A DNA stretch of 64,000 bases, from contig CP060769.1 in the NCBI GenBank assembly GCA_023205875.1, positions 372,001 to 436,000 of the forward strand, written 5' to 3'. Both the position numbers and the translations under genes were made by a program. A model generated the notes under the pieces. It was not told the DNA's origin. It searched no databases and worked only from the letters and a program-made list of their open reading frames with translations. Shown here piece after piece: positions 1-64,000 of the stretch (the first letter of the stretch is position 1; the number at the start of each line of letters is the position of its first letter). The DNA is from Chloropicon primus. Lineage: Eukaryota.

Positions 1-419
1 GCGATCAGCTTCAAGATGCCTTGGGACCTCAACTCCTTCTTGAGATACTCCAACGAAGCCTGGTACGCTTCCAGGCAAAGGCCTCGCCTCTGATGTGGTT
101 TCCGTATCACCACACCCCACTCCGCCTCCCCGGACTTGTACTCGATCGTCCGAAACCCAGAAGTCCCGACCAACTCCCCCGTCTCCCGGTCGACCAGGTC
201 GAGAAACATGCTCCGCCCCTCTTGATACTCCAGGCGGTGGAAGTTCCTTCGCTTCTTCATGGCTTCGGGCTTCATGGGGCACAAGAATGGCAACCAAGGG
301 AGCATCGTGGACTCGTCGTTATACAATTCCAAGACTTGCTCGTCCCTAACCTCCTCCGGTGGCAGCATTACCAGCCGCGGGGTGTTCAAGGCAAACCCCT
401 CTTTCGTTGCCCCAGCCAT
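1..419 (-). CDS. GNAT acetyltransferase, RimJ/RimL-like (runs off the window edge; not in the ORF track)
   Basis: Manual translation from the ATG at 419 gives MAGATKEGFALNTPRLVMLPP...DRETGELVGTSGFRTIEYKSGEAEWGVVIRKPHQRRGLCLEAY. The TPRL start, GxxG strand, E-W-G and Q-R-R-G acetyl-CoA loop are typical of Acetyltransf_3 proteins. Confidence 0.8.
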   Translation of the reverse strand, partial: MAGATKEGFALNTPRLVMLPPEEVRDEQVLELYNDESTMLPWLPFLCPMKPEAMKKRRNFHRLEYQEGRSMFLDLVDRETGELVGTSGFRTIEYKSGEAEWGVVIRKPHQRRGLCLEAYQASLEYLKKELRSQGILKLI

Positions 420-468
420 ACTGCAAACGCTTCCCGGGACCCCGACCAGCGATTGGCACCAATGCCAA

Positions 469-817
469 CAAACCTTCGTTCCTTTTCGTAATCTCCACCA
501 AACGGACCGATGCCGGGGTCCACAGAAAGATACGAGTCTCCTTCGTCCAGCTATACCTCCTTAGTCCCCTTCCCTTCCCCCCTCCCTCCGCGATTCTCCC
601 TCCAAACTCCCTCCTCCGCCTCTTCTCCTCCACTTTCTCGTCCAGTCAAACCTTCGTTCCTTTTCGTAATCTCCACCAAATGGACCGATGCCGGGGTCCA
701 CAGAAAGATACGAGTCTCCTTCGTCCAGCTATACCTCCCTCGTCCCCTTCCCTTCCCCCCTACATCCGCAATTCTCCCTCCAAACTCCCTCCTCCGCCTC
801 TTCTCCTCCACTTTCTC
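469..817. repeat. Tandem duplication with 178-bp period in a divergent promoter
   Basis: caaaccttcgttccttttcgtaatctccacc... starts at 469 and again at 647; the copies are near-identical. Confidence 0.95.
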
Positions 818-859
818 ACTCCCAGGGACAAGCGGAGAAGCAGAGCGTTACTCGATGCG

Positions 860-1208
860 ATGAGTCGCCGGAGTTTGAGCAGTGACCTTGAGGTGGAGGG
901 GTTCCTGGAGCGGGAGTTCTTGGAGAAGAGGATCGGACCACCGGTAGCGACGAGCGGCAGGACGCATGCTCATCCCTCGTTGGACAACCAGATCCGTTCT
1001 CCTGTGAGTTTGCGAAGCTGCTCTTTCGGAAAGGAAGCCAAGGAGGCTGTCCGAGCACTCTGTGACAGAAAGAATAAGGACAACATGACGGGAAGGAAAG
1101 GAACTACGGCTAGAAACGTCACGGCATGCGAAGAGAAAACACCCACAGAGGTAAAGAATCCACTTCTTTTGTCCAGTTTCCTTGAGATGCTCGGCATGTA
1201 CTGACCAG

Positions 1209-1243
<35 letters not shown>

Positions 1244-2141
1244 TGTGTGTCATGCTGGTCTGATAGCTCAACGTGAGTCCGTTGGTGAACTTGGGAAGCA
1301 GGTCGTATAGAACGGATCCAAAGCAGGTGATAAGGGCGCTTGCATCGAGGTCGGAGTGCACGGATGACGAGACCACGAGCCCGACGGGCAGCACCAGCGC
1401 GAGTCCCCGGACCACGGCGAGGAAGCACTTTGTCTTCAAAGGCAAAGGAGGGAAGAAGAAGGGGGAGAGGGGGAAGAAGAGGAAGAGCAACAGGAACAGC
1501 ATCGAAGTTGCCCTTTCCACCACGCCGAACAAAAAGCGACCAGCCGGCGAAAGCGAAGGGGAGGAGAACGACTGGGACCGCGCCGAGGAGATGCGAGGGG
1601 CACCTCCGCGAGGGGAGTCCTCGCTCCTGGGCGCGATGTTTTCGCTGGCAGCGCTGGCAGGAATGGTGGCGCTTGCTCTCAACCAGGACGCTGGCTTTCT
1701 GAAGCATCTCTCCAGCGCCAACCAAGTCTCCCCAACGCACTCGGCCTCAAACGACCTTTGCGCAGTATCCGATATTGATTGGGTGAGCATGAGAGGGCAC
1801 TTGGAGCCCGTGGCGTCTGCCCTCCTGGGGCAAGCCTACAACTTGTTCCAGGAGCTTCTGCTGCCGCAAACCATCTCGATGCTCCTTCTCTACGCTCTTT
1901 GGTAAGTGAACCACGGCAACCACAACCAAATAATCGGTAACGGCCAGAGCTTTGATTGACAACTCTTTCTCTTTCCTCCAGGAATCTGTGTTGCTTCAAG
2001 GTCCAGCAGGCTTCTAGCAGTGGAGGCTTGTCCCTCCTCACCCTCCTTGTCGACGTGCTGGTGTTTGCCCTGGTGATGTACGTGCTTTATGTCGCGTACG
2101 TCTTGATGCAGTTTGTGGAGACGGAGACGGTCGTCTCGTGA
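860..2141 (+). CDS. Hypothetical membrane protein, 3 exons
   Basis: ATG at 860. Introns 1151-1266 (GTAAAG..TGATAG) and 1902-1981 (GTAAGT..CCTCCAG) join ORFs 359/1273/1956 in frame. Hydrophobic segments lie in the C-terminal half. Confidence 0.55.
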
Positions 2142-2249
2142 GGGAAGTCGTGTCTATCACTCCCGTCCACCAGGGAGAAGACGACCAAGGGGTTGGGGGA
2201 GCGTTAACCGAACCAAGTGACAAGGTTTTTTTTTAAATACACACATCAG

Positions 2250-3185
2250 TTACAAATACGCGCGACACTGCTCCTCGAGGATGTCCCACAACCTGTCCTG
2301 ACTCTCCGGTGGCCGGGCAGCTTCCGGCGGGCTGCGAGGGAAGGGGTAAGAAAACCGATGCGAGGTCAGCGCACGGCCAGGTATTGGCATTCCAATCAAT
2401 CTATCAATCAATCAATCGATCGGTACCACTCACCTGTAGATCTTGTTATCGACGTAATACTTGCCCGAAGTCAGAGACTTGGATATCCCCGTTGGGGCTT
2501 GCTCCGTCGCTAGCTTGAAGGTGTTGTCCGCGGTGGAGAGCGGGACCCCGCGCATGGCCCAGCCCTGTCGAAGCATCCTCGTGTCTACCGTTCCCGGATC
2601 AAGCGTGTTCGTCTTCAAAGTCGGGTAGCCCATCCCTGGCAACTTCCTGTGCAACGAGAACGTAAACATGATATCCAGGAGCTTGCTCAGACTGTACGCC
2701 TTGTGATTGCTGTACGAGCCTCGCTCCAACTGCAAATCATCCCAAGGAACGCGTCCGGACGCGCTCAGGGACGCCGTGGTGATGATGTGCCCATTCTCCT
2801 TCATCCTCGGCAGCAGCAACCGCGTCAGAAGATACGGAGCCAAGACGTTCGTGGCATACGTCAGCTCAAACCCATCGTGAGACACCTGCCTCTCTTCCTG
2901 GGCGAAAACTCCAGCGTTGTTAATGAGAACATCCAATCCATCGACGCTTTCCTTCACTTGATCCGCCAACCCTTTCACCTGACTGAGGTCACTGAGGTCT
3001 CCAGTCACGAGAGAGAGGTTTTCCCTCCTCGCTCCCTTCACCCCCGCGCACTCCTCCAGCGCCTTGCTGCCTGACGAGGTGCTCCTGGCATGAAGGACCA
3101 CGTGGTGGTGACCCGTCTGGGCCAACCTCATGGCCGTGTGCAAGCCGATACCTTGCGTCGCCCCCGTCACCAGCACCGTCTTCAT
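2250..3185 (-). CDS. Short-chain dehydrogenase/reductase (retinol dehydrogenase-like), 2 exons
   Basis: TGATQGIG, LINNAG and AYSLSK (YxxxK) motifs. An intron at ~2332-2433 adds the C-terminal exon PPEAARPPESQDRLWDILEEQCRAYL*. Confidence 0.9.
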
Positions 3186-3693
3186 CTCGCTGCTTCTCTC
3201 CCTGCTCTCTCTGTTTCGTCGAGCTCAAATCCTCACCACCGAGTCGTTTCTTTCGCGCGACGGCTCTTTCGAAAGAGAAAGAGAAGACGCTTGCTTCTGT
3301 CCTGTCCCCCGCCCCTCTCTTTCTCCGCCGCGCGCTCCCGTCCTCTTCGTTTCCTCTCTCTCTCGTGCCTCGATCGCCCTCGTGCTCGCCCGTTATGATA
3401 TGCAATTTTTTCCCACCAAAAATCGACAGAGAGCGAACGCAGCCCAGAGAAGGAAGGAAGGAAGGTGAGTCACTTCGCGAAGGCGTGGGAGACGAATACG
3501 GCGTCGAGTGAGTCGGAGGTTTGGACCGATCGAAGCATCTCTTCTCCAGCTTTCCAATGACCGGTCATTTGAAAGAAATGAACGCGTTCTTGAGGATGAA
3601 AAAGGACTGAAGAGGTTTCTTGCTCCTTGCTCTTGTCCGTGCCATGCCATGCCATGTGTTGCGTTGGGAAAGGGGAAGTTCACTTTCTCGGTG

Positions 3694-4431
3694 ATGGAGA
3701 AGGTTCCGCTTCACGTGGAGGTTCGCTTGAAGCCAGAATCTCTCGGCTGCACCAAGTCGAGCCTCCATGAGCACGTGTCTTTGCTCTTGAAGAGTTTGCA
3801 GGAGATCAAGACTGGCGTAGTGAATTTTGGTTTGGCGAAAGATGATTACCTTGACGCTCACGTGGAGAGGATCTTCGTGTGTGAAAGGGAGAGGAGCGAC
3901 GGCGAGGAGGACGGCGACGAAGGATCGCGGCTTCCTCTTCTATTCTGGCAAGTGGACCTGGTGGTTCACGAGTACCAGTTGAGTCTGGATGAGCCTTGTG
4001 AGGAGGTGGATGGAGACGAGGACATCGCGAGCTTCACGGAGTATTATCTTCCATCGGTGCATTTCGAGGGGCTCTGGGAGTCTCTGATGTTCGAGGAGGG
4101 GGGAGGGGTCGGGGGTCTTGGGGTGAAGAGGCAGCTGATGAATTACAGCAGGAGCGCGCTGCTCTTCAGTGCTCTTGGTGTGGATCACAACGTGATCGCT
4201 TGGAACAGGCTGATCCTGCTTCACGGGCCGCCTGGGACCGGAAAGACGAGCTTGTGCAAGGCTCTGGCCCACAAGCTCTCCGTGAGGCACTTTTCTGCAA
4301 CTTTCGAGAAGACGTCTCCGGAGGAGCAGGGCGACTATCCCTCCGGCTTCCGGGGCGAAGTCAACTTCTCCAAGCTGATAGAGATCAACGCGCACTCCCT
4401 CTTCAGCAAGTGGTTCAGCGAGAGGTGGGTC

Positions 4432-4500
<69 letters not shown>

Positions 4501-5335
4501 TGTGTGCTTGTTCTTGCATTTAAGGGCGAAGACTGACCTGGCCATCGTTCCTCACCTTCTACCATCATCTCGTGCAGCGGGAAGCTGGTTTCCAAGCTGT
4601 TCCAGCAGATCAGGGACCTGGCGGAGCTCGCGCTGGATCTGGACTCGGGGGGACAAAAGAGCCTCGTCTTCGTCCTGATCGACGAGGTCGAGTCTCTGGC
4701 AGTGGCGAGGAAGCAGAGCATCGAGGGCGGAGAGCCGTCGGACGGGATTCGGGCTGTCAACGCCCTGCTCACTCAGCTCGACCAGCTCAGGCAGTACCCC
4801 AACGTCTACGTCATGGTGCGTTTTGCTCTTGTTTTTGCGCTCTTGCTCGATCTCGTAGCACGGATTCGAACTGACACCCAGGCCCTCTCTTTCGCTGCGT
4901 CGCCTCCAGTGCACTTCGAACGTCAGCGACGCCATCGACGAGGCCTTCCTGGACCGGGCCGATCTCAAGATTCACTTGGGGAACCCTAGCGTCAGCGCCC
5001 GGTACAGCATCCTGGGCCAGGGCCTGAACGAGATGCGCAGGGTGGGCCTGATCTCGGACGCGGGCGTCCGGGCCCTGGAGGAGGTTCCAAAGGAGGTTCG
5101 GGAGGAGTGGGGCAAGGGCTGCGATTCTGATGGAGGCTACACCGACGAGGAGCTGCTCTGGAAGGTCTGCGCGAGCCTCGAGGACGAGAGCGGGAGGCAG
5201 CTCAGGAAGCTCCCCTTCCTTTGCTTCTCCAAGTGCGTCCGGGGGACCTCCTGCAGGCTGCGGGACTTCCTCCGCTCCCTGCTGGGCATGGCAGCGACGA
5301 CGGCGAGTCCCCGCGGAGAGAGAATGCAGGAGTGA
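3694..5335 (+). CDS. PCH2: Pachytene checkpoint protein 2 / TRIP13 AAA+ ATPase, 3 exons
   Basis: [71 protein letters not shown] and [10 protein letters not shown]. Introns at ~4425-4578 and ~4817-4909. Confidence 0.92.
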
Positions 5336-5804
5336 GGGCGAGAGGCTTGCGGCGAGGGCGTGCAAAGACGACGAAGGACGACTCTTTTTCTTTTTTGTTT
5401 CTTTCTTCTAACGACTAATAAAGACGGTAGTCTCTTGGCGGGGGCCAGAGACCCTTCTTCAGTAGTGTGTGTACAGTAGCAGTGTAACCATCACCCGAGA
5501 ACCAGCGGAACTTCTTGAAAGGCTTTGGCCTAGGCAAGATCTCCTTCAAATGAATTCTGGTCTCGAGTCGTCCAGTCCCTCCACCTCTTCCCCTCCTCGT
5601 GTGAGGCTGGCCATGTCCATGACCAATTCCTACTCCTACTCCTACTCCTGCTAATGATGATGATGGTCCCACAATGGACCGTTACACCCCAGCACCGCCA
5701 TCCTCGACCCCCTTGGCCCTTCCCAACTGGAATTCAAGTTCGTTCGTTTCGTTTCCCTCCTCACTCATTTGATCCTCATCAGTGTGGTAGGGCAGCCACA
5801 CACC

Positions 5805-6780
5805 ATCCTCATCCAACATCACCCATTATCCATCGACCTTGGCCTCCTCCTCCTCCTCCTCCTCCTCCTCCTCCTTTCCTCATCCATCATCATCCATCGA
5901 CCTTGGCCCCCTCTTCCTCCTCCTCTTCATCACCACCATCACCCATTATCCATCGACCTTGGCCTCCTCCTCCTCCTCCTCCTCCTCTTCATCACCACCA
6001 TCACCCATCGACCTTGGCCTCCTCCTCCTCATCATCATCATCATCACCACCATCACCCATCGACCTTGGCCTCCTCTTCCTCCGTCTTGGTTTCTCCTCC
6101 TCTTCATCACCACCATCACCCATCGACCTTGGCCTCCTCCTCCTCCTCGTTTCCTCATCCATCGACCTTGGCCTCCTCCTCCTCCTCCTCCTCTTCATCA
6201 CCACCATCACCCATCGACCTTGGCCTCCTCCTCCTCCTCCTCCTCTTCATCACCACCATCACCCATCGACCTTGGCCTCCTCCTCCTCCTCCTCCTCTTC
6301 ATCACCACCATCACCCATCGACCTTGGCCTCCTCCTCCTCCTCCTCGTTTCCTCATCCATCGACCTTGGCCTCCTCCTCCTCCTCCTCATCACCACCATC
6401 ACCCATCGACCTTGGCCTCCTCCTCCTCCTCCTCCTCTTCATCACCACCATCACCCATCGACCTTGGCCTCCTCCTCCTCCTCCTCGTTTCCTCATCCAT
6501 CGACCTTGGCCTCCTCCTCCTCCTCCTCTTCATCACCACCATCACCCATCGACCTTGGCCTCCTCCTCCTCCTCCTCCTCTTCATCACCACCATCACCCA
6601 TCGACCTTGGCCTCCTCCTCCTCCTCCTCGTTTCCTCATCCATCGACCTTGGCCTCCTCCTCCTCCTCCTCCTCTTCATCACCACCATCACCCATCGACC
6701 TTGGCCTCCTCCTCCTCCTCCTCTTCATCACCACCATCACCCATCGACCTTGGCCTCCTCTTCCTCCTCCTCATCATCCG
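5805..6780. repeat. Pyrimidine-rich minisatellite, about 19 units anchored on CATCGACCTTGG(C)(CTC)n
   Basis: Two unit types, ending TTCATCACCACCATCACC (~46-52 bp) or GTTTCCTCATC (~39-42 bp), with variable CTC copy number. Confidence 0.92.
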
Positions 6781-6844
6781 GCTCTTCCTTCTCTTCTTGC
6801 TGCTCTCCTCGACATCAGATCAAAAACAGCACACAGAAAAGTCA

Positions 6845-7098
6845 CGAAAGGACGGTAGGGAAATCACAGTCAATACTGGAAGCACAAAGGCAAGTTCTCC
6901 TTTCCACTGAAAGAGAGAAACACGGGAGAACCGGCCCCTACTTACCTGTTAGTTTTCTGCAAAGGTCGTTTCACCGAGTTTGTAAGTTTCTCGGCAGGGT
7001 AATTCGGCCCTACCACGACCATTCCACCGTACATGAACGAATACTTCCGCCCACGCACGGCAGCCCGTACTAACAAACGTATGTGCAACCCTGAGGAG
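6845..7098 (-). ncRNA. Candidate Fanzor omegaRNA (guide scaffold) immediately downstream of the Fanzor stop codon
   Basis: Nested complementary segments at 6947-6953/7069-7075, 6964-6969/7015-7020, 6993-6999/7008-7014, 6974-6978/6990-6994, 6894-6900/6925-6931 and 6855-6861/6935-6941. The position matches where TnpB/Fanzor omegaRNAs lie. Ends are approximate. Confidence 0.6.
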
Positions 7099-9186
7099 TT
7101 ACACACTTTTTGGTTGACGCAAGTGCTTCAGGAGGACGTTGCGTGCCCCGTTCACATCCCGACCGCACTTGAAGCCACACTTCTGGCACTTGTACACCTC
7201 TGCTCCACCCAGGTTGTCCTTGATGTGTCCGCACCTGCCACAGGTCTTGGAGGTGTACTCCTCCGTCACGATCGCCAGCTCACTGCCGTGCAAGAGCACC
7301 TTGGAAGCCAAGAACGTTCTGAACGCATAGTGCCTCAACGTCAAGAGCGTGCGAGCCGTCTTCTTCCTGATCACTCGGCGTCTCCCGTTGTTGTTCTTCT
7401 TCGCCATGTCTTGGGACTTGAACTCCGGGAGGAGGATTGTGTCGAACCTCCTGCATAGATCGTTGGCTACCTTTTTGTGAAGCTCGTTCGTCAGACCTCG
7501 AAGTTTCTCCATGCAGGCGTATTGCTGTCTCTTCAAGTCGCGGCGGTCGAGGTAAGGGAGCTTCACCTTTGGGTCTTTGCGCTCGGAAATGATCTCATCA
7601 ATCCTCCAGCAGAGGTTGAACAGCCTCGCGAAGCCTCGCTCGCCCGTGGCATACTCCCCGACGCCTTCTTGCGGCGAGTACGACGTCTGAAAGGTCCTGA
7701 CTCCCGGATCCAGGGCGACAACCTTCCGCTTGTTCTCAGGCTTCAGGGGTGGCAGGCGATCCCATGGCGTCGCGATGGGAATGTGCATGTGGAACTGCCC
7801 AAGGCGATTTCTTGTGATCTTCACGGCACCCTCGATCTTGCCCCCGGGGATCTCCTCCGTCAAGTACAGGGGCCCGCCGGCCATCTTCTCCTTGAACACC
7901 TCCAGCTTGGTCCACTTGCGTCGTTTTTTGTGCTTCGTGTCATCCTTGTGCCTCGTTCTCGGTCTTTCGATCGTCTCCACGTTCTTTAAGTCTCTTGCAT
8001 TAATTTCAATGGTCCAAGAGCTCGGTTGCTGACGTTGACGATACTTGAGAACGAAGCGGTGCCCCTTCTCCTCGCCGCGCTCCTTCATCGCTTCCTGCTT
8101 CGCGGTGTTCGAATCCCATGCCTTGATGAGACTTCGCACGGCAGCTTGTCTGATGGCACAGGGGGTTTCCTTCAGCCAAGGATGCTTCTGATTTACAAAG
8201 GCCCCGCTAACGTAGTCCCGGTCCTTGGCCACTTCGGCGCGAAATCGTCTGCCTCCAATTTGGCTCTCGAGTCTCTTCTCTCTGGCCGCGAAAAGCTCTG
8301 CCTCCTGTTTTGTCCATGGCCGTGGAGAGCATTGGATTTCTTTCAGCTCTTTCTCCAGGCCCTCAAAGACCTCAGGGCCTCGAGGTTTGGCCGTCACAAA
8401 TCTGTCCAGCAGGACGGTCCAAACCAGCGGAAAACCCTCCTTCTTGACCGCCTCCAAACACTTGTTGTATGTGAAACGCGCAGCTCCCATCCAGTTGCAA
8501 AGTGTTCTCGCCTGCTCAGGGTTCAAGCGCATCCTAAGCTTCCTCGTCCGCATCACCGTTCGCTCCGACAATAGCTTGGAGGTCTTCAGTTTCTGCTCCC
8601 TCTTCCTTTTGGCGGGCGACTGCAATGTCTCGACGGATACCACAGAATCTTCTGGAAGGTTCAAGCACGACCTCCATCCCGTCTTCGGACACTTTACCTC
8701 TACAAGTTCTCTCTTGATCGATGAGAACCAGGTCTTCTTCACGCTGTCGTCCGCCAAGCCACCCGGCTGCTTCCCTGCTTTCTTCCCCCTCTTGTTCTTC
8801 TTCTTCTTACCCTTCTTCTTGTTCTTCTTCTTGCCCTTCTTGCGAGGCTTCTTGCGAGGCTTGCCTGACGAGCTCGAACTCTCACCCGCAGAGGCGTCCG
8901 CCTCCGGCGGACGCCCCTTCCGCTTCCCCCCCCGCTTCTTGCGAGGCGTGCTCGAACCCTCACCCGCAGAGGCGGGGTCGTCCGCGATAGGAAGCAGGCA
9001 CAACGCGTAGAGCCAGGCTAAACCCTGATTCCAGAACCGACGTAACGGCTCCGTCGTCGGAGACTCCTGCCCCGACTTCGAAGCGCCCTGAGCATGACTC
9101 TCGCCAGAGTGCGACCTCCTTGTGGAACTCGTCGAGCCACTCCCCTGCTTCTCCTTTTTCTTACGGCGCTTCCCTGATCGCGCCAT
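7099..9186 (-). CDS. Fanzor (eukaryotic TnpB homologue, Fanzor2/IS607-like) RNA-guided endonuclease, 695 aa, intronless
   Basis: MRTRKLRMRLNPEQARTLCNWMGAARFTYN (OrfB HTH/WED start), RuvC-I VVALDPGVRTF, DTILLPEF, rearranged RuvC-II VTEEYTSKTC, zinc finger CGRCG...CQKCG and RuvC-III RDVNGARN. The N-terminus is Lys-rich and NLS-like. Confidence 0.93.
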   Translation of the reverse strand: MARSGKRRKKKEKQGSGSTSSTRRSHSGESHAQGASKSGQESPTTEPLRRFWNQGLAWLYALCLLPIADDPASAGEGSSTPRKKRGGKRKGRPPEADASAGESSSSSGKPRKKPRKKGKKKNKKKGKKKKNKRGKKAGKQPGGLADDSVKKTWFSSIKRELVEVKCPKTGWRSCLNLPEDSVVSVETLQSPAKRKREQKLKTSKLLSERTVMRTRKLRMRLNPEQARTLCNWMGAARFTYNKCLEAVKKEGFPLVWTVLLDRFVTAKPRGPEVFEGLEKELKEIQCSPRPWTKQEAELFAAREKRLESQIGGRRFRAEVAKDRDYVSGAFVNQKHPWLKETPCAIRQAAVRSLIKAWDSNTAKQEAMKERGEEKGHRFVLKYRQRQQPSSWTIEINARDLKNVETIERPRTRHKDDTKHKKRRKWTKLEVFKEKMAGGPLYLTEEIPGGKIEGAVKITRNRLGQFHMHIPIATPWDRLPPLKPENKRKVVALDPGVRTFQTSYSPQEGVGEYATGERGFARLFNLCWRIDEIISERKDPKVKLPYLDRRDLKRQQYACMEKLRGLTNELHKKVANDLCRRFDTILLPEFKSQDMAKKNNNGRRRVIRKKTARTLLTLRHYAFRTFLASKVLLHGSELAIVTEEYTSKTCGRCGHIKDNLGGAEVYKCQKCGFKCGRDVNGARNVLLKHLRQPKSV

Positions 9187-9697
9187 GACCGGTAGGGTTT
9201 CACTCGCTGCCCTCCTCGTAACTCCTCGTAACTATAGATTTGCCTTGTCCAGCAAGTGAGAACACGAAAAAAACGCTTAGTGGGTTGTCCTTTGGGTGTG
9301 ACCAAACTGGTATACACTGGAATCCCACCAACAGGGGAAAACCTCCAACAGATCGTCCTATCGTCCCATTGGGTGGCTTATCCAGATTTCAGGATAAGGA
9401 TGAATCGATCCTCGTGGTCGTCAGAGATTCACAACAACCAGAGAGAGATCTTCGAAACCCAAACCCAAAACAAACCCCAGCGACAACGAAAAGGTGAGGG
9501 CAAGGGCGACTGCGAACAAGGGAACGACATCGGCATCGGCATCCTTCCCCTCTCTCCCTTTCGAACGACACCGCTCTCCAACGAAATGGTGGAGAGGACG
9601 CCATTTTATCCATATATCATCATCATCAATAACAACACCATGGACCTGACTGACTCTCTCTTTCTTTCTCTCGATTGTGTTCTTTTCTTTTTTGCAG

Positions 9698-10138
9698 ATG
9701 ATGAAGAGCGCGATGATGAAGAGGAACGTTGCCACGACGATGAAGGCGAGCGGCAACGTGCCAAAGGCCACCTTTGTCAGGAAGGTTGCCCAGACGGCTG
9801 GCATTGCTGCCTCCACCCTTGCTCTGACCTTGAGCGCCAACGCTGCTGAGGTGAAGCTCGGAACCGATTCCGGTGGACTCCAGTTCGTTCCGTCTTCCGT
9901 GACCATCAAGAAGGGAGACTCCGTGACCTGGAAGAACAACGCCGGGTTCCCTCACAACGTCGTCTTCGACGAGGACGAGTGCCCATCCGGAGTCGACGTG
10001 GACAAGCTCTCGAACGAGGACTACTTGAACGCTCCAGGTGAGACCGTCACCAGGACCTTCAATGTCGCCGGGGAGTACAACTACTACTGCGAGCCACACC
10101 AGGGCGCTGGCATGGCCGGAAAGATCATCGTCCAGTAA
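9698..10138 (+). CDS. PETE: Plastocyanin precursor
   Basis: Bipartite transit peptide ending in ANA, then VKLGTDSGGLQFVP, NNAGFPHNVVFDED and YYCEPHQGAGM (Cu ligands). A probable 5'UTR intron at ~9494-9697 ends TTTGCAG directly before the ATG. Confidence 0.97.
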   Translation: MMKSAMMKRNVATTMKASGNVPKATFVRKVAQTAGIAASTLALTLSANAAEVKLGTDSGGLQFVPSSVTIKKGDSVTWKNNAGFPHNVVFDEDECPSGVDVDKLSNEDYLNAPGETVTRTFNVAGEYNYYCEPHQGAGMAGKIIVQ

Positions 10139-10144
10139 GGAACG

Positions 10145-10176
<32 letters not shown>

Positions 10177-10333
10177 TTCGGAGGAGGTGGAACACACACA
10201 CACAGGGGCAAGAAGCGGGGGTCCACTCCCTTCCTTCCTTGTGGTTCTAAATCGAGTTTTTGTCGAACAAAGTTTAGGTTTTGAACGTTCTTGTTCTCCT
10301 CGTCCGCCGTGTTGCCCCCTCCCCTCCCCTCGC

Positions 10334-11764
10334 TCACTCCGACCCGAGCTGCGCGAGCTCGAGCAGGGCGAGGAGGGCCTGGGATCGAATGACCCGCATC
10401 TGCTGGACGACTTCCTTGGATGGCCTCCCCCCCGGTCCAGTGGACCCGTCGTCGAGCCTCTGGTTGTCCTCCATCTCACTTTCGTACAGCAAGGCAGCGA
10501 GGCACTCGAGGAGCTTGTGCGGCACCACGTTAATCGCCCCGCCCTCCGCTTGGCCTTGCATGCCTCCGGCCCTGCCGCCCTCGGGCTTGGCCTCCCCCGA
10601 GTCCGAAAAGTCAAAGTCGGCCTGGAGGACGTCGAACTCGGCGAAGGACTTGTTCAGAATCGCTTTGATCCTCTGCGCATCGCTCACCTTGAGGAGCTCC
10701 TTGATGAGCCCGAGCTCCCTCGAAGGCAGAGCGTGGGGGTAAACCTTGGCAATCGCGGTCTCCTCCGTCTCGAACGCTTGCGCAAAGTCCCTCACCTCCT
10801 CGCTCACGCAGCACACCCTGTAATACAAGAGCTTGTCGAACGCGTCCTGGGTCTCCATCTGGCGAAACATCTCCTGGCACGCCCCGAACACCTCCACCGG
10901 CTCGCAAGGGGGAACCTCAAGCTTGTCGACCCCGTCGCTCTCCTCGCCCTCGGCCCTCTCCCCGCTGCCCGCTCTCCCGTCATTCTTCCTCCCCGCCTCG
11001 TCCCTTGCCCTCCTCATGACCCTCTCCCTGTCCGCCTTTCCCACGACTTGGGTGAGGATGTCGACGCACTGTATGCCGCCGGGCAAGTCCATCCTCAGCA
11101 GCAAGATGATCTGCTCGTAGACGCAGTTCAGCAGCTCGACCACGTCCTCCCTGTCCTGGTCCTTGGCCGCTTGGATGTACCTGCGCAACAGGAGAGCGAA
11201 GCGAGAGGAGAGTATGGGGGTCAGAGACCGCGCCGCTGGACCGGCGAAAGCTGCTGGTGCAGGGCCAGGGGAAGCCCCAGCACCCCGCGCATTTCCCCTC
11301 AAGGCTGACAATGGCGAGGAATCCGCGCTCACTTACGCTAGAAGCGTGGCGAGGAAGACGTTATCGAGCTCATCCATGTAAACTCTGCATACTTTTCTAG
11401 CCACTTGAGCCATCGCCTCCGTGCTCCGCAGGTCACCATCTCCGGCGATGCCTTCCCTCTCGTCGTCCTCGATGATCAAAGCCGCCGTGTCAATGAAGTG
11501 CTCCCTGCTGACCTCGTCTATAATCGTCTGGAGCAGAGCACTCGCCCTGTTCACCTCCTTCACCCTTCTGGTTTCCTCCGACCTCGAGCCCTGATTCGAA
11601 GAGAAACCCAAACCTCTTGCCCTTCCCCTGGTGCGATGCCGGTGCCCATCAAGGTGGGGACTCCTCCGCTGGTGAGGATGGCTCCGGACTCCTCCCCTCC
11701 CCTCTCCTCTCCCTCGTGCTCCGCACAGGCAACCGCCTCGCCGCGCCACCTCCATCTTCCTCAT
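10334..11764 (-). CDS. Conserved hypothetical alpha-helical protein, possibly plastid-targeted, 2 exons
   Basis: Intron 11181-11336 (GTAAGT..GCGCAG) joins ...MDELDNVFLATLLA to YIQAAKDQDREDVV. The start codon is uncertain. Confidence 0.6.
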
Positions 11765-12078
11765 CCTTTGGCTGCCGGTCCACCTGGACCTCTGGAGCCT
11801 TGGACTTGGAGGAGGAGGGAGGAGGGAGCGCCTAATGGAAGGGGAAGGGATGGAGAGGAGCAAGGGGAAGAGCAAGCATTGGTTGTGGCATTGGTGGATG
11901 AATGCATTGTCCCTTGCTCTTTCCAAGGAGCCCTCACTTGAAAAGATTGAGGGGATGGAGAGGAGCAAGGGGAAGAGCAAGCATGGGTTGTGTGAGGAGG
12001 AATCCGAGGAGTCTGAGGGGCGCGATCGTTATCTCTGGATATAAAGGCTAAGGATACAAGACTTGAGTGATTAATTTA

Positions 12079-13431
12079 TCAAAAGTAGATGGGCTGCAGG
12101 TCACTCTGAGCAAACTTTGCGCCGCAAGCCGGGCACTTCCTATTCCTGGACTGGACGCTTGTCGAGATGCACTCCTTGCAAAACATGTGCAGGCACCGCT
12201 TGATGATCATCTTCTTCTCCCTCGTGTTGCAAATGGAGCAGAAGAGGAGCTTCTGGTAGTGCTTCATTTGGACTTCGCGGATGTCCTTCTTGCCCACAGA
12301 CTTTTTGGCCTTGTCCTCGCTCCCTCCGTGGACGCTGGTGTCTCCCTCCAGCTTCCTCTTCTTCTCGTTCGCCGAAGTTTCTTTCTGCACGTCCAGCTCG
12401 TTCTCCAGCTCGCTGATCTTCTGCTTCAGCTTCGATTCCACGGCCTCCAGCTCCCTCTGGACCTTCTCCTTTTCCTGCAAGCTCCTCGTGGTCTGCTGCC
12501 ACTTGAGCTCCATCATGTTGTACTTCTTTTCAACCTCTCTGAGCTCGGTCTCCTTCGTGTTGTACAGGGCCTTCTCGTCCCTGATCCTGCTTTCTTGGGT
12601 GACCATCTCCTTCCTGATGTTCGCGACGTCCTTCTCCTGCCTCAGCATCTGAGCCCTCAGTTTCACTTGGCACTCGCTCTGCTCCGTGAGCTGCTGCAGC
12701 AGCTTGCTGTTGTGGGCCTGTATGTCATCGAACGACTCGTTCAGTTCGTCGATCTCCTCGATGTAGGCGTCCACTTGGGAGCTCAGGCTCTCCAGCGCAG
12801 TCCTCAGTTTGCTGTCCTTCTTCTCCGCGTCTCCTGCCGACCCCCCAGAAGCCATGGACAGTTTCAACTCGTTCAGTTCCTTCTCTTTGGCGTTGTAGTC
12901 CGCGACGCGCTTCGAAAGGATCTCCAACTGCTTTGATAACGTCTCTCCCTGCTGCTTATAGTACACAATCTGGAGCTCCCTCTCATTCTCTGCATCCTTG
13001 TAAGCCTGGGAGAAGGACTGCACGCCCGCGCGGCCGATGACCAAGGGGAACCCACAACAGTTCACAGCAATCAGTTTCCTGGGAAACAAAAGATCAATCC
13101 TTTCCAAAGGGAGGAGATTCGATACGATACGATTCGATACGCTTCGATTCGGCTGGGTTTGGATCTGTCAACTTACGTGCTCTTTGGTCACTTCCGCTTG
13201 GAGCTTTTGGTAGTCCCCTTCCATCTGTTCCAACTGCTTCTTCAGGATCTCAATCTCCTGAAGCCTCGCGCTCTTGTAGTCGCCAGCCTGGTGCCCTCCA
13301 ACGTAATGCCCGACGCCTCTCGACCCATCCATCGTCTTGCTCATCGGCATCATCGCCGGTGCGTTGTACTGGTGCTCGTGCTGATGGAGGTGGTCCTCAT
13401 GAGATGGAGGAACCATCGGTCGGTAACTCAT
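12079..13431 (-). CDS. BRE1/HUB1-like E3 ubiquitin ligase (coiled coil plus C-terminal RING), 2 exons
   Basis: C-terminal CSICNTREKKMIIKRCLHMFCKECI...RNRKCPACGAKF..DLQPIYF and the YIEEIDEL..SFDDIQAHNSKLLQQL coiled coil. Intron at ~13005-13176. Confidence 0.8.
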
Positions 13432-14271
13432 CTCGCTTGCTTTGCTTACTCCTCTGCCCTTACTCGCCCTTGGCTCTTCTGTGCTCGGTTCACGGATACC
13501 AGCAACGTGTCGCCTGTTGCAGTGAGCGAGAGTTGAACCTCCTTCCTCTCTGTTCCGTCGTCACACCGCGCCGCTCACACACAACACAAACACAAACACA
13601 CACAAGCTACTCACCACCTCTCTCTCCCTGTCTCTGGAGGAAGAGAAAAAGAAAAAGAGGAGGATTTTTTTGTGGAAAGCGGAGGCGACGAAAGCGTCGT
13701 GGTGGCAAGAGAGCGCGCCGGAGTCAATGGTCCCCGAAGGTGAGCACCAAGTCCCTCTCCTCTCCTCTCCTCTCCTTACTCTCTTCTCTTCGCCCCTTGA
13801 CGGCTTTTTGTGTTTTTTGAGTGGCGTCTGTCGATCGATCGAAGGAACAGGAGGAAGAGAGAGAGCATGCACAGGATGAATGGGCGTCACCATCATCATC
13901 ATCCGCCCCTCGTGTCTACCATCCAGCATCATGCTTGGTTGCTTGATTGCTTTCTTTGTCTCTCTCTCTCTCTCTCTTTCTTTCTTTGTCTCGTTTTCCT
14001 GGAGGAGGGGAGCCTTGCAGGCTGCAGGAACTTGGTGCCAACAAGCGTCGACGATCTCGCTCGAGGGGAGACAGAGAGGGACTCCGTGATGGTGGATGAT
14101 CTTGGTGGGGGAGCAGAACACGCTCTCTCCTTCTCTTTCTCTCTCTTCTCTCGCTTCTTGGTTACCATGGACCTTCATCTCAGATCAGAATGTCATGGGT
14201 GATGGACCGCCGTATGGGACAGAGAAAGGAAGGGAGGAAGAGACAAGGTCTTGATGGCGAAGAAGGGACTG

Positions 14272-14649
14272 CAAGACCCCGACGCTCCATTCCTCTCGAC
14301 CCTCCACCCTCACTGCAATGGACCACCTTCAGATCAGAATCAGAATCAGAATCAGAATGATCAGCAAAATGATTTGGATGATCACCCGTCCTCTCTCCAG
14401 ACAGGCAGAGAAGGGATTGGTGGTAACGGTGCAGGGGAGACCGCAAGGCCCCGACGCTCCATTCCTCTCGACCCTCCACCCTCACTGCGATGGACCACCT
14501 TCAGATCAGAATCAGAATCAGAATCAGAATGATCAGCAAAATGATTTGGATGATCACCCGTCCTCTCTCCAGACAGGCAGAGAAGGGATTGGTGGTAACG
14601 GTGCAGGGGAGACCGCAAGGCCCCGACGCTCCATTCCTCTCGACCCTCC
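14272..14649. repeat. Tandem repeat, 172-bp period (2 full copies plus a partial one) with internal (ATCAGA)n
   Basis: caag(a/g)ccccgacgctccattcctctcgacc at 14272, 14444 and 14616. Confidence 0.95.
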
Positions 14650-15144
14650 GTCCCCTCCCTCCTCCTCTCCAACCATTCTCTCTCTCTCTCTCTCTCTCTC
14701 TCGGAAAGATCAGATCACGATCTTTGATTTTTTTCTCTGGACCGTCCAACTCACGCCGAGTCATTGTGTGGTGCAGAATCAATCCACAGGAGGAGACGCA
14801 GTGACTGTAAGTGAATCGCGGCCACGGGAGAGGAAGGGAACAAAGGGAGGGCGACAGGAACACAAACAGGTGAATCCGTCATCGCGAGACCTTTCCATCG
14901 AACCCAAACACGAAGAAAACCAACCACTGTGGACCATGCTCCATTGTTTTGGAAAGGATTTTGATCATGATCATCTTGATGTTGTTGGGCTGACAGCATC
15001 TCTCTCTCTGTCTCTCTCTGTGTCTCTCTGTCTCTCTGTCTGTCAGTCTGCTCCTTTGTTTTGGTCGTTACCCGTCATCGGTACCAGCGTCCTCCTCGCT
15101 TCCACCTTCATCTTGGAAGTCAAGTCTCATCGACGACCACACGG

Positions 15145-17835
15145 ATGCGTTGGGGCAGCGCCGTGATGGAAAGGGCGATGACACGGAGGGTCTCGGGTGC
15201 GAGGTTGACGAAGGTTCGTGCGAAGCCGTCGGCGGCGAGGTGTTTGCGCCATGCCTCCGCTGCTGGGTCTTTGGCGGCGCCGGTCACCACTCGACCTTCC
15301 TCTTCGTCGCCATCGTCATCCACTTCGTCAGGCTCCAGGGTCTCGAACAGGAGGCAGGGTGGTGCGGCGTGCAGGGCCAAGGCGGAGGAGCCCGAGATCG
15401 CGCCGCTGGAGATGCTGAAGAAGGAGAACGAGCTGCTGAGGAAGGCGATCGAGTCGGCGGATGACTCCGTGACGGAGCTCGAGGAGGAGCTCGACGCCGC
15501 GGGCGTTTCCTTCGAGCCGGCCTCCTCCGAGGAGAGCAGCAGCGGGGCCGAGGGGCCTGTGGCTGAGGCCGTGGGGAGCGCCTGGTCCCCGACCCAAGTC
15601 CAGCCTGAGGGCCACGCCATGGAGGAGAGCTACGGGAAGCCAGGGATTCCGGAGGGCGACGGCACGGAGTGCCTCAGGTTCGACCCAACGCTGTGGTCCC
15701 ACGCGGACCACATCAAGGAGAGGTACGGGCGGTACCGCAGCGTGAGGCACGCCATCGACGAGAACGAGGGCGGCCTCGAAGCCTTCTCCCAGGGTTACAA
15801 GCACTTCGGGTTCAACAGAGGAGAGCACGAGGGCGAGCAGGGGATCTGGTACAGGGAGTGGGCTCCGTCCGCAAAGGCTTTGGCCCTCGTCGGGGACTTC
15901 AATGATTGGGACCCGAAACCGGAGCACTGGGCGTTCAAAAACCCTTTTGGCGTGTGGGAGCTCTTCCTTCCCGACGACGACGAGGGAAAGAGCGCGATTG
16001 AGCACAGGTCGAGGGTGAAGTGCAGGCTGGAGGCGGAGAGCGGAGAGTGGTGCGAGCGGATCCCCGCTTGGATCAAGTGGGCGACCCAAGCTTGGGACGA
16101 GGTGCAATTCAACGGGTGTTACTGGGAGCCGGAAGGAAAGAGCGAGCCTGGCGTCTTCGAGGAGGACAAGAAGTACCAGTTCAAGTACAACAGGCCCAAG
16201 AAGCCGAGCAACTTGAGGATCTACGAGTGCCACGTGGGCATGTCCAGCCAGGAGCCGAAGGTCAATTCCTATCTTGAGTTCAAGGACGACATGCTGCCAA
16301 GGATCAGGGACTTGGGTTACAACGCCATCCAGATCATGGCCGTCCAGGAGCATGCCTACTACGGGAGTTTTGGCTACCACGTCACAAACTTTTTCGGCGT
16401 GTCCTCGAGGTCGGGAACCCCGGAGGAGCTCAAGGCGATGATCGACGAGGCGCACAGGCTGGGACTGTTTGTGCTGATCGACGTCGTCCACTCTCACGCG
16501 TCTAGCAACTCCAACGACGGGATCAACCTCTTTGACGGGTCCGATGGCCAGTACTTTCACTCCGGGGCCAAGGGGTACCACTGGATGTGGGACAGCAGGC
16601 TCTTCAACTACGGGAACTGGGAGGTTCTCAGGTTTCTGCTCTCCAACTGCAGGTGGTGGCTCGACGAGTACAAATTCGATGGCTTCAGGTTTGACGGGGT
16701 CACCAGCATGATGTACCATCACCACGGGCTTCAGATGGCGTTCACCGGGAACTACGACGAGTACTTCGGAATGCAGACTGACTTGGATTCGGTCGTTTAC
16801 CTCATGCTCGCGAATGACATGATCCACAGCATCTTCCCCAACGCGGTGACGATCGGCGAGGATGTCTCTGGCATGCCGACTTTCTGCAGGCCCGTGCAGG
16901 AGGGAGGCGTGGGTTTTGACTACAGGCTGCAGATGGCGATCGCTGACAAGTGGATCGATATCTTGGAGACTTCGGGAGGGGACGAGAACTGGTCCATGGG
17001 AGACATTTGCCACACCCTGACGAACAGGAGGTACGGGGAAGCCTGCATCGGTTATGCCGAGTCCCACGACCAGGCCCTGGTCGGCGACAAGACCATCGCT
17101 TTTTGGCTCATGGACGCCGAGATGTATTACGGAATGGAAGCGGACTCCAGCAACGACGTCGTCAGCAGGGGCATTGCCCTGCACAAGATGATCAGGACCA
17201 TCACGTCAGCCCTTGGCGGCGAGGGGTACCTGAATTTCATGGGCAACGAGTTTGGCCACCCGGAGTGGATCGACTTTCCGAGGGATGACACGTACGACAC
17301 CTCCACGGGAGAGTTCATTCCAGGCAACGGGGGATCCCACGACAAGTGCAGGAGAAGGTGGGATCTCGCGGATGCCGAGTCCCTCAAGTACAAGTACATG
17401 AACTCTTACGACAGGGCCCTGATGCATTTGGACAAAGCGTTCGGATTTGTCAACGCTCCTCACACCTACATCTCCCGCAAGGACGAGATGGACAAGCTGG
17501 TCGTGTTCGAGAAGGGGGATCTGGTTTTCGTTCTCAACTTCCATCCTTGCAACTCGTACACCGATTACAGGGTGGGGTGCTTCAAGCCCGGGACCTACAA
17601 GATCGCCCTGAGCTCTGACGAGGGCGTCTTTGGCGGCTGGAGTAACGCCAGCAAGTGGAACAACGCCGAGTTCCACACCCAAGACGGCGACTATGACAAC
17701 AGGCCTTGCAGCATGCAAATCTACGCTCCGAGCAGAACCGCTGTGGTCTACGCTCCGGCGGACTGGTGCGACAGCGAGAACGAGAGCGTCCCAGGTTTGG
17801 GGGTGAAGGGCGTGGGTCCGTACTATTCCTACTAG
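15145..17835 (+). CDS. SBE: Starch branching enzyme (GH13, SBE2-type), plastid precursor
   Basis: [71 protein letters not shown] and [19 protein letters not shown]. Ser/Arg-rich transit peptide; intronless. Confidence 0.97.
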
Positions 17836-18312
17836 TGGGATGATCCATCCACTTCTCTTACTATTATCCCGTTGGTGCATCGGGTGCGATTCTTATCTTT
17901 CATGTAAACAAACAAACACAAGCTTCGATACAATAAAAAACCAAAAAGATCATCCTCGATCGTGGGCGTCGCCCCCTCCCCCTTCATCCTCATCCTAAAC
18001 GCATGCTTTCCACAAGTGAGGGCTCTTTGGAAAGATCAGGAGGAAGAGAAACAGGCAATCCATCCAATCCATTCATCCACGTGGCCCTTGCCCTCGTCAT
18101 GTCTCTCTCCATGTCTCCCTCCGGCTATCCAACCCACACCCCGGGCTAGCGGATTTTGATTTTGAGGGAAAAAGCTTCAGCTTCAGTTCCCGTTGGAGGG
18201 CAAGAGTGCAAGAGGAGAGCGAGCGAGCGCGCGCCGAGCGACAGAGCCAAGGTGTCGACGGCAAGGACGAGGCGCACAGGAGCAAGAGGACGGTCAAGAC
18301 CTCATTCTAATC

Positions 18313-18596
18313 ATGAGCCTTCACCTTACTCCCGTGGGTACTGGGAGGGAGACACCAAACTATCCACAAAGCGCTGGCGGCTATCCAACCCACACCCCTC
18401 ATGCCAACGCCATGGCTCCGTCCTCTTTCGTGACGCCGACGTTGACAGGTTTGCAGAGGACTGGGAGGAGGGGAAGCGTGTGGGAACGATTCACGAGGGA
18501 AGGGGCGCTCGAATCCGCTAGCGTCTCGAGGTCGGAGGCAGCCGAGCTCAACAATAGGGCAAAGTAAGTCCAGCGAGCAGTGCAGAAGTACAACAC

Positions 18597-18637
<41 letters not shown>

Positions 18638-20224
18638 GGAAGGGAACGAGGTCTCCGTGTGTTCCTTTTTGCCATTCGCTTGGAGTCATTCGCTTGTCGG
18701 ATGCTCCTCAATCAAGCCAACCCATTCCATCGAAAGCGAACGAGGAGGAGGAGGAGGAGAGATGGATAGATCTCATTTCTCCTTGTCTCTCTTCGCGGAT
18801 GGATGAATGGATGGATGGATGGATGGATGGATGGGCAAGTGCAAGCTTCTCGTTGTGCTTGAGGGGAGCAATGTTCTGACCGAGTGCCTCCTTGTTTGAT
18901 TTGGTTTTTGTTTTTGTTTGGCAATGATGGGTGCAGGTGGCTCGAGCAGCGGCTGGCGGACAGCGAGGAGCAGCTTAGGGAAGCAGTGGAGGAGATAGTG
19001 GAGATGCGAAAAAGGGAAAGGATGCTGGACGAAGCGATCAGTGAGGCTGAGGAGGCCAGCAGGACCGAGAGAGCCAAGCTTCAGATCGCGGCCAGGGACG
19101 CTCAGATCAAAAGCGAGATTCTCGAGAAGGAGAAGAACATGCTGATAGACAAGCTCCAGGGCGAAAAGTACGGGGCGACCGAGCTGGTGCAAGAGAGCAA
19201 CAAGCTTGGAGAAGAGAACGAAAAGCTATGCGAGGAGAACAAAAAGCTATGCGAGGAGAACGAAAAGCTATGCGAGGAGAACTCCAAGTTCACGGAGAGG
19301 GAGAACTCCCTGGAGGCTTCCTTGAAGGCAAAGGAAAATGAGCTGTTGAAAGAGAAAAGCCTCAACGTCGAGCTGGAGAAGAAGTGCAACATGCTAGAAG
19401 GGCAGCTGAGCGCCAGCTTTAGAGAATACAAGTTTGACGTGCAGAATCTCAAGGCCAAGGAAAAGGAGCTGAAGAGCATCAAGGCCAAGCTGCAATCGTA
19501 TGAGGAAGCGATTGAGCTGAAGGAGGCCGATATTGATGCAAGGGAGAAGTTCTGCGATACGGTTCTGCAAGAGAACCAAGGGCTGAGGAAGGATAAAGAG
19601 CTTCTGCAGAAGAAGATTCAGGCCGCGGAGGCGACGACCAAGGCCGCCGCTGCCCCTCCTGCGAAGAAGAAGCCGAAGGCAAAGGATCCTGTCGCCGCAG
19701 ACTCAACGGCGCCGGAGACCACTGAGAAGGAGGGGGACGATAGTCCTGCGTACACCAGAGAGGCAATCATGAGGATGACCGTCTCAGATTTGAAGAAGGC
19801 GCTCAGTTCAGCCGGTCTTGAAGTCCCAAGCAAAGGTCGCAAGGCTGAGCTCCAGGAGCTTGCGTTGGGGAGCCTGCTCTCCAAGGGTGAGGAGGAGCCG
19901 GGCACGGCGGACGCTGGTGCTGACGAGCCCGAGAGCGCACCCAAGGAATCCGAGTCGTCTTCTCTTACGGAAGCGAAAATTTCAGGAATGAAAGTCGCCG
20001 AGCTGAGGAAAGAGCTCGCGGCATTGGGTCTGGACGCCTCTGGCATCAAGAGCGTCCTCCAAAAGAGGCTGAAGAGCGCGATCAGCCAGGACAAGGGCAA
20101 GGCCAAGGCCGCGAGTGGCAAGGGGAAGAGGAAGTCCCCTCCGTCCCCTCAAGCCTCCCCTTCGAAGAAGAGCCGGAGGACCACGAGGAGAGGAAAGGGA
20201 TACATTCTGGATCGGCTGAATTGA
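18313..20224 (+). CDS. Coiled-coil protein with two SAP/HeH DNA-binding motifs, 2 exons
   Basis: MTVSDLKKALSSAGLEVPSKGRKAELQE and MKVAELRKELAALGLDASGIKSVLQKRL. A 21-bp EENEKLC repeat lies at ~19213-19281. Intron at ~18564-18936. Confidence 0.7.
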
Positions 20225-20333
20225 TGAAGAGATCAGGAGAGTCAGAGTCCACAGTCCACACACACACACACACACACACACAAAATAGCTTTTTTGTAAC
20301 ATGTTTTTGTCCTGTTTCGTCAAAATTTCGTCA

Positions 20334-21392
20334 TCATCTCCTTGTGGTGTAGCTTTTTGCGAGCTCCACCAGGTGCTCGACCCTCGCCCAGTCCTGCGCG
20401 ACCCTCGCTTCCTTCTCCTGCATGATCTGATTCCTGCGTCCAAGGGTCGAGTCGATGTCCCCGTCCAAGCGCTGGGAGTTCCTCAGTCCGCTGCTCCCCT
20501 CGTCACCCGCCGACCCGAATGACTTCCACCACTGGCTCTGCATGTTCCTCCGGCTTCTGTCCGCCTGCCTGGCGGTCTCAAAGCAAAGCTCGTGCTCCTT
20601 CCTGGCCCTCTCCAGCCTCTTCCCCGTGGGGAGAGGGGGAAGGGAGGAGTAATCGATCTGGGCGCTCGTCGCCACGTCGTCGAGGGTTCTGCTCGTGGCT
20701 TGGGTCTGCACGAGCTGGTTCGACAGCAATGCTGTCTTCTTGGACAGCCTGCTTTTCGCCCGCTGCAAGGCTGCGAACCTCCCCAAGGACTCGTGGCACT
20801 CCTGCATGAGGCGCTTGGAGTTCTCCTCCTGGCCCTTCTCGTACACCTTGTCGTACACTGATGCCCTCTCCGCCATTGCCCTGATCTCATCCAGGAGCTC
20901 CCTCCTCCTGTCCTGAGGCAGAAGGGACCAGTACTGCGTGCAGTTCGTCTGGCTCAGCTGCACGGGGGCGTGAACCTGGAAGTCTGACTCCCAGTCGGAC
21001 GAGGACGCCGACGCGGACGAGGACACCGCCGCCCTCTCCACCAAGCTTGGTCCGTCGTGAGAGGGCTCGCCTGTCCTCCTCCTCCTCCTCCTCCAGGCTT
21101 GCTGGATCACCGTCGCCGCGTGGGCCCTCTTCACCTTCTTGTAGTTCTCGAACAGGTCAGAGTCCAAGTTCTTCAGGTACTTGGCCTCCACCTCCGCCCT
21201 CCGTATCCTCCTCTGCCTCCTGGCGTTCTCCAACGCCCTCTTCGCCGCTCCGTACTCCTTCCTCAGCCTGAACCTCCTCTGAATCACCACGGCGGCCCTC
21301 GCCCTCCGAGCGTTACGCTTCTGCGTCCAAAACATCCGAAACGCAGACTGAACCTTTACAGCTGCTTGGGTCCTCTCCTCCAACCGGTTCAT
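20334..21392 (-). CDS. IQ calmodulin-binding motif protein, IQCB1/NPHP5-like
   Basis: Three IQ motifs (VQSAFR, IQRRFR, IQQAWR), then L..DRRRELL, a coiled coil, AR.EH and QWWKSFG near the C-terminus. Confidence 0.65.
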   Translation of the reverse strand: MNRLEERTQAAVKVQSAFRMFWTQKRNARRARAAVVIQRRFRLRKEYGAAKRALENARRQRRIRRAEVEAKYLKNLDSDLFENYKKVKRAHAATVIQQAWRRRRRRTGEPSHDGPSLVERAAVSSSASASSSDWESDFQVHAPVQLSQTNCTQYWSLLPQDRRRELLDEIRAMAERASVYDKVYEKGQEENSKRLMQECHESLGRFAALQRAKSRLSKKTALLSNQLVQTQATSRTLDDVATSAQIDYSSLPPLPTGKRLERARKEHELCFETARQADRSRRNMQSQWWKSFGSAGDEGSSGLRNSQRLDGDIDSTLGRRNQIMQEKEARVAQDWARVEHLVELAKSYTTRR

Positions 21393-21786
21393 GGTGGACA
21401 AGAGAGGAGAGAGAGGAGAGAGAGAACGTGTCCCGCTGCTGCTGCCGCCGCTGCTGCTGCTGCTGTTGATGGTGGTGGTGGTAGTCACCGAAAGCCTCGA
21501 TGGTGCTGCCGTGCCGTCCTCCGCTTTGGCCTCTCCTCTGTCCCCCTCTGCCTTGTGTTGTGACACTTTGGAACAAGTTGCTTTTGCTTTCCCAAAGGTC
21601 CTTGGAAGGAAAGAACCTTTCCGTCCAAGTGAGTAACCAATCGAAAGAGGAAGAGAAGACGCTTCGCCTTGCGTTGCCCCTTTCACGAAAGCAGTGACCT
21701 GCCGCTGGTGATGATGAGATGATCCTTGCCGCTTGCCTCGGTCAGACCTCCATCGTATTGTGCCCAATCCTGACTATTTGAAATTT

Positions 21787-21787
<1 letters not shown>

Positions 21788-21857
<70 letters not shown>

Positions 21858-22126
21858 GATGATGAGATGATGATGGAGGAGGGGAGGAGGGAGGGGGATG
21901 ACTGGCAGGACTGGGATTCTGTCTGCTTGAGGGAGAGGGTGTCATCGGTCGGTGGTGCTTCCCTTGCTTGCAGGGTCCGATGCATAGAGTGCAGGAGGAG
22001 AGAGAGAGAGAGGGAGGAGAGGCTGGGAGTGGGTGATGGTGATTCACCGTTGGCGCTTGGCGTTCCACCTCCATCCGTGACAGAAAAAGAACGAACGAAA
22101 GAAGCAGAGACATAAGGAAGACAACA

Positions 22127-22182
<56 letters not shown>
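21788..22182. repeat. Two long (GA)n microsatellites in the divergent intergenic region
   Basis: Pure GA runs at ~21788-21852 and ~22130-22182. Confidence 0.9.
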
Positions 22183-22189
<7 letters not shown>

Positions 22190-22894
22190 AGAGGGAGAGG
22201 GAGAGAGGTTGCGGCAATGGCAATGCAGACCTGCTGGTGGTGGTGATGCTTGCTGGCAAGACGAAGAGAAGAAGCGCTCGCTTCCTCGGCCTCGAGCAGG
22301 GAAAATTAACGTAATAAGGCGAAACTAGGGTTAGGGTTTTTTTTCCCGCCAAAAATGGAAAAAAAAGATTCCTGGAAAATTCCAACATGGGATTTCTACT
22401 CTGTTAACTGCCATTCTTTCAGAGGGGGACGAAGACTCGCGAGGCGACGGAGTTGACCCTTTTGGAAGGTAAGTGAGGTCCCACTGGGTTGATTAAGGGA
22501 CCCGGAAGCGGAACAGATCGGACCGCCTTGTCGCGAGCTTTCGAACGGTGTCTCGGTCGAGGCATGAGACCCACGGGTGAGGATTCTAGGGACTGAAAAG
22601 AAAAAGCTTCTTTCTTGTTTCAATCCCATTCCTCCCATTCAAGGTTTTTTGTGTCCCGTCGTTGGGAGGTGAGTGAGCCGTTTCGGTAACGGGCGAAGCG
22701 GAGCGTTACAAGCGGAACCATCTTCTCTGGATCTTTCCAACGACCTCTCCATCTCGTTCTTGGTTTTCGGAGTCCACAAACTAAAACGGTCGCAAACTCA
22801 TCCTCATCCTCCTCATCCTCAATCCTCATCAAGGAGCAACGAGAGAGAGAGAGAGAGAGAGAGAGCTGGCGTGCGTCGTGGTTGGGCCGAACCG

Positions 22895-25876
22895 ATGATG
22901 GAGGACGGCGGCCTGATGAGGCGTGTGGTCTTGGAGGACCTCGGCCTGCCGGAGACGAACGCCGCGGTCCTCGGTGCGGAGAGGCTGAAGGAGACGTGCC
23001 TCCCCGCGTTGCTCAAGGCCACGGAGGGCGCGGGGGTGAAGGTGGAGAACACGGAGGCGCAGAGGAAGTCGCTAAAGACGTGGATGGCGTGCTTTTTGTA
23101 CATCGCGAAGAGGGTGAGAGTGGGGGGGGAGAAGGGGACGGAGCTGAAGCAGGCGGCGGACGTGGAGAGGAGCTTCACGATAACGCAGCTGCTTCGGGCG
23201 TGCGACGTGTCTTTCGTGGAGTTCGCGAGGGAACTGAGGCACATCATGGCGAGGGCGAAGCCCACGATACTGGCGGAGTGCGCGAGCGCGGGGGACGAGA
23301 ACGAGAGCGAGAACAAGGGAAACCCGGTGGAGATCGCGCTGGAGATGTCCGAGCTTTCCATGGACTTTTGCCACCTCTCGGCCCTCTTCAGCAAGTACAA
23401 GGACAAGTTCCAGGTCCTGTTCACGTCAGAGTCGGAGGCGGCGGCTCCCACGAACTTGTCCCCGGCCAAGGCGACGCCGGGGAACCAGCAGGACGCCGGG
23501 GGGCCAGCGAGCGACTGGGAGAGCGACCCTTGGTTCAAGTTCGGCTGGCTGACCTTCGTGACCTGCAAGGAGGCCCTCCTGCCCAAGTTCCCGGACCTCG
23601 TGAGCTGCGCGTCCCTGCTCGTCTGCGTGATGAACTTCCTCCTGGCGCACGTCCCCCCCAGCAGGATGAGGAAGACCCTGAACGACGCCATCGCGTACCC
23701 GGTGCGGACCGCGACCGGGGCAACCTACACCCTGGGCTGCGTCGCTTTCCTCCTGCACGCGCCCCTCGCGGACGCCCAGAAGATGATGCCGAGGGTGGAC
23801 GACCTCCTGCACGAGCTCCTTTCGAAGGACCCCGTCATCGAGAGGTACGAGGCCATGGTGGATGCCGTGATCATGACGGGCTGCGGCAACTACAAGGGCC
23901 TGCTCGCGGTGGGGGCCGAGGACAGGCAGCTGGAGATCCTGGACAAGGCTTACGACCAAGCGTACCGCCTCGGGGGGGAGCTGGACGCGAGGGACTTCGC
24001 CTCCAGCGCCAAGAACAAGGCCATGGGAAACTCCAGCAAGATGACGCCGAGGTTGAACAAGCGCGGACCGCTCAACACGGCGGGGGGGAGGGGCATCATC
24101 AAGCAAAAGGAGAACCGGAACTGGTCTTACCCCTCCCCTTTCAGGAGGCAGGTCGCCGGGGTCCCCCAGAGCCCGGCCCTGTTTCCGAACCAGGTGACGC
24201 CCTCCACGCCCATTTCGGAGGCCCTCGCGGCCAGCCAGTGGCTCAGGAAGGCGGTCGAGAAGCACATGGAAAGGGACTCCCACTCCGACTCGGACTTGAG
24301 CAGAATCTTCGTGATGTGCAGCGAAAAGTCCTGCAAGGACATCAAGGAGAAGATAGAAAAGTACGTGCAGGATCTGGCGGACAAGATCCTTCCCGCGGTC
24401 GGGTCTCCCCTGGGAAAGAGGAAGGCGAGCAGCACCAACTCGTTCACCTCGGAGGCCGAGAAGAGGAAGAAGGAGGGGATTGCGCTCTACTTTCACATCT
24501 TGGAAGCCATGCTGGTGGCGGAGGAGAAGAGGGCAGGCGGGGACGTGCTCCTCTCCCTGCTCCTCAACAAGGACCTCCACGTTTCCCTCGTGGCCTTTGC
24601 CTTCGAGGTCCTGTCGGACTGCTACAAAATGACTGCATTGAGCTTCCCCACCGTGCTCAACAGGCTCAGCATCTCCGCGTTTGACCTGTGCAAGGTCATC
24701 GAGCCCCTTGTCAGGGCGGAGGTCAACTTGAACCTGCCCAAGGAGGTGAAGAAGCACCTGTACGCCATCGAGGAGACTGGGCTGGAGTCCCTCTCCTGGA
24801 AAAAGGGAAGCCCCTTTTACAAGGAGATGGTCGCTTGCAGGAACAACAACAAGGAGATGGAGGAGGGAGGGAGCTCCGCCTTCCAGAAGGTTCAACCCCT
24901 GCCCAAGGCCTTTGGAAGGCCAGGGGCCATGGACGCGTCCAACTCGCAGGGCAAGCCCTCCTCGTCCTCGGAGAAGACCCTGGGGGAGTTCCTGAGGAAG
25001 GTGCAGAAGCTCGCGACCTTCCGGATGATCGATCTGTGCAACCGACTCGAGAGGGGCCTCAAGTTCAGGAAGGAGGGAGGGGGCCTGGTGGATGCCGGCC
25101 TCATCTTGGGGCAGGCGGTGAGCATCATCGAGTTTGTGATCTACGAGCAGACTCGGCTGATGTACAACCGGCACATCGACCAGATCGTGCTGTGCACGCT
25201 GTACGGGGTGGCGAAGGTGAACTCGTGCATAGTCACTTTTCGGGAGATTGTCCACCACTACAGCAAACAGACCCAGTGCAAGCAGGAGGTTTACAGGGCC
25301 GTTGTCCTGAAGCAGACGTACCCAGACTTGCAGATCGAGGAGACGGGGGACATCATACAGTTCTACAACCGGTGCTTTGTTCCCGTGGTGCAAAACGAGC
25401 TTTTGAACATCGTGTCGAACAGCAAGAGGGAGAGGGAGCCCGAGACCCCATCCCGGAAGCAGGGGGCGACGAGCCCGCCCAGGGGGGAGGACAAGAAGGC
25501 AGCGCTGCGGCAGAGAACGACGAATGGCAAGGGCCAGGCCGGGGGGGAATCGCCCAGAACTCCCGCGAGGATCCACCACAATACGAAGATGAGCAGCCCC
25601 TTGCGGGTTCGGACCTTGCCTGACAGCGCGAGGCAGGAGTACTTGCTGGCGTCCCCGTCCAGCCACTCCCTCTTCACCTTCATCGGCACGCCGCTCGACC
25701 AGAACGAGACGCCGACGAAGCGGTGGGAGGAGATCAACAACAAGCTCAACAGCAGCAGCATGCCGGGGTCTCCTCCGAAGGCCGCGGCGGCAGCCACCGC
25801 CGCCGACGCCGCCGAGAGCAGCCAGCAGCTGGAGACGCAAGTGAGCGGGACGCAGAACAAGCGGGTGCGAGTCTGA
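22895..25876 (+). CDS. RBR1: Retinoblastoma-related protein (RBR/MAT3)
   Basis: N-terminal FKFGWLTF...FPDLVSC, TPISEA..ASQWL, pocket A (AFDLCKVIEPLVR..LPKEVKKHL..IEE) and pocket B (LMYNRHIDQIVLCTLYGVAKV, DIIQFYN), plus many S/TP CDK sites. Confidence 0.96.
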   Translation: MMEDGGLMRRVVLEDLGLPETNAAVLGAERLKETCLPALLKATEGAGVKVENTEAQRKSLKTWMACFLYIAKRVRVGGEKGTELKQAADVERSFTITQLLRACDVSFVEFARELRHIMARAKPTILAECASAGDENESENKGNPVEIALEMSELSMDFCHLSALFSKYKDKFQVLFTSESEAAAPTNLSPAKATPGNQQDAGGPASDWESDPWFKFGWLTFVTCKEALLPKFPDLVSCASLLVCVMNFLLAHVPPSRMRKTLNDAIAYPVRTATGATYTLGCVAFLLHAPLADAQKMMPRVDDLLHELLSKDPVIERYEAMVDAVIMTGCGNYKGLLAVGAEDRQLEILDKAYDQAYRLGGELDARDFASSAKNKAMGNSSKMTPRLNKRGPLNTAGGRGIIKQKENRNWSYPSPFRRQVAGVPQSPALFPNQVTPSTPISEALAASQWLRKAVEKHMERDSHSDSDLSRIFVMCSEKSCKDIKEKIEKYVQDLADKILPAVGSPLGKRKASSTNSFTSEAEKRKKEGIALYFHILEAMLVAEEKRAGGDVLLSLLLNKDLHVSLVAFAFEVLSDCYKMTALSFPTVLNRLSISAFDLCKVIEPLVRAEVNLNLPKEVKKHLYAIEETGLESLSWKKGSPFYKEMVACRNNNKEMEEGGSSAFQKVQPLPKAFGRPGAMDASNSQGKPSSSSEKTLGEFLRKVQKLATFRMIDLCNRLERGLKFRKEGGGLVDAGLILGQAVSIIEFVIYEQTRLMYNRHIDQIVLCTLYGVAKVNSCIVTFREIVHHYSKQTQCKQEVYRAVVLKQTYPDLQIEETGDIIQFYNRCFVPVVQNELLNIVSNSKREREPETPSRKQGATSPPRGEDKKAALRQRTTNGKGQAGGESPRTPARIHHNTKMSSPLRVRTLPDSARQEYLLASPSSHSLFTFIGTPLDQNETPTKRWEEINNKLNSSSMPGSPPKAAAAATAADAAESSQQLETQVSGTQNKRVRV

Positions 25877-26048
25877 GTCCGAGAGAGAGTTGGGTGGTTG
25901 TCTGTCCACCGAAGTTATTATAATCGGACGTGTGTGAACCAGGGGGAGAGAAGAGCTGCTGCTACCATTTTACTGTTGCACAATACATTAACATAGATCA
26001 AAAACCATTTTACATTACTCAAAAACTAGTACTCAAGAAGAGCGACGA

Positions 26049-26558
26049 CTACTGGGGTCCGTCAAGAAGCTTCCTGCCCAGCAGATTCTCGAAATGGGCC
26101 TTGGGCACGTGCTCGTGCCAGGTCTTGGTGGCCGCTCCGGCGACGAGGTCCACACTCGTCTTCTCCACGCCAGTCCCCAAGGCATGGGTGACCTTCCCGG
26201 TAAGGTCGGCGAGGTTGTTGCTGATGCCGAGGTCGAAAAACTTCTGCAGCTTCCTCCTGTCGTTGTTGCTGTCCGCATACCCCTGGAAAATACCACTGCT
26301 GAACGTGTCCGGGCTGATGGGGTCTCCAAGGGCGTGATCGATGCCCTTCCCGGCCACTGCCGCCACGCCAAGCCCAGCGTTCTTCGCGGAGGTCGTGAGA
26401 ACGGCTCCGATGCCACCACCGTTCCCGGTGTTCCCTGGACTTCTGGACTTGATGTCCCTGTAGTCCGCGTGGCCTGGAGGGAAGGAGATGCCCTGACCCA
26501 GCGCTGGCGCCATCAACAGGGCCAACACGAGTGCACTCACGTTCAATCTCATCATCAT
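26049..26558 (-). CDS. Small secreted protein with RRKLQ and GRKLL motifs
   Basis: Signal peptide MMMRLNVSALVLALLMAPALGQG. Two related segments contain I/V.HALG and end in RxL-type motifs. Confidence 0.6.
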   Translation of the reverse strand: MMMRLNVSALVLALLMAPALGQGISFPPGHADYRDIKSRSPGNTGNGGGIGAVLTTSAKNAGLGVAAVAGKGIDHALGDPISPDTFSSGIFQGYADSNNDRRKLQKFFDLGISNNLADLTGKVTHALGTGVEKTSVDLVAGAATKTWHEHVPKAHFENLLGRKLLDGPQ

Positions 26559-26796
26559 TTCGGGTCCTTTGCTTGCGATTCTCTCTTGTTGTGAAGGTGG
26601 GAATAAAATATAATGGAACTGTGTAACTCGTTCTTCGTCCTTGGGCGACAAGCTTTGGCTTCCAACTGAACTCTGCCGTTACCGACCACGCGCTTCGCCA
26701 ACGTCCGCTCCCTGATCACGAATCAAACTATGCGTGATCACAAATTTTGCCGCTGCCGTGATTACCAAAATGTTTTTCATCCTTTCGAACTTTTGA

Positions 26797-26975
26797 AAGG
26801 AGAGGGAGGACTTGAGGACGAGGACGAGGACGAGGACGCCAAGGGAAGGGGAAAGCGACCGCACCAGACGAGGATACATCTCACGGGCTTTCGTTTGATA
26901 CCTTGGTCGAAGGATTTGGTGGACGAGAGGTTGGGAAAAACTGCGGTGTTAGGGGGGAGGGAAGTCCAGAGCGAG
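26797..26975 (+). repeat. Dispersed ~180-bp promoter cassette, copy A
   Basis: Near-identical to the reverse complement of ~50245-50425 (core catctcacgggctttcgtttgataccttggtcgaaggattt...gttgggaaaaactgcggtg). Confidence 0.9.
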
Positions 26976-27161
26976 GGAGCGAAGGAGGTGAGTGTTTCCC
27001 TTCCCTCGACGGCGTGGTGGTCTACCACGGCGTCAGAGCGCCGATCATGAGAACCTTCATCTCAACCTCTTTCGTTTGACCACTCGATCGAGGGAATCGA
27101 CGTCGTGACGAGCATTCGAGAGACTGAAACATCATCAACAACATCATCATCGTCAAGGCCC

Positions 27162-28502
27162 ATGGCGGGGCTCTGGACGGCGCTGGTGGAGGGCACCAGG
27201 TGCGCGAAGGCTCCGTTGGCGTGTCCCCTGGGACGAGGCCAGGGCCTGGCACGGGGGTGTGACCGACTTCGAGGCCTCCGTCGTTTTGCTTTGGTGACGC
27301 ACGCCAGGAGGAGGGAGAGGGAGAAGGTGCCTCCGGAGAGCTTGTTCTCGTCACCGTCACCGCAACAAGGTTGTCCTCCTCATCATCATCCTCGTCACAA
27401 TGCCGCTTCTGGTGCTTCTGGTGCGAGGTCGGTGGCTTCCGTTCCCTCGGACGCGGTGGAGGAGAGCAAGGAGGACGTGAGGGATGCGGGGCGGAGCCGG
27501 TACGACAAGATATCTCGCAGGAGGAGCGAGCACCTGAGGAAGTTTAGGGTAGACACGTACGACTTGCTTGAGCACAAGGGCGGGAGGAATGGGGAGGGGA
27601 AGCCCAAGGGGGTCAGCAACAGGGCTCTGTTTCGCCAGACGCCCGTCGATGCGAACGTGATGGAGAAGATAAAGACTCTCAAGCTCTGCGAAGAAAACCG
27701 GGCGGCGCAGAGGGTCGCCAAGGGCAAGGTGCGGGCATTCAAGAAGGAGGTGAGCCCCAACCACAAGGTCCCCGTCCAGATGCGGTTTTACCCCTTCTTC
27801 GGGGCGTTGGACCCGGAAATCAACAAATTCCTGGGGATCCCGAAGAGGGACAAGCTTCGGCTGGTCACGACGTGCGGCACCGTGAAGCAGGTCGAGGAGG
27901 CCACGGAGGCCAGCCTGATCGCCACGCCCATCGAGGTGGCCTTTGCCGGGAGGTCCAACGTGGGGAAGAGCAGCCTCATCAACGCGCTTAGCCTGGCCAC
28001 TTGCGCCAGGAGCGCGAACGTTCCTGGGTACACCCAGTCCCTTCACTTCTACGCCCTCAGGAAAGACCTCTCCCTCGTGGACATGCCGGGGTACGGTTAC
28101 GCGTCAGCGGGGTACGACCAGGTCGACGACTGGAACGACTTGGTGGACTCGTATTTGGTCTCCAGGGGGAAGAAGAGGCTCCGGAGGGTTTACGTGGTCA
28201 TCGACTCGAGGCATGGGATCAAGCAGAACGACAGGGAGTTTTTGCACATGCTAAGTAAAGCAAAGGTGAAGTTTCAAGTCGTGATGAACAAGACGGATGC
28301 CTGCAAGCCATCCGACCTGGCCAAGCGGTGGTGGCACGTCAACGAGGAGATCAAGAGGCTCCCGAACGCGGTGCACCGGATTCACATGTGCAGCAGCAGG
28401 ACGGGGGCAGGGGTCCAGGAGATCACAAAGGAGCTCTACCACCTCACGAGCCACATCATCGGCACCACGTCGTCCGTGCAGCAGCAGCAGCAGCAGCAGT
28501 AG
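27162..28502 (+). CDS. EngB/YihA-family GTPase, organelle-targeted
   Basis: G1 EVAFAGRSNVGKSSLIN, G2 PGYTQ, G3 LVDMPGYG, VIDSRHG, G4 NKTD and G5 SS. Long N-terminal extension. Confidence 0.92.
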   Translation: MAGLWTALVEGTRCAKAPLACPLGRGQGLARGCDRLRGLRRFALVTHARRREREKVPPESLFSSPSPQQGCPPHHHPRHNAASGASGARSVASVPSDAVEESKEDVRDAGRSRYDKISRRRSEHLRKFRVDTYDLLEHKGGRNGEGKPKGVSNRALFRQTPVDANVMEKIKTLKLCEENRAAQRVAKGKVRAFKKEVSPNHKVPVQMRFYPFFGALDPEINKFLGIPKRDKLRLVTTCGTVKQVEEATEASLIATPIEVAFAGRSNVGKSSLINALSLATCARSANVPGYTQSLHFYALRKDLSLVDMPGYGYASAGYDQVDDWNDLVDSYLVSRGKKRLRRVYVVIDSRHGIKQNDREFLHMLSKAKVKFQVVMNKTDACKPSDLAKRWWHVNEEIKRLPNAVHRIHMCSSRTGAGVQEITKELYHLTSHIIGTTSSVQQQQQQQ

Positions 28503-28902
28503 CAGGAGAGCCACAGGGGGAGAGAAGGAACCAAACAACCCTTCTTCATTGCATTATTCTTATTCTTATGCATACATCATCACATCATCATCATCATTGT
28601 ATCCCTCCAGCTCCAGACTCTCCTCCTTCTCATCTCCATATTACATCGGACTGGGAAGCGACGAGAGTCGAGTCGAGTGGTCTCCATCCTCTCGCCCGGC
28701 CGGCCGCTGGCAAAAACAAGAACACCACGCGATCGCGATGACGGAGAGGAAGGGCGGAAACGCTTAACGGACGTGCGGGCGTTACGACTTCGCATCCGCA
28801 TCCCTCCATATTACATCAGAAAAAAAAAAACCGTGATCACCAGATCACGGAGTGTCTGAAGGGAGAAGACTGAGACGACGCGCACCGTTCAAAAGAGCGG
28901 AA

Positions 28903-29613
28903 ATGAGGCTTGCGACGATGACGAGGACGATGTTGGCCCTAAACCTCCTCCTCCTCCTCCTCTTGGGGGTCGAGGCCGCTTACTACGAGGAGGACCCGAG
29001 AGCGACGCAATGCAGGCAGAGCATCATTGATATGAAGAGTGTTCCAGGCCCCGGCACAGCTTATGCCTTCCCCTCGGAATGCGGCATCGTCCTTCCCTTT
29101 GCCAACCTGTACAACGGGAGAGAGGTCCTCCTCGGCGAGTTCATCGCAAGTTCATGCGGAGAGTGCGCCTCGGCATGCGTGGCCCACAGAAGTGGACGCG
29201 AGTTCTCGATCGGTACGTCTGATCCGTCCCAGCAGGGCAGCTTGGATGCCATCATGGCAGCACGGAACGGAGAGTCTCCATGCACGGACTGGGTTTGGTG
29301 TGACCCTTGGGAGGTCTCTTACCCGGGGGACAACTGCGATGGTGTCACCAACGAGACTGATCCATTCACCGGAAAGTGCGTCGGTCGTTGGCGGGACGGC
29401 AACCTCGAGCCCTTTGCCGGTTATGGCATGGACCTGCTTCTGGAGGGGAGCACTCGGGGTTGTCAGCTCAAGAGTGGGAAGACGATTCCCGCGGGAACTT
29501 GCGCCTTGAAGAGCATCGATTCGGACAAGTGGAAGGACCACGTTTGGAACGCGAGTGAGGACCCGAAGACGGCGCCACTGATGAGCGGTCTGTGTGATTG
29601 GACTCTGGCGTAA
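28903..29613 (+). CDS. Secreted Cys-rich protein, PAN/apple-like
   Basis: Signal peptide, SCGECASAC...CTDWVWCD...C.LK pattern and terminal MSGLC. Confidence 0.6.
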   Translation: MRLATMTRTMLALNLLLLLLLGVEAAYYEEDPRATQCRQSIIDMKSVPGPGTAYAFPSECGIVLPFANLYNGREVLLGEFIASSCGECASACVAHRSGREFSIGTSDPSQQGSLDAIMAARNGESPCTDWVWCDPWEVSYPGDNCDGVTNETDPFTGKCVGRWRDGNLEPFAGYGMDLLLEGSTRGCQLKSGKTIPAGTCALKSIDSDKWKDHVWNASEDPKTAPLMSGLCDWTLA

Positions 29614-29753
29614 GCTCTTACACGGGGCTGCAGGGAGGTCTACTACCAGCTCAAGAGCCGCATCGTTGTCGCACACCACGGTAAAGCGAAACACTGCTTT
29701 CTTTGTTTGTATTCAATCATGGATAACATAGTTCCCTCTCCAAGCGTCCGGCT

Positions 29754-30230
29754 TTAGTCCAGCTTCTCCGCGGCTCCGTGCTCCTCGCCAATCGAAGTGA
29801 AGAGCGAAGGGAGCATCTTCTGAATGGAGAATGCGGGATTCAGGGAAGGGATCACTCCGACAACGGAGAAGCCCGAGTCCTTGGTGAGCTCTACCGGCAC
29901 GTCCGGGTCGACCTTGTAGACGGTGGTGTCCTGCTTGCACAGATAGAGCCCAACCGGATTCTCTGCAGCATCGGAGAGGAAGGTGAACTTGCTTGAGTTC
30001 TTGTAAGCCTCGCGGACGAATGCAGCCCATCCCTTGTAGAACGGCTTCTTGTTTCCTCCAGCCACTCCACGACAGAGCTCAGAGCGTCCCCCGTTGGTCT
30101 TGAGCTTGAACTTCGGCACTGGCTTGCTGGGAAGGAAAGCAGCAAGGGCTCCCTCCACCGGGGTCTCACTCCAATGAATGAAGAAGGCTCCTCCACTCGC
30201 CTCAGTGAATGTCAAGTACGCACTTGCCAT
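29754..30230 (-). CDS. Immune-mapped-protein (IMP1/IMP2)-like protein
   Basis: AYLTF..ASGG.FFIHWS..VEGAL...P.K.VP.FK...NGG.SEL.R....KK.FY.G...FV.EA...F...G...GAA resembles my recollection of apicomplexan IMP2. Confidence 0.7.
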   Translation of the reverse strand: MASAYLTFTEASGGAFFIHWSETPVEGALAAFLPSKPVPKFKLKTNGGRSELCRGVAGGNKKPFYKGWAAFVREAYKNSSKFTFLSDAAENPVGLYLCKQDTTVYKVDPDVPVELTKDSGFSVVGVIPSLNPAFSIQKMLPSLFTSIGEEHGAAEKLD

Positions 30231-30510
30231 CGTCTCTCTCTCCCTCTCCCTCTCTCTCTCTCTCAACTGCAGCTGCAAACCCAAACCCAAAGATGTCAGT
30301 GTTTTGTCGATTTCATCCTCACCTTGGCGCCGATTGGTTCAAGTGAGGGCTCCTTCGAAAGATCGCGATAGGATGCATTTGAATCTTTCTAGTTCAGTCC
30401 CATCCCTCCTCCCTTCCGTCTTCCACCTCACGACTCATCACTCACCTCTTCCTCTCTTTTGGCCCCACCCCTTTGACCTCTTGTCCATGGGTTCAGCGGA
30501 CTCGTCGGAG

Positions 30511-30731
30511 GAGACAGAGAGAGAGGGAGAGAGAGGGAGAGAGCGCCATCGCCGAGGAGGAGGGGAGAGGAGGGAGAAGGAGAGGCAAGATCGGGAATAT
30601 TCATCTTCTCAGCTTTCGTTTGATACCTCACTTGAGGGGATTGGCGTGTCGGAAGCGAGTGCCATCGCCGAGGAGGAGGGGAGAGGAGGGAGAAGGAGAG
30701 GCAAGAGGAGGAATAATCATCTTCTCAGCTT
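30511..30731 (+). repeat. Dispersed ~155-bp promoter cassette plus a partial tandem copy
   Basis: gagcgccatcgccgag...ctcagctttcgtttgatacctcacttgaggggattggcgtgtcggaagcgagtgccatc, near-identical to 34425-34581. The partial repeat spans 30661-30731. Confidence 0.9.
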
Positions 30732-30762
30732 CGCGGAGGGCAAAAGCCTGAGCAGCGCATCG

Positions 30763-32058
30763 ATGAGCTTCAGGCGGGGGTTGAAGCGGGGGTTGAGTGG
30801 TGGAGCCGTAAAGCGAAGCCTGGACCCGAGGTTGCAGCAGAGACCGAGAGCGACGGCCTCGAGCGCCGGGTGTGGAGCCGGAGCCGCAGAGGTCATCATC
30901 GCGGGGGGTGGGCCTGCAGGCTTGTTTTCGTCTTTCCTTCTGGCGAGAGCGGGGATCAAGAGCACTGTTTTGGAGAAAGCAGAACGCACAGAGGACTACT
31001 CCTCTCGCTCTTATACAATCGTGCTGAACGAGCGAGGAAAAGGCGCCCTACTTTCGGGAAGTCCGCTCTTCTCGAAGCTGCTCGAAGCTGGATCCGAGCG
31101 ACGCTTCGTTTACATGATCGACGGCAGAACGGGGTCAGAAAGCAAAATACCCAAGAACCCTCCCGGCGTTGGCTTCACGAGACCGCAATTGGTGCGCCTT
31201 CTTGAAGCCGAGGTGGAAGGGGAGCCGCTGGTTAAGCTTTCGCGAGGGTCAGGCGTTACCGCAGTGACAGAGTCCGCCGACACTGGCTTCCTGCGAGTCC
31301 ATCTCGACGATGGCAGCGAATTAAAGGCGACCCACGTCATCGGCTGCGATGGGAAGTGGAGCAAGGTCCGCCAGTCTCTTCCATCCTTCCGAGGTGCGGC
31401 TGAGATCACCTCGGTTCCTTCCTTTGGCGTCCATGCCACCACCGATGCTCCCAAAGGATGGAGCAGAGACGGAACCCACGTCATCAAGGGCTCATCCGAC
31501 TTGTTCTACGTCATTGCCTCGCTCCTTCCAGGAGACAGGAGGAGCCTCACCATCGTGTGCAAAGAAAAGATTGCGCAGACGCATCCTTGGTTGAGACCTG
31601 CCGAGGTGGATGGCCCAGCTGCAGAGAATTGGGAGGGAGACTGCGCCGAGCCGGAATTCAAGCTGCTCGAGCGCCTGGAAGGCCTGCTGAGGGATGAATT
31701 GCCGGCCTTTGACATTGGTGCCGGGCTGCGAGGGGGCCACATCAACCGCCGGGCTTCGTGGCTCAGGTGGAAGGGTGAGGAGGTCACTTTCTCTTCAGAG
31801 GGGGGCAGAGTGGCTCTGATCGGGGACGCCGCTCATGCAATGACGGCATCCGTGGGCGAGGGCTGCAACTGTGCGTTGGAGAGCGCCGCGAGGCTGGCGG
31901 AGGCGGTCGTCGCGGAGATGAAAGCAGAGGCCAGTGAGACCTGCTCCGCAAGTGCGATGAGCAAAGCCTTTGTGTCCTACGGTCTGGCAAGGCCTGGAGA
32001 GGTGGTACCTGTCCAAGAGATGTCTGCGACGAGGAATGGCTGGAAGAAGGAGATCTAG
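30763..32058 (+). CDS. FAD-dependent monooxygenase (kynurenine 3-monooxygenase-like family)
   Basis: IIAGGGPAGL, SSRSYTIVLNERG, VIGCDGKWSKVR and LIGDAAHAM..SVGEGCNCALES. Confidence 0.88.
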   Translation: MSFRRGLKRGLSGGAVKRSLDPRLQQRPRATASSAGCGAGAAEVIIAGGGPAGLFSSFLLARAGIKSTVLEKAERTEDYSSRSYTIVLNERGKGALLSGSPLFSKLLEAGSERRFVYMIDGRTGSESKIPKNPPGVGFTRPQLVRLLEAEVEGEPLVKLSRGSGVTAVTESADTGFLRVHLDDGSELKATHVIGCDGKWSKVRQSLPSFRGAAEITSVPSFGVHATTDAPKGWSRDGTHVIKGSSDLFYVIASLLPGDRRSLTIVCKEKIAQTHPWLRPAEVDGPAAENWEGDCAEPEFKLLERLEGLLRDELPAFDIGAGLRGGHINRRASWLRWKGEEVTFSSEGGRVALIGDAAHAMTASVGEGCNCALESAARLAEAVVAEMKAEASETCSASAMSKAFVSYGLARPGEVVPVQEMSATRNGWKKEI

Positions 32059-32183
32059 AACGACCCAGGAGAGAATTGCCAGAGGAGGGAGTTGGGCAAG
32101 GTAAAGGCGCGAAAAAACTTACATCTTGGGAACAAAAAAACTTCCTTTACCTTCTCTTGTGATTGTCATTGAGCAAGCGCTTC

Positions 32184-34175
32184 TCAGTTGCTCCCAGGCT
32201 CATCTGCGGTGCCTTCTGGCTCCTCCGCCTCCGCCTTGGACTCCGGCTGGTTTGGCTAAAGAAAAGATGGAATTAGAGAGAGTCAGTAACTGTGAAGAGC
32301 GAAGCCAAAAAGAAAAACTTACTGTGATGGGCATATCGGCACGGATCACGTAGTAGTCAGATCCCCAGGGCACGTAGTCCTTCATGCGCTTGCTCAGGCC
32401 AATGTGCCAGGCGGGCGTCACCTAGGAAGAAAAAGAGGGAAGGGAGTTAATCAGCACCACCGAAATTTAGAGAGAAGAAGGGTGGTTCCACTGCTTACCA
32501 GGTTGCTCACGGGGACTTCCTGGAGGATGGCTGCTTGAGCGTTCGCTGTCGCGTTCACGCGCGCTCCGTGGTCCTCGACTGTAGAGAGCTCATCCAAAAT
32601 CTCCTGCACGGTGGTTGAGTTGAAGCACCCCATGTTCTTGCCTCCGTCGCCGCGGAAGAAGGCGTTAAGGAACCAGCCAGGATCCCCCGCTGGCAGAGTG
32701 TGCTGCGCCCACATCAACACTGGTGAGAGAAAAAAGGGAGGGAAGGGTCAGCCAAGCAACCTTGTCAGAGAACAGAGTGCGCACTTACTGTCAAAGTCAC
32801 CCTCGTCGATGATTTCCTGCGTCTCGGACCAATCGTCCCCAGTAAGAACTTTTTCCACTGTGATACCAAGGCCTTCGAGTGTATCTTGAATCACGGGCTG
32901 CATGATGACCAGCCCAGGCCTGTGAGGGTAAGCCACGAGCTTGACCTTGAGTTCCTCGCCTTGGGCATTTGTGCGCTTGCCGCTTGGCGAGACCTTCCAC
33001 CCGGCCTCGTCCAGGAGCTCCTCAGCACCGGTCTTGTCTTCGTCCGCACCCAGCCCAAGGGACTCAGAGAAATAGGGTGTTCCCTGGGGGAACAAGCTGC
33101 GGGTTCCCTTGCCTCCCTGAAGAGCCTGAGACAGCGCGTTGCGGGAGATTGCCTAGAAAGAGAGAGAGAGGGAAGAGGTTGGTCAGCGTGGCTGAAATTT
33201 AGGGAGAAGAAGGGTAGTGAATCTTCACCTTGTCGATGGCCTCCCTCACGCGCACGTCTGCCATATTGTTCTTGCAAAGGTTGTAAAAGACCATGTAGTG
33301 ATAGCCGACTTCAAAGGACTTGATTCCGACGTCGTCCTTCTTCCTCAAATCCGCCAGCGTATCCACGGGAAGATGAAATGCCACGTCGACTTGCCCCAGC
33401 TCCAATGCGGCGGCCAATGCATCTCCGTCCTGAAACTTCTTCAAGGTGATTTCTTGGCGCTCGTCCGCTCCGGGGTAGTGCACGTTGGGAACCAAATCGA
33501 TGTGGTCGTCCTCCACGAAGTTCTAGCCGAAATAAAACCCAACCCAAAGAAAGAAATGCGCGAGACCAAGTCAGTTTCAGTCAAGCAGGCAAAACCACCC
33601 CCTCCCGCTGCTGCACACTGTGAACTCACCTCCACGGCGTACGGCCCAGTGAAGACAAAGGTGGGCTCGAAGCCCGTGTCGTCCACGTAGTATATCGGGA
33701 AGGCCCACTCCGCGAGAACAGAGTCCATGATGTGGGTGGGCTGAGTGGACTCGATCCGGACGGTGAGGTCATCGATCGCTTCGGCTTTGAGGTCGGAACC
33801 CAACGAGGACTGCGCCGAGGGATTGAGGGTGTTCATCTCCGTCAAGGCTTTGGCCACGAGGTCGGCGGTGACGGGAGTCCCGTCCGAGAACTTGTACCCG
33901 TCCTTGAGCATCACGTCCCACACCTGATCAGATACTTTTTGGACAGACGAGGCGACCTGAGGGACGATCTCGCCCATTTCGTCCACTGTGAACAACTTCT
34001 CCGCGATTCCGTGGGACACGAGCGACCACGCAGTTGAATCAAGTGTCGCGTTCGTCGATCCCGCCATGAAGGTCTTTCCGACGACTATGGCGTCGTCCTT
34101 GGCAGCCTGGGAGGATCCAGTCAGGATCGACAAGCAAAGGAGAAGGACGATCGCGTGTGCCCTCCAAGTCATCAT
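32184..34175 (-). CDS. Family-5 ABC-transporter solute-binding protein (NikA/DppA/OppA-like), secreted, 6 exons
   Basis: Signal peptide, IAEKLFTVDEMGEIVPQVA, LKDGYKFSDGTPVTA, FTGPYAV, DVRVREAI, AEELLDEAGW, GDPGWFL and AQAAILQEVP. Five GT-AG introns at ~33523-33629, 33153-33228, 32720-32788, 32422-32499 and 32256-32322. Confidence 0.85.
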
Positions 34176-34417
34176 GATGGATCGTGAGAGAGAGAGAGAG
34201 AAAGAAAAAGAGAAAGAAAGAGAAAGAGAAAGTGGTTCTCGGATTGTTGCGGTGCTAGGGCGTCAGCGTCCGTTCGAAAAGTGATGCGGATTGCGCTAGA
34301 TGTGTTCGCCTCCTGCCTTGCCGAAGACCTCGCGTTACGATGACGATGATGATGTAACGCACGAGGTGAATGCGTGTAAAAAACGGAACACTCAAAAAAC
34401 GAAAGCGAGGAGCGAGA

Positions 34418-34424
<7 letters not shown>

Positions 34425-34450
<26 letters not shown>

Positions 34451-34581
34451 GAAGGGAGCGCCATCGCCGAGTAGGAGGGGAGAGGAGGGAGAAGGAGAGG
34501 CAAGATCGGGAATACTCATCTTCTCAGCTTTCGTTTGATACCTCACTTGAGGGGATTGGCGTGTCGGAAGCGAGTGCCATC
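34425..34581 (+). repeat. Dispersed ~155-bp promoter cassette, second copy
   Basis: Direct repeat of 30511-30666, lying ~25 bp upstream of the hydrolase ATG. Confidence 0.9.
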
Positions 34582-34604
34582 AAGGAAACAGCAGGGCTTG
34601 AGTG

Positions 34605-35549
34605 ATGACTCGAAGGAGAGTATTTCTGGCGGCAGAGAGGGGTGCTCGCCTCGCGTGCGAGTCCTTACCGAGTACCTCTAGTGCTGCACAGGAAGCGAGC
34701 TATTGGTTCTTCACTCACGGGATCCTGGGCTCGGCGAGGAACTGGAAAAGTTTTGCCAAAAAGTTTGCAGAGAGAGCAGAGGCCAAGCTCCACAAGCCGG
34801 TGGTGTGCAAGCTCATCGACATTCGGTGCCATGGTGCCAGCTCGGCAAGCACGGCAATGGATGGACCGCACAACATGGCCAACGCTGCGAGGGACTTCGT
34901 TTGGACCATTGACGCGGAGCTCGGAGGGAAAGGCCGCGTCGACGGTTTGGTGGGGCACTCTCTGGGCGGGAAGGTCGTCCTTCGGTACCTGCAAGAGCTG
35001 AAAGGGATGGAGCAAGGCAAGGAAGCCGTGGATTCAGTCTCTCGGCTTGTTCCTCGATCCACTTGGATCCTGGACTCCTTGCCAACTACAGCGAGAGGCG
35101 GCCTCGTGGGGGACACGGAGGCTATCATCGCCCAAGTCGCCCAAGTGGACCTGTCGGGCTTCGCCAAGCAGTCTGAAGTGTTGAAGCACCTTGAGGCCAA
35201 GGGTATTGCGACGCCTATTGCGATGTGGCTCTGCTCGAGCTTGGTCAAGGAGGGCGAAGCGCTGGATTGGAAATTCGACATCGCTGGCTGCAGAGAACTG
35301 TTTCAGTCGTTCAAGGAGGAAGACCTCATGCCGGTCGTGAGGGATCCTCCGAGGGGGACGTCGTTGCACTTTGTCAAAGCCGAAAGGAGCTCCAGGCTCG
35401 AAAGGGAGGTCGGGGAGGAGCTCCGGGCGCTGTGCGAGAATTCTGTGCACCCTCTCAAGCTGCACGTGTTGGAGAACGCGGGTCACTGGCTTCACGTCGA
35501 CAATCCAAAGGGGCTGCTGGACATGATGGCAGGAAGCCTGAAACCTTAG
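34605..35549 (+). CDS. Alpha/beta hydrolase, ABHD11/YbfF-like
   Basis: HGILGSARNW, DIRCHG, GHSLGGK nucleophile elbow and NAGHWLHVDNP. Confidence 0.9.
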   Translation: MTRRRVFLAAERGARLACESLPSTSSAAQEASYWFFTHGILGSARNWKSFAKKFAERAEAKLHKPVVCKLIDIRCHGASSASTAMDGPHNMANAARDFVWTIDAELGGKGRVDGLVGHSLGGKVVLRYLQELKGMEQGKEAVDSVSRLVPRSTWILDSLPTTARGGLVGDTEAIIAQVAQVDLSGFAKQSEVLKHLEAKGIATPIAMWLCSSLVKEGEALDWKFDIAGCRELFQSFKEEDLMPVVRDPPRGTSLHFVKAERSSRLEREVGEELRALCENSVHPLKLHVLENAGHWLHVDNPKGLLDMMAGSLKP

Positions 35550-35612
35550 TGGCGACCCGTCTGATTCACAAAGCTACATTACTGCTGTACAAGATAGATT
35601 ATGCCGTTCAGT

Positions 35613-36623
35613 TCACACGCCATCGAAGCCGTCGAAAGACGCGTAGCCTTCGCTCTCAAGCTCCAAGGCGAGCTCAGCACCTCCGGTCTTGATGCATCGC
35701 CCGTCCTTCATGATGTGCACGTAGTCGGGCTTGATGTAGTTCAAGAGGCGCTGGTAGTGCGTGATCAGGATGACCGACATGTCCTTCTTCTTTCTCCTCA
35801 GCTTGTTCAAGGCGTCCGCGACGTTCTTCAACGCGTCGATGTCCAATCCAGAGTCGACCTCATCCATGATTGCGAGGTCAGAGTCCATGACCGCCAGCTG
35901 CAGCACCTCGTTCCTCTTCCTCTCTCCACCGCTGAAGCCTTCGTTGACGTTCCTGCTGAGGAACTTTGGGTCGATGTCCAGCTCCTGGAGGATCGGAGTC
36001 ACGTGGCCGTAGAACTCCAGCGGGTCGAGCTCAGTCTCCCCGAGGGCCGCCCTCCTAGCGTTGCACGCGAGCCTCAGGAAGTCCGTGTTGTTCACCCCAG
36101 GAACCTCGACGGGGTACTGGAAGCTAAGGAAGAGGCCGGCGTGGGACCTCTCCTCCGGCTCCAGCTCGAGCAGGTTCCCTCCCTTGTACGTCACGCTTCC
36201 GCCATCGACCTTGTAATCCGGGTGCCCGACCAACACCTTGCTCAAGGTCGACTTCCCGCAGCCGTTCTGCCCCATAATCGCATGAACCTCCCCTCTGTTT
36301 ATCCGCAGGTTCAAGCCCTTGAGTATGCTCTTGTCATCGATGGACGCCTCCAATCCCGACACTTCCAGCACACATCCATTCGCACCACCTGCTTCCTCCG
36401 TTGTCGCCGCCACGCGACACTTCCTCCGCCTCCTCCTCTCCGAGCAGCGGGAGCAACAACTCCCACATCCTCCTCCTCCTGCTTCCTGCATCGGAGCTGT
36501 CACACCTTTCCTCATGCCAAACGCAGGGATGCCGATGCCGATGCCCCTCCTCGTCGAGGTCCCCACTGTCGCTCTCGGTGTCCTCGCCATCGACGGACGC
36601 ATCCCTCTCGCCGTGCTCGCCAT
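35613..36623 (-). CDS. SUFC: Fe-S cluster assembly ABC ATPase SufC, plastid precursor
   Basis: GEVHAIMGQNGCGKSTL, FQYPVEVPGV, RNVNEGFSGGERKRNE, DEVDSGLDIDAL, ITHYQRLL and LESEGY. Confidence 0.96.
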   Translation of the reverse strand: MASTARGMRPSMARTPRATVGTSTRRGIGIGIPAFGMRKGVTAPMQEAGGGGCGSCCSRCSERRRRRKCRVAATTEEAGGANGCVLEVSGLEASIDDKSILKGLNLRINRGEVHAIMGQNGCGKSTLSKVLVGHPDYKVDGGSVTYKGGNLLELEPEERSHAGLFLSFQYPVEVPGVNNTDFLRLACNARRAALGETELDPLEFYGHVTPILQELDIDPKFLSRNVNEGFSGGERKRNEVLQLAVMDSDLAIMDEVDSGLDIDALKNVADALNKLRRKKKDMSVILITHYQRLLNYIKPDYVHIMKDGRCIKTGGAELALELESEGYASFDGFDGV

Positions 36624-36916
36624 CCTCAACGCCAAACCGAGGAAAGGATCGGGAAAGGGAATGAGAATAAGAATGAAAATCCACAAGCTTCACAAGCTTC
36701 GCTATTCTTTCTCCGCGGAGGAAGAAGTGAGGACAAGGTGAAGGGCGAAGGGAGGATTCCTTTGCGTTGTGGTTGTGCCGCTGGTTCCTCGTGTCGTGGT
36801 GTGCGGTGCCTCCGTTGCCGTGGCCCTCGCTCCGCTCGCCTCGCTTTTGCTCTCGCCGCCTTGAGTTTATGGATAGGGGTTACTTCCAAAGCGAAAGGAG
36901 GAGGATGGAGATGATG

Positions 36917-37150
36917 ATTCCAAGGAGGTCTCACTCACTTGAGGAGGAAGGGAGTGATGGATGGATGGATAGGATTGCACTGTCCCCTTCTTCTTCCTCC
37001 TCCTCCTCCTTATTATTATTCCAAGGAGGTCTCACTCACTTGAGGAGGAAGGGAGTGATGGATGGATGGATAGGATTGCACTGTCCCCTTCTTCTTCCTC
37101 CTCCTCCTCCTTATTATTATTCCAAGGAGGTCTCACTCACTTGAGGAGGA
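36917..37150. repeat. Tandem repeat, 101-bp period (about 2.3 copies)
   Basis: attccaaggaggtctcactcacttgaggagga at 36917, 37018 and 37119. Confidence 0.95.
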
Positions 37151-37238
37151 GTGGTGGTAATGGTGGTGCGAAGTGACAGGTGGTTATAACACACCACCAC
37201 ACCAATCAATCAATCTATATGCTATGCTATGCTGTTCT

Positions 37239-38447
37239 TTAGATACACTTGAGGCACATGGGTTTCGTCCTGACGTACCAGGGGGTGCCGAAAAAACCCG
37301 TTTGACCTCCGGCAGCGAGGAAGAGGGCCTCCTCGCTGTTGCCAGGTAGCAGGACGAAGTCCACTGAGTGGAAGGGGTAGCCCTTCTTCTCGAACAGGCC
37401 CTTGGGCTCAGGCGACCTCGATGGTCCCGTCTCCATCATGGCCTTCGTGTCCCACAACTTGACGGAGGAGTCGCTCGAGCACGTCAGGAGCATGGTCCCC
37501 ACCGCAAGGCAGTCAAAGATGGTCCCTCGGTGGGCCCTCCACGAGTACCTGGACACGATCTGGCCCTTCTCCTTGCTCTCCAGGATGTCTATGACGTGAG
37601 CGGTGCCGTCACCGCAGCAGATGACGAGCTCCTTTTGCTTCTCCCCGAACCTCATCCAGCCCAAGCAGCTCACCGGCACGTTCAGCGGGCCGATCATTTG
37701 CTCCCACGTCTCCGCGCTCGAGAACTTCAAAATCCTGACCGTGCCGTCACTGCAAGCCGCCACGATCCTGTTCCCGTCCACCGCGATGTCAAAAACATCC
37801 ACGAGCTTGTTTGGGTTCCTGGGGCCACCGTATGCGGTCCCGCGCAAGTCCAAAGTCTTCGTCAGAAGCACCTGGGACCCCGTGCCTCCCCCATCGCCCT
37901 CCGCCCCCCGCAGCACCTCGTCCAGCCCCCAGAACAGGATCTGATTCCCGCTGCAAGTGACCAGGACGTCCGATTCGCCCTCGCAGCCTATGACGCTCCC
38001 CGTCTTGAATATCGCCTTGTACACGTGGTCCTTGTGCACGAGCCTGCCAGCCACTCGAGGCGGAGCGTCGTCGAGGGCGTCGGCGTCCACCGACCAAAGC
38101 ACCACTGTGTTGTCCGCCCCGCAGCTTGCCAGGGTCTTCCCATCATCCGACCACGACACCGAGAGGCACTCCTCGTCGTGGGCCTTGAGCACGTGCAGGA
38201 GCTTGATCTTCCGATCCAGGCCCTCGCTCCTCCACAGGCGGACCGTCTTGTCCTCCGAGCCAGTCGCGATGAGTACGAAGCTGCTTGCTCCTTCCTCATC
38301 CCTCTTCCTCTTCCCCTCGAACACTCTGCTGCATCTGCAGGAGAAGATCCGTTCGTTGTGCCCGAGAACTTGCTGTGTCGAGGCCACTTCGCTCAGCAGG
38401 CCCTCCACCGCGCCACTCGCCCGTCCTCTCCACTCCTCCTTCACCAT
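37239..38447 (-). CDS. WD40-repeat protein
   Basis: GH...ATGSEDKTVRLW, AH...SCGADNTVVLW, AACSDGTVRI and AH...TCSSDSSVKLWD. Confidence 0.9.
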   Translation of the reverse strand: MVKEEWRGRASGAVEGLLSEVASTQQVLGHNERIFSCRCSRVFEGKRKRDEEGASSFVLIATGSEDKTVRLWRSEGLDRKIKLLHVLKAHDEECLSVSWSDDGKTLASCGADNTVVLWSVDADALDDAPPRVAGRLVHKDHVYKAIFKTGSVIGCEGESDVLVTCSGNQILFWGLDEVLRGAEGDGGGTGSQVLLTKTLDLRGTAYGGPRNPNKLVDVFDIAVDGNRIVAACSDGTVRILKFSSAETWEQMIGPLNVPVSCLGWMRFGEKQKELVICCGDGTAHVIDILESKEKGQIVSRYSWRAHRGTIFDCLAVGTMLLTCSSDSSVKLWDTKAMMETGPSRSPEPKGLFEKKGYPFHSVDFVLLPGNSEEALFLAAGGQTGFFGTPWYVRTKPMCLKCI

Positions 38448-39017
38448 TCCCAACTCCCAACTCGACTCAACTCAATCAAACCAAGCGTTCCTCGTCGCAA
38501 TCCTCACCGATTGGCTCAAACAAAGTACCAAACGAAAGATCGCGAGGAGAAGATTCCCGTGACGATGTCCTCCACCACCGTCTCTGTCCTCCTCGTCCAC
38601 GACACCCCCTTCAATCAGCAAAGTCTCGACACAGGTTTCCCGTCATCAAGATGGATGCCAGCGCCAACCTCTCCGACGACTCCGTGCGTCGACTCGTTCG
38701 AGTGAGCACTCTTTCGAAAGATCGTGACGAGAGGCTTCGCGTGGTATTCCTTCCGAACTCCTCCAGCTCGCTCCTCGGACCCAGCTTCCTCGAAACTGAC
38801 GAGGCTTTCCAGTTTTGGCGGGAATGAATGATGATGAGAGATGCTGTCAGACGAAAGAGAAAGTTTTGACGTTCTGCTGCTATGGACGATGAGGGACTCT
38901 ACGCTGCGAGGCGGAGACCAGCATGAACTGGGCCTCGATGACGCCGACGGAAGTTTTCTTTTGCTCTTTTCTTTTCAACAAGCATCAAGCCTTCGCCCCT
39001 TTCAAGAATTATTGTTA

Positions 39018-40064
39018 TTATTGATGGAGGGGATCGTAGAGGGGCATCCAGTTTTGCTTGAACCAGGCCAGGGTGTCCTTCCAACCGTCCTCGAAGGACA
39101 AGACAGGGGCGTACTTCAAGTCCCTCTCCGCGGCTGAGATGTCGAACCACCTGTGAATCATGAGCATCCGGACGGCAAAGGGGTTGAGCTTGAACTTCCT
39201 CCCCAGCAAGTATCCCGCGAACGCCACCAGGTGAGCGATGGGAGTGATGAGCCAGCCGGGGACCGCCATCCTCGAGTACAAGGAGTTGTACCCCAGGGTG
39301 ACGAAGGCGTTGTCCAAGACTTTCCAAAGGTACTGGGGCTCCTTGTCGGTGACGATGTAGAACTTGCCCAGGGCGGGGCTTCCGGGGTACAGGGCCTCCT
39401 CGCCCAGAATCAAGCCGTGGCAGTAATTGTCGACGTGCGTCATGCTGATCTTGTTCTTGCCCCCGCCAATGATCCGGAGCTTCTTCCTCGCGACGAGGAA
39501 GTTGTGCAGGAACAGCATGTCTCTCGGGCCGTACACCTGGTGGGGCGCGATCGCCACCGTCAGCAGGTCCTCCCCGTCGCAAGCCGCGGACATCGCCCTC
39601 TCCCCCATCGCCTTGGTCTCCGCGTACGCGTGCGTATACTTCTTGGGAAAGTCGAGGTCCTCCACTCCCTTCCCCACGACGTCATTCCCATCAAACCGCG
39701 TGCTCGGACTGCTGCTCATGACGATCTTGTGAATGCCCAGCTCCTTGCAAGCGTTGATCACGTTCAGAGTTCCCTTGTAATTCACCTCGTAGTACTTTTT
39801 GTAATCGTGGTACGGGCCGACAAGCGCAGCGATGTGCCAGACGCAATCGCAGCCCTCGAAAGCGCTCACGAGCATGGGGTACTTTGTCAGATCCCCTTGT
39901 ACATAAACTATTTCGCAGCCTTTGATCTTCTTCTTCGCATCTTTCGGCTTGGGAGCGATGTCGAACGAGACCACGACCTTGGCTCCTCTCTCCGCAAGCA
40001 TCTCCACCAGCCTCCTGCCCACCAGGCCCGAACCTCCCGTCACTGCGCACCTCGCCGGAACCAT
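39018..40064 (-). CDS. 3-beta-hydroxysteroid dehydrogenase/decarboxylase (NSDHL/ERG26-like extended SDR)
   Basis: VTGGSGLVG, VWHIAA, VNYKGT.NV..AC, YAETKA.GE, P..VYGPRD and AAERDLKYAP. Confidence 0.88.
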   Translation of the reverse strand: MVPARCAVTGGSGLVGRRLVEMLAERGAKVVVSFDIAPKPKDAKKKIKGCEIVYVQGDLTKYPMLVSAFEGCDCVWHIAALVGPYHDYKKYYEVNYKGTLNVINACKELGIHKIVMSSSPSTRFDGNDVVGKGVEDLDFPKKYTHAYAETKAMGERAMSAACDGEDLLTVAIAPHQVYGPRDMLFLHNFLVARKKLRIIGGGKNKISMTHVDNYCHGLILGEEALYPGSPALGKFYIVTDKEPQYLWKVLDNAFVTLGYNSLYSRMAVPGWLITPIAHLVAFAGYLLGRKFKLNPFAVRMLMIHRWFDISAAERDLKYAPVLSFEDGWKDTLAWFKQNWMPLYDPLHQ

Positions 40065-41177
40065 CTTGGGATGACGTTGTTGTTGTTGTTGATGACAATG
40101 ATGACGTTGATGATGATGATGATGATGTTTGATCTCACTCCACTTTGTGTCCTTCCGGGGATGCCGCACACGAATCGAAAGATCGAAAGGTCTTCTTTCT
40201 CCTGGTACGATCTCTCGGCCTTCCCCTTCGCTCGTCCTCGTTCACGCCCTCGTCCACGTCCCTCGGTCTCGGTCTCTCTCTCGTGCAAGATCGATCTCTC
40301 GTCGGTTTCTTTCGTCAAATCTTCCTCAGGCCGTCTCTTCTGTCGAGCGACACGTCAATCGAAAGATCTGGAGGTGAAGATTCCGAAAGAGACCCTCTCC
40401 TGTTCTCTTGCTCGCGCCCTCGCTTCCCCTTCCCCTCTCTTTCCCTCCCTCTCTCTCTCTCTCTGTCGCTCCCCTCCACAGGTGCATTCATCCCATGGAC
40501 AACTCGAGCTGCTGCACCTTTGAAACTTTTGGACAAGGATTGAGGTGAGGCATCGACGATAGGAGGGCAGAGGATTGGAGTGGCGGTGGACAGAGCAACA
40601 TCAATCGATTTCGTATCACTTGGGCTTTCTTTTAAGCCCTCGCTTGAAAGTTTTGGTCCACTGGTGAGGACGGGACTGACGCTTGAAAGTTTAGACACCC
40701 CAGGAGAACCAAAGGTGAGAGGTGTTGATGCTTTGTGACGGTGGGAGAGGCTTCTGGGGCAGCAATGTCGAGGACGAATTGGAGAAAAAGTGTCTTCTGA
40801 TCTTTCAAAGAGTCCTCACTTGAAAGAGGTGGTTCACTGGTGAAGATTTGAGGAAGAATCTTCCTCAGAAAGCAACCAACAATACTTCTTGCCTGCTGCT
40901 TGTTGTGTTCGAGTGACTGGTGTGGACTGCTTTTGTCAAGCAAGGACCTTGGGATCGAAAATTGTCTGACTCGTCCCTTGCTGCTCTTCATGTGCCTCCC
41001 TCTCTCTCTTTCTCTCTCTCACTCGGTTGCTCACTCAGCATCAGTTGTGGTGGTGGCATCAGTGGATAGCAACACAGTGATGAGGTGAGGACTCGCGTGA
41101 CTTGACCTTGGGTTGGAGCAGAAAAGAGAGTTGTTGGGTTTGCTTTGAAGAGCTGCACGGAGCGTCAAATTGTCAGG

Positions 41178-41938
41178 ATGCTGGTTTATGCAATGATAGC
41201 TCACAGGATGACAACTCTCGTCGAGTACCTGAGTCACGGGTACGACGATGCCAAGTCTGCGGCGATGCACCTCCAGGGAAGGGCGACGTACGCCAAGCAG
41301 GCGGAGGGAATATTCATGTCCGAAAGGAAAGGGCCCTTCATCTGCGAGTGCATGATAGGCGGGTCTTACATCTTCATCGTCGTGGGCACGACGAGCACCA
41401 AGGAGCAGGAAATTCGGGATTGTCTCTTGGATATCAGGTACGTTCTCGTTGTCGTCCTCGATGGGTGATGATCCTCTAACCCACAGGGTTGTCGATGTTG
41501 CTTCCTCTTCCTCGGCCACACTCCTCCAGGTCGACCGTCAGCGATGTGCTGTACCAAGTGAAGAAGCCCGTGGCCAACATGCTGAGCACGAGGCTGACCC
41601 CGATCCTCCAGGAGAAGGTGGAGCAGTACAACGTGACTCGGGAAGTGGCGACGGACCAAGGGATCGTGAAGATCAAAAACGAGCTGGCCGAAGTGAACGA
41701 TATCATGAGGAGCAACATCCACAAGGTTCTCGATCGGGGGGAGAAGCTGGAGGAGCTCGAGGAAAGCACCACGGACCTCGTGGCGAGCTCAGCCATGTTC
41801 CAGATGAAAGCGAGGAAGCTGAGGCGTCAAATGTTTTGGGAAAAGTGGTGCAAGTATCTCGTCATGTTCGTTGTCCTTGCCGTCGTGGGCCTCTTCATTT
41901 ACCTCATGATCGCCCTGAAAGAGCGCAACAGCAGTTGA
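41178..41938 (+). CDS. Longin R-SNARE (VAMP7-like), 2 exons
   Basis: Longin-like N-terminus MLVYAMIAHRMTTLVEY, SNARE motif EVNDIMRSNIHKVLDRGEKLEEL..F..ARKLRRQMFW and a C-terminal TM helix. Intron ~41439-41530. Confidence 0.88.
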
Positions 41939-42726
41939 TGAATGGCGACGACGTACGTATAGAGCGCGGGACAGTTTTGCTTTTCCTTGGAGCATTGGGC
42001 CCCGTCCGGAGGAGGAGGAGGACTTTCTCGATGAAGGATGAAGAGACCACACGCAGGGAGGACGCTCTGGGCAGCAGCAGTGATGATGCCTGCCTGTTTG
42101 TTTCTTTGTTTGTTTACGTGTGGGGAGAGGAAGGCTGAGTCTGGGAGCAATCCCAATCCTGTTGTTGATTGTTGCTGCACATAGACATAGTCCCAGCATC
42201 AGCATAAGCATAAGCGTCACCAAGTAACGGACGAGCGGAGCGATGAAAATCCAGTTTCCAAGTGTGACGGAAGGAGGGCTACAGAGAGGAGGAGGGCGAA
42301 CAGAGAAGTGCCGAGGCATCATGCAAGGTGCAAGGTGGGGACTAGTGGAAGGTGGAAGAGCTCTTCCATGTGTGTGGAATCCCAGGCCACCTTTGGAAAC
42401 ACCCACAAGCCATGCCTCCCTCCAAACCAACGACAAAAGTTTGTTGCATAGGCATAGCATCACTACACACTAATTTAACCCTTGGGACGCCCCATAATGG
42501 GGCCCAAGAAAAAGAGTAGAATATCTTCAAACCCTCTCAGCTCAGCGACGTTACCTACGATGTTGGTCGACCTCGCTCGTGATTAAGGGAACACGACGCA
42601 AAGGTAACGCCTTGCGGTGGAGGGTAAAGCGATGGGGAGGGCAAAGCCGAAGGAGCCAAAGCTCTACGCCGGAGCGCTTTCCAATCCTATTTCATCCACC
42701 GATTGGGCGAACAGAACTCGACCACG

Positions 42727-44629
42727 ATGACGTCTGCGAGCAAGGTCATCTGTGCCTCCCTTGCCGTGCTGGTTGTCCTCTCGGCAACAAGCGTTGATGC
42801 TCAGTGCGGGCCGAACAAGGACAAAGCATACCGTATGTTAGCTGTGTTTCCCGCTTTGCCTCTTGCAGGTGGACGGATGCCTTCCCTCCACAGGGTTGAG
42901 AAACGAAAGCCACGAAAGATCCAAGATCCCTGACTCTTCCGTTTTTCCAATTCTTTTCTTCTTCACCTCTCCTTGTGTTTGCTCACCCTCTGCTTCTCTT
43001 CCTCCGCGCAGCACCTGGTAAGTTGTCAAGAGATAGGACACACAAGAGATAAGATTCCTCCTCAAACTAAACACAAACTCCTCTTTCCACCTCTCTCTCT
43101 CTCTCTCTCTCATTCATTCTGATGCTATGCTTGCTGGTGCTGGTGCTGGTGGTGCTGGTGATGCAGGTGCCACGGAGTGTCCGGCACCCGAAGGAGGTGG
43201 ACCCGGAGCACCCGAAGGAGGTGGACCCGGAGCACCCGGTGGAGGTGGTATCCCTGGAGGAGTCTCTGCCTCGGGGACCACCACTTCCAGCGAGTGCCAG
43301 CTTGCTGATGACTCCACCTGCATGACCGATGGCAGCTCCAACGAGATGTACAAGACTTTGTCGTACGACCAGACCACTGGAAAGTTCACTGGGTCCTTTG
43401 TCACCAATCAATGTGCGGACCATCCTTACGGAGACGTCGGCGTCGAGGGCGCGGAGATCAAGACGCACAGGTCTTCCTGTACCAAGCAGATCGTGCCAGA
43501 CCCAAGCTTTGAGGATGGGCCAAACGCTGCTCCTCTTCTCGGAACCTTGGGTTACAGTTACTCCGGTGGTGTGGTGATCTACGGGCCCTTCGAGGCCGGC
43601 TTCACCAAGGGCCAAGTCTGCGCGGACGGTGATTGCGAAGCTGGTGTGGACGTTCCCACGTGCTTTGCTGAACTCAATTACGAGTGCGATGGTAACGTCG
43701 ATCCAACCAAGGGTCTCGACGTCTGCGGTGGCCACGCCATGCCGTACCATTACCATCAGGATCTCAAGTGCAACTACAACGCTTCCACGTACAACTATGG
43801 CCACGCCCCTCTCGTCGGTATCGCCCTCGATGGGTACGGCATTTACGGTGAATACGAGGACTCTTACGGTGTCACCGCTAGACTGGATGCGTGCAATGGT
43901 CACTATGGCTTCGTGCCTGGAGACTTCGCTGAGAACCCTACTGCGGGCTCGCATTGTACTTATCACTACCATACCTCAGAGCTTGCTCCTTACACTCTCG
44001 GTTGCTTTGGTCCAGTGAACTCCCTCGAGGAGTGCATGAAGCTCTATCCTGACACGTGCGGAGATGGAACGATCAAGGTCATTACCAACGAGACGGGAGC
44101 TGACGGCATGGACTATGACTTGTTTTGCCCATGCTTCCAGCACTACCCGGGACCATCCACTTGCGATGACATTACCGAGTACCCAGTCGACGGCAATGGC
44201 ACCGTGCCGATCGAGTATCCTGATGACAGCAACACGACGGGGGGTAGCAACACGACAGGGGGCTATCCTTACTATCCAATTGATTACCCAGATGACACGA
44301 AAGACCCTGAGGACATGATGAAGCTTGAAGACGTCGAGAGCATCGCCAAGACCTTCAGGGTGTTGTTGAAGGGAAAGAAGTGCAACGGTTGTGGCACCGA
44401 GTCGGATTCTCATCCTTCACATGACCATCCAGGGTTTGCGCCGCCAATGCCACCACCACCTTCCCCGGTGGCTCCACCACCATATCCACCACCACCTTCC
44501 CCGGTGGCTCCACCACCATATCCACCACCACCTTCCCCGGTGGCTCCACCACCATATCCACCACCACCTTCCCCGGTGGCTCCACCACCATATCCACCAC
44601 CACCTTCCCCGGTGGCTCCACCACCGTAA
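42727..44629 (+). CDS. Secreted YHYH-domain protein with an extensin-like Pro-rich tail
   Basis: Signal-peptide exon 42727-42832, 6-nt micro-exon 43012-43017 and main exon from 43167. Motifs LDVCGGHAMPYHYH, G.ALDGYGIYG, LDACNGH and YHYHTS..PYTLGCF; C-terminal (PPPPSPVAPPPY)n. Confidence 0.8.
44450..44625 (+). repeat. 36-bp coding tandem repeat, about 5 copies (PPPPSPVAPPPY)
   Basis: ccaccaccaccttccccggtggctccaccaccatat repeated. Confidence 0.95.
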
Positions 44630-45276
44630 GGTCTTGGCCGGTGCAGAACATCACGAAACGCACGCGCGCGACAAGCACAAAGCGCCTGATTTTGTAAGAT
44701 GATGTTTTTTGTTTTTGCTAAAGCAATTCACGACCTCGTCTTGGATTCGTCCATCCATCCTCCTCTTGCCCCCGCGACTCTTTTCAAGCGAGACTTCCTC
44801 GGAAAAGAGAAAGAGGAGGAGGAGACAATGCATCATCCAAGTATTCACTCCTCTTCTCCTCCTCCATCCTCTTGCCCCCACCATTCTTTTCAAGGGAGAC
44901 TTCCTTGGAAAAGAGAAAGAGGAAGAGGAAGAGGAGGAAGGTGCAGTGCATTCCCTTCACGATCCCTCCATCTCCTCTCCTCTCCTCTCCTCTCCTCCTC
45001 TCCCTCTCTTGCTCTGGTGAGAGAAGTGACGCGGCCTCTCCTGTGGACTCGAGATGAATCGTAGTGGAGATGGATCCAAGCTGTAACTGCCTCCAAGATG
45101 ATTCCTGGTTCAGATACGCGACACAACCTCGACGCCTTGGCATTCGGCACCACGGCCTTGGATCAAAGATTGCCATCTTGGTGGCGTGGCAACAACCAAG
45201 ACTCTCGAGCTTGCCTGTTGCTCGACACAAAACTTGACTATCAACCATCAACATTAACATCATCATCTTCATCATC

Positions 45277-46458
45277 ATGTGTGGCATGTCCTTTTGCCGC
45301 TCGAAGAAAGCGACCATCGTGGAAGATCCAAGCCTGAGGCCTAAAGGTAAGCAGGATTGAGTTTGGTTCCACGGAGACATCGATGTATCTCCTCGTGCTG
45401 GTGGTGGAGCTTGTTCACTAATCGAATCGAATCAAACTGAATTGAATCGAATGGTGTGGTGTGGTGTGGTGTTCCCAGGTACCTTCAACGTGAGTGATGA
45501 CGTCTTTGCCAAGGCGAAGGAGTTGGTTCTCAATGGAACCATCGCCCCTTTCGAGGATGGGATCGATTCCGATGAAAGCTCGGACTTGGAGAATTGTCCC
45601 ATCTGCTGCTTGAGTTATCCTGCCCTGAACAGAACCAAGTGCTGCAGCAAAGATATCTGCTCTCATTGCTTCTTCTGCGTCAAGACTTCGAGGTACGAGA
45701 GAGAAGACGTGCCTAGCACGAAGCCAAAGAAGCTCAGGCACTTGCTGCTCGCCAATTGCCCGTTCTGCAAGTGCAAACCCTTTGAGATCTGCTTCACTGG
45801 CGCCAAGTCCATCGAAGAGAAGCAGAGGGAGAGGGAGGAAGCCTTGAGGGTGGAAGAGGCCTTGTGCAGAAAGAGGGAGGAGGACGAGCAGGCCAGTCGC
45901 AGTGGGACCGAGCACCAAGGGAGGGAGGGTTCGGTCCATGATTCGTCTTCGGAATCCACCAGCGGGCCTCCGTCGCCCGGAAATGATCACCCCGAGGCAG
46001 CGTCGCGGGCGCTCATAGGCAAGCACAAACCTGACGGCCATCACCTCAACTTTAATTGGGAAGACTCTCAGATTGTCATCAGAAACAAGCTGTGCTGGAC
46101 GTGCCTGAAGACTGACTGCTTGGTGAGGACGTGTCCGCTGCGTCCTGGTCCTAGGGATGAATCACTTTCGACGACGGAGCCTCGGGGGCCTCCACTTGCC
46201 GGCTTGGAAGGCGATTTCAGCCTCGCTCCTGGTCAAGAGGGGGAAGGTGGCACGCAGAGAGTCGCAATAGATCGCCTCCTGCTTAATCAAGCGATTTTGT
46301 CGTCGATGAATAGAAACCAGCAGGAGAACACGACGAGGACCTCGCCGGAAACGAGAGATCAGCAGAGTCGCACGAGCAGCGGCTCGCAACACACTCCGCC
46401 CATCGGTGGCTTCGATCTCATGAACCCCTTTGTGAGGACCGTGAACCTCGCTCAGTAG
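45277..46458 (+). CDS. GW2/DA2/Sip5-like RING protein, paralog 1, 2 exons
   Basis: G.IAPF, ENCPICCLSYPALNRTKCCSKDICSHCF, NCPFCK and F.GAKSIEEK..E. Intron 45347-45478. Confidence 0.8.
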
Positions 46459-47166
46459 AACCTAACGTCCATTCAATCGGGCACAAGACATTGTAAACCA
46501 CCTACTCCTCTAGCCTTGTATCCGATGCTTGCTCGCCGCCGTGGTAGTCCCCGCAAAGGTGCGTGCAGATGAACTCCATTCTTCTGCGAATAACCCCAAC
46601 CGATCGAGCTAGATTTAGGGACAAGCAACAAAAGACAAAGCGAGCATGAATCCCTCCTTCCTCCTTCCTCCTCCTCAGCACCACCATCATCCCCTTCCCT
46701 CGATCATCACCACCTCTCTCATTCCCTCTGTGTGTGTGTGTTGTCCTTTGATGAAACCTCCGCAGCATCCCCAATGAATGAAACACAGGGAGAAGCAGAG
46801 ACAGAGACAGAGACAGAGACAGAGACAGAGGAGGACAATGCAAGCTCCCCGCATGATCCTCCTCCACCCATCACCACCATCCCCTTCCCTCAATCATCAC
46901 CACCCTCTGGTCTGATCCCATGAGCCAGCGGCCTTGAATGGAGAGATGAAAAAAAAACAAATTAGGGGACAGAAGGGAGGGACCCAAAGTGAAGCATCGC
47001 TGAGGGAGCGAACCACGAAAGAGGCAACGAGGACAACCGAGAGCAACGAGGGCAAGGACTCAACACCATCCCCTTCCTCTCTCTCTCTCTGTCTCTCTCT
47101 CTCTGTCTCTCTCTCTGTCTCTCTGTCTCTTGACGAGAGAGAGAAGCGTTTGACAAGGGAGAGAAG

Positions 47167-48770
47167 ATGGGTGCGAAACTGTCGAGGTCGTCCTCGTCCA
47201 GTGCTGATGAGAAATACTTGAAGCCGGCAGGTACGTCACTCCTTTCCCTCTCTCCCTCTCTCCCACTCCATCTCTTTCTCTTGTTATTCTAACGCTGGCT
47301 GCTGTCCTCCTGCTTGCTTGGTTTTGGTTTTGCTTCTGTTATCACTTTATCAATATATAATATCATCCCCAATCATCAACCATGATGTGTTGTGTTATGT
47401 TGTGTTGGGAAGGCCGGTCGATGCTGAAGGACTCCGAGGTGAAGAAGCTGAAGAAGAAGGTGTTGACGGGGAAGCTGGCGCCGTTCTATCCAGGCATCGA
47501 TGGGGACGAAGTAGGAGTCTCGTCGTCGTCGGACTCGGAGGAGTGTCCCATATGCTTCCTGAGTTACCCTGCACTGAACAGGAGCAAGTGCTGTGGCAAG
47601 GGCATCTGCAGTGAGTGCTTTGTGCAGCTCAAGGTCTCGAACAAGCGTCCATCGAGCTCGAGCTCGAAGAGGCTTGAGCAAGCGCAGTGCCCGTTCTGCA
47701 AGGAGGACAAGTACGAGGTGGCGTACCACGGGAAGAAGTCTTGGGAAGAGAAGTCCGCGGAGCTGGAGGAGGAGAGGAAGGTGGAGGAAGCGAAGCAGAG
47801 GTGGCTTGAGAGCGAAAGGGAGAGGGACATGGAGATTGCTAGGAAGAGGAGCTTGGAGAGCAGCTCGGTGGCCCCGTCCCCGCAACCATCGCCCCTTCGG
47901 ACCGAGGGGCAGGCCACTCCAAGCCAACGACAAGGCGACACAGTCGCTGAGAATTCTTTCGAAATCGGGAGCCCACGAGGCGGGGCACCGAGCTCAGGGG
48001 AAGGGAGCCCCGCGTCGAGCACAGGCAGCCGCCGGGATGATGTGCAGGAGCGGCAACCGCAGCAGTTGCAGAGAAGGGAAAACAGCTACAGTTCCCAATC
48101 ACAATTGTACGCGGACTACATTCCCGCCCAATTCCAGGAGCTCAACGGGGTTCTTGGCAACCTCCCAGACTTGGACATCGACGAGCTGATGCTGAATCAG
48201 GCCATACTGGAATCGCTTGTTCAGGAAGCCGGGGAGCGCACAGTTGTGACGAATGTCGACGACGCTGCTGCTGCGGGTGCCAGAGCTCAAGGGGAGGAGG
48301 ATCAAATTGGGGAGGAAAGAGAGGCCTTGGAAGAGAGGGACGACGGCGGAGAAGCATCCGTGACTGACGCGAGCGATGAGCTCGACTCCGGGGTTGGATT
48401 GAGAGAAGAGGATTCCATAGTACCGCCGGAGGACGTGGGTGAGACGATGGACGAATCCAGCTCTTCCGAGTCTTACGAAGCCAGCGGGTCCGGGGAGATT
48501 GAAGCCTTGGGGGATGTTGAGCTCGTCGCTGAGATCGATCTCGAAGAGAGCATGGAGGCTCAGAACCGGATCATGGTCAACCAGGCGATCTTGCAGTCCC
48601 TGCGGGATCAAGAGGACTCTGAATCGAAGCCCTCAGCTGAACAAGAAGCTTCTGAGAATCCAGGCGACTGCGAGGGGCCAAGCGGCGCGGCAAATCCAGC
48701 ATCATCTGATGAGCAGGTCATGATGAACCTGCTCTCTGCGATGGACCTTCACAGCTCCCAGTCAATTTAA
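47167..48770 (+). CDS. GW2/DA2/Sip5-like RING E3 ligase, paralog 2, 2 exons
   Basis: MGAKLS (myristoylation-like), GKLAPFYPG, EECPICFLSYPALNRSKCCGKGICSECF, QCPFCK and DIDELMLNQAILESL. Intron 47231-47412. Confidence 0.88.
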
Positions 48771-48819
48771 TTTCCACAAGTGTACAACAAACCTGTCTTC
48801 GATAATATACAATTTCTAT

Positions 48820-50232
48820 CTAACTTAATTCCCTCAAGCTCATGACTTGCATTTTTCCCCAACGCTTGTCTCCCACTTTCTTGATCAAGCGCTTGAAGTG
48901 GACCACGTCCTCCTTTTGCAGAATCGTGACCGCCATCCCTCGCTCTCCCACCCTCGCCGTCCTTCCCACCCTGTGCACATAATTCTTCGTGCTCGAGGGC
49001 ATGTCGTAATTGATGACCAGCTTCACATCCGGGAGGTCTATTCCCCGCGACAAGGCATCGGACGCCACCAGCAAGTCTATTTCGCCCTTCTTGAACTTTT
49101 CCAGAGCTTCAAACCTTTCGTTTGGACTTCTCTTGCTGTTGTAAGCCTCGCACCTCCAGTCCCCGGACCCTTTCTTTCTGATTAGCGTGGTTATGAGGTG
49201 GCTCGCTTCCGTCGAATTCGTGAAACAGATCGCTCGTTGCTTGTCTATCTTGTTCAGCAGATCCAAAAAGGCGAAGGGCTTCTTTTCCTTGGAGCAAATC
49301 ACTCGAAAGTCTTCCAGCTGCTCTGGGAGTTCGTACTTGGACCCGGGCTGCCCGTCCTCCGGCGCATCGAAAGCGCTGATGGTCCTCACAAAGGTCTCCC
49401 TGATCTTCGCCATCTTGTTGGAGCTGCCCCCGATGGTCGCACTCACGGAAAGCCTCACCAGCCTCGATTCGAGGCAGTTGTATTGCGGCGAAAGGAAAAG
49501 GTTCTCCCGATCCGCCCGGTTTCTGTTGCCACCGCCACCAAAGCTGCCGCCGAACATACCCTCCACCTCCGCCTCCTTCTCCCTCGTTTTGCATTCCTCG
49601 TATTGCTGCAAGAGAAAAGGGATGCAATCGTTGTAGGACTGCTGCAGAAGCCTGTCCATCTCGTCGAGAACGAGGAACTTGAGGCCCGACAAGTGCAGGC
49701 TCTTCCTCTCCAGGTGGGACTTGAGACGCCCTGGAGTCGCCACCAAGACCGACACACCGCCCCCAGACCTTGTCCCACGCAGGCCATTCGGAGCAAGAAC
49801 GAGCTCCGCGCCGTGAATCCTTTCCCTTTTCGAAAGAAACTGCTCGCTCTCCTCGTCGAGGGACGCCAAGCCGCAACACAACCCAACGGAGACCGGTGAA
49901 CTTTCCCCTTCTCGGCAACCTTCCACGAGTGATGTGAACACGGAGTGCACCTGCATCGCGAGATCACGCGTGGGAAGTATCGTGATGCATTGCAATTGGC
50001 TCTCCTCCTGGCATCTCAAGCATTCCTGGACAATGGGCAAGGCGTAAGCCAAAGTCTTGCCACTCCCGGTGGGTGAACAGATCCTCATGTCGAAGTGACG
50101 CCGTTCTCCACCGGCTAATGCTCGCAAAGCCTTCTCCTGGATGGGAAGTAACCTCTCGATTCCGAGCCTCTCCAACGCTCTCACGAGCTCCGGCCTCAGG
50201 CCGACCTCCCCTAGACCAGCACCACTCGCCAT
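48820..50232 (-). CDS. DEAD-box RNA helicase, DDX51/Dbp6-like
   Basis: SPTGSGKTLAYALP, PTRDLA.QV, ATPGRL, DEMDRLL, SAT, SDALSRGID and YVHRVGRTAR. Confidence 0.9.
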   Translation of the reverse strand: MASGAGLGEVGLRPELVRALERLGIERLLPIQEKALRALAGGERRHFDMRICSPTGSGKTLAYALPIVQECLRCQEESQLQCITILPTRDLAMQVHSVFTSLVEGCREGESSPVSVGLCCGLASLDEESEQFLSKRERIHGAELVLAPNGLRGTRSGGGVSVLVATPGRLKSHLERKSLHLSGLKFLVLDEMDRLLQQSYNDCIPFLLQQYEECKTREKEAEVEGMFGGSFGGGGNRNRADRENLFLSPQYNCLESRLVRLSVSATIGGSSNKMAKIRETFVRTISAFDAPEDGQPGSKYELPEQLEDFRVICSKEKKPFAFLDLLNKIDKQRAICFTNSTEASHLITTLIRKKGSGDWRCEAYNSKRSPNERFEALEKFKKGEIDLLVASDALSRGIDLPDVKLVINYDMPSSTKNYVHRVGRTARVGERGMAVTILQKEDVVHFKRLIKKVGDKRWGKMQVMSLRELS

Positions 50233-50244
50233 GCTCCTCCGTGC

Positions 50245-50425
50245 TCGCTCTGGACCTCACCCCTTCCACCGCAGTTTTTCCCAACCACTCGGCCACTAAA
50301 TCCTTCGACCAAGGTATCAAACGAAAGCCCGTGAGATGTAGCCTCGACTGGTGCGGTCTTCTTCCCCTTAACTCCACGTCCTCGTCCTCGTCCTCCGCCC
50401 TCAAGTCCTCCCTCTCCCTCCCTCC
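50245..50425 (-). repeat. Dispersed ~180-bp promoter cassette, copy B (inverted relative to copy A)
   Basis: The reverse complement matches 26797-26975. It ends ~12 bp before the helicase ATG. Confidence 0.9.
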
Positions 50426-50474
50426 TCCCTTTCAGATTTTTTCGATGAAGCGACTTTTTCATTGAAGCAGGAGG

Positions 50475-50810
50475 GAAGGGCGTTACATGGACGCATCGAT
50501 CGTGGAGTGGAACTTTGACTCGCGCTTGACGACGGCAAGGACACGGGAACCGTCAGGAGAGGACGCGGAACGAAAGCGTGTCTCACGAGCTTTCATTTGG
50601 TACCTTGGTTGACCCTGTTGACACTTGAGAACTCGAGAAACGCGCGGAGGGAAGGGCGATTAGGTTGAAGGGCGTTACCTGGACGCATCGTGGAGTGGAC
50701 TCGTGCTTGACGACGGCAAGGACACGGGAACCGTCAGGAGAGGACGCGGAACGAAAGCGTGTCTCACGATCTTTCATTTGGTACCCTGGTTGACCCTGTT
50801 GACGCTTGAT
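50475..50810 (+). repeat. Tandem duplication with ~181-bp period upstream of a gene
   Basis: gacacgggaaccgtcaggagaggacgcggaacgaaagcgtgtctcacga at 50540 and 50721. Confidence 0.92.
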
Positions 50811-50816
50811 CAGTGC

Positions 50817-51365
50817 ATGATGGGACAGGAGGTTGCGGTATGGGAGAGTTACTTTGGGATTGGGAGGCCCAAGAGGAAGAGGAAAGAGCCAGTGAGGCTT
50901 ACGGACGAAGCGGAGTGGAAGAGGACGATGGAAGCCCCCCAGCACGCTACGGAGAATAGGCCAAGGAAGAGGGGCGGCGGTGCCAGTGATTCTGACCAGA
51001 GCTCAGGCTCGGGACAGGGCAAGGAGAAGAAGGAGGTGGAGTTTGTGCCGCTGTCGCCGAGTCCCTGCAACGGCGACGAGAGCACCGCCGCGGTCGTCGA
51101 AAAAACCGTGGATGAAGTGTATGAAGTGTTCCAGAAGATCAGAGGGACGGAGGAGTACCAGAACATCGAACCCGTCGTGAGGGAGGCCACGGAGAAGGCC
51201 GTTTCCAACTGCGCCACCCTCGCCGAGGCCAGGCAAGTTTGGCAGGAAGAACTCTCTGACATCGCATTCAAGGTGACCCTGCTGCTGACCGCCTGCAACG
51301 GTATTTTTAAGGAGGCGGGGGCTCCCTCGTTGCAACAGAGGTGGCTGGCAAGAACTAACAAGTAA
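50817..51365 (+). CDS. Hypothetical protein with NLS-like basic patches
   Basis: Open frame with host-like codon usage; RPKRKRK and RPRKR motifs. Confidence 0.55.
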   Translation: MMGQEVAVWESYFGIGRPKRKRKEPVRLTDEAEWKRTMEAPQHATENRPRKRGGGASDSDQSSGSGQGKEKKEVEFVPLSPSPCNGDESTAAVVEKTVDEVYEVFQKIRGTEEYQNIEPVVREATEKAVSNCATLAEARQVWQEELSDIAFKVTLLLTACNGIFKEAGAPSLQQRWLARTNK

Positions 51366-51389
51366 GCCTACTAGAACACATAACACGCG

Positions 51390-53495
51390 TTAATTTCTTT
51401 TCAAGAAGGCCAAGGCCAGGCATGTCAAGCAAGTCGTCACACACACACCCATCAGCATCTTGTTGGTCTGGTGCTGCGAGACGAGCAAGTCCTTGACGAG
51501 GTGCTCCAGCACCGCCGGGTCCGTTTCTTCCCTCTGAAGGTTCATCCCGCTCGCAATCCGCTTAAACTCATTGCTTGCGGTAGAATTCGTTTGGTACTCT
51601 TCCTCCGAGTCGTACATCGCCGGGTTGTGCCCCGCACCCTTTGTGGGAGACTGCCCCTGCGACACGAGGTCCTCCAGATCGTCCAAGCCAGGGATCATGA
51701 GGGGGATGTCTCCCCTCAGCATGTCCTCCGTCTTGTCACGCAGCTGCTGCGTCATGTTCTCCAGCTGAACTTGTTCGATGTAAGGGTAAGGTATGTAACT
51801 GCCAACAGGGCCGAGTTCCAACTTCTTTGCCAAGTCAAGGACCTCGAACCTCCCTTTGCCTTGGATCTGCACAAAGTTCCTGCCGAGACCTTCAACCGCG
51901 TCAAGCTTGATCTGGAACTCGTCGTTGCCCATCTTCACCGTGTGCCTTTGCATGATGAGGTAGATCGAGTAGCCCAGGGCAAGGAGTCCGCCCAAAATTC
52001 TCACGCTGACCTCGAAGCTGATTCCAGGGGAGATGATGAAGTCTCCTTCCTTGACCCACTCCTCGAACATGAGCTTGTACTTGCCGTTCTTGTTTCTCAT
52101 CCTCAGCCACGAGTTGCAAGTCTCCGGGTCTTCGCTCGGGGGCAGCAAGTAGATGTCATGGAACTCGCTCTCCTCCCTGTTCACGCAGACCTCGGGGCAC
52201 AATTCTCTCAACCTTTCCTCGGAGATCTGCTTCGAGGACTTGAGCGTGTAGATCGGGTTCTGAAACCCAGAGAAAGGGTTGAACTCGTTGTAGATCCTCA
52301 AGTGAGCCGTCTTGAGGTCCGGCTCGATGAAGGCCTTGTACATGGGGTACACCGTCTCCGATATCTGCTGAATGATCTCAGCGGGCTCCTGCCCGCTCCT
52401 GCTGATGTCACGAAGCACTCTCTTGACCAAGTCGAAGTGAACTCCGCCAGTGATAGAGACTCGGAGATCCATCCGATCCCTGAGCCTCGAAGTCAAGGCA
52501 TAGATGCCCTCGACCAGAACGATTCTGCTCTTCGGGGCGTCCACGGTCCTGTACCCGGTCCTCGTGCTCGTCTTGAAATCGTAGATCGGGGCCTTCACGC
52601 TCTTTCCGCTGCGGAGGCCCTCGATGTTCCTCAGCAGCAGCTCGTAGTCGGTCAGCCTCGGGTCGTCAAAGTTCCCGTCCACCAAGCGGCTCGCGTCGTT
52701 GTACATATCCATAGGAAGCACCGCGCAACCCGGAATCAGGGATTGAACCTTGCTGCTGAACACGGTCTTTCCAGCACCACTCGGTCCAGCAAGCCCCACA
52801 ATGATTGGCCTGTTGGCGTCCGTCTTCTTCACCAACAGCTGCAGTGCCCTGACGAAGAGGAAGAACCCTTTGTCGAAACTCAGCTCGTCCTTGATCGGCT
52901 CAATCGTCACCCCTGACTTTGTTCGGACCAACCTCAATTGGTTCTTCAGCAATCGGCTCTCAGACTTCTCTTGCTTCTTCATCATCGAGTTCTGGTGTCC
53001 CACGTAAGGACTCGCTTCCGCATGCGGTCCAGGACTCGGACTCCTGAACGTCGCTTCGTTCATCGCATTCTCGAACCCGTTCGAGGGTTTCGTCCCAGAT
53101 CCCATCAACTCCGTCTCGTTCATCCCCTCATCCCGTGAAGACGATTCCTTCATCTTCATTGTCCTCGCCGTCCTCCTCGTCGTCGTCGTCGTCAAGCTTG
53201 GATCCTCCTCCTCCTCCGCGTGGTTCTTCTTCTTCTTCACCAACCCAACGCTCGGTGATGATGGTGATACCATTGCGTTGTTGGTGATTGTCGTGGTCGT
53301 GCTCCCTCCGTCGTCGTCCTCGTCGTTGTCGTTTTGCCTCCTGTGTGTGCCATCTGGCTCAAGGGCGGCGGTGGTGGCAGGGAACAAGGCTTTCTTTGCC
53401 CGCGGTGCTTTGGCCGTGGACGCCGGCGGAGGAAAGGCGTCTGGCATCGGGGCCTCCTTCCTGCTGCTGGAGAGGACGAGGGTTTCGTTATTCAT
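51390..53495 (-). CDS. TTM: Triphosphate tunnel metalloenzyme TTM1/2-like (uridine kinase plus CYTH domain, C-terminal anchor)
   Basis: LSFDKGFFLFVRALQLL, VGLAGPSGAGKTVF, GNFDDPRLTDY, GGVHFDLVKRVLRD, ETVYPMYKAFIEPDL, DIYLLPP.EDPETC and LMFEEWV. Hydrophobic C-tail; start codon uncertain. Confidence 0.92.
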   Translation of the reverse strand: MNNETLVLSSSRKEAPMPDAFPPPASTAKAPRAKKALFPATTAALEPDGTHRRQNDNDEDDDGGSTTTTITNNAMVSPSSPSVGLVKKKKNHAEEEEDPSLTTTTTRRTARTMKMKESSSRDEGMNETELMGSGTKPSNGFENAMNEATFRSPSPGPHAEASPYVGHQNSMMKKQEKSESRLLKNQLRLVRTKSGVTIEPIKDELSFDKGFFLFVRALQLLVKKTDANRPIIVGLAGPSGAGKTVFSSKVQSLIPGCAVLPMDMYNDASRLVDGNFDDPRLTDYELLLRNIEGLRSGKSVKAPIYDFKTSTRTGYRTVDAPKSRIVLVEGIYALTSRLRDRMDLRVSITGGVHFDLVKRVLRDISRSGQEPAEIIQQISETVYPMYKAFIEPDLKTAHLRIYNEFNPFSGFQNPIYTLKSSKQISEERLRELCPEVCVNREESEFHDIYLLPPSEDPETCNSWLRMRNKNGKYKLMFEEWVKEGDFIISPGISFEVSVRILGGLLALGYSIYLIMQRHTVKMGNDEFQIKLDAVEGLGRNFVQIQGKGRFEVLDLAKKLELGPVGSYIPYPYIEQVQLENMTQQLRDKTEDMLRGDIPLMIPGLDDLEDLVSQGQSPTKGAGHNPAMYDSEEEYQTNSTASNEFKRIASGMNLQREETDPAVLEHLVKDLLVSQHQTNKMLMGVCVTTCLTCLALAFLKRN

Positions 53496-53926
53496 ACGCA
53501 ACGCATAGAAGAGACAAGAGACAAGGCGCACCAGGAGGAGGAGGAGGAGGAGGAGGAGGAGGAGGAGGGGGGGTGATGGATGATGAAGAGGATGGTATGA
53601 GGAGGCCAAGAAGGTCGATGGAGGACTGCATTGCATTGTGCCTTCGGGAGGGTCACATTGCTTGGCGACAGAGGATTGGGTGGTTGGGTGATTGATGGGG
53701 ATGACGAAACTCTCTCTGAGAGGAGGAGGGGGGGGAGCTTCGCACCATCCTCCTCCCCCCGGTTTTCCCGATGCGTTGCTACACCCAGGGATCTCTTGGA
53801 TTGGCATCAGCTGCGTTGGTTTGCCAGAGAAGGGAGGAGATGGTGATGATGTTGGAGATGATGATGTTGGTCACCGCAGGACAATAAGGTCGATCCGCTT
53901 GTGCGTACATATACATATATACACAT

Positions 53927-54416
53927 TTACATGGCATGTCTGAGAACGGACTGGCAGATGGCGAGCTGGGAGAGCGCAAACTTGCTGAATTGGTAAGCGC
54001 TTCCCACCGTTCTGCCGTCCTTGTCAGATTTCACGCCAGTGGAAGCATCCCTGACTTTGCCCACGACGGCCTGGAACGCCTCCAAGAGCTCCCCCTTCCC
54101 TTTGGCAGTGGCTCTGTCGATCGACAAAAAACACAGGCACCCGTGGTCAGATCACAGAAAAGAAGAGAGAGAGAGAGAGACGATGGCAAGTCGAAACGGG
54201 CACTCACCCTCTGTCCTCGATCAGTCGAAGCTTTGCATGAAAGGTGTGGGAGATCAGGAGCGTCGCATTGTCGATCAGTTCCAGCGAAGCGATCGCGTTC
54301 TTGGCGTGGACCTTGATATACTCCAGGACCTCGTCCTCCTCCACACTGCGAAAAACAAAAACAAAATTCAGCCAACAAATCACACGACCAAAGCAAGAGA
54401 CGCGTCAGTCTAAGTG

Positions 54417-54454
<38 letters not shown>

Positions 54455-64000: not shown

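Follow-up and report, generated by a model that had tools for sequence, protein, structure and literature searches.

A candidate spliceosomal donor at the predicted omegaRNA scaffold end of a Fanzor2* element in Chloropicon primus

The gene analysed here, from the green alga Chloropicon primus, is of a known kind and belongs to a known family, Fanzor2*; what is new, on fair but indirect support, is a spliceosomal 5' splice donor located on the predicted end of the omegaRNA scaffold. Splicing at this donor, that is, at the junction 6946/6945, is highly probable. Tentatively, and with a little less than an even chance for the model as a whole, we favor the explanation that the tail of Fanzor2* is spliced out and the scaffold is joined to flanking host sequence, producing a working guide. 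All positions refer to the window, the whole stretch of DNA that was analysed (64,000 nucleotides of contig CP060769.1, GenBank assembly GCA_023205875.1, positions 372,001 to 436,000).

The question at issue is how a captured Fanzor2, the guide of which abuts the terminal pseudoknot, keeps a flank-derived guide past the end of its new transposon; a concrete, testable answer is a spliceosomal donor placed precisely where the scaffold ends. In the mostly open-access literature, nothing we found describes a spliceosomal donor where a Fanzor scaffold meets its guide, and in the available text of PMC10432273, PMC10530073 and PMC13565253, introns are described only inside Fanzor genes.

The nuclease, its family and its host locus

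The nuclease and its catalytic residues map as follows.

7099..9186, minus strand: Fanzor2* open reading frame (ORF), 695 aa (translation, Pfam, PDB, AlphaFold2, Foldseek)
7708..7710, minus strand: RuvC-I Asp493 in ALDPG, the DPG motif (motif mapping and alignment)
7426..7428, minus strand: Pro587 in LPEF, at the canonical RuvC-II position (motif mapping and alignment)
7261..7263, minus strand: relocated catalytic Glu642 in VTEEYTSKTC (alignment, in which it falls on the Glu in the corresponding motif of ApmFz2)
7177..7242, minus strand: C4 zinc finger, C649, C652, C667 and C670 (alignment)
7156..7158, minus strand: RuvC-III Asp677, after the C4 zinc finger (motif mapping and alignment)

The frame, read from 9186 to 7099, contains zero internal stops across its 695 codons and consists of a disordered basic N-terminus (approximately residues 1-206), followed by the HTH/WED-REC portion and then by RuvC with the zinc finger. 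D493, P587, E642, D677 and all four Cys (with C649 encoded at 7240-7242 and C667 at 7186-7188) are invariant in 25 of the 25 aligned proteins; E643 is replaced by A or R in five of these, and because it varies while E642 does not, E642 is the catalytic Glu. The role of a Pro at the canonical RuvC-II position is established knowledge. Six residues separate Glu642 from the first Cys of the finger. The following sequence features of Fanzors, as defined by Yoon et al. 2023, are present: the DPG motif, a Glu six residues before the zinc finger, and a C4 finger followed by the RuvC-III Asp.

Two Pfam models score above their cut-offs, the TnpB/Cas12f C-terminal domain (E 4e-18) and HTH_OrfB_IS605 (E 4e-07); the NCBIfam models guided_TnpB (89 vs 100) and IS607_TnpB (52 vs 350) remain below theirs. 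The top PDB sequence match is ApmFz2, the mimivirus Fanzor2 (E 1e-19), and SpuFz1 is not among the 18 PDB sequence matches at E<=1. The AlphaFold2 model of the 695-aa protein has a mean pLDDT of 66 and a pTM of 0.63, with most of residues 1-206 below 50; in a Foldseek search with this model, ApmFz2 again came first (E 1e-15), followed by TnpB and Cas12f, with SpuFz1 at rank 43. The protein is nearer to IS607 TnpB/Fanzor2 than to Fanzor1 in both sequence and fold. The original prediction, made from the nucleotide sequence, described an uninterrupted 695-aa ORF with the Asp of ALDPG, the Asp of RDVNGARN, a four-Cys finger and a Glu relocated to just before that finger, and called the protein a Fanzor2-like nuclease with all three RuvC acidic residues; translation, alignment and the profile and structure searches that it had proposed (TnpB/Fanzor RuvC matches in Pfam and Foldseek) bear out each of these points.

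The highest-ranking homologues carry the annotation 'putative IS605 transposase [Chloropicon primus]'; the query itself falls within a 46-member cluster. Core identity to the 21 other family proteins is 96-99% in 20 of them and 95% in the one that is truncated, and all catalytic motifs are kept in 21 of the 22 family proteins, this one included. Lemieux et al. 2019 (PMC6731263) report 25 'IS605 transposase' loci with RNA-seq depths of 0.7-88. Of the 225 rows of an indel table in that paper, at least two record this element as a heterozygous insertion (2707 and 2664 bp), and the element therefore moved recently. In X1, a DNA run, the bins at approximately 6811-9424 have depths in the thousands, compared with approximately 200 in the left flank, an approximately 28-fold excess that is not to be read as copy number. 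Chloropicon primus carries about 25 near-identical, partly heterozygous copies.

Yoon et al. 2023 (PMC10711439; 10.1101/2023.08.09.552727) had already named this family Fanzor2*, presenting it as cargo of a cut-and-paste transposon of non-IS607 type that captured it and that has a 5-nt target site duplication (TSD), degenerate terminal inverted repeats (TIRs) and no known autonomous partner. The published elements are, like those examined here, multi-copy, lacking an autonomous transposase and 96-99% identical at the protein level, and proteins in Table S3 of that paper are 97% identical to this one. Accordingly, the suggestion of the original prediction that the gene is probably an uncharacterised family member is refuted: its Fanzor2-type class and triad stood, its novelty did not, and the omegaRNA end, the splice donor and the TnpA relic described below had been missed. 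In the mostly open-access literature, we found no activity test of the Fanzor2* family, and the available texts linking Chloropicon to Fanzor or TnpB were Yoon et al., Lemieux et al. and a passing mention in PMC12633428; the genus is not mentioned in the available text of Saito (PMC10432273), Jiang (PMC10530073) and the 2026 review PMC13565253.

The genes adjacent to the element are eukaryotic by Pfam, encoding plastocyanin, a TRIP13-like ATPase, a RING ligase and an SDR. Four of 20 sequencing runs were examined, namely X1 (DNA) and X4, X6 and X7 (presumed RNA); the latter span three studies and two organism codes. The 5' intron of the plastocyanin gene, with its GT-AG joint, is spliced in all three RNA runs, and the joint is absent from X1, a run in which zero depth over plastocyanin and over a nearby tandem array is no evidence (filtered records, skipped repeats). 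GC3 is 0.72 in the core of the Fanzor2* ORF and 0.74-0.83 in four neighbors. The green-algal nuclear setting originally proposed is supported by the eukaryotic neighbors, the spliced plastocyanin intron and the host-like GC3; residence in a eukaryotic genome, a further Fanzor trait, is likewise indicated by the neighbors, the named algal family members, the multi-copy DNA depth and GC3. The junctions of this copy are not bridged by any read or contig in the four runs. The tandem array, of 52-bp units beside the element, was considered as a CRISPR-like guide store and rejected, being single-locus, of low complexity and outside the element.

The scaffold end and the splice donor

Downstream of the ORF, the following features were delineated.

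6946..7110, minus strand: predicted omegaRNA scaffold, 5' end uncertain (MFE z = -5.03)
7069..7074, minus strand: terminal (pseudoknot-type) helix, 5' strand (MAFFT alignment, covariation)
6948..6953, minus strand: terminal helix, 3' strand; the scaffold ends two bases later (compensatory changes, ApmFz2 register)
6940..6946, minus strand: candidate spliceosomal 5' splice donor CAG/GTAAGT, junction 6946/6945 (sequence, rarity, RNA contig breaks)
6811..6945, minus strand: pyrimidine-rich unstructured tail, 135 nt in this copy (fold z = -0.55, DNA depth)

None of 200 shuffled sequences was as stable as 7110-6946, the outer helix of which closes at 6946, in contrast to the tail (6945-6811), with its z of -0.55. 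The predicted scaffold retains long perfect hairpins along with the terminal helix. The latter was recognized from a hexamer located approximately 20-25 nt past the stop codon, which MAFFT aligned across relatives and which, in the window as well as in four relatives, pairs with a perfect partner that has NG directly after it, both sides being changed in three of the four. Chance rates for the helix are 0.05-0.49 per sequence, with a product of approximately 2e-4 for sequences that are related, not independent; one relative, L081, has four perfect partners, and the test left out three of the seven closest loci (L083 and L086, without the motif by eye, and L087, without downstream DNA). Thus, a structured omegaRNA downstream of the ORF is predicted from the fold and from helix covariation in five sequences, and the same covariation predicts a terminal pseudoknot-type pairing beside the guide. 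Rfam matched no family in 6700-7400, with three sub-threshold matches at chance level.

In ApmFz2, the pseudoknot pairs positions -4 to 0, with G:C at -2 (PMC11832414), and in this register, 6946 is therefore position 0. The ISXfa1 guide comes right after CGG. In all four relatives, the helix and NG are followed by T, compared with G and then T here, so that the register may be off by 1 nt. The omegaRNA scaffold is accordingly predicted to end at 6946, within 1 nt, which is 135 nt short of the end of the element in this copy. One multi-copy viral family ends in CAG, with a helix reaching the end; in a second such family (L128/L145), there is no supporting helix. A 19-nt scaffold-end pattern found in 11 bacterial loci was dismissed as chance, none of the matches extending beyond 26 nt. 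The predicted end at 6946 fixes the scaffold boundary needed for an assay of this enzyme; the assay with the downstream 300 nt that was originally proposed would place the start of the intron, not the flank, at the guide position.

Directly at this predicted end, the gene strand reads CAG/GTAAGT (6948-6940), a perfect donor; AGGTAAGT has two occurrences in 128 kb (both strands). Donor and tail are present in both heterozygous insertion alleles of PMC6731263, and a diverged deletion derivative known from loose ends retains the GTAAGT donor after the helix. None of the four helix-bearing relatives has a consensus donor in register.

The RNA assemblies break at the donor in all three RNA runs, with foreign sequence following in two of them, while the DNA continues. 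This evidence comes from assembled contigs at the level of the family, its depths being rough, strandless and not assignable to this copy, which differs from the sequencing runs at many sites. In X4, one contig starts at 6946 (depth 282) and an unspliced tail branch (depth 34) overlaps it by exactly 30 nt, the signature of a branch point. Depth in the same run is 80 at 6822, exceeding the 34 at 6925, and some of the X4 RNA may be spliced back into the tail through an acceptor inside it. In X6, a contig starts at 6946 with a depth of 1888, compared with 105 in the tail, and another has at least 255 foreign bases joined at 6946; in X7, one contig departs at 6945 and continues with 46 foreign bases, the tail having a depth of 0 at both 6822 and 6925. 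The foreign sequences joined in X6 and X7 could not be matched to acceptors. In the DNA of X1, the tail holds 75-83% of the depth at the end of the ORF. These results draw on the 21 loose ends listed out of 49 and the 32 contig pieces listed out of 416.

As to acceptors, YAG sites lie inside the tail at 6907 and 6876, and the first AG sites past it are at 6808 and 6800. In both published alleles, an AG lies 1-3 nt past their common end, with an estimated probability of approximately 1 in 6 by chance. The mean intron length in the species, 152 bp, is close to the approximately 150 nt of a full-length tail. We infer that 6811..6945 is the 5' part of an intron.

The RNA breaks could instead have a genomic origin, if a minority of copies ended at the ancestral IS607 right end, 6946, and dominated expression. 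IS607 elements do end at the position of the scaffold end, DNA depth over the tail is 17-25% under that at the end of the ORF, the loose ends in DNA are known from the listed rows only, and X7 offers a single continuation. However, at most one-quarter of the copies would then have to give 88-100% of the RNA in three studies, and the perfect GTAAGT would be left unexplained; moreover, none of the six loose ends listed for X1 DNA falls at 6946, and the tail is included in both published insertion alleles. We consider tail-less copies a distinctly improbable source of the breaks and, as stated above, splicing at 6946/6945 a highly probable one.

Element boundaries and probable history of capture

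Two further features concern the left part of the element and its origin.

9187..9437, minus strand: left part of the element and presumed promoter (DNA depth; left end between 9408 and 9437)
8375..9130, minus strand: decayed IS607 TnpA (serine recombinase), overprinted on the N-terminal extension of Fanzor (tblastn, stop-broken)

An inverted match to the family right end is found at 9437-9420 (12/18, p ~0.02); the alternative is a direct repeat of 5-6 nt (6 nt at 6806-6811 / 9409-9414). In two published insertion alleles, the tail of full-length copies is approximately 150 nt long, and the 15 bases past 6811 are common to these alleles and the loose ends; this copy matches at 1 of the 15. Here, the family right end has lost its final 15 nt, and the right terminus is therefore truncated. 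Neither a TIR nor a TSD pair of this copy is secure, unlike the 5-nt TSD and degenerate TIRs of the published Fanzor2*, and the direct repeat as a TSD, with 6811 as the right end, was rejected given that the published alleles share 15 more bases. This copy is probably immobile. In canonical IS607 elements, the right end is the scaffold end; here, the multi-copy DNA runs 135-150 nt past 6946. Self-BLAST of the window revealed neither a second copy nor a ghost element, and a search of viral contigs with the right-end pattern gave 0 matches. Comparisons of L061 with L062, of L065 with L070 and among L075-L077 were set aside as a source of element ends, these looking like orthologous loci with indels.

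Traces of an IS607 ancestry persist in a frame overlapping that of Fanzor. A tblastn search with the TnpA of the metagenomic relative L081 matched the window at 8773-8375 (E 9e-11), and the TnpA of L085 matched the element with E 2e-05, plus a weak piece at 9130-8951. The L085 protein passes NF033518 (165.9 bits, cut-off 110), and the overlapping frame holds an intact IS607 transposase in L085 and partial ones in L081 and L082. Part of the TnpA similarity may stem from the common descent of the Fanzor frame. In place of the intact serine-recombinase TnpA of canonical IS607, this element has a stop-interrupted relic only. Across loci, TnpA-like sequence is present upstream in 96 of the 157 scored. 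A midpoint-rooted FastTree tree, built from 117 of 164 dereplicated RuvC regions and containing no Fanzor1, places the query in a 24-tip clade (support 0.964) that includes five TnpA-bearing loci. Viral relatives are only 26-52% identical in the best segment, and no close viral donor was found among them. The metagenomic L081, L082 and L085, at 42-55% protein identity, have the same terminal helix and a TnpA overprinted on the Fanzor N-terminus; by comparison with the relic here, TnpA is intact in L085 and less decayed in L081 and L082, and no consensus donor lies at their scaffold end. By sequence comparison, the overprinted relic supports the capture of an IS607 element by a cut-and-paste transposon.

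The nuclease could nevertheless be a passenger, its ORF intact from recent amplification, with no functional ribonucleoprotein (RNP) in the alga and with the donor serving as a gene-trap site. The copies are 96-99% identical, so intactness needs no selection; the family models P0004, P0005 and P0127 have internal deletions, P0123 is truncated, and the right end of this copy is missing the final 15 nt seen in the family. Against this, TnpA has decayed, yet the Fanzor frame on the same DNA is open for 695 codons, the scaffold has kept its long perfect hairpins and terminal helix, and the family is transcribed. We judge a mere passenger improbable.

Proposed guide assembly and comparison with known systems

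Under the favored model, an IS607 element comprising TnpA and Fanzor2 would have been captured by a cut-and-paste transposon, with the subsequent decay of TnpA, and the capture would have put approximately 150 nt of new right end between scaffold and flank. This spacer would be spliced out from the donor of the element to an acceptor located at the insertion point or farther out, restoring the scaffold-to-flank junction and giving a flank-derived guide; the guides of characterised TnpB and Fanzor proteins are the non-conserved bases directly after the scaffold. In the diploid alga, the RNP might then cut the sister or homologous chromosome at its vacant site, and repair from the occupied allele might restore or spread the element; bacterial IS605 and IS607 TnpB cut the vacant site (PMC10690162). 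The predicted guides of this copy have no exact second site within the window. Somewhat less likely than the model itself, although still a substantial possibility, is that this is the first RNA-guided nuclease with a spliceosome-assembled guide, each copy programming itself against the vacant allele via the first acceptor in its flank.

Self-avoidance is the weak point: a 3-nt TAM comprising the AG of the acceptor would be on the occupied and the vacant alleles alike. The TAMs measured for ApmFz2, MmeFz2 and NlovFz2 are GGG, TAG and CCG.

Splicing could also be real without making the guide. It would then yield the Fanzor mRNA or rescue downstream host transcripts, and a minor unspliced RNA would be the omegaRNA, with the initial 15-17 nt of the tail acting as a fixed guide against tail-bearing, Fanzor-less relatives of the transposon and with splicing as a competitor in the manner of IStrons. 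An unspliced branch does exist in X4 and X6, at approximately 12% and 6% of depth, respectively; the start of the tail is conserved in both published alleles, the annotated models P0135, P0005 and P0146 fuse family members to downstream host exons, and IStrons provide a precedent for antagonism (PMC10690162). By contrast, the fixed guide has no target in the window besides the element itself, no Fanzor-less tail element was seen, the sole derivative seen retaining the scaffold end, and the guides of characterised Fanzors stem from non-conserved flank (review PMC13565253). We regard an unspliced omegaRNA as unlikely, although a serious competitor to a guide assembled by splicing.

If true, assembly of the guide by splicing would be one route by which an IS607 Fanzor2 survives transfer into unrelated eukaryotic transposons, such captures being proposed by Yoon et al. 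(PMC10711439) as the path to Fanzor1. The nuclease could then be re-targeted by acceptor choice, and guide choice would be under splicing control in a diploid alga, in which the heterozygous insertions let homing be observed. The main text of Yoon et al. in NAR, as available, nowhere mentions splicing, introns or frame overlap; that text describes neither the scaffold end and its donor nor the TnpA relic, and the paper's figures and preprint supplements may mark the RNA boundary.

Several known systems share parts of this arrangement. ApmFz2 (PDB 9b0l) has in common with this protein the relocated Glu, the basic disordered N-terminus and the terminal pseudoknot beside the guide, the last being predicted here; however, its IS607 element includes TnpA, and the co-linear flank serves as the guide, whereas here, approximately 135-150 nt of transposon end intervene. 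In IStrons, which combine IS607 or IS605 with group I introns (PMC10690162), a splice site also overlaps the omegaRNA pseudoknot at the scaffold-guide boundary, but it is a self-splicing 3' site, and splicing severs the scaffold from the guide; here, the site is a spliceosomal 5' site, the scaffold is exonic, and splicing would join a new guide. No group I intron was matched by Rfam in 6700-7400, and the site is a GT-type spliceosomal donor. Introners (PMC9860276) are non-autonomous DNA transposons, some of which carry one splice site and recruit the other at insertion. They are short and spliced out nearly whole, whereas here, the intron would be confined to the tail of an element that codes for a nuclease: the RNA contigs cover the ORF and the scaffold, and only the tail drops out.

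N-terminal extension and relatives of the Fanzor2* protein

At three loci of metagenomic IS607-Fanzor2 relatives from this clade, the IS607 serine recombinase TnpA and the N-terminal extension of Fanzor share several hundred bases in two reading frames (L081, 1303-1872; L082, approximately 430-900; L085, 208-1011). Therefore, the N-terminal extension is overprinted sequence. The relative at a fourth locus, L083 (1615-3303), shows 51% identity and lies in a giant virus-like neighbourhood; no match to TnpA was found at this locus, the scaffold of which is apparently truncated. Two metagenomic proteins of 921-947 aa (P0029 and P0091) combine XPG/FEN-type domains (PF00752, PF00867) with a TnpB C-terminal domain; over 25-29% of the searched region, the latter matches the 695-aa Fanzor2* protein at 52-53% identity.

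Repeats in and beside the element

Repeats were identified within the N-terminal extension, in the left part of the element and at its stop codon, and beyond its right end:

8860-8896 / 8938-8974: 78-nt internal repeat in the Fanzor N-terminal extension
9218-9236: tandem repeat of 10 nt within the left part of the element, which recurs in inverted orientation at the stop codon (7094-7103); found by eye
5855-6772: about 18 tandem copies of a 52-bp unit, arranged in a higher-order period of 143 bp

The number of repeat units in the N-terminal extension varies among the family members, which are 695, 722-723 or 746 aa long. The 10-nt repeats are possibly relics of TnpA-binding repeats, but a chance match of a 10-mer is to be expected over 2.6 kb. 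The 52-bp array ends 38 bp away from the truncated right end of the element.

Deletion derivative and fused gene models

Loose ends of contigs assembled from the RNA runs X4 and X6 reveal a diverged derivative with an internal deletion, in which position ~8667 is fused directly to a scaffold-end helix, with GG and then a GTAAGT donor after it; in the same contig ends, variants at 8709, 8711 and 8734 mark this derivative. Its DNA depth in the assembled contigs is 149, near single-copy, and its RNA depth, 363 in X4 and 2331 in X6, is among the deepest of the element contigs listed. Three annotated gene models (P0135, P0005 and P0146) are family members fused with downstream host exons; one of the fusion partners is a SET-domain gene, separately annotated elsewhere as P0136.

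Left flank and heterozygous insertion alleles

The left end of the element is flanked by a host gene:

9430-10138, plus strand: plastocyanin gene with a 5' intron of ~205 nt, spliced in all three RNA runs

This gene starts within tens of bases of that end, in head-to-head orientation to the Fanzor gene. An X6 RNA contig joins the plastocyanin upstream region, at 9423, to at least 255 bases that are absent from the window, and in the X6 strain, the upstream region at the element may be rearranged or deleted.

In the available entries of Supplementary Data 8 of the C. primus genome paper (PMC6731263), the insertion alleles at Chr3:123680 and Chr6:369520 each start with 24-25 unique bases, followed by the shared right end. 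These leading bases of the two heterozygous alleles do not fit a plain 5-nt TSD, and could represent a long duplication, carried flank or caller offset. Among the same entries, Chr1:974796 is a 2531-bp heterozygous insertion unrelated to the element.
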